Source of the DNA: Eledone cirrhosa
Taxonomy: Eukaryota
Direction of reading: 5' to 3'
Length of the DNA: 64,000 nt
Assembly (NCBI GenBank): GCA_964016885.1
Contig: OZ024750.1
Location: 3,410,001 to 3,474,000 of the forward strand
The notes beneath the pieces were generated by a model. The model was not told the DNA's origin. It worked only from the letters and a program-made list of their open reading frames with translations, and ran no database searches. Of the stretch, positions 1 through 64,000 are shown piece after piece; position 1 is the first letter of the stretch, and every line of letters begins with the position of its first letter. A program made the translations under genes and the position numbers.

Positions 1-6
1 ATATAC

Positions 7-93
<87 letters not shown>

Positions 94-157
94 CATATAT
101 ATATATACATATATATATATGTATATATTGTTATATATATAAATGTATATATATATA

Positions 158-193
<36 letters not shown>

Positions 194-325
194 TATATAT
201 ATATATGTGTGGTGTGTATATATATATATATATTTATATATATTGGTATATATATATGTGGTGTGTGTATATATATATATATATTTATATATATATGTGG
301 TGTGATATATATATGTATATATATG

Positions 326-372
<47 letters not shown>

Positions 373-385
373 GTATATATATATG

Positions 386-454
<69 letters not shown>

Positions 455-465
455 GTATATATATG

Positions 466-496
<31 letters not shown>

Positions 497-515
497 GTGG
501 TGTGATATATATATG

Positions 516-578
<63 letters not shown>

Positions 579-589
579 GTATATATATG

Positions 590-622
<33 letters not shown>

Positions 623-660
623 GGTGTGATATATATATGTATATATATGTATATATATGC
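1..660. repeat. (TA)n microsatellite with TACA/TATG interruptions
   Basis: Direct reading; the overlapping IY-rich ORFs are artefacts. Confidence 0.97.
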
Positions 661-1221
661 ACATGTGTGTTTGTAACTTTCCACAAACAAAAAATAACAA
701 ACCCAAATTTAGTTTGCATGTGTGCGTCTTATGTGCGTCGTGTGTGCATTGTGTGTGCATCATGTGTGCATCATGTGTGCGTCGTGTGTGCGTCGTGTAT
801 GCATCGTGTGTGCATTATGTGTGCATCATGTGTGCATCATGTGCTGTTTGTTACAAGTTCATGGAATTCAACAATAGAAGATAACAAGAAAGTGACAACA
901 AAAAAAACAACAAAACAAAACAAAAAATACAAAAAAAAATTAAAGCTTGTAATTTTCAAACATTATTATTATTATGAAAAAAAAAGAAAGAATTATGATC
1001 ATTATTTTTTCTATTATTATTATTATTATTATAATTAATATAATAATTATTATTATTACGAAGCCCCACATACAGTGTAACCCCTTCATTTATTGTATTC
1101 TACATGGAGGCCCTTGTGGCAAATAAATCAAAAGTTTTTTTTCTTTTTCATATTATTATTATTGTTGTTGATATTATTATTGTTGTTTTTACCATAATGG
1201 TATATGAATAATTTCTAGTGT

Positions 1222-2380
1222 ATGGTGATGTTGAGGATGATGTTGGTGGTGGTGGTGATGGTGGTGGTGATGGTGGTGGTGATGGTGGTGGTGGTGATGG
1301 TGGTTGTGGTGATGGTGATGGTGGTGGTGGTGATGGTGGTGGTGATGGTGGTGGTGATGGTGGTGGTGATGGTGATGGTGGTGATGGTGGTTGTGGTGAT
1401 GGTGGTGGTGGTGGTGATGGTGGTGGTGATGGTGATGGTGGTGGTGGTTGTGATGGTGGTGGTGATGGTGGTGGTGATGGTGGTGGTGATGGTGATGGTG
1501 GTGGTGGTGATGGTGGTGGTGGTGATGGTGGTTGTGGTGATGGTGATGGTGGTGGTGGTGATGGTGGTGGTGATGGTGGTGGTGATGGTGGTGGTGATGG
1601 TGGTGGTGGTGGTGGTGGTGGTGGTGGTGGTGGTGGTGGTGGTGATGGTGGTGGTGATGGTGATGGTGGTGGTGGTTGTGATGGTGGTGGTGATGGTGGT
1701 GGTGATGGTGGTGGTGATGGTGATGGTGGTGGTGGTGATGGTGGTGGTGGTGATGGTGGTGGTGGTGATGGTGGTTGTGGTGATGGTGGTGGTGATGGTG
1801 GTGGTGGTGATGGTGGTGGTGATGGTGGTTGTGGTGGTGGTGGTGATGGTGGTGGTGATGGTGGTGGTGGTGATGGTGGTGGTGATGGTGGTGATGGTGG
1901 TTGTGGTGATGGTGGTTGTGGTGATGGTGGTGGTGGTGATGGTGGTGGTGGTGATGGTGGTGGTGATGTTGGTGGTGGTGGTGGTGGTGGTGGTGGTGGT
2001 GATGGTGGTGGTGATGGTGGTGGTGATGGTGGTTGTGGTGATGGTGATGGTGGTGGTGGTGATGGTGGTGGTGATGATGATGATGTTGGTGGTGGTGATG
2101 GTGGTGATGTTGAGGATGATGTTGGTAGTGGTGGTGATGATGGTGATGGTGATGGTGGTGGTGAGGATGATGTTGGTGGTGGTGGTGATGGTGGTGATGG
2201 TGGTGGTGGTGGTGATGATGATGGTGGCAGTGGTGGTGGTGGTGATGATGATGGTGGTGGTGGTGGTGATGGTGGTGGTGGTCGTGGTGATGAGGATAGT
2301 GGTGGTGGTGATGTTGATGAGAATAATGATGTTGATGATGATGATGGCGGTGGTGATGGGGATGATGATGTTGATGTTGA
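1222..2380. repeat. (GGT/GAT)n compound trinucleotide repeat
   Basis: About 1.15 kb of ggt/gat/tgt triplets, giving poly-His, poly-Val and poly-Gly/Asp ORFs. Confidence 0.97.
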
Positions 2381-2860
2381 TTTAGATCAAATTCAGTAAA
2401 GACAAGGCACTGTAAAGTTGATGACATCTCATAATAAAACAGGTGACGGGGAATCAGTGCATGTCACTGGTGGGGGGGGGGGGGGTAGTGGTGTAGTGGT
2501 AGTTGTGGTGGTGGTAGTTATAGTAGTAGTAGTAGCAGTAGTGGTAGTTGCAGTGGTGGTGGTAGTAATGATGGTGGTAGTTATAGTAGTAGTAGTAGTA
2601 GTAGTAGCAGTAATGGTAGTTGCAGTGGTGGTGGTAGTTATATTGTTTAATAAAAACAAAATACTATCAAACCTGAAACAGAGACAATATGTGAGGAGGG
2701 GGCGGGGTGAAGTAGAAGAGGAAGAAAAAGAAAGAAAGAAGGAAAGATAGAAAGAGGAGCAGAAAAAACAGCACACCGACAACAGTAACAACAACATCAA
2801 TTTTGGAGTTGTTGAGAAAATCTGGTAAAGTCTCTGGTAAAAGATGAAGGAGGAAAGTGA

Positions 2861-2866
<6 letters not shown>

Positions 2867-2941
<75 letters not shown>

Positions 2942-2950
2942 AGAGAGAGA
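2867..2950. repeat. (GA)n microsatellite
   Basis: Direct reading. Confidence 0.97.
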
Positions 2951-3129
2951 CAAGAGAATAAAATATGAAAATGAAATAAGAGAAGAAATAAAAGTTTAAT
3001 GAGAAAAGACAATTAAGAAATTGAGATAAGAATGGAATAATGGAGATTATGATAAAGATGTGAGTGACACAATATTATATATCTATATAATTATAGAGAT
3101 AGTTTCACATTAACAAAGACTATATATAT

Positions 3130-3395
3130 GTATATAGAATAAGAAAATGAAAAGTAGTTTCAGATGTTAAAGTTCTTTATTGATAATGCTGTGATACATA
3201 TTTCAATGACAGTGGCCACACTCTTTGGTGTACCCAGTGCCGTGACTTCATCAGACAGCTTCTGATGATGTCACATTAAAGGACTTTAACATCTGAAACT
3301 ACTTTGCATTTTCTTATTCTAAATATACTCCATCACTCCTATGTGGAAAAAGGACGTTGAGTGCTCGAATCGAATTGCAACAAAGTAACCTTAAG
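3130..3395 (-). mobile_element. Penelope-like/retrozyme-like fold-back remnant with hammerhead motif
   Basis: Inverted repeat 3130-3179 / 3277-3328 encloses a minus-strand gctgt-CTGATGA...GAAA-tatgta-TC-acagc motif followed by AATAAA; flanked by (TA)n. Confidence 0.55.
3188..3259 (-). ncRNA. Candidate minimal type-I hammerhead ribozyme
   Basis: 5-bp stem I gctgt/acagc, CUGAUGA and GAAA cores, near-palindromic stem III (atatgtat), AUC cleavage triplet; stem II is long and degenerate. Confidence 0.5.
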
Positions 3396-3415
3396 TATAT
3401 ATATATATATATATA

Positions 3416-3760
3416 TCATCATCATCATCATCATTTCATTTTACGTCCACTTTTTCCCTGCTTGCAAGGGTGGGACGGGAACTGATGCTGGCTTGATTTC
3501 TACAGCTGGATGCCCTTCCTAACACCAACCTCATTTACAGTGAGTGCTGGGTGCTTTTTTGCCGTGGCACCTCCACGACCACTTTGCAGTGGAATGATAT
3601 GGACCCCAGTCCCTATCATCTCATTTCTACAGCTGAGTAAACTGGAGCAATGTGAAATAAAGTGTCTTGCTCAAGGAAACAACACATCACCGGGTCTGAG
3701 AATTGAACTCACAACCTTTCGATTGCAAGGCCAATGCTCTAACCACTAAGCCATGTGCCC
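3416..3760 (-). mobile_element. tRNA-derived CORE-SINE with RTE-type 3' tail (family A), full length
   Basis: Minus strand: A box TGGCTTAGTGG, B box GAGTTCAATTC, CORE-like CCTTGAGCAAGACACTT...CTGTAGAAATG, tail shared with the LINE 3' UTR at 16145-16399, (GAT)n end. Confidence 0.88.
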
Positions 3761-3857
3761 CCATATATATATATATATACACACACATATATATATATAT
3801 ATGTGCCCCCATATATATATATATACACACACATATATATATATATGTTTAAATTTG

Positions 3858-3992
3858 GTGGTTTACCACTGGGTAGAATTGGTCATTCTGCAATGTTAAC
3901 AATGATGTAATATGAGAAAAGCACTCAGCATTATGCAACTCATCCATCTTTGATGTTGAATCATGTTGGTGATGAGGGAACGGAGTAAATTG
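3858..3992. mobile_element. Unclassified TA-associated repeat (ggtttaccactgggtagaattggtcat family)
   Basis: Similar sequence at 11323-11480 and 17035-17160. Confidence 0.6.
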
Positions 3993-4183
3993 GTATAGGG
4001 TCATTCCATGTCCAAATTACTCAGAAGATCCCAAGTCACCCCTCAGATGTATATACATCTATTATGCAAATTATACCTGAAGATGTCACCGGGTTCTTAC
4101 ACAACCTGGCCACTGAAATGTACATAGTGTTTGCAGAAATAAATAATTAAGGAAATTCAACATATTTGGCCTTCCGTCATTTC

Positions 4184-4226
<43 letters not shown>

Positions 4227-4254
4227 TTGATCTGACAGGCTTTAGTAAAATTGG

Positions 4255-4930
4255 AAAAAACAAGTTCTGGTAAGCAAGAAAGAAGATAAGCGGCTGATCT
4301 GATGAGGAAGGTAGCCCTGCTCAATATGTAGAAAATATAATGTACACAATGTAAATCTTGGCTACACAAGAGGTGTAATGGTACAGAAGAAAAGGTAAAC
4401 TTTGTATGTTGTAGATGCACAAGGATAGTTAGTAGTAAGGGCACAAGGAAAATAAACATTTTCCAATCCAAGAAAGGTTCCATACAGGTAGTTGATAGCT
4501 TCTGTTACTCTAGTGATAAAATTAATAAGGGAGGAGGCTGTACTGAAAGCATGACAGCGAGAGTAAGAACAGGATGAAAAAAAAGTTCAGTGCACTGCTA
4601 CCTCTGTTGACAGCGAAAGGTTTCTCTTTACAAAAGAAAAGCTGGCTGTAGGATGTGTATGAGGTGTGATATTGCATGACAGTGAGACATTGGCAGTGAA
4701 CATGGAAGATATGTGAAGGCTGGAGAGAAATGAAGCAATCCTGTTTCGATATATGTGCAATATTAATATACATGAAAGGCAAAGCATAGATGAGCTGAGA
4801 GAAAGGCTGGATATAAAAGGAATTAGATTGGAGAGAAGACTGCACTGGTATGGACATGTGATGTGTGTGGATGATAAGTGTCGGGTGAAGAAATGACAAG
4901 AAATCCCAGTGGAAAGGATTAGTATCTCTG
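4255..4930 (+). pseudogene. Highly decayed RTE LINE ORF fragment
   Basis: Residual CTQCKSWLHKRC, SETLAV and WYGHVM motifs match the RTE ORF at 56199-56978; many stops and frameshifts. Confidence 0.8.
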
Positions 4931-5236
4931 CATGCAATATATATATATATATATACATATATATGTGTGTGTGTGTGTGTCTCTGTGTGTGTGTCTACAT
5001 ATATATGTATGTATGTATGTATATATATGTATATATGTGTATATATATATATGTATGTATATATGTATATATACATGTATATGTATATATATGTATGTAT
5101 ATGTATATATATATGTATGTTTATCTCGGGAATTTTACCCGCCCTAGAAAAAATATATGTATGTGTATATGTATGTATATATATGTATATATATAAGTAT
5201 ATATACGTATATATATATGTATGTATATATATATAT

Positions 5237-5844
5237 GTCAAGTCACCAGTTGGTGCTACTGGTAACATGTATCCCAGTACAACCTGTCTCATGGTCGGGT
5301 CGTTGGCGACTAAACTGGCAACCCCACCAAGGTTTCTTGGTGAGGAGGGTGACTTTGGACATCCTGCAGGACTAAAAACAAAACCTGTCAAAGGGCAAAG
5401 GAGCTCTTAAGAGTCAATGGCCATCCAAAATCACCGGGAGAGATGACCCCTTAGCCTTTGTCAAGGCAGAATTCTAGGAGAAGGAAAACTCTGATATAAC
5501 ACCTGCAACCCTGATGGTATCCAATGATGTTGACTTGTTCTTCTTTTTGGTAAATATCATCTTGGTTAAGAGAGTGGGACTGGCTTTGTGCAGTGCCTTT
5601 GCTCACTATAAAAGCTTCATGGCACAGGCATTGCTTTGTATCTGGAGATCTCTCTGCACTTGTCCTCACATGGTACCATGGGCCCAGCACTATGTGTCAA
5701 TAATTGTCACAAGTGTAGTGTTTGTACCAGAGGTTTCAAGTCGCTGGCTGGACTAAAAAGTCACCATCGTTCAGCGCTTCGGTAGGGGTTCTCCTACATG
5801 GATATAAAGTAGTGGCCGTACTCGAAAACGAGTTGGCAGCCACC
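5237..5844 (+). mobile_element. Bipartite non-autonomous RTE-derived element (5' UTR fused to 3' end), copy 1
   Basis: RTE-type 5' UTR motif CTAGGAGAAGGAAAACTCTGA plus C-terminal zinc-finger relic HKCSVCTRGFKSLAGLKSH (5708-5764); near-identical copy at 50280-50872; embedded in (TA)n. Confidence 0.7.
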
Positions 5845-5882
<38 letters not shown>

Positions 5883-6378
5883 ATATCTGTGTGTGTATAT
5901 ATATATATATATATCTGTGTGTGTGTATATATATATATATCTGTGTGTGTATATATATATATATCAGTGAAGTCTTGTCTTTGATATCAGTTTCTGTTAC
6001 TGTACACATTATGTTATAACTATAACTGTAATTCAATCTATCCTTTTGCATTCAACATCTGCTGGTACAATATTGTATCTGGCACTTTGTGTAAACTTAT
6101 CTATATTAATTTGGATATAATATATTTGACATCAACTATACTATCTGTTGAATTCTCTCACCAAAACATCTGTCAATGAATGTTATAACTTCACAATTGT
6201 TCGACTGGAAAGTAACTTAATCAAAGTTGCAGAAGAAAAAAGAGAGAAGCTATAGCCATATTTCCCAAAACTCTATGATATAATCAAAATTGTTCATTGC
6301 ATATGGAATCAGATGCTAAATAACAAAATAATCGATTTTTAAGTAAAACCTGTTAATATACACACACACATCACACAC

Positions 6379-6409
<31 letters not shown>

Positions 6410-6852
6410 TATTACATATGTACACATATATTATATATGTGTATATATCATCGTCATCACCATTATCATCGTTTATCGTCCATCTTTATATATTATATAT
6501 ATATACACACATACACACACATATATATATATATATATACACATATATATAGAGACACACACACACATATATATATATATACCTATATACACACACACAC
6601 ATATACACACACACACATATATATATCAACACAATTATTATTACCATTTTACGTCAGTTTTTCCATGCTTGCATGGGCTGGACGGGTTCTTTCTAATATC
6701 TACAATTTATTAAAATTACAATAATTATGTGTTTAATCTGAACTGTGAGTGGAAGGGATTTACAGAGTGGAATAATTAGTGGATAATGAATCTAGTATAA
6801 GGTTTGTGGGTGAAACACTGAATTTTGAATAGAAAGATAACCAGAAGCATTA

Positions 6853-6883
<31 letters not shown>

Positions 6884-6928
6884 CATAATATATATATATA
6901 TATATCATCATCATCATCGTTTAACGTC

Positions 6929-6976
<48 letters not shown>

Positions 6977-7695
6977 CTACATATACACATATGTTTATTT
7001 ATATAAATTGTTATCACTCCTAAGTATAAATCTCCCAAGCATAATTTTTTATATATTTACATACATACACACAGTGAAATATTGATGTATAAAGCACTTG
7101 CCTAAACCAGTCTATATATATACACAATAAATGTATATAATGTATATAATGAGTCCCAATAGTTTGAGCCTGTTTTAGTACTCCATTCCTATGTCTCATT
7201 TCCTCAATAGACAGTTTTGTCATCATAGAATATTCAATAATTCCATTGTTACTTTTTTCTATTGCTGTTGATCTTGATTCTAATACTATTATTTCTACCA
7301 TTGATACTGCAGTTGTTGTTGCTACTGTTGTTATTGTTTCTGTTTGGCATTGTTACTATTGTTATTGTTGTTGAGGTGGTGTTGGTGGTGTTTTTTCTGA
7401 CTAGAAAATACACTCATTGGAACAACAACAACTTTTCATTAGAATCATCATCGACCAATCAGTGATTTCTACAAAATTAAATAAATAACTGTGATTACTT
7501 TATTCCATTACTGGTTGATGGAAATGGAGAAGAGAAATGGTAAATAATTATTGAAGAATAGCTTAATTCTATTGAGGGTAGGAAATATTTATTGAAACCT
7601 ATTCTCACAACTACTAAAATATTGTATTCTAGTATTCTTGCCAAAAAAATCAAACAATGATCAAATATATCTAAATCCTATTGTATTATTATTGT

Positions 7696-7910
7696 AAGGG
7701 TGGTGGATAAGCAGAATCGGTAGAGTGTCGGACAACATGCTATGTGGCATAGAATTAAGGCCCTTTACATCCTGAGTTCAAATCCTGCCGAGGTTAGCTT
7801 TGCCTTTCCTTCTTACGGGGTCAATCAAATAAAGTACCAGTAACACACTGGGGTCAATTCAACCAACTTCCTCATCCCCCAAAATGCCTAAATCAGAAAT
7901 AATTATTATT
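7696..7910 (+). mobile_element. tRNA-derived SINE family B
   Basis: A-box-like GCAGAATCGGTAGAG, B box GAGTTCAAATCC, body GCCTTTC(A)TCCTTACGGGGTCGATAAAATAAAGTACCAG, (ATT)n tail; at least 15 copies in the window. Confidence 0.85.
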
Positions 7911-7912
7911 GT

Positions 7913-8142
7913 GAGGGTGCTAGATTGGCAGAATTAGTAGAGTGTCAGAAAACATGCTCCACTGTATAGAGTTACGGCCCTTTACGTTCTGAATTCAAAT
8001 CCCGCTGAGGTTAGCTATGCCTTTCATCCTTACAAGGACGATTAAATAACGTACCAGTAATGTAGTGGGGTCGATTTAATCAACTTTTCCCTCCCCCAAA
8101 ATTGTTGGCCTTGTGCCTAAATCAGAAACAATTATTATTATT
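7913..8142 (+). mobile_element. SINE family B, tandem second copy
   Basis: Same head, body and tail directly after the previous copy's (ATT)n tail. Confidence 0.85.
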
Positions 8143-8156
8143 AGGAACCAACTGAC

Positions 8157-8400
8157 GGGAGACCCAGTAGAGGGAGCCTTGCTCGAACCTAGGGAGACCC
8201 AGTAGAGGAAGCCTTGCTCGAACCTAGGGAGACCCAGTAGAGGGAGCCTTGCTCGAACCTAGGGAGACCCAGTAGAGGAAGCCTGGCTCGAACCTAGGGA
8301 GACCCAGTAGAGGAAGCCTGGCTCGAACCTAGGGAGACCCAGTAGAGGAAGCCTTGCTCGAACCTAGGGAGACCCAGTAGAGGAAGCCTTGCTCGAACCT
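8157..8400. repeat. 35-bp minisatellite x7
   Basis: Unit gggagacccagtagagg(a/g)agcc(t/g)tgctcgaaccta, contiguous with no spacers. Confidence 0.95.
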
Positions 8401-8504
8401 TCATCTCACATGCAAACCTCACTAGGGAACAGTTGCTAGGAGCAATGGAGAAATTATGAAATATAACGAGACTTTGTTACGAATGTTTCCAATGTGGTAG
8501 CAAC

Positions 8505-8571
8505 GTTGATGGTTATTGTATGTTGATGGTTATTGTATGTTGATGGTTATTGTATGTTGATGGTTATTGTA
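8505..8571. repeat. 17-bp tandem repeat x4
   Basis: Unit gttgatggttattgtat. Confidence 0.9.
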
Positions 8572-9076
8572 AGTTAAACAGTTGTAGAATAACATGAAAT
8601 ATGATTTAAAGTGAATTTACCTGCAAATTAAAATATTACTGATAGAGTCAATGCAATGAGCAACATCATAAAATTGGTTTATTTGATTGTTATTACAGCG
8701 TTATAAATAATCTGCAAAGCCTTTCTGTCTCTTACATAATTCAAGAATATTTTAATAACTATCACTACAATTTCAAATTTTCAATCTAAAACTTGTTAAC
8801 CTTGATAAAGAATTTTTCATGGCATGAAAAAGCAAATAGATAAATAAATAAATAAATGAATAAATAAATAAACAATTAGTTCTTCATAAATCCACTTTAA
8901 ATTATGCTAAAGATCTGATGTTTCTCAATCATGTGTTCTTTATTTTTTGTATAACCATTCTTGTATCTTTAAACATATACATGTCTATAAACGTACATGT
9001 ATGTGTGTATATACATATATACACAAATACATACACACACATACATACGTACATACATAAACACATACATACCACT

Positions 9077-9651
9077 ATCATCGTTTAACGTCCATTTTCC
9101 ATGCTAGTATGAATGAGATGAGTTGTCCTGTTGTGAGACAAGTCACATCAAATATCTGTGTCTTGGTCACACAGAACTGTTTTTGGTTTGGTTTCTATGG
9201 TTGGATGCCTTTCCTAACGCCGACCACATTTACAGGGTGGACTGGGTGCTTTTCATCATGGCACCAAAACAACCACTTTACAGGGTGGACTGGGTGCTTT
9301 TCATCATGGCACCAAAACAACCACTTTACAGGGTGGACTGGGTGCTTTTCATCATGGCACCAAAACAACCACTTTACAGGGTGGACTGGGTGCTTTTCAT
9401 CATGGCACCAAAACAACCACTTTACAGGGTGGACTGGGTGCTTTTCATCATGTCACCAAAACAACCACTTTACAGAGTGGACTGGGTGCTTTTCATCATG
9501 GCACCAAAACAACCACTTTACAGGGTGGACTGGGTGCTTTTCATCATGGCACCAAAACAACCACTTTACAGGGTGGACTGGGTGCTTTTCATCATGGCAC
9601 CAAAACAACCACTTTACAGGGTGGACTGGGTGCTTTTCATCATGGCACCAA
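9077..9651 (-). mobile_element. RTE 3'-UTR remnant containing a 48-bp minisatellite x9 (9223-9651)
   Basis: Tail catcgtttaacgtcc, motif ggatgcctttcctaacgcc, then unit ccactttacagggtggactgggtgcttttcatcatggcaccaaaacaa. Confidence 0.88.
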
Positions 9652-10139
9652 TAATAATAAAAATTACAATAAAGAAAACATTTGGTTGCTTACTTCTCTG
9701 ATTGTTTACAATATAACTGTTATAAGACGTACTTATGTTTAAAATAAATAAAATAAGCTTTGTAACCTCTTTTGCCAACAATATTGACTATTTGTTTTCT
9801 GGTGTAGTCACGTTTATGTTGTAAGTTTTTCTGCTTAGGTAAAACATAACCTTTAGTGCACATTTCACAGTAATAACAGAAGTGTGAAATAATCTGGAAC
9901 TAAACTGTTTTCTAAGTCATGCTAGGTACTTATACAACTGTTGAAACATACATAATTATATCATACATTACGATAAATCTTAGAATTATTTCTGCTACAT
10001 TTTGCAGCATCTTAGATGGTAATTAGTCAAAAATAACTGAATTGAAAGAATTCTCAGAGTAGCATGAAATAGTTTAGAATCAACCAATTCTATCAAATAA
10101 TATCCACACTTGGATTAACACACTACAAGATGATAACTC

Positions 10140-10470
10140 TTTCTAGTATAGGCACAAGGCCAGAAATTTGAGAGGGGTAGTGGGAAGTTGATTATTTTGA
10201 CCCAAGTATTTATCTGGTATTTTATTATATCAACCTTGGAAGGATGGAAGACAAAGTTGACCTGACCCTGACCTTGGTAGGATTTGAACACATAGTGCAG
10301 ACACACTATCTAAAACACTATAATAATAGTTTAGAATTTAGGCACAAGGCTGAAATTTGGGGGAAGGGGAAAGTTGATTATATCGACCCCAGTACTTGAC
10401 TGGTACTTTATTTTATTAACCCTGGAAAGATAAAAGACAAAGTTGACCTTGGCAAGATATAAACTCAGAA
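10140..10470 (-). mobile_element. Two tandem truncated SINE family B copies
   Basis: ggcacaaggc...ctggtac/tttattttatt...caaagttgacct...ggatttgaac occurs twice. Confidence 0.75.
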
Positions 10471-11164
10471 TACAGACACACACATATATATATACATCTA
10501 ACACACTATACTAATGCATGTAATTGAAAGAAACTTGAGATAATTGACAGCTGTGGTCTCTAAAAAGATATGATACAAGACACAGAATGAAATTAAATAG
10601 TTTGAAGTTAATAGTTAGACAATTAGGATGTTTATCAGACACATTCTTCGTGTTATGTACCATGTTGATAGCTGATAACAGTTTTTAGAAGAAAAAATTA
10701 TTATATATATACCAAGTATCAATATAATAATATCTTTTAAGAAATACAAGCATAATGAAGCATTTCCTCTGTAAGAAAACATTTCTTCATTCATGCTTGA
10801 GAACAGAGCTATTTAATTGAAGTAAGGAATATCATCCTTATTACTGAGATGCTTAGAATATTAACGACTAATCTTTGCTTACAGAAACAGTTAAGTGTGG
10901 AATGTCTAAACAGCTGCTTCAGTTAGATTTACTAACCAATAACTACTTTAGAAGAGAATATAGTGTTTAAGTTTGTTTAACAAAATAAGATATGTTTTTC
11001 TTTTTACCTAACAGATAACATTTTCATATACTCATATGACTTAGCAGTTGTAATGCAAGAGTTATTGGGACTTTCTCTTGAAATAGATGACAAAGTTACA
11101 AAATATTATTTTCCTTATTTTGAAAATTGTTTGAAAAATATTTACACTATTTGATTATATATAT

Positions 11165-11318
11165 ATATCATCATCATCATCATCGTTTAACGTCCATCTT
11201 CCACGCTAGCATGGGTATATCATCATCATCATCATCGTTTAACGTCCATCTTCCACGCTAGCATGGGTATATCATCATCATCATCATCGTTTAACGTCCA
11301 TCTTCCACGCTAGCATGA
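11165..11318 (-). repeat. 52-bp RTE 3'-terminal segment in tandem x3
   Basis: atatcatcatcatcatcatcgtttaacgtccatcttccacgctagcatgggt at 52-bp spacing. Confidence 0.9.
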
Positions 11319-11493
11319 GTGTGGTTTACCAATGGGTAGAATTGGTCATGATGCAATAGTAAGAAAAACACTCTACGTTATGTAACTCAGCCATTATAGA
11401 TGTAAAATCACGTGGTTGGTGCAGGAATGGAGTTAAATATTTATTTAAAACAACAGAAGGCCAGGTTGCAGAATCCTTTTAAACTATATATAT

Positions 11494-11691
11494 AAGGAAA
11501 ATGTTCAAGACCCCGACGGCAGAGCTCAAGCCGTTTCGACAGCTATTTCTTGACCGAGTCCAGAAATAGCTGTCGAAACGGCTTGAGCTCTGCTGTCGAG
11601 GTCTTGAACATTTTCCTTTTACCCACTCTATTACCCTAAGTATTGAGTACGCTGGTGTGTCTACCTGGTTCCTTGCCACACTTCCTTCGTT
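11494..11691 (+). mobile_element. Long-hairpin TA-inserted element (copy 1)
   Basis: About 61-bp arms over 11494-11618 with a 3-nt loop, then a unique 70-bp tail; homologues at 21405-21562, 40780-40900 and 50883-51079. Strand assignment is arbitrary. Confidence 0.8.
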
Positions 11692-11704
11692 ATATATATA
11701 TATA

Positions 11705-11883
11705 TCGTGAGGTTGTGAGTTTGATTCCTGGACCAGGCGACGTGTTATGTCCTTGAACAAGACACTTTATTTCATGTGCTCCTTCTACCTGGAGTTCTGA
11801 CTTATAGATAGTATTTGCAATTGGAAAGACCAAGGGAAACATTGTTTCCTCTGTTCGATTTGATGAAAGTTAATCGACTGTCG
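11705..11883 (+). mobile_element. CORE-SINE with alternative tail (family C), 5'-truncated
   Basis: B box GGTTGTGAGTTTGATTCC plus CCTTGAACAAGACACTTTATTTC; tail matches 52253-52350. Confidence 0.78.
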
Positions 11884-11949
11884 ATATATATAAGTAATAA
11901 TAAAGCATAAGAGAAAATCGTATAGGAAGTGAGAAAGAGATATAGAGGA

Positions 11950-12095
11950 AGAATCGACCCCAGTACTAAACTGGTACTTTTTTATCAATTTTAAATGGAT
12001 GAAAGGCAAAGTTGACCATGACGGAATTTGAACTCAGAGAACAGAGAACGAAAACAAATACCACTTTTATTCGATGTTCTAACAACTTTGCTGAT
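11950..12095 (-). mobile_element. SINE family B, diverged
   Basis: ctggtactttt...ggatgaaaggcaaagttgacc...gaatttgaactcaga. Confidence 0.72.
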
Positions 12096-13084
12096 CTGTT
12101 GCTTGGTGCTAGAAACATAAGCAACCATAAAAATCCTCTTTTCCTGAACCAGTGAAATATTCAAAACAAATAAATATAAACCATATTTGCTTGATAAACA
12201 GGACTGACGTATCTTATAACAGTTGGTTGTTATTGTGCCAGCTGAGATCACCAATGATAGTTGAGGAAAATATATATGTAAACAATATTAATGATGGTAG
12301 AGAGAATATTTGGGTGAGAGAAGCAAAATAGCAAGATATGATTCTTACAGTTTGTACATAATAGCCAGAATAAATATACCCACACTCCTTTTTAGTAATA
12401 ATTGGTGAAGATTTCACATTAAATAAATAAAATAAAATAAAACTTTATGTTGTAAGAAATATGCGAATGGGCCGAAAGGTTCATAGGCTGACTATGAAGG
12501 AGTGATGTTAGAGCTGTGAAATCTTCCAATTATAATGTATATTTATAATGGAGTTTTGAAACAATATCAATAATAGTCTAAAACTTGCGACAATCAAACA
12601 ACCTGAAAGCTCTTGATTCCAAGATTCATGTCTCTGCTTATTTTAAGATGTTCATTCTTATATTAAAATCTTCCATTATAATTTTATTTAAGAAATTTTT
12701 ATTAAGTAATGTTTCAAACATCAATTAACTAATGAAAAGATTAGCTATCTCATTACATTCTTTAAAGTTTCAAAATTAGTTGAGACGCATAGGCAGTGTA
12801 TTTCATTAGCCATATGGCAACAAAAGGGTTAAAACTTATGATAGCACCACTCTATAAGTTCAAACACTGCATAAGAGGAAATAAGATTATTCCCCAATGT
12901 AAAGGTGATTAGATAGGTTTTTGTGGGTTCCACTGTGGTTCTCATTTATATTGTAAGGTGTACAGGTTTCTTACATAATGAATTTTAGCAAGTTTTTCTA
13001 AGACTCTTAAAGAAGCTTCCGGGATTTTAGTTTTTGTATAGAGTGAGCAAACAATGTACATGTGTGAGTGTGTGTGTATTTGTA

Positions 13085-13402
13085 CATCATCATCATCATT
13101 TCATTTTACATCCACTTTTTCCCTGCTTGCAAGGGTGGGACGGGAACTGATTCTGGCTTGATTTCTACAGCTGGATGCCCTTCCTAACACCAACCTCATT
13201 TACAGTGAGTGCTGGGTGCTTTTTGGCCGTGGCACCTCCACAACCACTTTGCAGTGGAATCATAGGGACCCCAGTCCCTATCATCTCATTTCTACAGCTG
13301 AGTAAATAAAGTGTCTTGCTCAAGGAAACAACACATCACCCGGTCTGAGAATTGAACTCACAACCTTTTGATTGCAAGGTCAATGCTCTAACCACTAAGC
13401 CA
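13085..13402 (-). mobile_element. CORE-SINE family A
   Basis: Near-identical to 3416-3760 with a short deletion in the CORE region. Confidence 0.88.
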
Positions 13403-14065
13403 TATATTTGAACATGTACATATACAAATATATTTATCTAATATGTGTGTATCTGTACATATAGATATACATATATAAATATATTTATCTAATGTGTATG
13501 TATTTATACATATATAAATATAGTTATCTAATATGTGTGAACTAAACTTGTTTAATATTCAATGATTTGTTCCTAGTCTTTCTAGCATGTAATTAAAGCA
13601 GGTCATATAGAGATGACTTATAATTAAGATATATACATTCTTACCAAAGATTTCTTAATCATATTTTCAGAAAACTGGAAATATTGCTTAAAACTTTCCA
13701 GGAAGAAAATGTCATTGTAAAATTAAATTCAATTTCTTGAAATAACAAAGATAAAATTGGAGCAGCAGTTTCATTTATCTCATCTCAAACTATATGACAC
13801 ATTCATTCTGTTCCATTAATTGATTTCTTTTGACTAAGCATGAAATGCCACTATTTTTAGTCAACAAAATGAGAAGTTGGGATATCCATGTCTTTCCTCC
13901 TTAGTGATATAAAGGAAGTAAATTAATTTCAGGTGGAAATTAAAATGAACTCCAAAGTATTCACCAGCTTCATTAAATATTATAAGAGGGTTAGGAGGCC
14001 TTATCTATGTATTTTATTAGTATAAAGTGTGTTCTGATGTATAAACACATTGGTATTATTACTGT

Positions 14066-14310
14066 AATACGGCCCTTTACAATCGGAGTTCGAATCCTGC
14101 CGAGGTTAACTTTGCTTTTCATCCTTATGGGGTCGATAAAATAAAGTACCAGTAATGTACTGGGTAATTGCTGGCCTTGTGCCAAAAGTAGAAAAAATTA
14201 TTACTGTAAATCCTACCAAGATCAATTTTGCCTTTCATTCTTGTAAAGTCAATAAAATAAAGTACCAGTCATGTGTTGGGGTGGATATAATTGACTCCCT
14301 CTCCCCATTA
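14066..14310 (+). mobile_element. Two tandem partial SINE family B copies
   Basis: ggagttcgaatcctgccgaggttaactttgcttttcatccttatggggtcgataaaataaagtaccag followed by a second diverged body. Confidence 0.8.
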
Positions 14311-15313
14311 AAAAAAAATAAAAATCATTTCTTCAGAGTACAGGGAATCTCTCAGAGTAAAATATTCTGGTCTTATCGCTTTGAAGTTGGATTTAAATCT
14401 TAGCCTAGAGCAAAATAATGTTTCAATTCTCCTAAATAAATGTGCTACTTCTCAAGAAAATAACAAGTAAACTGCATCCATAACACCAAAAGAAATAATT
14501 GAAATAACATTTCTTGCGGCTATTTCATCTCATACAAACCCTATCTCTTTATCAATAAACTATTTTTTCCAGCCTGTGGCGTTTGAAACATTTGAGAAAA
14601 CTAGGCTGCTGACACAAAGTTCTTGTCATCGTTGGCGGCTCACTTTACCGAGGTGTCAGGTGATGTCCATGAGGTTACTTGGTTGTTTAAGAGCTTTAGC
14701 CTCACCATCACATGTAGTAATGCTGCAAGCATGTTGCCTTGCCTCCAAAATTTCAAAAGACCCTTGTGGGTTGTAACCTATTGACACTGTATTGAATTGA
14801 TGAGTTTTTTTAACTTCTTTTTAATCACTTTGATTATATATTTTTTCCTAGCAATAATTAATTGATTATATCTATGTACTTCTATTTAATCTTATATATT
14901 TGTTATATGATAATAAAATATTTATTGTATGTACTTCAATTCATTTCAAACGCTATCTAGGTACATGCAGTCCCCTAGCATTGTTAATGTTTGGTTAATC
15001 AACAAATACTTTACTTAACACTGTAACTTATAGTTCTACATTTCAGTCAACTGAATGTCAAACCTTGGAGTTGATAATATAAATAGCAATTCTAAGTTTT
15101 ATTATCAAATCAAGGATAGAATTAGTGTAGAGAGAGAAAAGTTAACACTTTAATTGCTCTGTTACGTTTAGGAGTCTGACTGTAAATGTCATTTTATGTT
15201 GTTGAGTAATTAATAATTAATTTGGTATAATTGATCTGTAACAAAGCTGTTAACAGGCATACATTGTTGGATTTATAACATTTATAGCAATACACCAAAT
15301 TATACTGATGTGT

Positions 15314-15418
15314 ATTGAGGGTTGGCTGAAAGTTTATAGGCTGACTATGAAGGAGTGATGCTAGAGCTGTGAAATCTTGCATGCATTAATTTCAACTCAT
15401 TAATAACTGCATTGTTTC
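15314..15418 (+). mobile_element. Mariner-like MITE, left part (interrupted by RTE)
   Basis: gagggttggctgaaagtttataggctgactatgaaggagtg matches 12460-12526 and 35650-35834. Confidence 0.62.
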
Positions 15419-16399
15419 ATAGGCTTCACATGCAGTAGCTGTACTGGGACAGCAAGCAGCAAACAGCCACATGAAACAAGTACCACCAATCTCAGGGAGC
15501 GCTCTGTAGAAACAGTAGACAGCTTCTGCTACCTAGGTGACCGAATTAGCAGCGGAGGTGGGTGTTCAGAAAGTACAATAACTAGGGTAAGAACGGGATG
15601 GAAGAAGTTTAGGGAACTACTACCACTGCTAGCTGCAAAAGGCTTCTCCCTCAAAATGAAAGGCAGACTGTATGATGCGTGTATCCGAACAGCAATGTTA
15701 CATGGTAGTGAGACCTGGGCGCTGAAGGTGGAAGACTTACGTAGATTAGAGAGAAACGAAGCCTGCATGCTCCGATGGATGTGTAACAGTAATATACGCG
15801 AACGACAAAGCATAAATGAATTGAGAGAGAGACTGAGCATAAGAGGAATCAAATGCTGTGTGCAGGAGAGGCGGTTGCGTTGGTATGGACATGTGATGCG
15901 TATGAAGGATGACAGCTGCATAAAAAGGTGCAGAGCACTAGAAGTCGATGGAAACCGTGGAGTGGGGAGACCCAGGATGACCTGGGATGAGGTGATAAAA
16001 GCCAACCTTACCCAATTACACCTCTCAAAGGCGATGATACACGACCGTGACCTCTGGCGTCACGCAGTAATACAGAGTACCCGACCTCCCATGGGTACAA
16101 GCTGAAGCATATAGACAATATGCCCCCACACCCCCCCACCGCAAGGTGGTTGTGGAGGTGCCACGGCAAAAAAGCACACACTGTAAAGTGGACGTGTAGG
16201 CGTCACGAAAAAGCACCCAGCACACACTGTAAATGAGGTTGGTGTTAGGAAGGGCATCCAGCTGTAGAAACCAAGCCAAATCAGTTCCTGTATGAGCAAG
16301 GCATGGTCAGCCGACCAGACACTGCCCACAACAGGACAACCCGTCTAACCCATGCTAGCGTGGAAGAACGGACGTAAAACGGTGATGATGATGATGATG
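15419..16399 (+). mobile_element. 5'-truncated RTE-clade LINE with 8-bp TSD
   Basis: Open frame 15422-16105 (FCYLGD, MLHGSETW, RLRWYGHVMRM, GRPRMTW), 3' UTR, (GAT)n tail; ATTGTTTC at 15411-15418 and 16400-16407. Confidence 0.92.
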
Positions 16400-16409
16400 A
16401 TTGTTTCTT

Positions 16410-16916
16410 TTCAAACTGGCTGTAACTGGCCACTCATACAGATGTTAAGGTATTGTTCTCAAAATAAATAATTTCAAAATCTCATAGATTTGATATTATG
16501 TGAGATAATTATGTAAGGTAAAGGCTTTATCGTGAAAATACAATAGTGTATATAATAATATATATAATAGTATATTTAATAGTATATTTAATAGTATATA
16601 TAATAATAAATATAATAGTAAATATAATAATATATATAATAATATATATAATAGTAAATATAATAATATATATAATTGTTTCTACTTTAGGCACAAGGCC
16701 AGCAATTACCCAGTGCATTACTGGTACTTTATTTTATCGACCCCGTAAGGATGAAAAGCAAAGTTAACCTCGGCGAGATTTGAACTCAGATCGTAAAGGG
16801 ACATAACTATGCTGGAAAGCATGGCGTCCGACCCTCTACCGATACTGCCAATCCACCGCCCTTATAATAATATATATAATAGTATATATAGAGTATTGTA
16901 AATGTTAACGGGTTAA
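16410..16916 (+). mobile_element. TTAA-MITE family 1, left end lost, interrupted by SINE B
   Basis: Body matches 46651-46879 and resumes after the SINE as gagtattgtaaatgttaacgggttaa. Confidence 0.75.
16676..16863 (-). mobile_element. SINE family B, full length
   Basis: Minus: agggcggtggattggcagtatcggtagag...gagttcaaatc...aaagtaccag...aaacaattat. Confidence 0.88.
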
Positions 16917-16991
16917 ACATGTTTTTTTTACTCATATTTCTTTATATAACTCTACAGTTGTCTGCATATTGTTTTTTATAAATATAAATAG

Positions 16992-17026
<35 letters not shown>

Positions 17027-17027
<1 letters not shown>

Positions 17028-17525
17028 GGTTTTTTGGTTCACCACTGGATAGAATTGGTCATTCCGTATGGTCAATCTTGATGTAATATTATGGAGAGTA
17101 CTCAACGTAATGCAGCTCACCCGTCTTCGTTTGTGTAGTTGGTGTGAATACGGAGTTAATTATTATAAATAAAATAAAAGGAGGCTGGACTGGTGTAAAT
17201 CCTTGAAAGGTTTATTATCTACTAATGACCATCTGGTGAGGGGGTGACATTATAAGCCTTCGCCCCCTCACCAGATGGTCATTAGTAGACCGAGTAGCCA
17301 CCACTTGAGGGCGACTGACCAAGATGAAGGCAGCTAGTTGGTCAGTCGTCCTCTTTGTCTTTGATTTTCGGACCCATGGATTTTATCTGTTATATTCCTT
17401 TGTTATATTTCGAATACCTGATGATATCACTGGACTCATACGGAACCCGGTCATTGAAATGATCATAGTATAATAAACCTTTCAAGGATTTACACCAGTC
17501 CAGCCTCCTGTTATTTTATTTATAT
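17027..17525 (+). mobile_element. Penelope-like/retrozyme-like multi-hairpin element
   Basis: 55-bp outer inverted repeat (17164-17218 / 17470-17524), inner hairpins 17218-17289 and 17307-17353, hammerhead-like motif plus AATAAA; (TA)n on both sides. Confidence 0.6.
17414..17471 (+). ncRNA. Candidate minimal type-I hammerhead ribozyme
   Basis: atac-CTGATGA-[stem II]-GAAA-tgatca-TA-gtat: 4-bp stem I, palindromic ATGATCAT stem III, AATAAA at 17472-17477; stem II is imperfect. Confidence 0.55.
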
Positions 17526-17527
17526 AT

Positions 17528-17565
<38 letters not shown>

Positions 17566-17643
17566 ATCTGTAGAATCTCATCTATATTAAAACTTTTATA
17601 CTCTGCTATGTATTGAGTACCTTACTTACTGTGGTTACCTCCG

Positions 17644-17737
17644 ATATATATATATACTATATATATATTATATATATATTATATATTATATAGATATTAT
17701 ATATTATATAGATATTATATATTATATATATATTATG

Positions 17738-17768
<31 letters not shown>

Positions 17769-17771
17769 ATG

Positions 17772-17802
<31 letters not shown>

Positions 17803-17844
17803 ATGTATATATATATAATGTATATATATTATATATATATTATG

Positions 17845-17899
<55 letters not shown>

Positions 17900-17931
17900 T
17901 ATATATATATATATATTATATATATATTATG

Positions 17932-18018
<87 letters not shown>

Positions 18019-18111
18019 ATATATATATTATGTATATATATATTATATATATATATATATATATTATATATATTATATATATATATATATTATGTATATA
18101 TATATATATAT

Positions 18112-18144
<33 letters not shown>

Positions 18145-18274
18145 ATCTATATTTATATATATATATATATATATTATCTATATATATATATATATATATA
18201 TTATCTATATATATATATATATATATATTATCTATATATATATATATTATCTATATATATATATATATATTATC

Positions 18275-18311
<37 letters not shown>

Positions 18312-18433
18312 ATATATATATATATATTATATATATATTATATATATATTATATATATATTATATATATATATATATTATATATATATTATATATATATT
18401 ATATATATATATATATTATATATATATATATAT

Positions 18434-18464
<31 letters not shown>

Positions 18465-18473
18465 ATATATATA

Positions 18474-18519
<46 letters not shown>

Positions 18520-18528
18520 ATATATATA

Positions 18529-18571
<43 letters not shown>

Positions 18572-18623
18572 ATTATATATATATTATATATATATATTAT
18601 ATATATATATTATATATATATAT

Positions 18624-18686
<63 letters not shown>

Positions 18687-18695
18687 ATATATATA

Positions 18696-18741
<46 letters not shown>

Positions 18742-18750
18742 ATATATATA

Positions 18751-18793
<43 letters not shown>

Positions 18794-18886
18794 ATTATAT
18801 ATATATTATATATATATATTATATATATATATTATATATATATATTATATATTATATATATATATATATTATATATATATATATAT

Positions 18887-18917
<31 letters not shown>

Positions 18918-19351
18918 ATATATATATGTATATATTATATATATATATATATTATATATATATATATATATTATATATATATATATATATTATATATATA
19001 TGTATATATTATATATATATATATATATTATATATATATATTATATATATATTATATATATATATTATATATATATATTATATATATATATATATATATA
19101 TTATATATTATATATATATATTATATATATTATATATATATATATATATTATATATATATATATCTATTATATATATATATATTATATATCTATTATATA
19201 TATATTATATATATATATTATATATATAATATATATCTATTATATATATATTATATATATATATTATATATATATATTATATATACGTATTATATATATA
19301 TATTATATATATATATTATATATACGTATTATATATATATATTATATATAT
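17644..19351. repeat. 1.7-kb interrupted (TA)n array
   Basis: (TA)n with regular TT interruptions and an internal 222-bp higher-order duplication. Confidence 0.97.
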
Positions 19352-19687
19352 AGGCACATGGCTTAGTGGTTAGAGCATTGGCCTTGCAATCAAAAGGTTG
19401 TGAGTTCAATTCTCAGACCGGGTGATGTGTTGTTTCCTTGAGCAAGACACTTTATTTCACATTGCTCCAGTTTACTCAGCTGTAGAAATGAGATGATAGG
19501 GACTGGGGTCCATATCATTCCACTGCAAGTGGTCGTGGAGGTGCCACGGCCAAAAAGCACCCAGCACTCACTGTAAATGAGGTTGGTGTTAGGAAGGGCA
19601 TCCAGCTGTAGAAATCAAGCCAGAATCAGTTCCCATCCCACCCTTGCTAGCAGGGAAAAGCAGACGTAAAATAATGATGATGATGAT
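19352..19687 (+). mobile_element. CORE-SINE family A, full length
   Basis: aggcacatggcttagtggttagagc...gagttcaattc...ccttgagcaagacac...ggaagggcatccagctg...gatgatg. Confidence 0.9.
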
Positions 19688-19924
19688 CGTTATATATATA
19701 TGTGTGTGTGTGTATGTGTATGTGTGTGTGTGTGAGTAATTACATATGTATAAACTACTGTGAACTTGTAAATGCTCAATAACTAATGGCTAACAACTAT
19801 GAACTTGTAAATGCTCAATAAACATACACAACATTGTTGAAGACATGTAAACATAAACATTATTGTGCAGTTTACATATTTCAAGTGGTGCATCTACATA
19901 TAATTGGCTTGTTGTGCAGTTTCA

Positions 19925-20120
19925 TACATACACACATGCATACACATATATACATACACACATATGCATACACACACACATATATGTACATACATACACA
20001 CACACATATGTACATACACACACATATGTACATACACATACATACACATGTACATACATAGACACACATGTACATACATATACACACCACACATATACAG
20101 ACACAAACATACATACATAC
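19925..20120. repeat. (CA/TA)n compound microsatellite
   Basis: Direct reading. Confidence 0.92.
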
Positions 20121-20489
20121 AAGCAATTCCTAAATAGTATTAGTACAAAAATGACAAGGTAAATAAAATATATATTCACTCCTACCTGTAATATCAACAG
20201 AAGAGATTACTTTTCTTGGACACCTGACAGATAAATAGAAACAAATCCTTCTTGTTATATCTAAGCAAAAGACCCAATTCTACCAATTTGGTGTAAGTAA
20301 ACATCTGCTTTCTTATACTGACTTTCTATTGTACCCAGTTAAAAATATATTCTATATTCCCCACAAACATTAAACCAAACTGTTTAGTCATTTACTATCA
20401 ACATTTGGAGGATTTTAGATCACAGTGTAATTTTTCTGGCCTTGTATATTGTACTTAGTTAAAAATATATTGTATATTCACAACAAACA

Positions 20490-20689
20490 TTAACCCTTGA
20501 ACATTTACATTATATTTTCATCATAAAGGCTTTACCGCACATAATATCGAATCTACGAGATATTGATATTATTTATTTTGAGAACAATACCTTAACATCA
20601 GTATGAGAGGCTGGGAAAGAGCCAGTTTGAACAGAAAGAGGTGAGAAAATTCTGGCTGGATTTGGCCGGTTTAAATTCTAAAGGGTTAA
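20490..20689 (-). mobile_element. piggyBac-type TTAA MITE family 1
   Basis: TTAA-CCCTT...AAGGG-TTAA; a paralogous empty site with a single TTAA lies at 20370-20373. Confidence 0.88.
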
Positions 20690-21370
20690 ACCAAACTGTT
20701 TAGACATTTACTATCAACATTTGTACATTATTCTATGTACTATACATGCACCTTTGATGAGTTGTAGTGCACTTGGGCACTGTACACAATAATTTCATTA
20801 TTTTATTTTTTATTTGGGCAATTTTAGATAATGTAGTTTTTCTGACCTTATATATTGTATCATCATCATTTCATTTTACGTCTGTTTTTTCCCCACTTGC
20901 AAGGGTGGGACAGGAACTGTTTAGTGGTTTACTATCGATATGTGAGGTATTTTTCTGGCTCTATCTATTATACTCAGTTAAAAATATATTGTATATTCAC
21001 AACAAAAACTAAAACAAACTGTTTTTTTACTCTCAGTATTTGAGGTATTTTAGATCACAGTGAGGTTTTTTCAGGTCTTATTTTCTGCTTAACAAACAAT
21101 AGCTACATACAATATTTTTTTCTAGAAATGCATAATTCCTTCCACCAATTATAGACATTGTGTTGTGTCAAAGACAGCGCTATGTTTTTAGATTTCATCA
21201 AGGACATTTCTTCATGTAATATAGATAATCATTTTCACAAAATATGCACACAATTATACAGGTACATATGTGCAACTATATACATATATATAAATATATA
21301 TATGCGTACACACATATACAATATATATATACACACACACACAAATATATATATATATATATACACACAC

Positions 21371-21404
<34 letters not shown>

Positions 21405-21405
<1 letters not shown>

Positions 21406-21562
21406 CAAAGGAATTGTGGTAAGGAATAAGATGGACCATAACGCACCAGAGTACTCAATACTTAGGGTAGTAGAGTGGGAGATAGGAAAAAGTATGACCC
21501 CGACGGCAGAGCTCAAGCCGTTTCGACGGCTATTTCTGGACTCAGTCCAGAAATAGCTGTCA
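21405..21562 (-). mobile_element. Long-hairpin TA-inserted element (reverse copy, one arm truncated)
   Basis: Reverse complement of the 50940-51079 region, followed by gaccccgacggcagagctcaagccgtttcgacggctatttctgg. Confidence 0.8.
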
Positions 21563-21582
21563 AAATATATACACACACACAC

Positions 21583-21627
<45 letters not shown>

Positions 21628-21642
21628 TATATATATATATAT

Positions 21643-21686
<44 letters not shown>

Positions 21687-21710
21687 TATATATATATATA
21701 TATACACACA

Positions 21711-21746
<36 letters not shown>

Positions 21747-22126
21747 AGAGAGGGAGAGAGAGGGGGGAACATTCTAGAATATCTTAATCTAATATAACAT
21801 TAATGTTAAAATAGATTTCTTTTGTTTTCTATTGAAAGAGAAAGGAAGTAGAGAGACTATAGAGTTCACCTGTAATGACAGATTAAATAGTTGGTTTTAT
21901 GTAAACTGTTGTTGTATCATGAGAAATGTCTTCTCATAAACTCTCTAATATATATCTATATCATCACTATCATCATTGTCACTGTTTAACATCTATTTGT
22001 ATACACTAGCATCATATTTATGCATATATATATATATATATATATACACATATGTAGTTATACACTATATATAAATATATATATATATGAAAAAGAACAC
22101 AAGAGCGTCTACAACATCAAAAGAGT

Positions 22127-22181
22127 TTTATTGGCTAACAATGTTTCTTCCTTACGTGTAACCGTAGGATTCATCAGAGCT
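22127..22181 (-). ncRNA. Degenerate hammerhead-like motif plus AATAAA in a TA island
   Basis: Minus: gct-CTGATGA-atcctacg...cgtaaggaa-GAAA-cattg-TT-agc-c-AATAAA; the stem II closing pair is mismatched. Confidence 0.42.
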
Positions 22182-22211
22182 ACAAAAGGGGTTTGATTGG
22201 TGTTATGGACT

Positions 22212-22368
22212 CTACATATACACATACATATACACACATGTATACATATATATATACATATATATATCTATACATATCCGTACATGTATAGATATATATA
22301 TATGTATATATATATATACATATATATATATCTATACATATACGTACATGTATAGATATATATATATG

Positions 22369-22400
<32 letters not shown>

Positions 22401-22422
22401 CATATACGTACATGTATACATA

Positions 22423-22458
<36 letters not shown>

Positions 22459-22477
22459 CATATACGTACATGTATAC

Positions 22478-22510
<33 letters not shown>

Positions 22511-22541
22511 CATATACGTACATGTATACATATATATATAC

Positions 22542-22576
<35 letters not shown>

Positions 22577-22876
22577 CATATACGTACATATATACATATA
22601 TATATACAATATATATATATACATATATATATATATACATATGCATACATGTATACATATATATATATACATATACATATACGTATACATATATATATAT
22701 ACATATACATACACGTACATGTATACATATATATATACATATATATATACATATACATATATACATATACATATATACATATACATATATATATATACAT
22801 ATATATACATATATATATACATATATATATACATATATATATACATATATATACATATATATATATATACATATAC

Positions 22877-22907
<31 letters not shown>

Positions 22908-22914
22908 CATATAC

Positions 22915-22964
<50 letters not shown>

Positions 22965-23086
22965 ATACATATATATATATATATACATATATATATACAT
23001 ATACATATATATATACATATATATATACATATATATATACATATATATATATACATATATATATACATATATATATATACATATAC

Positions 23087-23152
<66 letters not shown>

Positions 23153-23202
23153 ATATACATATACATATATACATATATACATATATACATATATATATAT
23201 AT
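22212..23202. repeat. About 1-kb (TA)n/(TACA)n microsatellite
   Basis: Direct reading. Confidence 0.97.
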
Positions 23203-23341
23203 TTAGTAAAAATAACAGAGCAAAGGACTCGCGGTGGTGGTTCGAAATTTCTGTAATGAAAAACACACTCTCCTGTGTCTTTCCCCTCTCTATATATATA
23301 TATATATAAATACACATATATATACATATATATATATATAA

Positions 23342-23376
<35 letters not shown>

Positions 23377-23746
23377 CACATATATATATATATACATATA
23401 AATACATATACACATGTTTGTAAAGAATCTATTATGTCAGTGGTCTTAACATACTGTAGCATACAATGAATACGGAAATAAACTTCATAAAAACAGTTTA
23501 AAGATAAACCTAGAACAGTTTTTAATGGAGTAAATGACACATGGACATCTACTTTATGTATAAACATAGTGCCGTAAATGTAAAGTAGATTTACAACAAT
23601 CAGTTAAACAGTTGAAAAGAGTTCAATTTTATTAAACCTAAAATATAAACCAGACAACATTAATTAATATTGGTTTACTACATCAAGTATGATAGTACCC
23701 ACTTTACTATTAGGTTTGCATGCATTTGGTGTCCCTTGGTATATGG

Positions 23747-23984
23747 TTAACCCTTTGGCATTTAAACCGACCGTATTTGGCCAGAATTCTCTCACATCTT
23801 TCTGTTCAAACCAGTTGTTACTAGCCACTCATACTGATGTTAGGTATTCTCAAATTAAATAATATTAAAATCTAATAGATCTGATATTATGAGAGATAAT
23901 TATGTGAGGTAATTATGTGAGGTAAAGCTTTTACCGCAAAAATACAATAGTAAATATAAAGTAATGTAAATGGTAAAGAGTTAA
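23747..23984 (+). mobile_element. TTAA MITE family 1
   Basis: ttaaccctttggcatttaaaccg...tggtaaagagttaa. Confidence 0.85.
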
Positions 23985-24086
23985 AGTAACATTAGATGAA
24001 TTTATCCAATCATTATATCAAGACTTTTGATAGATACAGAACACACCAGAACTCCCTAGGTTTGACAACATTTTATATTCTTGTCT

Positions 24087-24302
24087 TTAACCGTTTAGCA
24101 TTTAAACCAGCCATATCTGGCCAGAATTCTCTCACCTCTTTCTGTTTAAACCGACTGTAACTGGCCTCTCATACTGATGTTAAGGTACTGTTCTCAAAAT
24201 AAGTAACATCAAAATCTCATTGATCTGATATTATGTGAGGTAAAGCCTTTATCATGAAAATATAATAGTATATATAGAGTAATGTAAATGGTAAAGGGTT
24301 AA
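24087..24302 (+). mobile_element. TTAA MITE family 1
   Basis: ttaaccgtttagcatttaaacc...ggtaaagggttaa. Confidence 0.87.
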
Positions 24303-24465
24303 AGATCTGAAAAGGTTATCATCTCATCAAATTATATGACTATCTTTTGTAATCGACTTAATATCTTTGTTTTTTACTAAAAAATAAATATAATATACCA
24401 AAATATTTATTAGATTTTTTTTAGTAAGTCTTCCATACATCTTTCTTTTTTTTTTCTTATACTGC

Positions 24466-24702
24466 TTAACCCTTTCATTACCATATTTCTAATTAAATAC
24501 ACTCCATTTCAATTAATTAGTAAAGAATTTTAAGGAATTAACTAAAATTATTTATTTCATTACTAAGATAGTAACTTAATGTTAGGTTTTTATATAAAAT
24601 TATGTTGGAAGATTTTAATTCAAATTGGAAACCTTTAAAATGGGTGGCTTTATTTTAGAGAACCAAAACTGGTTTTGGCTGGATTGCTAAGAAACGGTTT
24701 AA
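24466..24702. mobile_element. TTAA MITE family 2 (older)
   Basis: ttaaccctttcattaccatatttct end shared with 44882, 49136-49161 (inverted) and 55648. Confidence 0.6.
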
Positions 24703-25987
24703 ATGTTATCTCAGCTCATAAGAAAATTTAAGTTATGAAAAACATTGGTTTATTTTTGAGTAGTAACAAGTATACATCATGGGATGTTGTGACATTCATG
24801 CCATGTCTTTCCAAATGGAATTATCAAGATAAAATGAAGTAAAATTATTTTAGCTCAACATCAAAACTAGATTGTGCTTTATAATGCACAATTTTATCTG
24901 AAATTATAAAGAAATAAAGTTGAAGTTGCATTGGTTCAAAAGTGAACATTGAATGATAAATAGAGTAAATTGGATGAAGTTTTGGAGACAACCAAAGAAA
25001 GTTTTGAAAATCATATGTAAAAATAAAAAATATAGTTTGTGACATTAGATCTTTTTTAAATCATTTCTCAGCATTTTATTTTCTAAATTATATTATTTGA
25101 TGTCAACTTCAGAAGGTCAAATCAGCAACTTTATTATATTTTGTTCTGTATGAGTCTACTAACCTCCTTAGAAGTTATTTGTTAAATATTATTATTATTA
25201 TTATTTGCTCTCCTTTTATACTTGTTGATGATATTTTTATTTCTTTCATTTGTTTGTTTTCTTTTGTATTTTTTTTTCTTCTTTTGAAATATTTTCTGTG
25301 TTGGACATGGTGGTTTAAACTTTCAAATCAGGAATCATATTAATGGAGGAACTAGTATTTATTTATCTATTTCATATTGACATTCTCAACATGAAAGCAA
25401 AAATTGTTTTAGGAAAATTTATTTTTATATTCTTTGTATTGCGACTTACTGCAATTTCAGAGATTTGCATATTAATGAAAAGCTTTCTGAACCAAAATAA
25501 TATAGAATATAATAAAAAGTTCTTCTTCATGAAATATTGAGACATAAAATAATAATTAAAAAATATCAGTCTTTACAAAATATGATTAATGTTTTGAATT
25601 TAAAATTTTCTTTTGTTCATTGATGCAAAAAATTGCCTTATTGATCAAAATATTTCAATAAGATTTGTACAATACAATACTAACAACAACAGGGTGGAAC
25701 GAATCTTCTGTAAATATGTAAGGAATACTAATAATTAATGTTTGTTTGGGGCATATTTAACCCTTTTCATAACATCACGATTACAAAACATTCCAGTTAT
25801 ATAGGTTTAACACTTTTGATATTAAACTGCCTGAAATCATTCTTGATTCTATGACATAAAGCAGTTTATATTTGAAGCGTTTTATATTTATCTAAAGACT
25901 TTCCATCATAATTTTATGAAAGGATGTTGGCAATGTTATGCTCCAAACTGCAGTTTCATAATTATTTCTAACAATTATTTCTAACAT

Positions 25988-26108
25988 CCGGAAGGATGAA
26001 AGGCAAAGTTAACCTCGGCAGGATTTGAACTCAGATCATAAAGGGCCGTAACTCTATGCTGCAAAGAATGGCGTCTGATCCTCTACCGATACTGCCAATC
26101 TACCGCCC
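25988..26108 (-). mobile_element. SINE family B, 5' half
   Basis: ggatgaaaggcaaagttaacctcggcaggatttgaactc...ctctaccgatactgccaatctaccgccct. Confidence 0.82.
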
Positions 26109-26619
26109 TCAATCCACCAAAAATAATAACAGTAATACTAAACATTCAAAAATCAATTCCACTTTCCAACACAATTATTGTGATAATATTATTTGCATTC
26201 TTACACATTCTAAGAAATTCCTTACATAGTTATAATTTCCAATTCCAACCATTTCCTGCATATTATTAATATCCTTAATATTTCAGCACCTCAACTCTAC
26301 TCAACAGAACATTAACAAATCTATATCCATGTAGGAAATCATTTATTCTTTCTATTGTTAGACAAGCAGGAAATATATCCAATTTCAAAAAAGAAATTAT
26401 TATTGTGATATGATTTGAATCGTAGCTGGTACTTAACTATATAAATCTCATCTACATCAGTTCTTATCAGCAGATCTCATTTCTACTTAAGATATACACC
26501 AGAAAATAATAATTACGTCTGGAGATGTCTTCCAACTCAGAGTGCTACAGCAAAACTAGAATTTTGACAGCTTCATAAAACTAGGATATTAAAATACTTA
26601 GACTTTCTATATATATATA

Positions 26620-26826
26620 TCATCATTTCATTTTACGTCCGCTTTTCCCTGCTTGCAAGGGTGGGACGGGAACTGATTCTGGCTTGATTTCTACTGCTGG
26701 ATGCCCTCCTAACACCAACCTCATTTACAGTGAGTGCTGGGTGCTTTTTTGCCGTGGCACCTCCACGACCACTTTGCAGTGGAATGATATGGACCCCAGT
26801 CCCTATCATCTCATTTCTACAGCTGA
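26620..26826 (-). mobile_element. CORE-SINE family A, 5'-truncated
   Basis: Matches the tail half of 3416-3760. Confidence 0.85.
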
Positions 26827-26842
26827 AATATATATATATAGC

Positions 26843-26890
<48 letters not shown>

Positions 26891-26968
26891 ATAATAATAA
26901 TAATGTAGTTTCAGTAGATCCCATTAAGGGTGAAAGCAGCAATTCTTTGCTTAAACTTTAATCTGCTA

Positions 26969-27009
<41 letters not shown>

Positions 27010-27094
27010 GTTAAAACAGAAAACAAAAACAAAGCTAAGAGAGCAGTACAAAGTGTTAGTATTAGGTTCACACTGGAGAGTATGTATACATATA

Positions 27095-27330
27095 TCATCA
27101 TCATGATCATCGTTTAACGTCCATTTTCCACGCTAGCATGGGTCTGGACGGTAATTGTCCCACTTGAGGCAAGATTGGTTGTCTTGCTCAGGACTGTCTG
27201 GCAGGTTTTCTACGGCTGGATGCCCTTCCTAACACCAACCACGTTTACAGTGTGGGGCTGGGAGGTTTTTACCGTGTTACCTACACGGCCACATTACAGC
27301 GTGGACTGTGTGTTTTTTTGCCGTGACACC
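27095..27330 (-). mobile_element. RTE LINE 3' UTR fragment
   Basis: Highly similar to 55810-56060. Confidence 0.85.
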
Positions 27331-27338
27331 TATATATA

Positions 27339-27705
<367 letters not shown>

Positions 27706-28084
27706 TATATATATGAATTTCACCAAATATCTATTTCTATGTACACATGTGTGTGTGTGTGTATATATATATTCTTTTGTTTATAGAGACTTTAGTCTTT
27801 TGTCAGTTTGGGTTTTAGATTTGACAAGTAACAATGCTTCATAAGTCAGAACTTCAGTAAATAGGTTCACCCCATTTAGAGCGAATTATTTGACAGTTCA
27901 TAATTGCCATGTTAGATAATGTCTACAAAAATGTTCTGAATTGTCATGGCCAATTGCTCTATTTAGTGTCATATCATATATACACTTCTTGTGTGTGTAT
28001 GTGTTCTCTATGTATGTATGTATGTACATATATTTGTGTATGTGTAAATGTACATGTATATGTTGACTGATGGTGATAATGTAT

Positions 28085-28176
28085 ATAGATAGATCTCTTC
28101 ATATATATATATGTATGTAAGTGTATGTGTGCCTATATGATGATGGTGATAATGTTTATATATATATGTAGATCTC

Positions 28177-28235
<59 letters not shown>

Positions 28236-28361
28236 AGATTGCTTCATATCTATTTATGTATGTGCTTATAGATAGATCTCTTCATATATATATATATATG
28301 TAAGTGTATGTGTGCCTATATGATGATGGTGATAATGTTTCTATATATATATGTAGATCTC

Positions 28362-28418
<57 letters not shown>

Positions 28419-28725
28419 AGATTGCTTCATATCTATTTATGTATGTGCTTATAGACAGATCTCTTCATATCTATGTATGTATATATAGCTATATCTCTTC
28501 ATATGTATGTATATATAGCTATATCTCTTCATATGTATGTATATATAGCTATATCTCTTCATATGTATGTATATATAGCTATATCTCTTCATATGTATGT
28601 ATATATAGCTATATCTCTTCACATGTATGTATATATAGATATATCTCTTCACATGTATGTATATATAGATATATCTCTTCACATGTATGAATATATAGCT
28701 ATATCTCTTCACATGTATGTATATA
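28085..28725. repeat. About 183-bp duplication followed by a 30-bp minisatellite (about 8 units)
   Basis: Unit atatatagctatatctcttcatatgtatgt from about 28470; the upstream block 28085-28267 is repeated at 28268-28450. Confidence 0.88.
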
Positions 28726-29051
28726 TGTGTAATAATATGTCTGTGCGTCTATCAACTCATATCTTTCCATAATAACAGAGCTCTGATTACCCCAAATTAT
28801 TAGCTCTAAATTCACCAAACATTCTAATTTTTTCTAAAATGTATTTCCTCTCCCCTATATTCCTAAAGTTATCCATCAAAATCTGTTTTCTGCTCATTTA
28901 TCTTTCGAGAGGAAAAGATGTTATATATTGTTGTTACTGTTTGTTTGAAATGTATCTGATACTGAACGGCTAATTATCATTGTTTTATTTGGAAAGAAAA
29001 TGTTTCTGCTGTCATTTTGGTAATATACCTTCCTACATACCTACCTATCCT

Positions 29052-29101
<50 letters not shown>

Positions 29102-29504
29102 GTATGCATGTGTGTGTATATATATATATATATACATGCACGTATATGTATGTGTGTATATGTTGTATGTATATATATTTATATATATATATATACACAT
29201 ACATACTTGTATATTCAGATACACACAGCAAGAGAAAGAGAGAGAAATATATATATATATATATATATATATATCCTTTATGTGTGTGTGTGTGTGTGTG
29301 TGTGTGTCTGTGTGTGTGTGTGTTTTAAGTTACATGTAACAACTATATGCACCCGTACATAGTCCAACCCACACAAGCAAGGCAAATGGGGCATAAAAAG
29401 ATGGTGATGATAAAGATGATGATGATGACACATACAAACACCCATGCACATATATACATACATTGTCCGACCCATACGAGCATGAGAGAGGGGTATTAAA
29501 AAGA

Positions 29505-29682
29505 AGATGATGATGATGATGATAATGTTGATGATGATGATGATAATGTTGATAATGTTGGTGGTGATAATGTTGATGGTAATAATGTTGATGATGATGA
29601 TGTTGGTAATAATGTTGATGGTGATAATGATGATGATGATAATGTTGATGATAATGTTGATGGTGATAATGATGATGATGAT
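29505..29682. repeat. (GAT/AAT/GTT)n microsatellite
   Basis: Direct reading. Confidence 0.9.
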
Positions 29683-29745
29683 AGATACATACATACCCAT
29701 ATACATACATACATAGTGATCACCTACTGATATATATATACAAAC

Positions 29746-29790
<45 letters not shown>

Positions 29791-32590
29791 AACAAACAGA
29801 AATTCTCTACTAATAGTGGCAACAAAAACCAAAATAATAATAATAATAATAATAATCAAATCTAATCTTGTCTGATAGAGTTGAAGGTGTTTAGTAGCTG
29901 ACAGACTGGCTGATGAGTAGAGCTGGGAATAAAAGAGGAAGAAACATTCTCAACAATGTCTGCCAGTTCTCCCAGACTTGGACAAGGATCAACCTAAGCT
30001 TCGATGCACTTTACTCACTCATGTTCCATTTTTGATTTTTACTCATCTTAATGACTGACATACAACTCTTTGGTTTTCTGTCACACTATATCTCCTCCTA
30101 TCTATCTATCTATCTATCTAATTACCCCACTATCTATCTACCCCCACTCTATCTATCTTGCCCTCTTTATCTATTTATCTATCTATCTACTCCTCTCTAC
30201 TTGTCAAATCTTAACCCCACTCTATCTCCCACTTTTTATCCATCTATCCCACTGTCTATCTCTCATTCTCTATTTATCTGCTTTTGCCAGTCTACCTACC
30301 TATCTATCTATCTGTGTCTATCTATGTCTGCCTCTCTCTCTCTCACACACACACACACATATACACACCCACACATATACACAGTTTTCTTGATGCGGTA
30401 GATTACTACACATTTTATCAATACCATCAGTTGACCCAATTACATTGTCATAACATGATTACAATCCTAATCACCCAGTCACTACCCTACAATTACAATT
30501 ACACACACAAAAAAAAACAAAATAAACATCATCTGTTATTAGTATGATTGTCATTAACAAATGTAAATTGTTTTTCCTTATTTTTTTATCCAGACCCAAT
30601 CTGGTTGAGTCAGATGGTTGAATCAATTCCCTGACATGTTACTAATATGTCCAAAGTCTACTGTTTTGTGTTTCAAAGTCCTGCTTTGATTTTACTTCTC
30701 ATTTCTGTTCAATCAATAAAATAAATACCAGATTAACACAAAAGAATCTGAGCAAATCAGCTTCAAATTTACAATGGATTTGGGTTTAACCAATATTTTC
30801 TGTCTGAAGTCAACGTGAAAGTAGACCTAACATGGTAGATTGAATATTTTTTCTACTGTAGAAGTTTATTTGGTTTCTTCTCTTGTATTCTTGTATTTGA
30901 ATCGTCAAGAACAGTTTATGTATGTAAGGTGGGAATCTGCAACAGATCATTCTTTTAGTTAAAAGAACCTATATAATGGACGAAAGACCTCGAATTGGTA
31001 GAGTCATTAGAATGTTGGATAGAATACTTTGTGGTATTGTTTCAGCTCTCAGTTCCCGGAGTTCAAATCCTACTGACATCAACTTTGCCTTTCATCCATT
31101 TAAAGTCGATAAAAAAAGTACCAATCGAGTAACATTACTGCAAAGACCCCTTAGAGGAACCCCATTTCAGCCGCTTGTATTCACAATCGTCATTACCCAA
31201 GATTCATGACCATAGAAGTATCTTCTTAGATGTAGCTTACTTCTTAATTTCTCATTTCCTTTGATTCTATGGAAGGCCTCAAAAAGGCTCCCATGATGTG
31301 TATGGAATCTGTCATGGGGCTCACATGGCTAACTCCAGCTTTAGCAGTGAAAATAACTATAAAATGTTGGTTGTGTATATAAGGACCACAACTAAGTATT
31401 TTTATGCTTCATCACTTGTGAATATTTTAAAATTTAATCTCATAACAACCCAGACAGAAACATGAGCATGCTATCTTCTGAAATAGATTCTTATAGATAT
31501 GTGTATACCATTATGTACCTGCATTGTGTATTTCTGAGTATGGCTTTGTATTTATAGAGAGAGAGGTTTATCATCATCATCATCACTATCATCAGCATTT
31601 AACATCTATTTTCCATGTTTGTTTGTTTGCATGAAAACTTATGTGTGATACTTAAAAATAATACATGTTAAATAATACATGTTAAATAATACATATGTCC
31701 TATAATTTGATTTAAAGATTTGAGATAATGAGATATCATTGAGAGATCTCTTTATAGTAGGGTAATTTAGTTTTTCTGCTTAGTTGGTCATATGAAATTA
31801 ACTACTCATCTTATCTATTCAGAAGAGCAAACAATTTATTTTTCAGCCATATTTCTTTTTATCCTCGTTTTTGTTTCCTTTTGTTTACCTTTGCAAAAAA
31901 ATCTAATCCTGTATTCTTTCATTTTTTATTTCAAAGAAAAATACTTTAGAAAATATGTTATTGTACAATATAATCTCAATAAACCTTCACATAAATCAAA
32001 TATGCCAACTTATGTATCTAGTATAAAATTTCCCTTGTGGATACAAGATTTTTAGAAATATCCATCAAATTATGTAATCGCAATACTAATTATGCATGTA
32101 TCTTTCAAGATAAGTGAGATCCAGTTACTTTTAATGCTATGTTTTTTTGTCTGTCTTTTTGGCAAAAAAAGAACATGCTTTTAGTAGTTTCATTTTCCTT
32201 GAGAAGAAGATCTTGTCTGTTTCAAGAAATTACACTAAAAAAAAAAATATCTAATTCTCCATGGAATTTGTAGCTGAGAAATATTTTACAGCTTACATAT
32301 ATATAAACATGTACATTTATTTGGTTTCTATTTTAAATAATTACTGTTATTTTTCTGCTGAGATTTTCATGTCTGCAGATTAATGCCCCACTGAGAAAGA
32401 AAGTAAGATATATTCATGAAAGCAAGACATTACTATTTCAACATTGAAAAGGATTTAATTTCTCTCTCTTGATATTAATTTGTGCTTCAAGTTAATCATG
32501 GCAGCATTAAGTGAACTATATCATATTTGTTTACAGACAGCTGAGGTGTCTGTAATATATATATATGCAATGAATTCATTACATTATTTA

Positions 32591-32772
32591 TTGGCAGAAC
32601 CGGTAGAGTGTTGAACGCCATGCTTTGCAGCATAGAGTTACGGTCCTTTAGTCTGAGTTCAAATCCCGCCAAGGTTAACTTTGCCTTTCATCCTTACAGG
32701 GTCGATAAAATAAAGTACCAGTAATGCACTGGGGTAATTGCTGGCCTTGTGTCTATATAAGAAACCATTATT
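32591..32772 (+). mobile_element. SINE family B
   Basis: ttggcagaaccggtagag...gagttcaaatcccgcc...aaagtaccagtaatgc. Confidence 0.85.
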
Positions 32773-33299
32773 TATATTAGAACATTTCAAAGAATTCAAA
32801 GAATGCCATAAAACACATATTCTAAATTACAACATTGACGTATGGTATGCTACATACCTTTCGATTAATTATTTGTTCAGAATATTGATTTCTTTTAATT
32901 AGACATACATCGAGCTTTAAAGAAGTGATATACTTGATTAAAAGCTCTTCAGGTTATGTAAAGTAGAGCTAAAACTAGGAATATTTGGGGCGTACCTAAT
33001 TTCTGTTTCCATCTTTCTACTCTACATTTTATTGCTTGAATCTATTTCAGAAGATATCATGCATTGATTGATGTCATGGTAACTTCTGTGTGCCGAGAGA
33101 TGAGTTTTTTTAATGGAAGAATCAACTGAAGATTTCAAAAAGAAATTCAAATTTTAGAATTGGGAATTTGAGTTGAAGATCAAAATGCCAAATAGCCAAA
33201 ATTAAGTTACTAATTATTAGCAGGAACCATAAAAGACTCACAATTTCAGTGAAGAATCTTTAATCTGTAGGTACAAGTGGACAAGAATTTCATGTATAA

Positions 33300-33552
33300 C
33301 ATCATCATTTTAACATCCTCTTTCCCTACTAGCAAGGGTTGGATGGGTCTACATAGACCAAGTCAGTACTGAAGCGAGGCTACTGATTCCCAGACAGCCC
33401 AGGGATGAGTGTCTCGCTTTTGTATGGTCTCACATTCTACCTAGTGCCACAGGAGAGGTTGTCATGTCTGACACAACTAAAGAGTCCTCACAACCCCTTG
33501 GTTTAGCAAGCTTTCTATGACTGGATGCCCTTCCTATCACCAACCACTTTAC
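33300..33552 (-). mobile_element. RTE-type 3' end fragment (distinct subfamily)
   Basis: catagaccaagtcagtactgaagc shared with 48805-48910, plus ctggatgcccttcctatcaccaacc. Confidence 0.65.
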
Positions 33553-34029
33553 AACACATAAAGTCCATTCAATTTATAAGAACACAAACATACAGTAGGA
33601 TTGCTGGTAGACTAACAAGAAAGGAAACATTTAAGTCACCAGATACCATAGATATCATCGTCATCATCATATAACAACATAAACAGTTATAGACTTCATA
33701 GATGGTTTACTGAATACATTCGACAGTTTGTATTACACCCATATCATAATTTAATGCTGGAGATAGATCTTGTGACAAAAGGATTAAGAACATCTATTTC
33801 TGAAGGCAATAAAGGTTTTCACTTCCAGTAAAAGAAACAGATTGCTGCTGCTACTACTACTACTGCTGCTGCTACTACTACTGCTGCTGCTGCTGCCACT
33901 GCATGACAGCATAAGAGGAACACACTGATATAGAAGACAGAATACAGAAAGTGTATATTGTTTATGCAATGTAAACTGAGGTTGAGGAGACATTGGTTGT
34001 TGTGAGAAAGAAAGATGACTGAGCTGGTA

Positions 34030-34220
34030 TGGACATGTTATGTAAATGTAAGGCAGGAAATTGACAGAGTCGTTAGAACGTTGGATAAGATGCTTTGCTC
34101 TATTCATTCCAACTCTGTGTTCTTTGAGTTCAAATACAGCCAAGGTCAACTTTGCCTTTCCTCCATTCGAGGTTGATAAAAGAAAAAAATGTACCAGTCT
34201 ACTACTGGGGTTGATTCTTC
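34030..34220 (+). mobile_element. SINE family B, diverged
   Basis: gagttcaaatacagccaaggtcaactttgcctttcctcc...gtaccagt. Confidence 0.7.
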
Positions 34221-34617
34221 CTCTGTATCTCCTTCTCATTTCCGTTCTCTCATTCTCTCTATCTTTCTCTGGAAGAATTTGTTGAATTGAAACCATGAGA
34301 AGAGATTGGCTACAAGTTATTTTACTGGTGGTGATGGTGGGTGTCGTGGTGATGGTGGCGGTGGTGGTGGTGGCGGTGGGTACAGTGGTGATGGCGGTGG
34401 TTTGCTGAATAACATATAACTAGGATATTCTTGGTCACCCGTTCAGTTATCTAAAGTAGGTTGGCTTTCAATTGAATTAAATACTTTTCAATGTTCTCAA
34501 TAAAGAAATATATTAAATAAATTCTGTAGAAGAAGAAATCTCTTATCAAATTTTCCCTTATTGTGTAGTTGAGATTGTGAGGAAAACAGCTGAAGAATGG
34601 ATCATTAGAAGCATCTT

Positions 34618-34950
34618 CACCATCACCATCATCATTACCATCATCACCATCACCACCATCACCATCATCACCATCATCATCACCATCATCACCATCACCA
34701 CCATCACCATCACCATTATCACCGCCACCATCATCATTATCATCACCACCACCACCATCATTGTCACCATCATCATCATAATCATTATAATCACCATCAT
34801 CATCATCATCACCAACAGTAGCTGATTCTCTTGTAATAATAACATGTAACAACAGCATGTTTTGTTGTCTTTCTCCACCACCACCACCATTGTTATCACC
34901 ACCATCATTATCATCATCCTTACCACCACCACCACCACCACTACCATCAT
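34618..34950. repeat. (CAT/CAC)n microsatellite
   Basis: Direct reading. Confidence 0.93.
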
Positions 34951-35644
34951 TCTCTTTGTAATAACAACAATATGTAATAACAGCATTTTTCACAGTCTTC
35001 TTTTCCACCCTTCACAGACCCACCACCACCACCACCACCTAAAAAAAAGTTACAGATTTCTACACTGTTAACTTCAAAAAATATATTTATGCTGAAAGCT
35101 GAATCAGAGCCTCACACAGATTTGATATAGATATGTGTAATATCTGCTTCACATTTTTGAAGGCTTTCTACTTTTTGTAACAAATCTCCAATTATTTATA
35201 ATGGGGCCATTAGAATAATAAAAAAAAATCTTCAAAATATCAGATACTAGAGGTGCATGTTAACAGATCATTTGGTGATGCAAAAATGGAAGAATCATGC
35301 ATATTGTATTAATGATTCTATTTTATGACTGTATGTCAGTAAATCCCTCACTTAATGCTTCTTTATCATAACAAAAAAAACCTCACAGTGCTCAGATATT
35401 ATTACTGTTGTTGTTGTTGAAGTCAATGTTGGTGTTTTGTTTTTATTTCGTTTGGGGTTTGTTTGTTTTTTAAACATCTGCCATGTCATATCAGCATGAA
35501 GAAACAGATGTTGTTGATGTTGATGTTCTTGGTGGTGGTTTTATTTTTTTCAATGCTAATATGGGTTGAATGGATCCACAAATACATAATATTTCCCCTG
35601 TGTCCTGATGTAATAGCATGCCATCAGTGAAGTACAACATTCCT

Positions 35645-35834
35645 GAGTCTGATGATCTAAAAGTTCATAAGCTGATTATGAAGTAGTGATACTGGAGCTG
35701 TGAAATCTTGCATGCATTAATTTCAACTCTTCTTATTAATAACTACATTGTTTCTTTCCAGGGACAAACCTCATTTGGTCATTCCATGAGGGTATCTTGG
35801 TCAACCTATGGGACTTTTCAGCTGACCCTCATAT
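35645..35834 (+). mobile_element. Mariner-like MITE
   Basis: Right TIR ggacttttcagctgaccctcaTA is complementary to left-end type gagggttggctgaaagtt (15317); the left end here is degenerate. Confidence 0.6.
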
Positions 35835-36366
35835 AAACAATTCAGTGAAAGCAGCATTACTGTAATATAAAAGGCATCATGTAGTATGTCTTGTGGCCGT
35901 CGGTTTAGTGGTGTTCATGCCTGTCCTGCTAGCTATCAGTATAATCATCCATACTCTCTCAACTTATCTTTACCATATCTACTTTGTTTTCTTCTCAATA
36001 TAAATTGTATATTTACATGTATAGTTCCCTAACTCCTAATGGAGTCGTTGCAGCACCATATTGGCATAGTGTTTATTGGGACAATATGTGGCTATACAGC
36101 TATACAGCTCCCCTGTTGTAAGATTGAAGTAATTAGCTCTTGTTAAGGTGACTGCTTCATTTTCAACATTCCATCACCTGCATGGTCACAGATTATATAT
36201 CAGAACAAGTTACGCTATACCATGATTTGAATACATTCTATATATGTAGGCAGGTGACATTTTATTATTATCAACCAATGTGTTATTTCCTTAATGTCTC
36301 TGGTGTTCATAACCTGAAGAACTAACTTAGTCTTCAACAAAGAAATACATCAAATGTTGAATGATC

Positions 36367-36418
<52 letters not shown>

Positions 36419-36556
36419 GATAAATCTACCAAGAGTTTACGGTAGTGTCCAATCCGTATGAAACTAGAACTGTTTCATTCAAAGGAAATAATCAGGAAGG
36501 GCACTAAGGAGTTATGACCTGTGTGTAAGAAGTTAAGGGCTGGAACACTTGCTTAA

Positions 36557-37483
36557 GAGAGGGTTTCTTCTCTGAAGACCTGCTGTCCAGCTCACCTGAG
36601 AGTTTCTTCTCTGAAGACCTTCTGCTGTCCAGCTCACCTGAGAGTTTCTTCTCTGAAGACCTTCTGCTGTCCAGCTCTCCTGAGAGTTTCTTCTCTGAAG
36701 ACCTTCTGTTGTCCAGCTCTCCTGAGAGTTTCTTCTCTGAAGACCTTCTGCTGTCCAGCTCACCTGAGAGTTTCTTCTCTGAAGACCTTCTGCTGTCCAG
36801 CTCACCTGAGAGTTTCTTCTCTGAAGACCTTCTGTTGTCCAGCTCTCCTGAGAGTTTCTTCTCTGAAGACCTTCTGCTGTCCAGCTCACCTGAGAGTTTC
36901 TTCTCTGAAGACCTTCTGCTGTCCAGCTCACCTGAGAGTTTCTTCTCTGAAGACCTTCTGCTGTCCAGCTCACCTGAGAGTGTCTTCTCTGAAGACCTTC
37001 TGCTGTCCAGCTCACCTGAGAGTTTCTTCTCTGAAGACCTTCTGCTGTCCAGCTCACCTGAGAGTTTCTTCTCTGAAGACCTTCTGCTGTCCAGCTCACC
37101 TGAGAGTTTCTTCTCTGAAGACCTTCTGCTGTCCAGCTCACCTGAGAGTTTCTTCTCTGAAGACCTTCTGCTGTCCAGCTCACCTGAGAGTTTCTTCTCT
37201 GAAGACCTTCTGCTGTCCAGCTCACCTGAGAGTTTCTTCTCTGAAGACCTGTTGTCCAGCTCTCCTGAGAGTTTCTTCTCTGAAGACCTTCTGCTGTCCA
37301 GCTCACCTGAGAGTTTCTTCTCTGAAGACCTTCTGCTCTCCAGCTCACCTGAGAGTTTCTTCTCTGAAGACCTTCTGCTGTCCAGCTCACCTGAGAGTTT
37401 CTTCTCTGAAGACCTTCTGCTGTCCAGCTCACCTGAGAGTTTCTTCTCTGAAGACCTGTTGTCCACCTCTCCTGGGAGTTTCT
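36557..37483. repeat. 42-bp minisatellite, about 22 units
   Basis: Unit gagagtttcttctctgaagaccttctgctgtccagctcacct, with a few 39-bp variants. Confidence 0.97.
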
Positions 37484-39457
37484 TACCCCTTATTTTATTA
37501 ATATAACTTAAAATAGGGTTCTTATATAAAATTAGGTTCCCTTTAAAATGGATGATTCTATTTCATAGAACCAGGGAAGGCTTGGGTCAGATTGGCAACA
37601 AAATGCTTAAATCAATATTATTGCAGACACTGTGATCCAAAGTGCTTAAGTAAAAGTGAAGATAGATAATGAAAATTGTAAATGAAAAATGGAAGAAAGA
37701 GAGCTACATATTTGTTATGTATAGCTAACAAACAGGAACATAAAATTTAGATTGAAACAATTAAAACTAGAAATTGAATCTAGCAGTAGCAGTGGCTACA
37801 GTTAATACGGAAAAGATTGTATATCACAGGCAATTTTTACAAAACTAATTCAAAAATTTGAACAAGGAAGCCTGAGTAAGAGAATGCTTTTATTTTTAAT
37901 TCTAAAGCACTGACACGTTTAAGAAGAATGGTTTGCTAGAATACTGTAATGATCAAAACTAAAGGCATATGATAGCCATTAAATATGAAAGTTTGCTTTA
38001 AGCAGTAACAACTGAGAAATAACTCGGAAAATAAATTTATGTAACATGTCTATAACAATTCTCTTAGAAATTTTTATAAAAGTTAATGACTCTTAACAAA
38101 ATATGTAAATTTTCTCAAATCATACAGTTAGGTAAACAAACTCACCAGTAATATATCAAAGAAAGGATATTGGTAATACAGAAAAATATTGAAAGAATCT
38201 CTCACAAAAGAATACCATTTAGTGCTCTCAAGTCAATAAATATGTTAATTCACCTCAATACACAACTTCCTTCTCTAATGAGATAAGTTATCTGACATCC
38301 AAACAATAATGTCAATTGATATTTCATCACCTTTAATAATCCTACAGGTTTCTCTGATCAAAATATTCAAACTTGTTTTTACAGCATTTGAAAACTGAAA
38401 ATGTATTTTATGCTGTTCATGGGATATATTCTCACATCCTCCAATATAGAATTCAGAAGTCTCGGTATTGTGAAGAAGATTTATTCCCCTTTAACATACA
38501 TTTTCCCCATGGTAATATGAAAGCTGAATTCCTATATTCCAGATCAAAGGAGTTTTAGGGTAAGGATTATGTAACTTTACATTGACTATTGCTCTTGCTA
38601 TATACTATATATAAGGAGAAGTTTAATTTTGGGATTAAATAGCATTAAAACAACATCAGAAGCTTTTATAGAGCAATAGGATCAGAAAGAGAACAGAAAT
38701 TTGAATTATTCAATCGTCATCATTTTTTTATTTTTCTTCGTTCTTCATGCAGTATCTTCTTCGAAGAACTCTGGCCATATTTCCTTATGAATATCTTGCC
38801 TTTACTTTCATTGATCTTTACTTTTATTACTTGGATGAATCAAAATATTTCATCAAAGAACTATTATTAATGAAAATTCTTCCATATCTGCATTCTTGTA
38901 CCTTTGATGACTACAATCAACTTCCATCTGTTTGTAGTGTGTACAAACAGTTTAAACAAATATCTGTTTAAATATTGCCACTGGTTCCCTCTAATATTTA
39001 TAACATTATTATTTATTACCATAGATATTCCGTACTTTAGTATTTCAAATGTGTAGTTTACTTCCTTGATGTTTTCATATACAAACACAACTTATATGCT
39101 ATCTTTTCTTAGCTTTTATCTACTCTAGGCATAGTATCATGATCAACAACAACACCATCAATATCACATCAAATATCACGACTTACTGTATCACTATCAT
39201 CACCACTATCATTCACTCCCATTACAATTCTAATACTAACTCCAATGAGCCAACAAGGAAGCTTTTGTGTGACTACATGTTATGCTAAAAATTGTAGCTA
39301 AATAGTCCTCAAATTATATACTACTGTATTAAAAAACAGAAAGACATTAGATTATGTAGTTTTAAATACATTCTCTCACAAAAAATGTGATGGTCACAAC
39401 TGGAATATTTAAAACACAGGTCAGCTCATTGAGAACTGACCAAGGCTAAGCAACAAT

Positions 39458-39640
39458 AGTTTCTGATTTAGACACAAGGTCAACAATTTGGGGGAGGGGA
39501 AAGATGATTAAATTTACCCCCAGTGTTTTACTGGTACTTTATTAAGGATGAAAAGTAAAGTTAACTGAGGCAGGATTTGAAATCAGAACATAAAGGGCCA
39601 TAACACTATGCTGTGAAGCATGTTGTTTGATGCTCTACCG
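39458..39640 (-). mobile_element. SINE family B
   Basis: gacacaagg...ctggtacttt...gcaggatttgaaatcag...gctctaccg. Confidence 0.75.
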
Positions 39641-39768
39641 TCCTTCACACTAAACAATAACAACACTAGTACCAACACATTTTCCATACTGTGTTAGTGT
39701 CATCATAAAATTCATCTCTAAACTAAGATTTGAGTTCCTCTTCAAACTAAGCCTTCTTTTCAGTCACC

Positions 39769-39974
39769 TTAACCTTATAGCAGCCATATCTGGCCAGAAT
39801 TCTCTCACCTCTTTCTGTTCAACCAACCATAACTGGCCACTCATACTTATGTTAAGGTATTGTTCTTAAATTAAATAATATCAAAGTCTCGTAGATTCAA
39901 TATTATGTGAGGTAAAGCCTTTACCAGGAAAATGCAATAGTAAATATAGAGTAATGTAAATGGTAAAGGGTTAA
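39769..39974 (+). mobile_element. TTAA MITE family 1
   Basis: ttaacctt...ggccagaattctctcacctc...ggtaaagggttaa. Confidence 0.85.
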
Positions 39975-40387
39975 GCCAACATCTATTTTAATTTCCAAAC
40001 CACCCAAACAAAACATTAACTAAGATGAAACCTATTTTCTAAAGAAAAGTCAATTTTTTTCTTCTAATTTAATTTCAGCAAACTTTTTCTCTTTATTTTA
40101 TCTTAAAGTGATTACTGTAATAATATTAACTTGTATCACGAGACGACAATGTAGTATTCGTGCATGAGATCAGGCCAAGTCATTGTAAATGTAGTCACTG
40201 TTGTATATAAAAGTACTAACTAAATATTTTTATAATTGAATAACATACTTCTACTGTAGTCATTCCAGTTGAACCCAGATAGAGAAGACCCTCCTATTTT
40301 TTCTGTATTTTTTCCCATGTGCAGGAAACAGGGAACCCAGAACTTCATTATCTAATGTATTTTTTTTTTTAAATGATAAAATGTGAC

Positions 40388-40605
40388 TTAACCCTTTAGC
40401 ATATAAACTAGCCATATCCAGCCAGAATTCTCTCACCTCTTACTATTCAAAGTGGCCACTCATACTTATGTTAAGGTATTGTTCTCAAAATAAATAATAT
40501 CAAAATTTCATAGATTTGATATTACGTGAGAAAATTATGTGAAGTAAAGCCTTTACTGAGAAAATACAATAGTATGTATAGAGTAATGTAAATGTAAAGG
40601 GTTAA
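40388..40605 (+). mobile_element. TTAA MITE family 1
   Basis: ttaaccctttagcat...aatgtaaagggttaa. Confidence 0.87.
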
Positions 40606-41310
40606 GGAGGATTTAGCTACTATTTTTAGCATGTCAAGTGACCACTTCTGCTGGCCAACACACTTCTAGCCACTGATTTCTATCCATTGAGGTAAATTTT
40701 ACCCAATGCTGTCATTGATGGCGTTATGCTGTTTTAACATCTTCCTTGTGTTTCCTTCTTCCCATTATTCTATATCTAGCTGTCAAAATGGTCGGAGCTC
40801 AGCCACCGGGGTCCTGAATCTTTTCATATTACCCATTTTATTATCTCAAGTATCGAGTTCTCTGGTGGGTTATGGTCTACCTGGTTTTTACTGCACCCTA
40901 TTATATATATATATATTGTTATACTCTGGGAGGGTCATGCTGCCAATAAAAACACATGCACTTGTTGGTTTTCATTTCAATTTATTATAAATTTCCAGTA
41001 GTTGGTTAGTTTGATAACTGGATGGTTGTTTATATATTGTCAAAGCCCTTTCGTCACACATTTTGTGACCTCCACAGTGACTAGGTTTTTATTTTGTGTC
41101 TCTCCTTTGTTCTGTCCTATATATATATATATATATAACGCTAACCTCAGTGGGATTCGAACCCAGAACATAAAGAGCCATAACTCTATGCTGCAAAGCA
41201 CGTTATCTGATGCCATTGTAATAGTAAGACAGGAGAAATAACAATAACCAACAAAACCACGACAGTATGAGAGTGGCAATGATATTTACATTGTGATAGC
41301 GATATCAGTC

Positions 41311-41497
41311 ATTATTGTTTCTACTTTTTGGCACAAGGCCAGCAATTATCCCAGTGTATTACTGGTACTTTATTTTATCAACCCCGTAAGGAGGAAAGGC
41401 AAAGTTAACCTCGGCAGGATTGGAACTCAGTCTGTAAAGGGAAGTAACTCTTTGCTGCAAAGCATGGCATCCGACCCTCTACCGATACTGCCAATCC
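41311..41497 (-). mobile_element. SINE family B
   Basis: Closely matches 16676-16863. Confidence 0.85.
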
Positions 41498-41900
41498 CAG
41501 AAAGATGGTGATATTGGTGTGAAAGTCGTTAATAAGAGGGATGGCACTGATAGTAATAATGGTAAGAACAATAATAGAGAGGAGAGCAGCTGTGTTGGTC
41601 AATAGTGAGGGGTGGATGGTATGGTGTAGCGTCAGTTGTATTAATAATGGTGTTAATAACAATGATCATATTGGTGCTGTGAGACATGGAAATATTAACA
41701 GCAGCATCATCATAATGGTAATAAGGAGAATAGCCAGCAGAGTAGTGACACTTAATGACTAGAGTTGCAGCAACAACAATAAGTGGATGGGGAAGGAGAA
41801 GATGCTGAATAATAATGAGAGAGAGAGAGAGAGTGCGTGCGTAAACAGAAATAATAACACAATAGGTACAGTAGATGGAAGGAATATATTAGTATATCTC

Positions 41901-42108
41901 TTTAATGTTCAAACCAGCCAAAACCAGCCAGAATTCTCCACCTCTTTCTGTTGAAACTGGCTGTAACTGGCCACTCATACTGATGTTACAGTATTGTTCT
42001 CAAAATAAATACTTTCAAAATCTCATAGATTTGATATTATGTGACGTAAAGCCTTTACCATGAAAATATAATAGTAAATATAGAGTAATGTGAATGTTAA
42101 AGGATTAA
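41901..42108 (+). mobile_element. TTAA MITE family 1, left TIR damaged
   Basis: Body matches other copies and ends gttaaaggattaa. Confidence 0.8.
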
Positions 42109-42131
42109 CACTTGAAATAGCAAGGAGAGGA

Positions 42132-42167
42132 TCTTAACATTTCGGATGCTAGTCCTTCATCAGAAGA
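42132..42167 (-). ncRNA. Candidate minimal hammerhead-like motif
   Basis: Minus: tctt-CTGATGA-a-gga-ctagca-tcc-GAAA-tg-TT-aaga. Confidence 0.45.
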
Positions 42168-42395
42168 AAGAATGAGAAATTAGAAAGATTGAAGGGACAG
42201 GCAGGGCAGAATCGGAAAAAATGTCTTAGATATATATAGTTCTAGGAAATGACAAAACAGAGGTACAAAAAGTCTTAGTTTCTTGATTTATAAGCATCTC
42301 TCTGCTTGAACACATCTTTTATACTTATATAGGTAATATAGAACATCTCCATTGGATGTCAGTATAAGCTAAAGTCATGATTTTGTATACAACTA

Positions 42396-42726
42396 TGTCT
42401 CTAGAACAATCTGTCTCTCTCTAGAACAATCTCTGTCTCTCTAGAACAATGTGCCTCTCTAGAACAATCTCTGTCTGTCTAGAACAATCTCTGTCTGTCT
42501 AGAACAATCTCTGTCTGTCTAGAACAATCTCTGTCTGTCTAGAACAATCTCTGTCTGTCTAGAACAATCTCTGTCTCTCTAGAACAATCTCTGTCTGTCT
42601 AGAACAATGTGCCTCTCTAGAAAAATCTGTCTCTCTAGAACAATGTGCCTCTCTAGAACAATGTGCCTCTCTCTCTAGAACAATCTCTGTCTCTAGAACA
42701 ATCTCTGTCTCTCTCTAGAACAATCT
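42396..42726. repeat. About 20-bp minisatellite
   Basis: Unit ctagaacaatctctgtctgt with variants. Confidence 0.93.
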
Positions 42727-44331
42727 AACTTGTTTTCTACATGTTTATAGTCACCATTTAGGTGATACTGAATCAAACAGTTTCCAGTGTGGGAAACTTC
42801 TCCAACAACACAAATATTATGAAATGTATGGAAATTATTTTGGTAATTATTTTTACACTGAGGCTCTCTATCTCTGAATCAAATGTCAAACAGTCAGACA
42901 CTTGTTTTCATTCTACATACACCCTTTCTCTTTCACTCTAGCTTTCTTTTTCTGTGTGATTATCCATCCCATACATACATTATATATATATATATAGTCT
43001 AACCCATGCTAGCATGGAAAATGGACGTATGATGATGATGATGATATGTATAAGTGCCTGTACACATATGTGATTATGCATGTGTTTGTGATAAAAACAT
43101 TGTTTTTGGCAAATTAGAATTTCAGAGAATAAATATTTTAATTCTAAGATAGGCACCTGTTCTAGACAAGAATTGAAATAAAAATAATAGACATCTACAA
43201 TATCAACTTATTGAAAATATCCAACTTTCATCTTTTGCATTAAAGTAATTTTTTATTTAGCATGATAAAAAAAAACTAGGTTAATCTATCGAGCCACAAC
43301 TTTTTAGTTTTTGGAAATCAGATAAAGCTCATCCAAGAATAACTATCTATTGTTTATTGAGATTTGGATATATATTTTACAGAATTTTAAATAACACTCT
43401 TATTCCTTTTGTATCTCGTAAAATAAAAAATGCTTTATGTAAAAAAATATTTAGCTTAGAAGCATCAGTGGGTTTCATCTCAAATTGGGTAAATAAATTA
43501 GTAATGAATTATCAGTGCATGTTACTTTTAATATATTCAATGGAGAAATCAATGAGATACAGAGATAGCAAGCTATCAGATTAACTGCCTTGGAATATTT
43601 AGTCTGCATTCTGATTTTATATTCCAAAGAAGTGAGGAGCTAATTTGAAAACCAGTTTTGGTTGTGAGTTACTGCTATTTCACTTTGTATATAATCACTG
43701 AGAGAAGCATGAATACCATTAACACCTTATTTAACCTCTCATAAAAAATTGAAACCTAGCATTCGTGGAAAATAAAAATCAATGCGTTTCATGTCACCAG
43801 TTGTTGTTCAGCCATGAGTCAGCTCTTCCTCAGCAAACCTAATATCAAAAGCATTCCAGCGATGACCACACCCTTACCATCTTTTTTTTCTATATCTCAA
43901 ACGCTATTTTCCAATATGTCCTTCCTGTTTTAACATGATAGGGCGTGATTTAAAGGGAGATTTTGCTATTATTTCCAGCATGACTGTCTAGAGGCACCAA
44001 TGTATTTTCTGTAAAAATAATACACTTGTCTCTTGCTACAATAACTATGAATCTCATATTGAAGAGTTGTGGTAAAATGAATATTAAAATATTTAACAAA
44101 ACTTCCAATTCCACATTCCTGCAAGTGTGTGAGGAAATCCTTGCTACAAAGATACATAGAGCCATTATTTATTCTTACTATAAGATTATAAACTTAGGCC
44201 TTTTCATAACAACCTGGCCAAAACTGGATCTGATTCTTTGAAACAAAACCACCCATTTTAAAGGGTTCCTATTTACATTAAAATCTTTCAACATAATCCT
44301 ATATAAGAACCATATGTTAAGTTACTATCTT

Positions 44332-44578
44332 CTTTATTCACTTATTCCTGAGAGGGTCGTGAGGGCAGGATCCTCAAACACTTCCTTCTAGCTGGTCCTG
44401 TCAGAAGCAACTGTCCCCAACTGATCCGGTTAGATCTTCAAGCGTGACCAGCCAAGTTTATGGATGTTATCCAACCATCTTGCTCAGGGTCTACCCCTGG
44501 GTCTCTTGCCGGTTGGTTTTACTCATAAAATTTGTCCAGTGATTCTTTCCCGAGACATTCTAACCACATGTCCATAGT
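44332..44578 (-). mobile_element. Rex3/Expander-like RTE 3' fragment
   Basis: Minus translation GHVVRMSRERITGQIL..KPTGKRPRGRP..RWLDNIHKLGWSRL; homologous to 53900-54183. Confidence 0.75.
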
Positions 44579-45772
44579 ATGTCTCAGGAAAGAATCATTG
44601 CAAGTTGCTATCTTAATATTGAAATAATAATTTTAGTAAATGCCTCAAAATCTTTTCGTTGATTAATTGAAATAGAGAATATTTCATTAGAAATATGATC
44701 GCTAAAGGACCTCATTTGAATTGAAATTAGAATTGGTTGACAATATGACCAGCACAAAATGAGATTTAAGAAATAATAATTATTTTTGGTTTCCATAGAA
44801 GATCATTGGTTCCCAGGAAAGGTTTGATTGGTTCTCAGAGAAGATTTGATTTAAGATATTTTGAAATAGTTGCCAAGTCATTTAACATTTTCATTACCAT
44901 ATTTCTAATGAAATACACTGCTGGTGTTTCAATTTATTTTTAAAATAACAAAAAATCAGGAGGAATTTAATCAAATAAGTTATTCACTTGTAAATAGAGT
45001 AATGTAAATGCTAAAGGGTTAAACTATTATTAATGTTGTTTCAAAATTCCATTATAAATACAGGTTATGATAGTAAACATAGAATTCAGCCACTGAACCT
45101 CAGATCTAGTTCTGATTATGAATAAATACTTAATGACTGCACAGCGATGGTCAATTCTACATTAAACTCAAGATATGTAAGCATCTTCCATCAAATAAAC
45201 ATTTAAAATTAACAGTTTTGTATCATAAATCCAGGGTGGTTTGCAGGCAGTTTGATATTGTAAGTGTTAAGGGATCTATTTTCCCTTTGTTTAGTATAAA
45301 TTATATAATATTGAAAGTTTGTGCTACACAACTAATTTGACAGTGTCTCATTATATTTTTAATATAAGGAATCTAAGCAAAGTTATTGATTAAAAGTTTT
45401 ATATTTCAGAAGATGAAAATCTGTTGATATATGACATATCTTTTATTCTTCCATGATATTTATTTGAAAGAGAACAGCAATTCCTCAGTCATCTTCTTGT
45501 GGCATGCTTATTCATTTTGCAATTAAATATATTCCTATATAAAATACAAAGTCCAATGTAGTCACTGAAGACTAGCTTTTTATTTATATTCACAAGCTAT
45601 TATGATATCATCATAACTCAAACGACAGACACTGTTTAGATATTGCAGCAGCTGGTTGTGCTTTTTAAAAAGTACTTGTAAATCTATACCGAATGGTGAC
45701 AGGATGAGAGATCTACATAGAAATTTGTACAAAGAATAAATACTCTATATATATAAATACTCTATATTATAT

Positions 45773-45999
45773 ATCATCATCATCATTTTACATCTGCTTT
45801 TCCCTGCTTGCAAGGGTGGGACGGGAACTGATTCTGGCTTGATTTCTACAGCTGGATGCCCTTCCTAACACCAACCTCATTTACAGTGAGTGCTGGGTGC
45901 TTTTTTGCCGTGGCACCTCCACGACCACTTTGCAGTGGAATGATATGGACCCCAGTCCTATTATCTCATTTCTACAGCTGAGTAAACTGGAGCAATGTG
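45773..45999 (-). mobile_element. CORE-SINE family A, 5'-truncated
   Basis: Near-identical to 3420-3655. Confidence 0.87.
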
Positions 46000-46650
46000 T
46001 GTATAATCAAGTTTTGCCTCGGATGTCAGGTTGACACTCAGCATGATATGGGAAAAAAACAGAATTGAAAGGAAGTTTCAAATGATGATGATGGTGGTGA
46101 TGGTGATAATAGTGACAGTGGTGATGATGGTGATAATGATGAAGATAATGATGGTAGTGATAGTGATGATGGTGATGATGAAGATGCTATTCAAGATGGT
46201 TCTAATGATCCATTCTTCAGCTGTTTTCCTCACAATCTCAACTACACAATAAGGGAAAATTTGATAAGAGATTTAACCAAAGTTTCCATAATGCAGGGGA
46301 TCTTTGTACATGAGAAATGGAAATTAATTTTTACCAAAATTTCAGCAGGGAGTCTTTACTCTGGCCAGCTCCATTTTTCACCTCTTTCTACACCCTACTT
46401 GTGTTTACCTCCTCCCATATCCTCCACACATTGATATGTCACACTCCACTATTTTTTTTCCCCCCTCTTTTAAATATTCTATCACTTTCAGCTGAAGCCC
46501 CTTGCCTGCAAGCTTTTTATTCTTTTGTTACAATATTTCTAATGAAAGACACTGTCTAAAATTTTTAACTCATTTTGAAAATAAAGAATTTGGAAAGATT
46601 CAGTAATATAACTGACTTTCTCATTATCAAACCAGTGTTTGAATCGTAAT

Positions 46651-46879
46651 TTAACCCTTTAGCATTTAAACCGGCCATATCCAGCCAGAATTCTCTCACC
46701 TCTTTTTGTTCAAACTGGCCACAACCAGCCACCCATACTTATGTTAAGGTATTGTTCTCAAAATATATAATATCAAAATCTTGTAGATTCGATACTATGT
46801 GAGATAATTCTATGAGATAAAGTGTTTACCATGAAAATATAATAGTAAATATAGAGTAATGTAAATACTAAAGGGTTAA
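46651..46879 (+). mobile_element. TTAA MITE family 1 (best-preserved copy)
   Basis: TTAA-CCCTTTTAGCATTTA...TAAATACTAAAGGG-TTAA. Confidence 0.9.
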
Positions 46880-48353
46880 AGGTTCTGAGAAAAAACTATA
46901 ATGGAACATTTTTAGATAAATATAAACATTTTGTAATATACACCTCAGTATTGTAAAACCAGGTGGTTTCAGGCAGTTTTCTCTCTCCTACATCAATATC
47001 TAAAAAAAAACAGGATTTAATATTCACTTTTTACCCATTTATTGATATAATATACTAGTTTAACTGATGATTAACAACTTTTCACACCAAACTGCCCCTG
47101 GTTCCACAATTAAAAAAATGCTTGTTTTAAATGTTTATATTTATTTTAAAATTGTCCATCACAGTTTTATGTAAAAGTTATGTTCCAAACACCAGGCAGC
47201 AGAACATTGAACTCACTCCATATTATCATATTACTCTATTTAGTAACATTACTCCAAAGACCCTTTGGAGGAACTCTATTTCAGCCACTTGTATTCGCAA
47301 TCATATTCTTTCGGTCATTACCCAAGATGGTCACAGGTAAGGATGGGCATGAATACCAAATTTAATTTACAGCATCTCCAATCCCCTTTCTACAAACCAA
47401 CTAATTATTCTTTATATACAGAACCTTAAACATCAGATTTAAAGATATGAAATAATGTTTTTACTGTAGTGGAATTCATTTATGTAAGAATAACTTTGGC
47501 AGTCATTTGTTTCACGAAATTATGAAGAATGTTCTTTTGAAATTTTTTTTGTATTTTATTAAATTTGTAAATTCTATTGTAAGAAAATTCTTTTTTTTTT
47601 TCAGAAAATATGAATCTGCTTACAATCTTTAAAATGTCATACTAAATTAACAATTTTAAATAAAAATTAGCATTATCAGAAAAAAAAAGAATATAAATTT
47701 AGATTTTCTTAATAGGAATTTCAAAATTTAGAATATACATTAAAAATACAATTTAAATATTAAAATTTGAGAATATCTTTCACATTTTTGGAGAATAAGT
47801 TTTTTCCATATATTCAATTTTTTTTAATTTTAGGATATATATATATTATATTTTTTTTTTTGTACAATACCTTTTCCCAGTACATATGAAAATATACCGA
47901 AATAAAGATCAATAGTAGATATTCAAAGGAACAACATAAGTAACTGATGTTCTTTGATTATTCCTTTCATATTCCTTCAGTTGCAGGCGTTGCCCTCTCA
48001 ATCAATAACCTAACTATAACCCACATCACCATAAACATTACTGTTGCTCTTTAATACAGCAACCTATCCTTTTAGATTTATTATTAATTTTTCCTCTATA
48101 TTTCTGCAATCAGAAACATCAAGGAATAGAGAGAGAAATGTTCCTCCCCGTTCTCTGTCAATTGTAAAAGAAATATAAAGAAAGGAAGGAACTTTTATTC
48201 AATTTTCTTCTTGTATTGACTCTTGAATTTTTCAGGAAAGCAATTATTTTCAAGTAGACTTATAAATCTTGTCATTTCTAACACTTACCTCTACAGTCAT
48301 AGTTGTAAAATAAAGGAGTAAATGTTGTTTTATTTGTTACTTTATATTCAGTA

Positions 48354-48620
48354 TGAAGGTGCATGGCTCAGTGGTTAGGGCATTGGTTTGCAATTGCGAG
48401 GTTGCGAGTTCAATTCCCAGACTGGACCAGGTGGTACATTATGTCCTTGAGCAAGACACTTTATTTCATGTTGCTCCAGCTTACTCAACTGTAGACATGA
48501 ATTGTGACATCACTGAGGTCAAGCTATATCCTTGGACAACATCAGTGGCATGGAGAGCAGACATTAGTATGCATGGATGACTGCTGATCTTCCACAAACA
48601 ATCTTGCCCAGACATCTCAG
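48354..48620 (+). mobile_element. CORE-SINE with a third tail type
   Basis: tggctcagtggttagggc...gagttcaattcc...ccttgagcaagacactttatttc, then a tail unlike families A and C; the 3' boundary is uncertain. Confidence 0.72.
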
Positions 48621-48667
48621 ATATAGTGATGCTATAATGATGGAAGAATACCACACACATACTATAA

Positions 48668-49161
48668 TTAACCCTTTCAATACCAACCACCTGAAACTAC
48701 TATATTTCTGATACAAAACTGTATATTTATATTTATTTAATAACCTTCCATCATAATTTTATTTAAGAACCTTTGTTATGTTATGTTCCAAACATCTGCT
48801 GCATTATCATCATTATTTAACTTCTGCTTTCCCTGCTAGCAAAGGTGGGACAGGTCAACATAGACCAAGTCAGTACTGAAGCAGGGCTACTGACCTCCCA
48901 GACTGGCCACTGGTGATGATAAATTCCGTTATAATGAAATTCACGGGTATAAAAAGAATTTGTTGTAACGAGATCAGCTTAACACATCGAGTGTGTGGCG
49001 GGGATTGAAACAAATTTTGTAAAACTGAAAAATTTGTTATAATGGTATTCGCTGTAACGGAATTTTACGTGTATTACTAAATTCATACAAATATTTGATT
49101 ATTTTTAAAATCAGTTTAAAATCAGTCTTTCTCATAAGAAATATGGTAATGAAAGGGTTAA
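48668..49161. mobile_element. TTAA MITE family 2 with nested insertions
   Basis: TTAA-CCCTTTCAATACCA ... TGGTAATGAAAGGG-TTAA. Confidence 0.72.
48921..49073. mobile_element. Tigger/pogo-like MITE
   Basis: aaattccgttataatgaa ... ttcgctgtaacggaattt inverted ends with internal (c)gttataac-type subrepeats. Confidence 0.55.
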
Positions 49162-49927
49162 TGGGATATGGGATACATCAATTAATGTACCCAGCTCTAA
49201 TTTGAGTTGTAATTATTGAAAAGAATATTTGGCCTTGAATTTATCCAAAGGAAATCTACTGTCTATGAACAAAATTAATATTTTCAGAAATAGAAATTTG
49301 ACTGCACATAGATTAAACACATGTGCATGCAATAGAAGGTGCACATGTATAATATAAAGTTATTCTTAACTTCTGATCTAGTCAATAAACACATTTATGT
49401 GAAATTAAGAAGATGGGTGACTTGTTAAAGGTCAGCAGTTCAAACCTAATACAGACAAAACATGTTACTCTGCTTTACTAAATCTGGTTAGATGAAAACA
49501 GAGCTTACTCATACTTCATGGTTGATCAATTTGTGTTAGAAACAGTAACTAACAGTAAAATTACTTGCTTCAATTCATATTTAGAATTTTCTCGCCAACA
49601 AGAATGTCGACATTGAAATTTATGGCTGTTTGGGAAGTGTTTGTTGATTTCAGAGAGGAACTATCTTGCCACAAGTTCAGTAACCATCCATTACTACAAA
49701 TAACGAAGTATTTAAAACCAAGCAGTGGAACATTGAACTCACTATTCAATATAAATGTCATGACTTATGTGATAAGACTTCCTATTTCTGATCAACAAAA
49801 GCATCTGAAAAGTCGATAAATTTCATTGGTTGTTCAACAGAAACAATGATAAAATAAGTTACAACCCTTAACTTAATATATTGTGGGTTGTATAGGTACA
49901 TACTGTAAACTGACAAGGAATAAACAA

Positions 49928-50050
49928 ACTCTTCTTCTCCTTCGCCCATTTATTCCTGAGAGGATTGTAGAGGCAGAATCCTCAAAAAAGCGCTCCAGTG
50001 CGTCCTGTTAGAAGCAACCATTTCCAACTGATCCAGTTGGATCCCCATGC
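49928..50050 (-). mobile_element. Rex3/Expander-like RTE extreme 3' fragment
   Basis: Similar to 44340-44440 and to the reverse complement of 54060-54180. Confidence 0.65.
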
Positions 50051-50279
50051 AATGTTTTTTTTTTTTACAACTGGTTGTCCTTCCTTTGACGAACCACTTT
50101 GCTTTAAAGCATGGACTAGGTACACTTTATCATGCTACCAACCCTTTTTCTCAAATATATATCATCACCGAGTGCTCACTCTGGTGAACCTTCAGTAACT
50201 GGACATTACAATCCCTATATATATATAAAATTAGTTATAATGACATATATATCTTTATTATATGTATATAGAAATGGGT

Positions 50280-50872
50280 TTGGTGCTACTGGTAACATGT
50301 ATCCCAGTACAACCTGTCTCATGGTCGGGTCGTTGGCGACTAAACTGGCAACCCCACCAAGGTATCTTGGTGAGGAGGGTGACTTTGGACATCCTGCAGG
50401 ACTAAAAACAAAACCTGTCAAAGGGCAAGGGAGCTCTTAAGAGTCAATAGCCATCCAAAATCACCGGGAGAGATGACCCCTTAGCCTTTGTCAAGGCAGA
50501 ATTCTAGGAGAAGGAAAACTCTGATATAACACCTGCAACTCTGATGGTATCCAATGATGTTGACTTGTTCTTCTTTTTGGTAAATATCATCTTGGTTAAG
50601 AGAGTGGGACTGGCTTTGTGCAGTGCCTTTGCTCACTATAAAAGCTTCACAGCACAGGCATTGCTTTATATCTGGAGATCTCTCTGCACTTGTCATCACA
50701 TGGTACCATGGGCCCTGCACTATGTGTCAATAATGGTCACAAGTGTAGTCTTTGTACCAGAGTTTTCAAGTCGCTGGCTGGACTAAAGTCACATTCGTTC
50801 AGCGCATCGGTAGGGGTTCTCCTACATGGATATAAAGTAGTGGCCGTACTCGAAAACGAGTTGGCAGCCACC
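50280..50872 (+). mobile_element. Bipartite non-autonomous RTE-derived element, copy 2
   Basis: Near-identical to 5250-5844; HKCSLCTRVFKSLAGLKSH relic; ends gcagccacc-(AT)n. Confidence 0.7.
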
Positions 50873-50882
50873 ATATATATAT

Positions 50883-51079
50883 ATAGGAAAATGTATGACC
50901 CCCGACGGCAGAGCTCAAGCCGTTTCGACGGCTATTTCTGGACTCAAATAGCCATCGAAACGGCTTGAGCTCTGCCATCGGGGATCATACTTTTTCCTAT
51001 TTCCCACTCTACTACCCTAAGTATTGAGTACTCTGGTGTGTTATGGTCCAGTTGGTTCCTTACCACAATTCCTTTGTTT
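50883..51079 (+). mobile_element. Long-hairpin TA-inserted element
   Basis: Hairpin 50883-51000 plus tail cccactctactaccctaagtattgagtac. Confidence 0.8.
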
Positions 51080-52252
51080 AGCAAGTGTGGAAGATGGACG
51101 TTAAACAATGATGATGATGATGATATATATATATATATATCTCATCATCATCATCATCATCCTTATTTTAACATTTGCTGTCCATGTTGGCATGGACTGA
51201 GAAGGTAGCCATGATTTGGAGAAACTTACCATATTCATACATTCTATATTTTGCATGATTTCCACAGCCGAGTTCTCTTAATGGCATCCATTTTACAGAG
51301 TGTACTGGGTGTTTTTGTTTTTTTTGTTTCTGTTATTGTGGCACTAGCACCACCACTTATTGTATGAGTGTGTGTGGTGTGGTGTGTGTTCCATCTTGCC
51401 CCTCAGTGTAATTACAGCCCTAACCCATCCAGTAAACTTTCTATAAATGCTTTCTAAAAGCATAAATAAATAGTCGACTTATTTTATATAGAAAATGACA
51501 TTAGCCTCAAGTTCTCAAGTTTCCATCAAGATTAAGGTGTGTTCAAATAACTGCAAAGAAGCATTGGAACATTCTTTCTGATAATAATGAGAAGATATAC
51601 ATAAGTCACTGAGGTGAGAATGATAAATCTTCTCAGCCAATATAAACAGTAAAACCAAAGAAAAGATTTTAGTGTTGGCATCAATTTTGGAATATTATCT
51701 TTAGAACCATTTTAGTAACAACAATAAAGATTAAATTCACCACAGGTGGATTGAAGGTAGAGTAACGAAATTTGGTAAACTTCCAAAATGTCTACAAACT
51801 TACATTGCTTTAGTTGCCTACTACATTTTTATTTTTATTATTATTATTATTTTTATTCAGTGGGTTACTAATGTAGCCAATCTGCCGAGACACTAATTTC
51901 TAAAAACAAAAATATATAAACACATAAAGAGTATGGCTCAGTCCCAATCTACACTCGAGACATTCAGCCTTAAACCTGCTGTCAATTTATCCTTTACTGA
52001 TGCTGTTAAACTGCTTCTCAACATAGAATTCCTTACTTGATGCCAGCATTTAAAGTTTGAACCAGTGGTTCTAGAAAGAAGATTCTAAAATGTTTCCACA
52101 GATCAACATGCTTCTTCTCAAAGGCTATCCATTCAATCTCTTGATCAGGACAAATATATATGACGAATGGAGAGATGCTGTGCTGAATAGGGCCCGTCCA
52201 ACCCTTGCAAGCAGGGAAAAGCAGACATAAAATCATGATAATATATATATAT

Positions 52253-52472
52253 AAGGAACGATTGACTTTCGTCAAATCGGACCGACGAAACAATGTTTCC
52301 GTTGGTCTTTCCAATTGCTAATACTGTCTATCGGTCGCAACTCCAGGTAGAAGGAACAACATGAAATAATGTGTCTTGCTCAAGGACATAACGCATCGCC
52401 TGGTCCAGGAATCAAACTCACAACCTTACGATTGCGAATCCAATTCTCTAACCACTCAGCCACATGCTTTCA
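52253..52472 (-). mobile_element. CORE-SINE family C, full length
   Basis: Minus: tggctgagtggttagag...gagtttgattcc...ccttgagcaagacac...ttctacctggagttgcgacc. Confidence 0.83.
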
Positions 52473-52495
52473 CTAATATATATATATATAGATAG

Positions 52496-52555
<60 letters not shown>

Positions 52556-53884
52556 CTGAAATCTGATACAGATAAAAAGCAGTTAATCAGAAGTATAAGT
52601 TACTTTATCAAGATGAAAGCTAAAGTCATCCCAGTGCAATTTTAATGAAAAACATAAGCAATGGAGTTAAGATTTAAACTCATAACCATGATCATCATTG
52701 CTATCCATCTCACTATCCATCATCATCATTGCTGTACTACCACTTTCCTCCTCCTCATTGTATTTATCTTTTTTTTTTCAATGCTTATATATATATGTAT
52801 ATATATGTATATATATATATATATTTATGTGTGTCTTTTACAATAGCTTTGTGTTAACCTAAGCACTGGGAGTGAAATTTTGTAGACAGAAACTATGTGG
52901 AAGCCTGTCAGATTGCACCTGTATTTCATAGGCCCAGCCATCTCACATTATGTTATGCTAATTTGTCTTGTGAATTACATTAAAGGTACACTTGCCTGTG
53001 GAATAATCCACCAATTTTACATGTGAATTCATGAGTTGGATGTCCAGTTGAACAAACAACTGAATGCTCATCCTTAAAACTGGTGGAGGATCCTTCGTGT
53101 ATTAATAATGAGGTATGGTGAAATATTGTAGGAAAGAAACCCAATTCAGAATCCTTTAAAACTTTTATCACTGTACTTAAGATACTCATTAATCTTCCAG
53201 TTTGTTTAGCTATAAGTTTGCCAACATTACCAAACGAGGCATTGCTATGATTCAACTGAGAAATGATCACATTGTTGTTGTTGTTGTTGTCACCATTGCT
53301 GTTTCACTCAAACTATATATTATAAATTATTCAACATTTAAAACTACATGTCAATAATTCAACCGAGAGTTTCATCAATCAATTTGCTATGAGGCATTTA
53401 TCACAATAATCATTCAAAACTAGATATATTTTCTTTTCATACTGCTTTCGTTAGCAGTTGTCTAAGAGCAAAGTTAATTTAGAATCAATGAAGGTATTTC
53501 TAATTTTCTCCTCAAGAATGTGGGTCACAGTTTCATCAATATTTTTCTTAAAACAACATATGAATATTTCTCCTAATGAGTTTACTGTTTTATTTCTTTA
53601 TTAAAATTCTTTAAGCAATTATTTTAACTCAACAGAAATTACTGCACCTTCTTAATTCTACAGTTATGCATTCATTGAGAAAAATAAATAGTAAATGATT
53701 TAAATACTGAACTGGAAGTCTACTGAATGACTAAGTCTTTTCTTTTTTAATTTATTAGATATATTTTTTATATATGCAAATATGACTTCATTTATATACA
53801 CAGATGTGGATATCTGTGTATAAGAGATTTTATTATATTTTTAAAGTAATTTTTTTATACATTGACATAAATAAAAGCTATTAC

Positions 53885-54183
53885 TTCTCCGAATTGAGAG
53901 ATCACAGCTCCGATATTACAGACATGTGGTTAGAATGTCTCAGGAAAGAATTGCTGGAGAGATTTTACGGGCAAAAACCAGCCGACAGGAGACCCAGGGG
54001 TAGACCCACCCCGAGTGAAATGGTTGGATAACATCCATGAGCTTGGTTGGTCTCGCTTGGGAATTCAGCTGGATCATTTGGAGATGGTTGCTTCTGACAA
54101 GACCTGCTGGAAGGAGTGTTTGAGGATTCTGCTCCCACAACTGTTAGGAATAAGTGGGCAAAGAAGAAGGCGAAGAAGAAGAA
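53885..54183 (+). mobile_element. Rex3/Expander-like RTE 3' fragment with (GAA)n tail
   Basis: HVVRMSQERIA..., RRPRGRP, KWLDNIHELGWSRLGI...WKECLRILLPQ; frameshifted. Confidence 0.78.
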
Positions 54184-54902
54184 TTTATTATATATTAACT
54201 TTCCAAACTGTCTTTTCTCAAAGTCAACATCAGCATTTTATATAACAAATGCTGAAATTACAGAGATGTTCTGTAGCAGTGGAATGATCAAAGTGATAGC
54301 ATATCAGAGTTCTAGCTCCTGTGACATGACTTTGATGCCATTGCAAATATTTCATTATGTTCCTAATCCTATGTTACTTCATTGTTATACCTCTCTTGAG
54401 AATGGCTACTGGATTTTCTAGAAATATCAGCTCTGATAGACTGACATCTTATCCAAAGAGAGATTTATCTCATCGTCTCTTGAAACCTAAATCCAGAGAT
54501 AAATACCAACCTTAGGAACTTTGAAAGCTGTAGAGGATTTTTATCTAAAATGCATTTATTTGTTTCTTCCTTATCTGAGTTCAAATCACTGTGGAATTCT
54601 TTCATTTCCATATTTATAATGAAACCAAAGATTTTCAAATGATTTTTAAAATAATCAATAATTTGGATGAATTTATTAATATAACTAAGTTTCTCATTAT
54701 TAAACCACAAACTAAATAAATATGAACATTTTCATGAGAAGCAAAAGTTAAATAGTAAATGTTTCTATTTGTAAATGAGGAAAATTTACATTTGTATCTT
54801 TAATCCCTCTTCCTTTAAAAATATAGCAATTAATACAACTTATTGGACTGATAGTTATTTGATGATTTCTTCCTCATTATTTTCAATATCTTCATCATGA
54901 TG

Positions 54903-55125
54903 AGGGTAGGGGGTTGGCAATATTAGTAGAGTGTCAGACAACATGCTTTGCGGCATAGAGTTACGTCCCTTTGCGTTCCGAATTCCCAAGCCTCCTGAGG
55001 TTAGTTTCACCTGTTCATCCTTACGGGGTCGATAAAATAAAGTACCAGTAATGCACTGGAGTCAATTTAATCAACTTTTTCCTTCCCTAAAATTGTTGAC
55101 CTTGTACCTAAATCAGGAACCATTA
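54903..55125 (+). mobile_element. SINE family B
   Basis: ttcatccttacggggtcgataaaataaagtaccagtaatgc. Confidence 0.82.
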
Positions 55126-55805
55126 TCTTCATCATGCTTCTTGAACTAATGAAGACTCCCAGAGGTTCCCTTCAGCATTCAACCTCCTCAAAAGCAACCA
55201 AATCTCCCTTAAGTTTCACACTCGTATTTGAATACACTGGCTAATTCATTCCGAGATATGATAAACCACCAATAAAGAAGGTTTGTTGGTAATCACTAGA
55301 AATGGTGGTTGGAAAGAAAATATGTCTTGGAAAGTCATTATAGTAAAAGATTAAGCACGGAAACTACTAGAAAAAGAAAGGCTCGGCATGAAACGACAAA
55401 CAATAATATGAAATCTAAGAACACACCAACAATATGCTCGCAGAACAAACAATACCAAACATCAAATATTTTTCTTCAACAAACTACAAAATGCTACAAA
55501 GACTAACAAAGGATAAAGCAGCTGTGCTAGAATTCATGCCATTGTCTTCCTTCTTACTGAATTGAAATAACGCAGCACGTAAACTAAAGTACTTTACATA
55601 AACCACAGTGACAACAAAAGTAACTAATATACACCTTGTTTTTGTAGTTAACCCTTCTGTAACCATATTTTTAATGAAATATACTATTGGGTAATGTGAT
55701 GATGATGATGATGATGATGGTGGTGGTGATGATGACAAAATACAATTAAACTAAACTGCAATCCAGCAGAACACCAATTTATTATATATCACACTAAATG
55801 TTTTC

Positions 55806-57812
55806 ATGATCATCATCATCATCATCATCATCGTTTAACGTCCGTGTTCCACGCTTGCATGGGTTTGGACGGGAGTTTTCCCACTTGAGGCAAGAGTGGT
55901 TGTCTTGCTCGCATAGGACTGTCTGGCAGGTTTTCTACAGCTGGATGCCCTTCCTAACACCAACCACATTTACAGTGTGGGGCTGGGAGGTTTTTACCGT
56001 GTTGCCTACACGGCCACATTACAGCGTGGACTGTGTGTTTTTTTTTGTCGTGACACCTACACGACCTCATTTGTTTCGGCCTGGATGTTGTGGCACCAAC
56101 ATAACTTTACATTGAAAGGGGCGGTGTGGATGGGGTGGGGGGACGGGGGTGTATTTTGTTAGAGATGCCTACTGACTGTAGTAGGTTTTACTTTGTATTT
56201 AGGTAAGGCGGGTCTTCTCTATTACTGAGTACCGCCAAAGGTCTCGGTCCAGTGACATTGTCTTGGAGAGGTGTAAGTGTGTGAGGTTGGAATTTATCAG
56301 CTCGTCCCAGGTTTTTCTGGGCCTGCCTAGTCCGTAGCTACCGACTATCTTTATTGCCCTGCACTTTGTTATACAGCTGTCGTCTTTCATGCGCATCACG
56401 TGACCATACCAACGTAGCCTTCTCTCGAGTAAACAACATCTGATCCCTCTTATTTCTAATTTTTTCCTTAGTTCGCTTATGCTTTGCCGTTCACATATAT
56501 TACTATTACACATCCAGCGGAGCATGCAAGCTTCGTTCCTCTCTAGTCTGCATATATCCTCTGCACACAATGCCCAGGTCTCACTGCCATGCAACATTGC
56601 TGTTCGTATGCAGGCATCATACAACCTGCCTTTCATTTTTAGGGAGAACCCTTTAGCGGCTAATAGTGGTATAAGCTCTCTGAACTTTTTCCATCCAGTT
56701 CTGACTCTAGCTACTGTACTTTCAGAGCACCCTCCCCCACTGCTGATTTTGTCACCCAGGTAACGGAAGCTGTCCACTATTTCTATAGAACCCTCTGCGC
56801 AATTGAAAGAGCTAGTATTTTGTGGGCACTTGCTGCTACTTATTGCACCAGAGCACCGGCCACATGTAAAATCTATGTTCTTAGTTAGCTTACCTGTGAT
56901 CCCACTACATCTTTTATGCACCCATACTTTGCATTTGGGACATAAAATGGAGTTTCTACCTACGCCTTTCCTACACACTGAGCATGGCCATTTCCCGGAA
57001 GGGACCGTCGCCTTATTTTCTTTCCTACAAACTAGAACTTTAGTCTTAGCCAGGTTAATTTTAAGACCTTTTGATTCTAGGCCGTGCTTCCATGTTTAGA
57101 ATTTCTTCTCTAGCTCGGCCATTGATTCAGCTATGAGCGTTAGATCATCTGCGTATAGGAGTTCCCATGGGCAGCCGGTCTTGAACTCCACTGTTATAGC
57201 CTGAAGGGCAATAATAAATAGTAGGAGGCTAAGAACAGAGCCCTGATGAACACCAACTTTTACACTAAACTCTTCACTATATTCGTTGTTAATTCTAACC
57301 TTGCTGACCGTTTCTTTATACATGGCTTGTATAGCTCTCACAAGCCATTCGTTAACACCTAGTTTTCTAAGAGCCCACCAGATAATGGAACGGGGGACTC
57401 TGTCAAAGGCTTTCTCCAAGTCAACAAAAGCTAAGTATAAGGGTTTACTTTTAGCTAGGTACTTCTCCTGTAGTTGTCGTACAATGAAAAGAGCGTCTGT
57501 GGTACTTTTGCCTGACACAAAACCGAACTGCATTTCATCTAGATCAATTCTCTCTCTGATTAGTTGCGCTATTACTTTTTCCATGACCTTCATGACCTGG
57601 TCGATTAATTTAATGCCTCTATAGTTACTCCTATCTAGGGTATCTCCTTTACCCTTGTAACAGTTAATGATGATGCTGCTACGCCAGTCCTTCGGAACAA
57701 CCCCATTCTGTATGACTTGGTTTACTATCCGGGTGACCATGGTGTGTCCCACCGTTCCAGAGGCTTTCAGCATCTCAGCAACTATTTCCGAAGGCCCAGC
57801 CGCCTTACCCAT
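55806..57812 (-). mobile_element. 5'-truncated RTE-clade LINE (RT, PHD-like finger, C-terminus, 3' UTR)
   Basis: GKAAGP, NYRGIKL, QFGF, FVDLEKAFDRV, GVHQGSVLS, LLYADD, FRYLG, RLRWYGHVMR; (GAT)n tail at 55806-55832. Confidence 0.96.
56199..57812 (-). pseudogene. RTE reverse transcriptase ORF with one in-frame stop (57096-57098); endonuclease missing
   Basis: ORFs 57096-57812 and 56199-56978 are in the same frame; the intervening codons read TWKHGLESKGLKINLAKTKVL...KWPCSVC. Confidence 0.92.
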
Positions 57813-59042
57813 CGTTTTGTAAGACTAAATACACTGCTGAGGTTTCTTTCGACAAACAACATAGAAAGAATTTACTCTATCTAATTGACAATTTCAGTTT
57901 TTTAATTCCACATATTATTATTATATATTTTTTAAATAAATTTTTTTTTTTTCGCATTTTTAGTTTCTATGTTAGCGTGGAAGATGGACATTAAACGATG
58001 ATGATGATGATCTTCCATTAATTTTTTATTTTTTATATTTTGTGAACTTTTAGAGAAAATAGGCAAAGCTAAGACAAATCTTAAAACATTTTCAATGAAC
58101 ACCAATTATATGATAAAAACTATATTGAAATGAAATGCTTCAACAGCTAAATTCAGATATGAAGAAGTGCATTATAACAGCACTTGTTGAAGCACATTTA
58201 ATAAAGTTTTCAGATTTACAAAAATTGCATCTTGCTTCTATTTCAATTTTATATTATTTTCATTTGAATCATGTGAGCGAATTAATTGTAAAAAAAATGG
58301 TCTCCAATATATGGTTTGAAGATTAATAGAAGAGATAAATTAATGGAAAGAATAAAGGTATATTATTGGAAGAGGCAGCTAAATAAACATGTAAGCTTTT
58401 GTTAACTCTTCTTTTTTGGTGTAGTGTGGGAGGGGTAATAGGGGGGGGGGGATATCATATATTGGATAATATCAGAAATAAACTATTGTCTATATCAATT
58501 TTTGTGTTTATTACAGAATCTAACCAAAATAATGGATAATTTTCTAATTTCCTAAGAATCTCATAAATCATTTTCTTTTTGCTAGAATGAGTGAAAATGA
58601 GTGGAACTGACAGAATGGAAGAAAGAAAAAAGGTGCAGATTACTTGGCACAAAGACTAAGTTCTTATCTCAATTTGGGTGTTAAATTGCATTCTACTTGA
58701 CTCCATCTAGTTGAAGCTTAGGTACAAAAGCTGAGGTAACTAGGTGAAGTTGATACAGTTGATATTACCTTTGACGAAGTGAAGGTTAAGTAAAACATAT
58801 GTAGTGAAAGGATTACATAATGAAGAAGAAGAAGAAGAAGAAAGTATCTATGATTCAGAGCCATGAAGAGCTGATACAAAGTAAGAAATCTTTAGAATTC
58901 AACAGAAGATCAGTTTTTGAAGGAGAGAGTTTCAATTCAATCCACCAAATCTAATATATTTTATGTATTCATTGAAATGTAACTCCTGATGGAGTTGTAG
59001 GGACATTGTAGTTTTAGTGATATACAGTGTATCTTGGGCATT

Positions 59043-59220
59043 TTAACCCTTTAGTGTTCACATTACTCTATATATACTATTATGTTTTCATGGTAAAGGC
59101 TTTACTTCACATAATATCTCACATAACATTCACATTACTCTATATGTACTATTATGTTTTCATGGTAAAGGCTTTACTTCACATAATATCTCACATAATA
59201 TTTGAACATTAAAGGGTTAA
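59043..59220 (-). mobile_element. TTAA MITE family 1, internally deleted, with an internal duplication of about 70 bp
   Basis: ttaaccctttag ... aaagggttaa; ttcacattactctatat...ctcacataa occurs twice. Confidence 0.8.
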
Positions 59221-59324
59221 ACATGGCAAAGCCTATCCCTTCTCCAGGTCTGAACACAGCTGTTTCTTCCAGAGAATAAGAGAGAGAGATAAAGGGAAGA
59301 AGTGAGAAAACAATATAGAGGAAG

Positions 59325-59639
59325 AATTGATTCTATTACTAGACTGAACTGGTTCTTTTTTATCAACCTCAAAATCATTGGATGAAAGGCAAAGTTGACC
59401 TTCGCAGGTTTTGATTTCAGAATGCAGAGAGTTGTAATGAATACTAAGTAGAGTGGAACAATGTTTCCATTGGTCCTTCCATTGCTGATACAATCTACAG
59501 GTCACAACTCCTGGTAGAAAAAGAAATGTGAAATAAAGTGCCTTGTTCAAAGACATAAAGCATCACCTGGTCCAGGAATAGAACTCACAACTTCACAATT
59601 GTGAATCCAATTCTCTAACCATTAAGCCAAGAGCTTTCA
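59325..59639 (-). mobile_element. CORE-SINE family C followed by a SINE B fragment
   Basis: 59430-59639 matches 52290-52472; 59325-59425 matches the SINE B body. Confidence 0.72.
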
Positions 59640-59997
59640 CCAACATTTTGTAGTGATTTAGCTTAAAATATCTAAAAACAGGTTTGTTAATATCTTTACT
59701 AGTGAAGAGATCGTTGAGTAAAAACTTTAATTTTTAATTGGTGCAATGTTGTTTTAGATTTTTCAAGACTGTCTTGCTCTTGTGGTTTCATGTAGTACAG
59801 GACATTAAGATTTAATATGTGATCTGAGCAGGTATGACATAGAAGGAATGGCATGATAAGTGTCAGGTGCATTAGGGACATTTGAACAAATAGGATACAT
59901 AAGATGTTAATTCAAAGAACTCTTACAGTTATAGAAATGACAGATTGGGGGGAGAAAGTGGCTGTAGAGTGTTGAGAAATCATCGCCGTCATATATA

Positions 59998-60030
<33 letters not shown>

Positions 60031-60034
<4 letters not shown>

Positions 60035-60165
60035 GCATCCAGTCGTAGAAAACCCGCTAGACAGTCCTATGCGAGCAAGACAACCACTCTTGCCTCAAGT
60101 GGGAAAACTCCCGTCCAAACCCATGCAAGCGTGGGAGATGGACGTTAAACGATGATGATGATGAT
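60031..60165 (+). mobile_element. RTE 3' terminal fragment
   Basis: aagggcatccagtcgtagaaa...ggacgttaaacgatgatg is the reverse complement of 55815-55952. Confidence 0.85.
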
Positions 60166-61111
60166 ATACATATAAATAGATGTACTAAATAAAATATGTT
60201 AATTCAACCATGGTGTTTATGCATGTGTTGAAGATTATTTATCTTTACAGACTATTTCAGAGTTTCAAGAAATACCTATATATTATATATTATACTGAAC
60301 TACAAAATCAGCTGCCTAGGCCAAAAAAACTATAGTAGGGAGCAGGTGAGCAAGTAAATCTCCCCCCCCCCCCCCCCCCCCCTCCATTGTCATCCTCTCT
60401 ACACTATTCCATAAATACTGTAGCTCTATAAATAGTCAGTCAGCACAAACATGCTTTAAAAAAAGCTTATGCAGCAAGTGGTAAGGAAGAAGATACTTAT
60501 GTCTACAAGCTACTAAATTTCAAAACAATGAAAATAGATAGACCCTTGCTTTTAAAGACATTATCAGTTCCTTGTTGTATTCAATGAGCTTATTTATTTG
60601 TTTATCTATTTATCAAATCCCAGTTAACTTTGCCTTTCATCCTTAAAGTACCAGTAATGCACTAGGATAATTGCTGACCTTGTGCCTAAAGTAGAAACAA
60701 AACAATTATTATTATTATTTTATTTTTGCTGTCAGTGTGTGAGCAAGGCAGCCTTATTACCGATTGATAATAAAGTAATTATCTTTATTGGGAATGTTGT
60801 AAATGATTTACAACGTGTGTACATATTTTGTTGGGATGGTACACTTGGGATCTGTTGAGAAATTGACAAACAGATAACCCAGTGCGTCTGCGGGAGGGGA
60901 TTTCTGCCTGCATAAGTCTGTGTTTATTATGTGTTTGTGGGAGGGAATTTCTACCTGTGTAAGTGTATATGTTGTGGTTATTCAGTTCCAGGTCAGGCCT
61001 CATTTGGCTGACCAACGATGAAAATTCTAGGTTAAAACTAACCAGCCTAATTTTAGATCTTTTATAACACATAATTAACTTTAATTGGTCATTAGGAAGG
61101 ATCGGCACACA

Positions 61112-61153
61112 CACTGACTGACTGACTGACTGACTGACTGACTGACTGACTGT
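61112..61153. repeat. (ACTG)n tetranucleotide repeat
   Basis: Direct reading. Confidence 0.95.
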
Positions 61154-62304
61154 GTGATATATAATGTCTTCTTTGTCCACTTAGTTGACCTCAGCAGGAT
61201 TTGAACTCAGAATCTAAAGAGCTGTAACTAAACGCCACAAAACATTTTGTGAGGCGCTCTATCAATTCAGCCAATCCGCTGCTCTACACCAGTTTAATAA
61301 TGAGAAGTAAAGTTATATTACTAAATCATTTCAAATTCTTTGTTATTTTGAAAATTAATTGAAAATCATAGACAGTGTATATTGTTAGAAATTTGTTAAC
61401 GAAAGTGTTAAGATAGATGGTCAGAGTCATTAATTGAATCCTCGTTATCATGTATTGATAACTGAAAAGAGGAAGGAACACCTATGTTATCTATCTTTGT
61501 AATGAAATCCATACTAGAAATATTTTTGATAAATGAGAAGATCATATTATAGAAAATATCTCTTTCACTCTCTCCCATTTCAACTTGGCCTGTATCTACC
61601 AGTAGTAACCTTTCATCTTTTCTTCAAAATTTCTTTAGTTCGGTTGACTAATTCGATCAAATATCTTCGCTGCCTTTATCTATGTATCTTCTCAGTATGT
61701 CTGACCCTGTTAACTTTTTATTGTTAAGGTTTCACTTCTAGTCTTTCTTGGCAGCTTAGTAAGTAAAATGGACATCACAAGTTGGATAACATGAATTTAC
61801 CTATTCATTGAATTATAAGTAGCAGAACTCATAGAATAATGGGAAAACTCATAGAATAATGGGAAAACTCAGAGCAAGGAAGCTGTTAAAATAGCAAAAT
61901 GCTGTCAATGATGGCTTTGGGTAAAATTTACCTCAAAGGATAGAAATGAGAGGCTAGAAGTGTGTTGGCTAAGAGAAGTGACAGGAAGAAAGGAGAAAAT
62001 AATAAAATAGATAAGAGATGACAAACTTAAATACACTCATCTGTTTTTAGACCACCTGTGGTTTCAATAATTTAACTAAGAAGCAGAGTATTCCATAAAT
62101 ACCTGTAATATCTGTACACTTAACATAATGCTCAGTAATGTATCAATGTGACACTTTACCTGACAAGGTTGGATTTTTCAACACAGGTATTCTCCATCCA
62201 ACAGGCTTTTAGTCATCATCAATCTCTATAAAACTTTCTCATATAACTTAAAGCTACAATTCAGTAAAAACAAATCTTTTGTAATATTTGTTGCAACTGT
62301 TTGC

Positions 62305-62715
62305 ATTCTGAGTTCAAATCCCACCAAAGTCGATAAAAGTATCAGTCAAGTGGTATTTGTTTTAACTCTCAGTTCTGAGTTCAAATCCTGCCAATGTTAA
62401 CTTTGCCTTTCATCCTTCTGAGGTTGATAAAATAAAGTACCAGTAATGTACTGAGTTTGATACAATCAACTTTCTTCTTACCCTTCAAATTGCTGGCCTT
62501 GGGACAAAAGTGGAAGCCATTATTATGGATTGGCAGAATCAGTAGAGCGTCAGACAGAATACTTTGTAGCATGTTTTTGCTCTTTATTTTGTGAGTTCAA
62601 ATCCCACTGAGGTTAATGAAATACTAGTCTACCAGTCAACTACTAGGGTTAGGGTTATAATCAACTTTTCCCCCCCCTAAAAGTACTGGTCTTGTGCCAA
62701 AATTTGAAACCGTTA
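62305..62715 (+). mobile_element. Cluster of three tandem SINE family B copies or fragments
   Basis: gagttcaaatcc at about 62310, 62377 and 62593, with body and tail motifs. Confidence 0.8.
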
Positions 62716-64000
62716 TCATACGATAAACATTGTTTTATAATATAATATAAATGTTACATATTCTTGAACAACAGTAGCGTTTATAAATAGGTAGGAAAAG
62801 ATGAAATAAATAAAAATAATGGAGAACTATGTTAATTGGATATTCTAAATATATATACCTGTAGCCTTTAACCATTAAACGAGGAAGGTGAAAAATTACT
62901 AGTAATAATTTTAGCCTTTTGACATTCATTTTAAGCTATAGAAGCTTCTAGCTTATCTGAAGTGGGGAAGATATACACATGTACGGCCTCAACAAAGTTA
63001 ATGGCTGCAATGTATATTACTAGTTACTAAATTAATTTCACTCATCCTTGAGAATAGATGAAATTTTTTTCAGTTTGTGGTAATAACTACAAAGTTTCTT
63101 TAAGAGCGAGATATGTAATGTTTAAATATATATATATTTTTTACCGTGAGCTGTCTAGCAGTGGAGTTATGCTAAAGTCATAACCAAATTATTGATTATG
63201 ATTTACCTAACTCTATATATGTAGTGAGGTATAAACATTTGATTTATAGAAATATATACAACTTTTGCTGAATATCAACATTGTGCAGGATTTATGCTGT
63301 ATTTTATATATTTTGAGAGAGAGGGAGAAAAAGAAATCCTGTGATAATGTTTCATCCATGGAAATTTGTGTCTAATATCTCGCTGTTATGAGTCAGCTAG
63401 GTTAAACATACTAGCTTTAGTTCACAGTGAAAAGTTTTATCAATAATATACATAATTCAAAATGCAATATTTTTATACATCATCAAATAAACAGAACTTA
63501 TACGATATTCCGTCACACATTTTAAACTGTTATATATATATCTGTATATCAACTTAAATGTCTCACCAGCTAAGCTTAAACATTTCAGATAAGTTATCTC
63601 AATTTTCAAAATGTTTTGTCCAATAACTTCTTTATTATTATTCATATCTTTCTTCCAAATACATTTTTCATTGGATTATAATTTTCTTTGAAATGTTTTT
63701 GTATTCCGATTTGTGAATAACAAATAAGGCATATTTTTTTTTTATAAATATATATTTTAATATTTTACATATTTTTTTAATTCAATAAACTTATTGTTCA
63801 GCCTCTCTATCTGCCAAAAAAAACTTAAGTTGGTCTGTCAACTTCTTGATCAATGATCTATAATATGCAGTCCATAAATTTTTCCTTATTTCACTAAAAT
63901 GCAATATTTCACATTATTTATGTTCAGTTCCATTAACAAAACTAACATCACAAAACATCACATGGTGAAAAGGATAAACTGAAATCAAATAAACAACAAC

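Follow-up and report, generated by a model that had tools for sequence, protein, structure and literature searches.

A hammerhead-bearing repeat in (TA)n of Eledone cirrhosa: a probable two-arm Penelope-like insertion with a bulged hairpin in its 3' tail

Positions 17027-17525 of the stretch of Eledone cirrhosa DNA analysed here (64,000 nucleotides, the window) hold a cluster of hairpins and a hammerhead-like motif inside a (TA)n run, and the question is whether this cluster is an RNA that replicates with its structure or the outcome of a particular mode of insertion. The window is AT-rich, microsatellite-rich animal DNA, whose other repeats presumably resemble octopus repeats. When the sequence of 17027-17525 was checked, every feature described in the original prediction was found in its place. 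The locus is one copy of an abundant repeat family sitting in (TA)n, and the insert consists of two 5'-truncated copies of one sequence joined head to head, with the following parts:

16994-17024, no strand: left flank of the target, (TA)15 (repeat scan).
17027-17163, minus strand: 3' extension (the 'tail'), about 140 nt, inverted (shared with relatives, and a joint in a contig of run X1).
17097-17155, minus strand: bulged tail hairpin CTC-NNN-loop-N'N'N'-2 nt-GAG-YRCY (pattern searches and three of six published Hydra consensus ends).
17164-17218, minus strand: left arm of the outer repeat, an inverted copy of 17470-17524 (length varies between copies).
17218-17246, minus strand: left arm of hairpin 1, an inverted copy of 17261-17289 (junction product; lowest depth of the stretch).
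17247-17524, plus strand: forward 5'-truncated copy, with non-coding 3' UTR-like sequence, hammerhead and 3' segment (depth rises 3'-ward).
17307-17353, plus strand: hairpin 2, 16 bp (minority subfamily).
17414-17471, plus strand: minimal type I hammerhead (core, helices and covariation).
17414-17417 and 17468-17471, plus strand: hammerhead stem I, 4 bp.
17418-17424, plus strand: hammerhead core CTGATGA, with GAAA at 17456-17459.
17459-17466, plus strand: stem III palindrome, 8 nt, with the predicted cut between 17467 and 17468 (AUA cut triplet).
17472-17477, plus strand: AATAAA, candidate poly(A) signal.
17525-17565, no strand: right flank of the target, (TA)n (run 17517-17565; repeat scan).

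The arms of the outer inverted repeat (17164-17218 and 17470-17524) are complementary at 54 of 55 positions. Hairpin 1 has 27 perfect pairs (17218-17244 with 17263-17289), or about 30 when wobble pairs are counted, and hairpin 2 has 15 Watson-Crick pairs and one G.U. The absence of an ORF, noted in the original prediction, was confirmed: the element has no frame of 90 codons or more, its longest stop-free stretch is below 50 codons, and in the frame check no open frame starts in the hammerhead. The repeat scan found no tandem repeat unit in the element.

Relatives of this copy and a second (TA)n-associated family are present elsewhere in the window:

3846-4187, plus strand: relative B, an inverted tail and a forward copy with hammerhead (core 4077), no arm overlap (sequence comparison).
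11322-11490, plus strand: relative C, an inverted tail with some 40 nt of the inverted 3' segment, truncated by (TA)n and a further repeat.
3130-3395, minus strand: relative D, diverged, with the layout of the focal copy (inverted tail, inverted 3' segment matching at 43/45), core 3254.
11491-11700 and 50874-51078, plus strand, and 21395-21565, minus strand: second family.
40777-40911, plus strand: second family, single-armed.

Relative B has neither an outer repeat nor large hairpins and is bordered by (TA)n on both sides, and relative D has a 14-bp junction hairpin that is the counterpart of hairpin 1. The targeting of (TA)n was as predicted, since all three complete window copies are inserted there, C being broken up by other repeats; AATAAA stands within about 10 nt of stem I in three of three window copies. 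The second family has a 56-bp hairpin, with one apex common to three copies, followed by an 80-nt extension that contains the tail motif. It is the mirror case, the extension being on the longer arm, and its arm carries an apparent 3' half of a hammerhead (GAAAC, a 5-bp stem with palindromic loop, GTC). Its fixed apex may derive from snap-back priming on stem II. In all six two-armed insertions (focal copy, B, D and three of three in the second family) exactly one arm is tailed.

The stability expected from a fold of 17160-17525 was indeed observed (-191.2 kcal/mol, z = -17.9, equalled by none of 100 shuffles), but it was no better than that of shuffles once the inverted arms were removed, z being -1.07 for the forward part, -0.13 for the tail and -0.87 for copy B. 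The complementary arms contain no G.U pairs, as expected from copying. Moreover, they match within a copy (54/55 in the focal one, 43/45 in D) as compared to 49-61% between copies, which indicates that arms are made anew at each insertion. A 7-nt microhomology (6/7 matching) connects 17283-17289 with 17466-17472. The large hairpins are thus likely by-products of insertion and not part of the family RNA, and no annotation as a structured-RNA gene is warranted; 'highly structured' applies to the focal insertion, not to the RNA of the family. The idea of a multi-hairpin cassette that replicates as a selected RNA was not supported, given that the outer repeat and hairpin 1 differ from copy to copy and the rest folds like shuffles. 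On hairpin 1, the Rfam search of 12000-23000 gave nothing but sub-threshold microRNA models.

Four of eleven public runs were aligned at 80% likeness, namely X1, X4 and X9 from organism A and X5 from organism B, leaving out X2, X3, X10 and X11 as well as X6, X7 and X8 (organisms C-E, shares 0.04-0.07). Matches amounted to 3403 contigs in X1 (study P1), 122 contigs in X4 (study P1; a contig set of 88 million letters), 4225 of 12,467,656 raw reads in X9 (study P6) and 23 contigs in X5 (study P2). Of these runs, X1 may stem from near the source of the window itself. The many genomic copies that had been anticipated are therefore represented by thousands of matching contigs and reads from two organisms, besides the three relatives in the window. 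Summed depth in X1, which is not equal to copy number and in which a hole proves nothing, falls on the right side from 801,669 (17452-68) to 34,819 (17350-66) and 11,213 (17248-64), and on the left side from 254,963 (17044-60) to 32,511 (17146-62) and 3,964 at 17178. It declines from both inferred start sites toward the 5' side of the RNA, as expected from 5' truncation at two start points, a gradient that subfamily divergence at the 80% cut-off can also produce. Variable 5' truncation with an attached inverted 5'-truncated copy, as in Penelope-like elements (PLEs), was found. Partial tandems with direct pLTRs were seen neither among the four window copies nor among the joints listed for X1, X4, X5 and X9.

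These data bear on the reading of the locus as a non-autonomous, retrozyme-like RNA, in which the outer stem and hairpins would be selected and the whole cassette would spread, perhaps via circular RNA. In its favour are the low z of the complete fold, the recurrence of the junction between tail and inverted segment (29 X1 contigs, 2 X5 contigs and 67 of the 73 X9 reads at 17178), and hairpin 2, which is common to a subfamily (X1 contigs 4-7 and X4 contig 11 span 17247-17368 or further, hairpin 2 included) and tolerates G.U changes. However, none of the pieces listed spans the whole cassette, the left arm of hairpin 1 has a depth in X1 of 524 (about 1/1500 of the hammerhead) as compared to 11,213-16,530 for the right arm, and 14 contigs have unrelated letters upstream of 17247. 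The shuffle-like z values of the forward arm and of B, the lack of G.U pairs in the arms and the competition of the outer stem with stem I also speak against it, as do the missing tandem unit and the lack of a tail-to-head joint among the joints listed. We consider this reading improbable. Retrozymes are defined by tandem repeats in the parts of PMC7229834 and bioRxiv 10.64898/2026.07.22.740005 drawn on here. Non-LTR retrozymes, as described there, resemble the focal element in being non-coding, of 300-400 nt scale, with a type I hammerhead and an origin from PLE pLTRs, and an axolotl motif is reported to have U.U at the base of helix II; the focal element differs from them in its lack of tandem repeats, its head-to-head arms and its single hammerhead.

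A MITE or similar DNA element, with 55-bp terminal inverted repeats, a TA target duplication and a hammerhead-like motif arisen by chance, would fit the near-perfect inverted ends of 17164-17524 and the TA on their flanks. Nevertheless, depth in X1 is about 120-fold higher on the right arm than on the left one (476,631 at 17496 as compared to 3,964 at 17178), B has no left arm, arm length varies and the hammerhead covaries as an RNA, so that this explanation is very improbable. The original prediction had named a MITE as the finding that would overturn it; fixed terminal inverted repeats at both ends were not present in all copies. The layout, the hammerhead, the variable inverted 5'-truncated arms and the (TA)n site all agree with the Penelope-like origin proposed at the outset, and we regard an origin as a two-arm PLE insertion as quite probable.

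An observation that the original prediction had missed concerns 17027-17163. Read on the minus strand, this segment continues directly from the 55-nt 3' segment, and we infer that it represents the 3' extension of the element itself, inverted. The tail is found also in copies at 3859-3997 (73%) and 11322-11436; it is about 140 nt long in the focal copy and B and about 75 in D, with respect to a published range of 30-40. In one X1 contig, 17143 is connected to 17520 on the opposite strand; the shorter side comprises 64 letters, so that this join reaches into the hammerhead by at least 13 nt more than the focal arm does. Other junctions in reads and contigs connect 17208 to 17436 and 17182 to 17437. 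The overlap of the arms is accordingly variable, being about 0 (B), 19, 45 (D), 55 (focal copy), 60 and at least 64. The recurrent junction between tail and inverted segment is also the one seen in organism B, in X5 contigs 18 and 19.

Alternatively, 17027-17163 could be a separate repeat with an AT-rich end that is a favoured target; a short PLE copy bearing two 3' ends in inverted orientation (17164-17524) would have inserted there repeatedly. The junction is AT-rich, the PLE endonuclease prefers AT-rich DNA, its own pLTR included, according to the part of PMC11167929 considered, and the segment has its own depth profile. On the other hand, the segment is found with the hammerhead arm, always in one orientation, in the focal copy, B and D, even where the inverted 3' end is lacking (B), it varies in length and sequence together with its partner (D), and the same motif lies in sense directly behind the hammerhead and TA-rich site in two Hydra consensi. 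A separate repeat is hence hardly probable, and the segment is treated below as the tail of the two-arm insertion.

Three other candidates were tried and dropped. The tail as the start of an ORF had in its favour an open 47-codon frame in copy B and third positions that differ more than the others (17 vs. 10 and 10; 14 vs. 6 and 7), but non-synonymous changes exceed synonymous ones (18:7 and 13:6), the focal copy and C contain frameshifts, and the hairpin motif occupies the place of the conserved 'peptide'; a protein search with the tail frame found nothing, which is weak evidence. A 9-nt match between loop II (17437-45) and 17062-70, considered as a switch, is absent from B. A DIRS-like internal complementary region was discarded because the start of the element has no complement in the sequence preceding the left arm.

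The loose hammerhead core pattern is weak on its own (14 matches in 64 kb), hence the call rests on covariation between copies. Stem I is ATAC/GTAT in the focal copy, ATAC/GTGT in B and GCTGT/ACAGC in D, the stem III palindrome is different in each of the three copies (computed self-duplex energies of -7.2, -7.0 and -2.2 kcal/mol for the focal copy, B and D, respectively), and the second pair of stem II is A-U, G-C and G.U in the same order. This covariation bears out the minimal type I hammerhead with palindromic stem III claimed in the original prediction, and the comparison of copies indicates that the hammerhead is a conserved trait of the family. It lies in a terminal repeat on the sense strand, as in PLEs. 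The covariance-model search that had also been suggested gave no support, no hammerhead being among the 114 Rfam matches obtained in 12000-23000 up to E 5.

Stem II is long, with U.U at its base and a C.C mismatch, and two of its pairs are damaged in the focal copy (17431 and 17435). Its restoration in other copies, which had been predicted, was found in part. T>C at 17431 (1122 of 1203 X9 reads) and C>T at 17435 (1161 of 1180) make the majority letters those that restore the pairs, with X1 and X5 concurring, whereas the repair of the C.C mismatch to G-C was not seen: the mismatch is retained in three of three window copies, and counted over X1, X4 and X9 a C>G change at 5% or more occurs only at 17301; changes to other letters at the two C.C positions may stand among the 107 rows beyond those listed. 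One X5 contig covers 17403-17472 with two differing letters. In folding calculations, the pair probability of stem I is about 0.01 in a transcript through the cassette and about 0.05 in the isolated motif, and in the read-through transcript the outer repeat occupies two of the four stem I pairs (17470-17471). The models indicate that the monomer is poorly formed, in the cassette and in the isolated motif alike, and cleavage by the hammerhead is predicted to require dimerization or the help of a protein. That of the focal copy is probably weakened.

A minimal hammerhead consensus with weak dimer activity is reported in PMC4209133 (Cervera and de la Pena 2014), from which the following points are taken. 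The PLE minimal hammerheads share with the focal one a short helix I, a long helix II and a palindromic 15.2-16.2 region, and they too are mostly single dispersed copies, with some opposite-strand pairs. Unlike them, the focal element has no bulged base after A9 followed by a G10.1-C11.1 pair; U.U stands there in the focal copy and B, and A-U in D.

Other hammerhead-like sequences were noticed. At 22125-22182 on the minus strand, a motif with core at 22177, short stem I and near-palindromic stem III is followed by AATAAA, in a sequence unrelated to 17027-17525. Further loose CTGATGAG...GAAA matches lie at 4299 and 29910 on the plus strand and agree with the core pattern alone. A motif scan of metagenomes gave six loci with no similarity beyond 21-22 letters, hence chance matches, and none in viral contigs.

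The tail contains a bulged hairpin of the form CTC-NNN-loop-N'N'N'-2 nt-GAG-YRCY, which is present in all extensions. Its inner three pairs are CGT/ACG in the focal copy, CGT/ATG in B, TAC/GTA in the second family and TGC/GTA at 17601; in C and D five of six pairs persist, and loop length ranges from 3 to 48 nt. The sequence pattern gave nine matches at seven sites as compared to 0.26 in shuffles, one of the nine being a chance match across a microsatellite, and the pairing pattern six as compared to 0.88 (maximum of 4 in 100 shuffles); both patterns were drawn after the sites had been seen, so that the enrichment is post hoc, and no new site was found. All six pairing-pattern matches have (TA)4 within 118 nt, with respect to a background of 20%. 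In the window copies the hairpin starts about 8 nt behind the end point of the tail-less arms.

In six Hydra consensus ends examined by eye, the motif lies behind the hammerhead and a TA-rich site in Hydra-2_Amil and Hydra-2_Ajap and occurs twice, at the 5' start, in Hydra-1_Ajap, with inner pairs TAC/GTA, TGC/GCA, TGT/ACA and CTG/CAG; Hydra-1_Crog has part of it, and it was not seen in Hydra-1_Amil or Hydra-1_Obim. Six 9-mers, picked after the Hydra ends had been read, gave seven matches in the 584,131-character supplement of PMC8557442, in which line breaks may hide others: four in Hydra ends and three inside Naiad or Chlamys sequences. A published description of the hairpin was not found in the open literature, subscription papers and Repbase reports being outside the scope of the search. 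As judged from the sequences, the tail of about 140 nt appears to be new, and so does its covarying hairpin, which lies some 8 nt beyond the inferred first start site. The hairpin is a predicted recognition element for the reverse transcriptase/endonuclease near start site 1.

The parent is likely a Hydra-like PLE, as suggested by the U.U base of stem II, the targeting of (TA)n and the bulged tail hairpin common to published Hydra-clade ends; the clade is not proven and no ORF is linked. In the parts of PMC8557442 (Craig et al. 2021) used here, PLEs show inverted 5'-truncated copies and a one-ended tail of 30-40 bp, the Hydra clade has hammerheads and inserts in (TA)n in 26 of 27 families, and in the hammerhead table a U.U base of stem II is given for 14 of 25 Hydra families and a stem III starting with A-C for all 25. 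With respect to that clade, as presented there, the focal element is alike in its (TA)n site, type I hammerhead near the 3' end, 4-bp stem I and palindromic stem III, in the TA-rich site followed by an extension with bulged CTC/GAG hairpin (Hydra-2_Amil, Hydra-2_Ajap), and in the 5'-truncated inverted copy, noted for Penelope-13_HM. It is unlike it in that its stem III starts with A-U, its stem II has at least 12 positions and a C.C mismatch, and its tail is about 140 nt long. Hydra-1_Obim has another hammerhead, and the 11-12-mers of the family had no matches in that supplement except two chance ones in coding DNA.

The same two-arm mechanism with a parent of another clade (Neptune, Nematis, Naiad) or an undescribed one deserves some weight, although we consider it unlikely. 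None of the 25 Hydra rows has the A-U start of stem III or the long stem II, and PMC8557442, in the parts considered, describes cephalopod Naiads that also insert in (TA)n and a microsatellite bias for Neptune. Yet the same source describes Naiads as lacking canonical hammerheads, and the 9-mer matches number three of seven in Naiad/Chlamys as compared to four in Hydra ends, in a comparison without Neptune and Nematis ends. Among octopus elements, PMC13282606 reports, in the part used, 31 recently active PLE families in Octopus vulgaris, and the present family may already be catalogued in that library or in Repbase.

The predicted linkage to Penelope ORFs with GIY-YIG or reverse transcriptase domains was not found: 19 of the 93 window frames were scanned with no match to GIY-YIG or PLE reverse transcriptase, and 12 PLE peptide motifs searched in six frames, the way in which decayed ORFs were checked, gave four isolated matches. 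5'-truncated copies are expected to lack the PLE ORF, and the evidence on the family comes from the window and four runs. A reverse transcriptase fragment (PF00078, E 1.8e-24) lies at 57096-57824 on the minus strand and adjoins a PHD-finger frame (56199-57095, minus strand, E 9.4e-07); we take this fragment to resemble the RTE type and not PLE.

If the locus is a two-arm PLE insertion, its arms could have formed as follows. The RNA would have the order 3' UTR, hammerhead, AATAAA, 55-nt segment, TA-rich site 1, tail of about 140 nt, site 2. The PLE protein, a reverse transcriptase with GIY-YIG endonuclease, would introduce nicks into the two strands of a (TA)n run, with the bulged hairpin just behind site 1 serving as its landmark. 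The cDNA primed at site 1 would be the right arm, stopping at 17247, and that primed at site 2 (near 17025) the left arm, comprising the tail and then the 55-nt segment. The left arm would stop 2 nt before the predicted ribozyme cut, jump to 17289 and add 29 nt, the jump being a putative template switch via the 6/7 microhomology. Once the cDNA ends were joined, the outer inverted repeat and hairpin 1 would remain as by-products. That this second arm ends 2 nt before the predicted cut points to a template that had been cleaved; uncleaved templates serve too, as indicated by the contig extending beyond the cut. A target-site duplication is unreadable within (TA)n.

Part of this scheme has a counterpart in Poseidon PAc from Anolis. 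In the part of PMC11167929 (Frangieh et al. 2024) considered, the PLE protein is shown to cleave AT-rich DNA and to extend the two strands, with synthesis beginning at two internal sites on either side of the tail; it is a predicted dimer, and the hammerhead cuts only with the protein and is dispensable for insertion in vitro. The focal element would share with Poseidon PAc, as described there, the two reverse transcription start sites bounding the tail, the AT-rich target and the hammerhead upstream of the start sites. The two differ in that the sites of Poseidon PAc are 30-40 nt apart inside the ORF, whose start codon is in the hammerhead, whereas the inferred sites of the focal element are about 140 nt apart and no frame opens in its hammerhead. 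We tentatively propose, as a possibility that we rate below even, that Hydra-type PLEs share a bulged CTC/GAG hairpin that docks a dimer of the reverse transcriptase-endonuclease and fixes start site 1 about 8 nt upstream, in the manner of telomerase RNA, and that the protomers prime both target strands at sites 1 and 2, with one arm per site.

The origin of inverted arms and one-ended tails in PLEs is an open question in the part of PMC8557442 considered and is partly answered in that of PMC11167929. The present family supplies very many natural junctions on which the rule of one arm per start site can be tested, and the candidate hairpin covaries across coral, sea cucumber and the families of the focal genome. 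If the hairpin does set the start site, the family would offer the clearest genomic record of the mechanism and a minimal RNA for an in vitro system, and the hammerhead cut would mark the stall point of the second arm. The layout also helps to recognise and orient ORF-less PLE remnants that resemble MITEs or structured RNAs.

Some minor observations concern the sequence within and around the insertion. CAC...GGTCATT occurs three times (17040-17063, 17265-17283 and 17428-17455), and GGTCA five times on the plus strand as compared to 0.6 expected on both strands. To the right, 17565-17645 (plus strand) is a short unique island between two (TA)n runs that has a tail hairpin at 17601 and probably represents a third family's tail. 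A degenerate (AT)n array of 1.7 kb (17644-19352) lies directly right of the 17027-17525 insertion, and the window also contains minisatellites with units of 35, 42, 48 and 52 bp.
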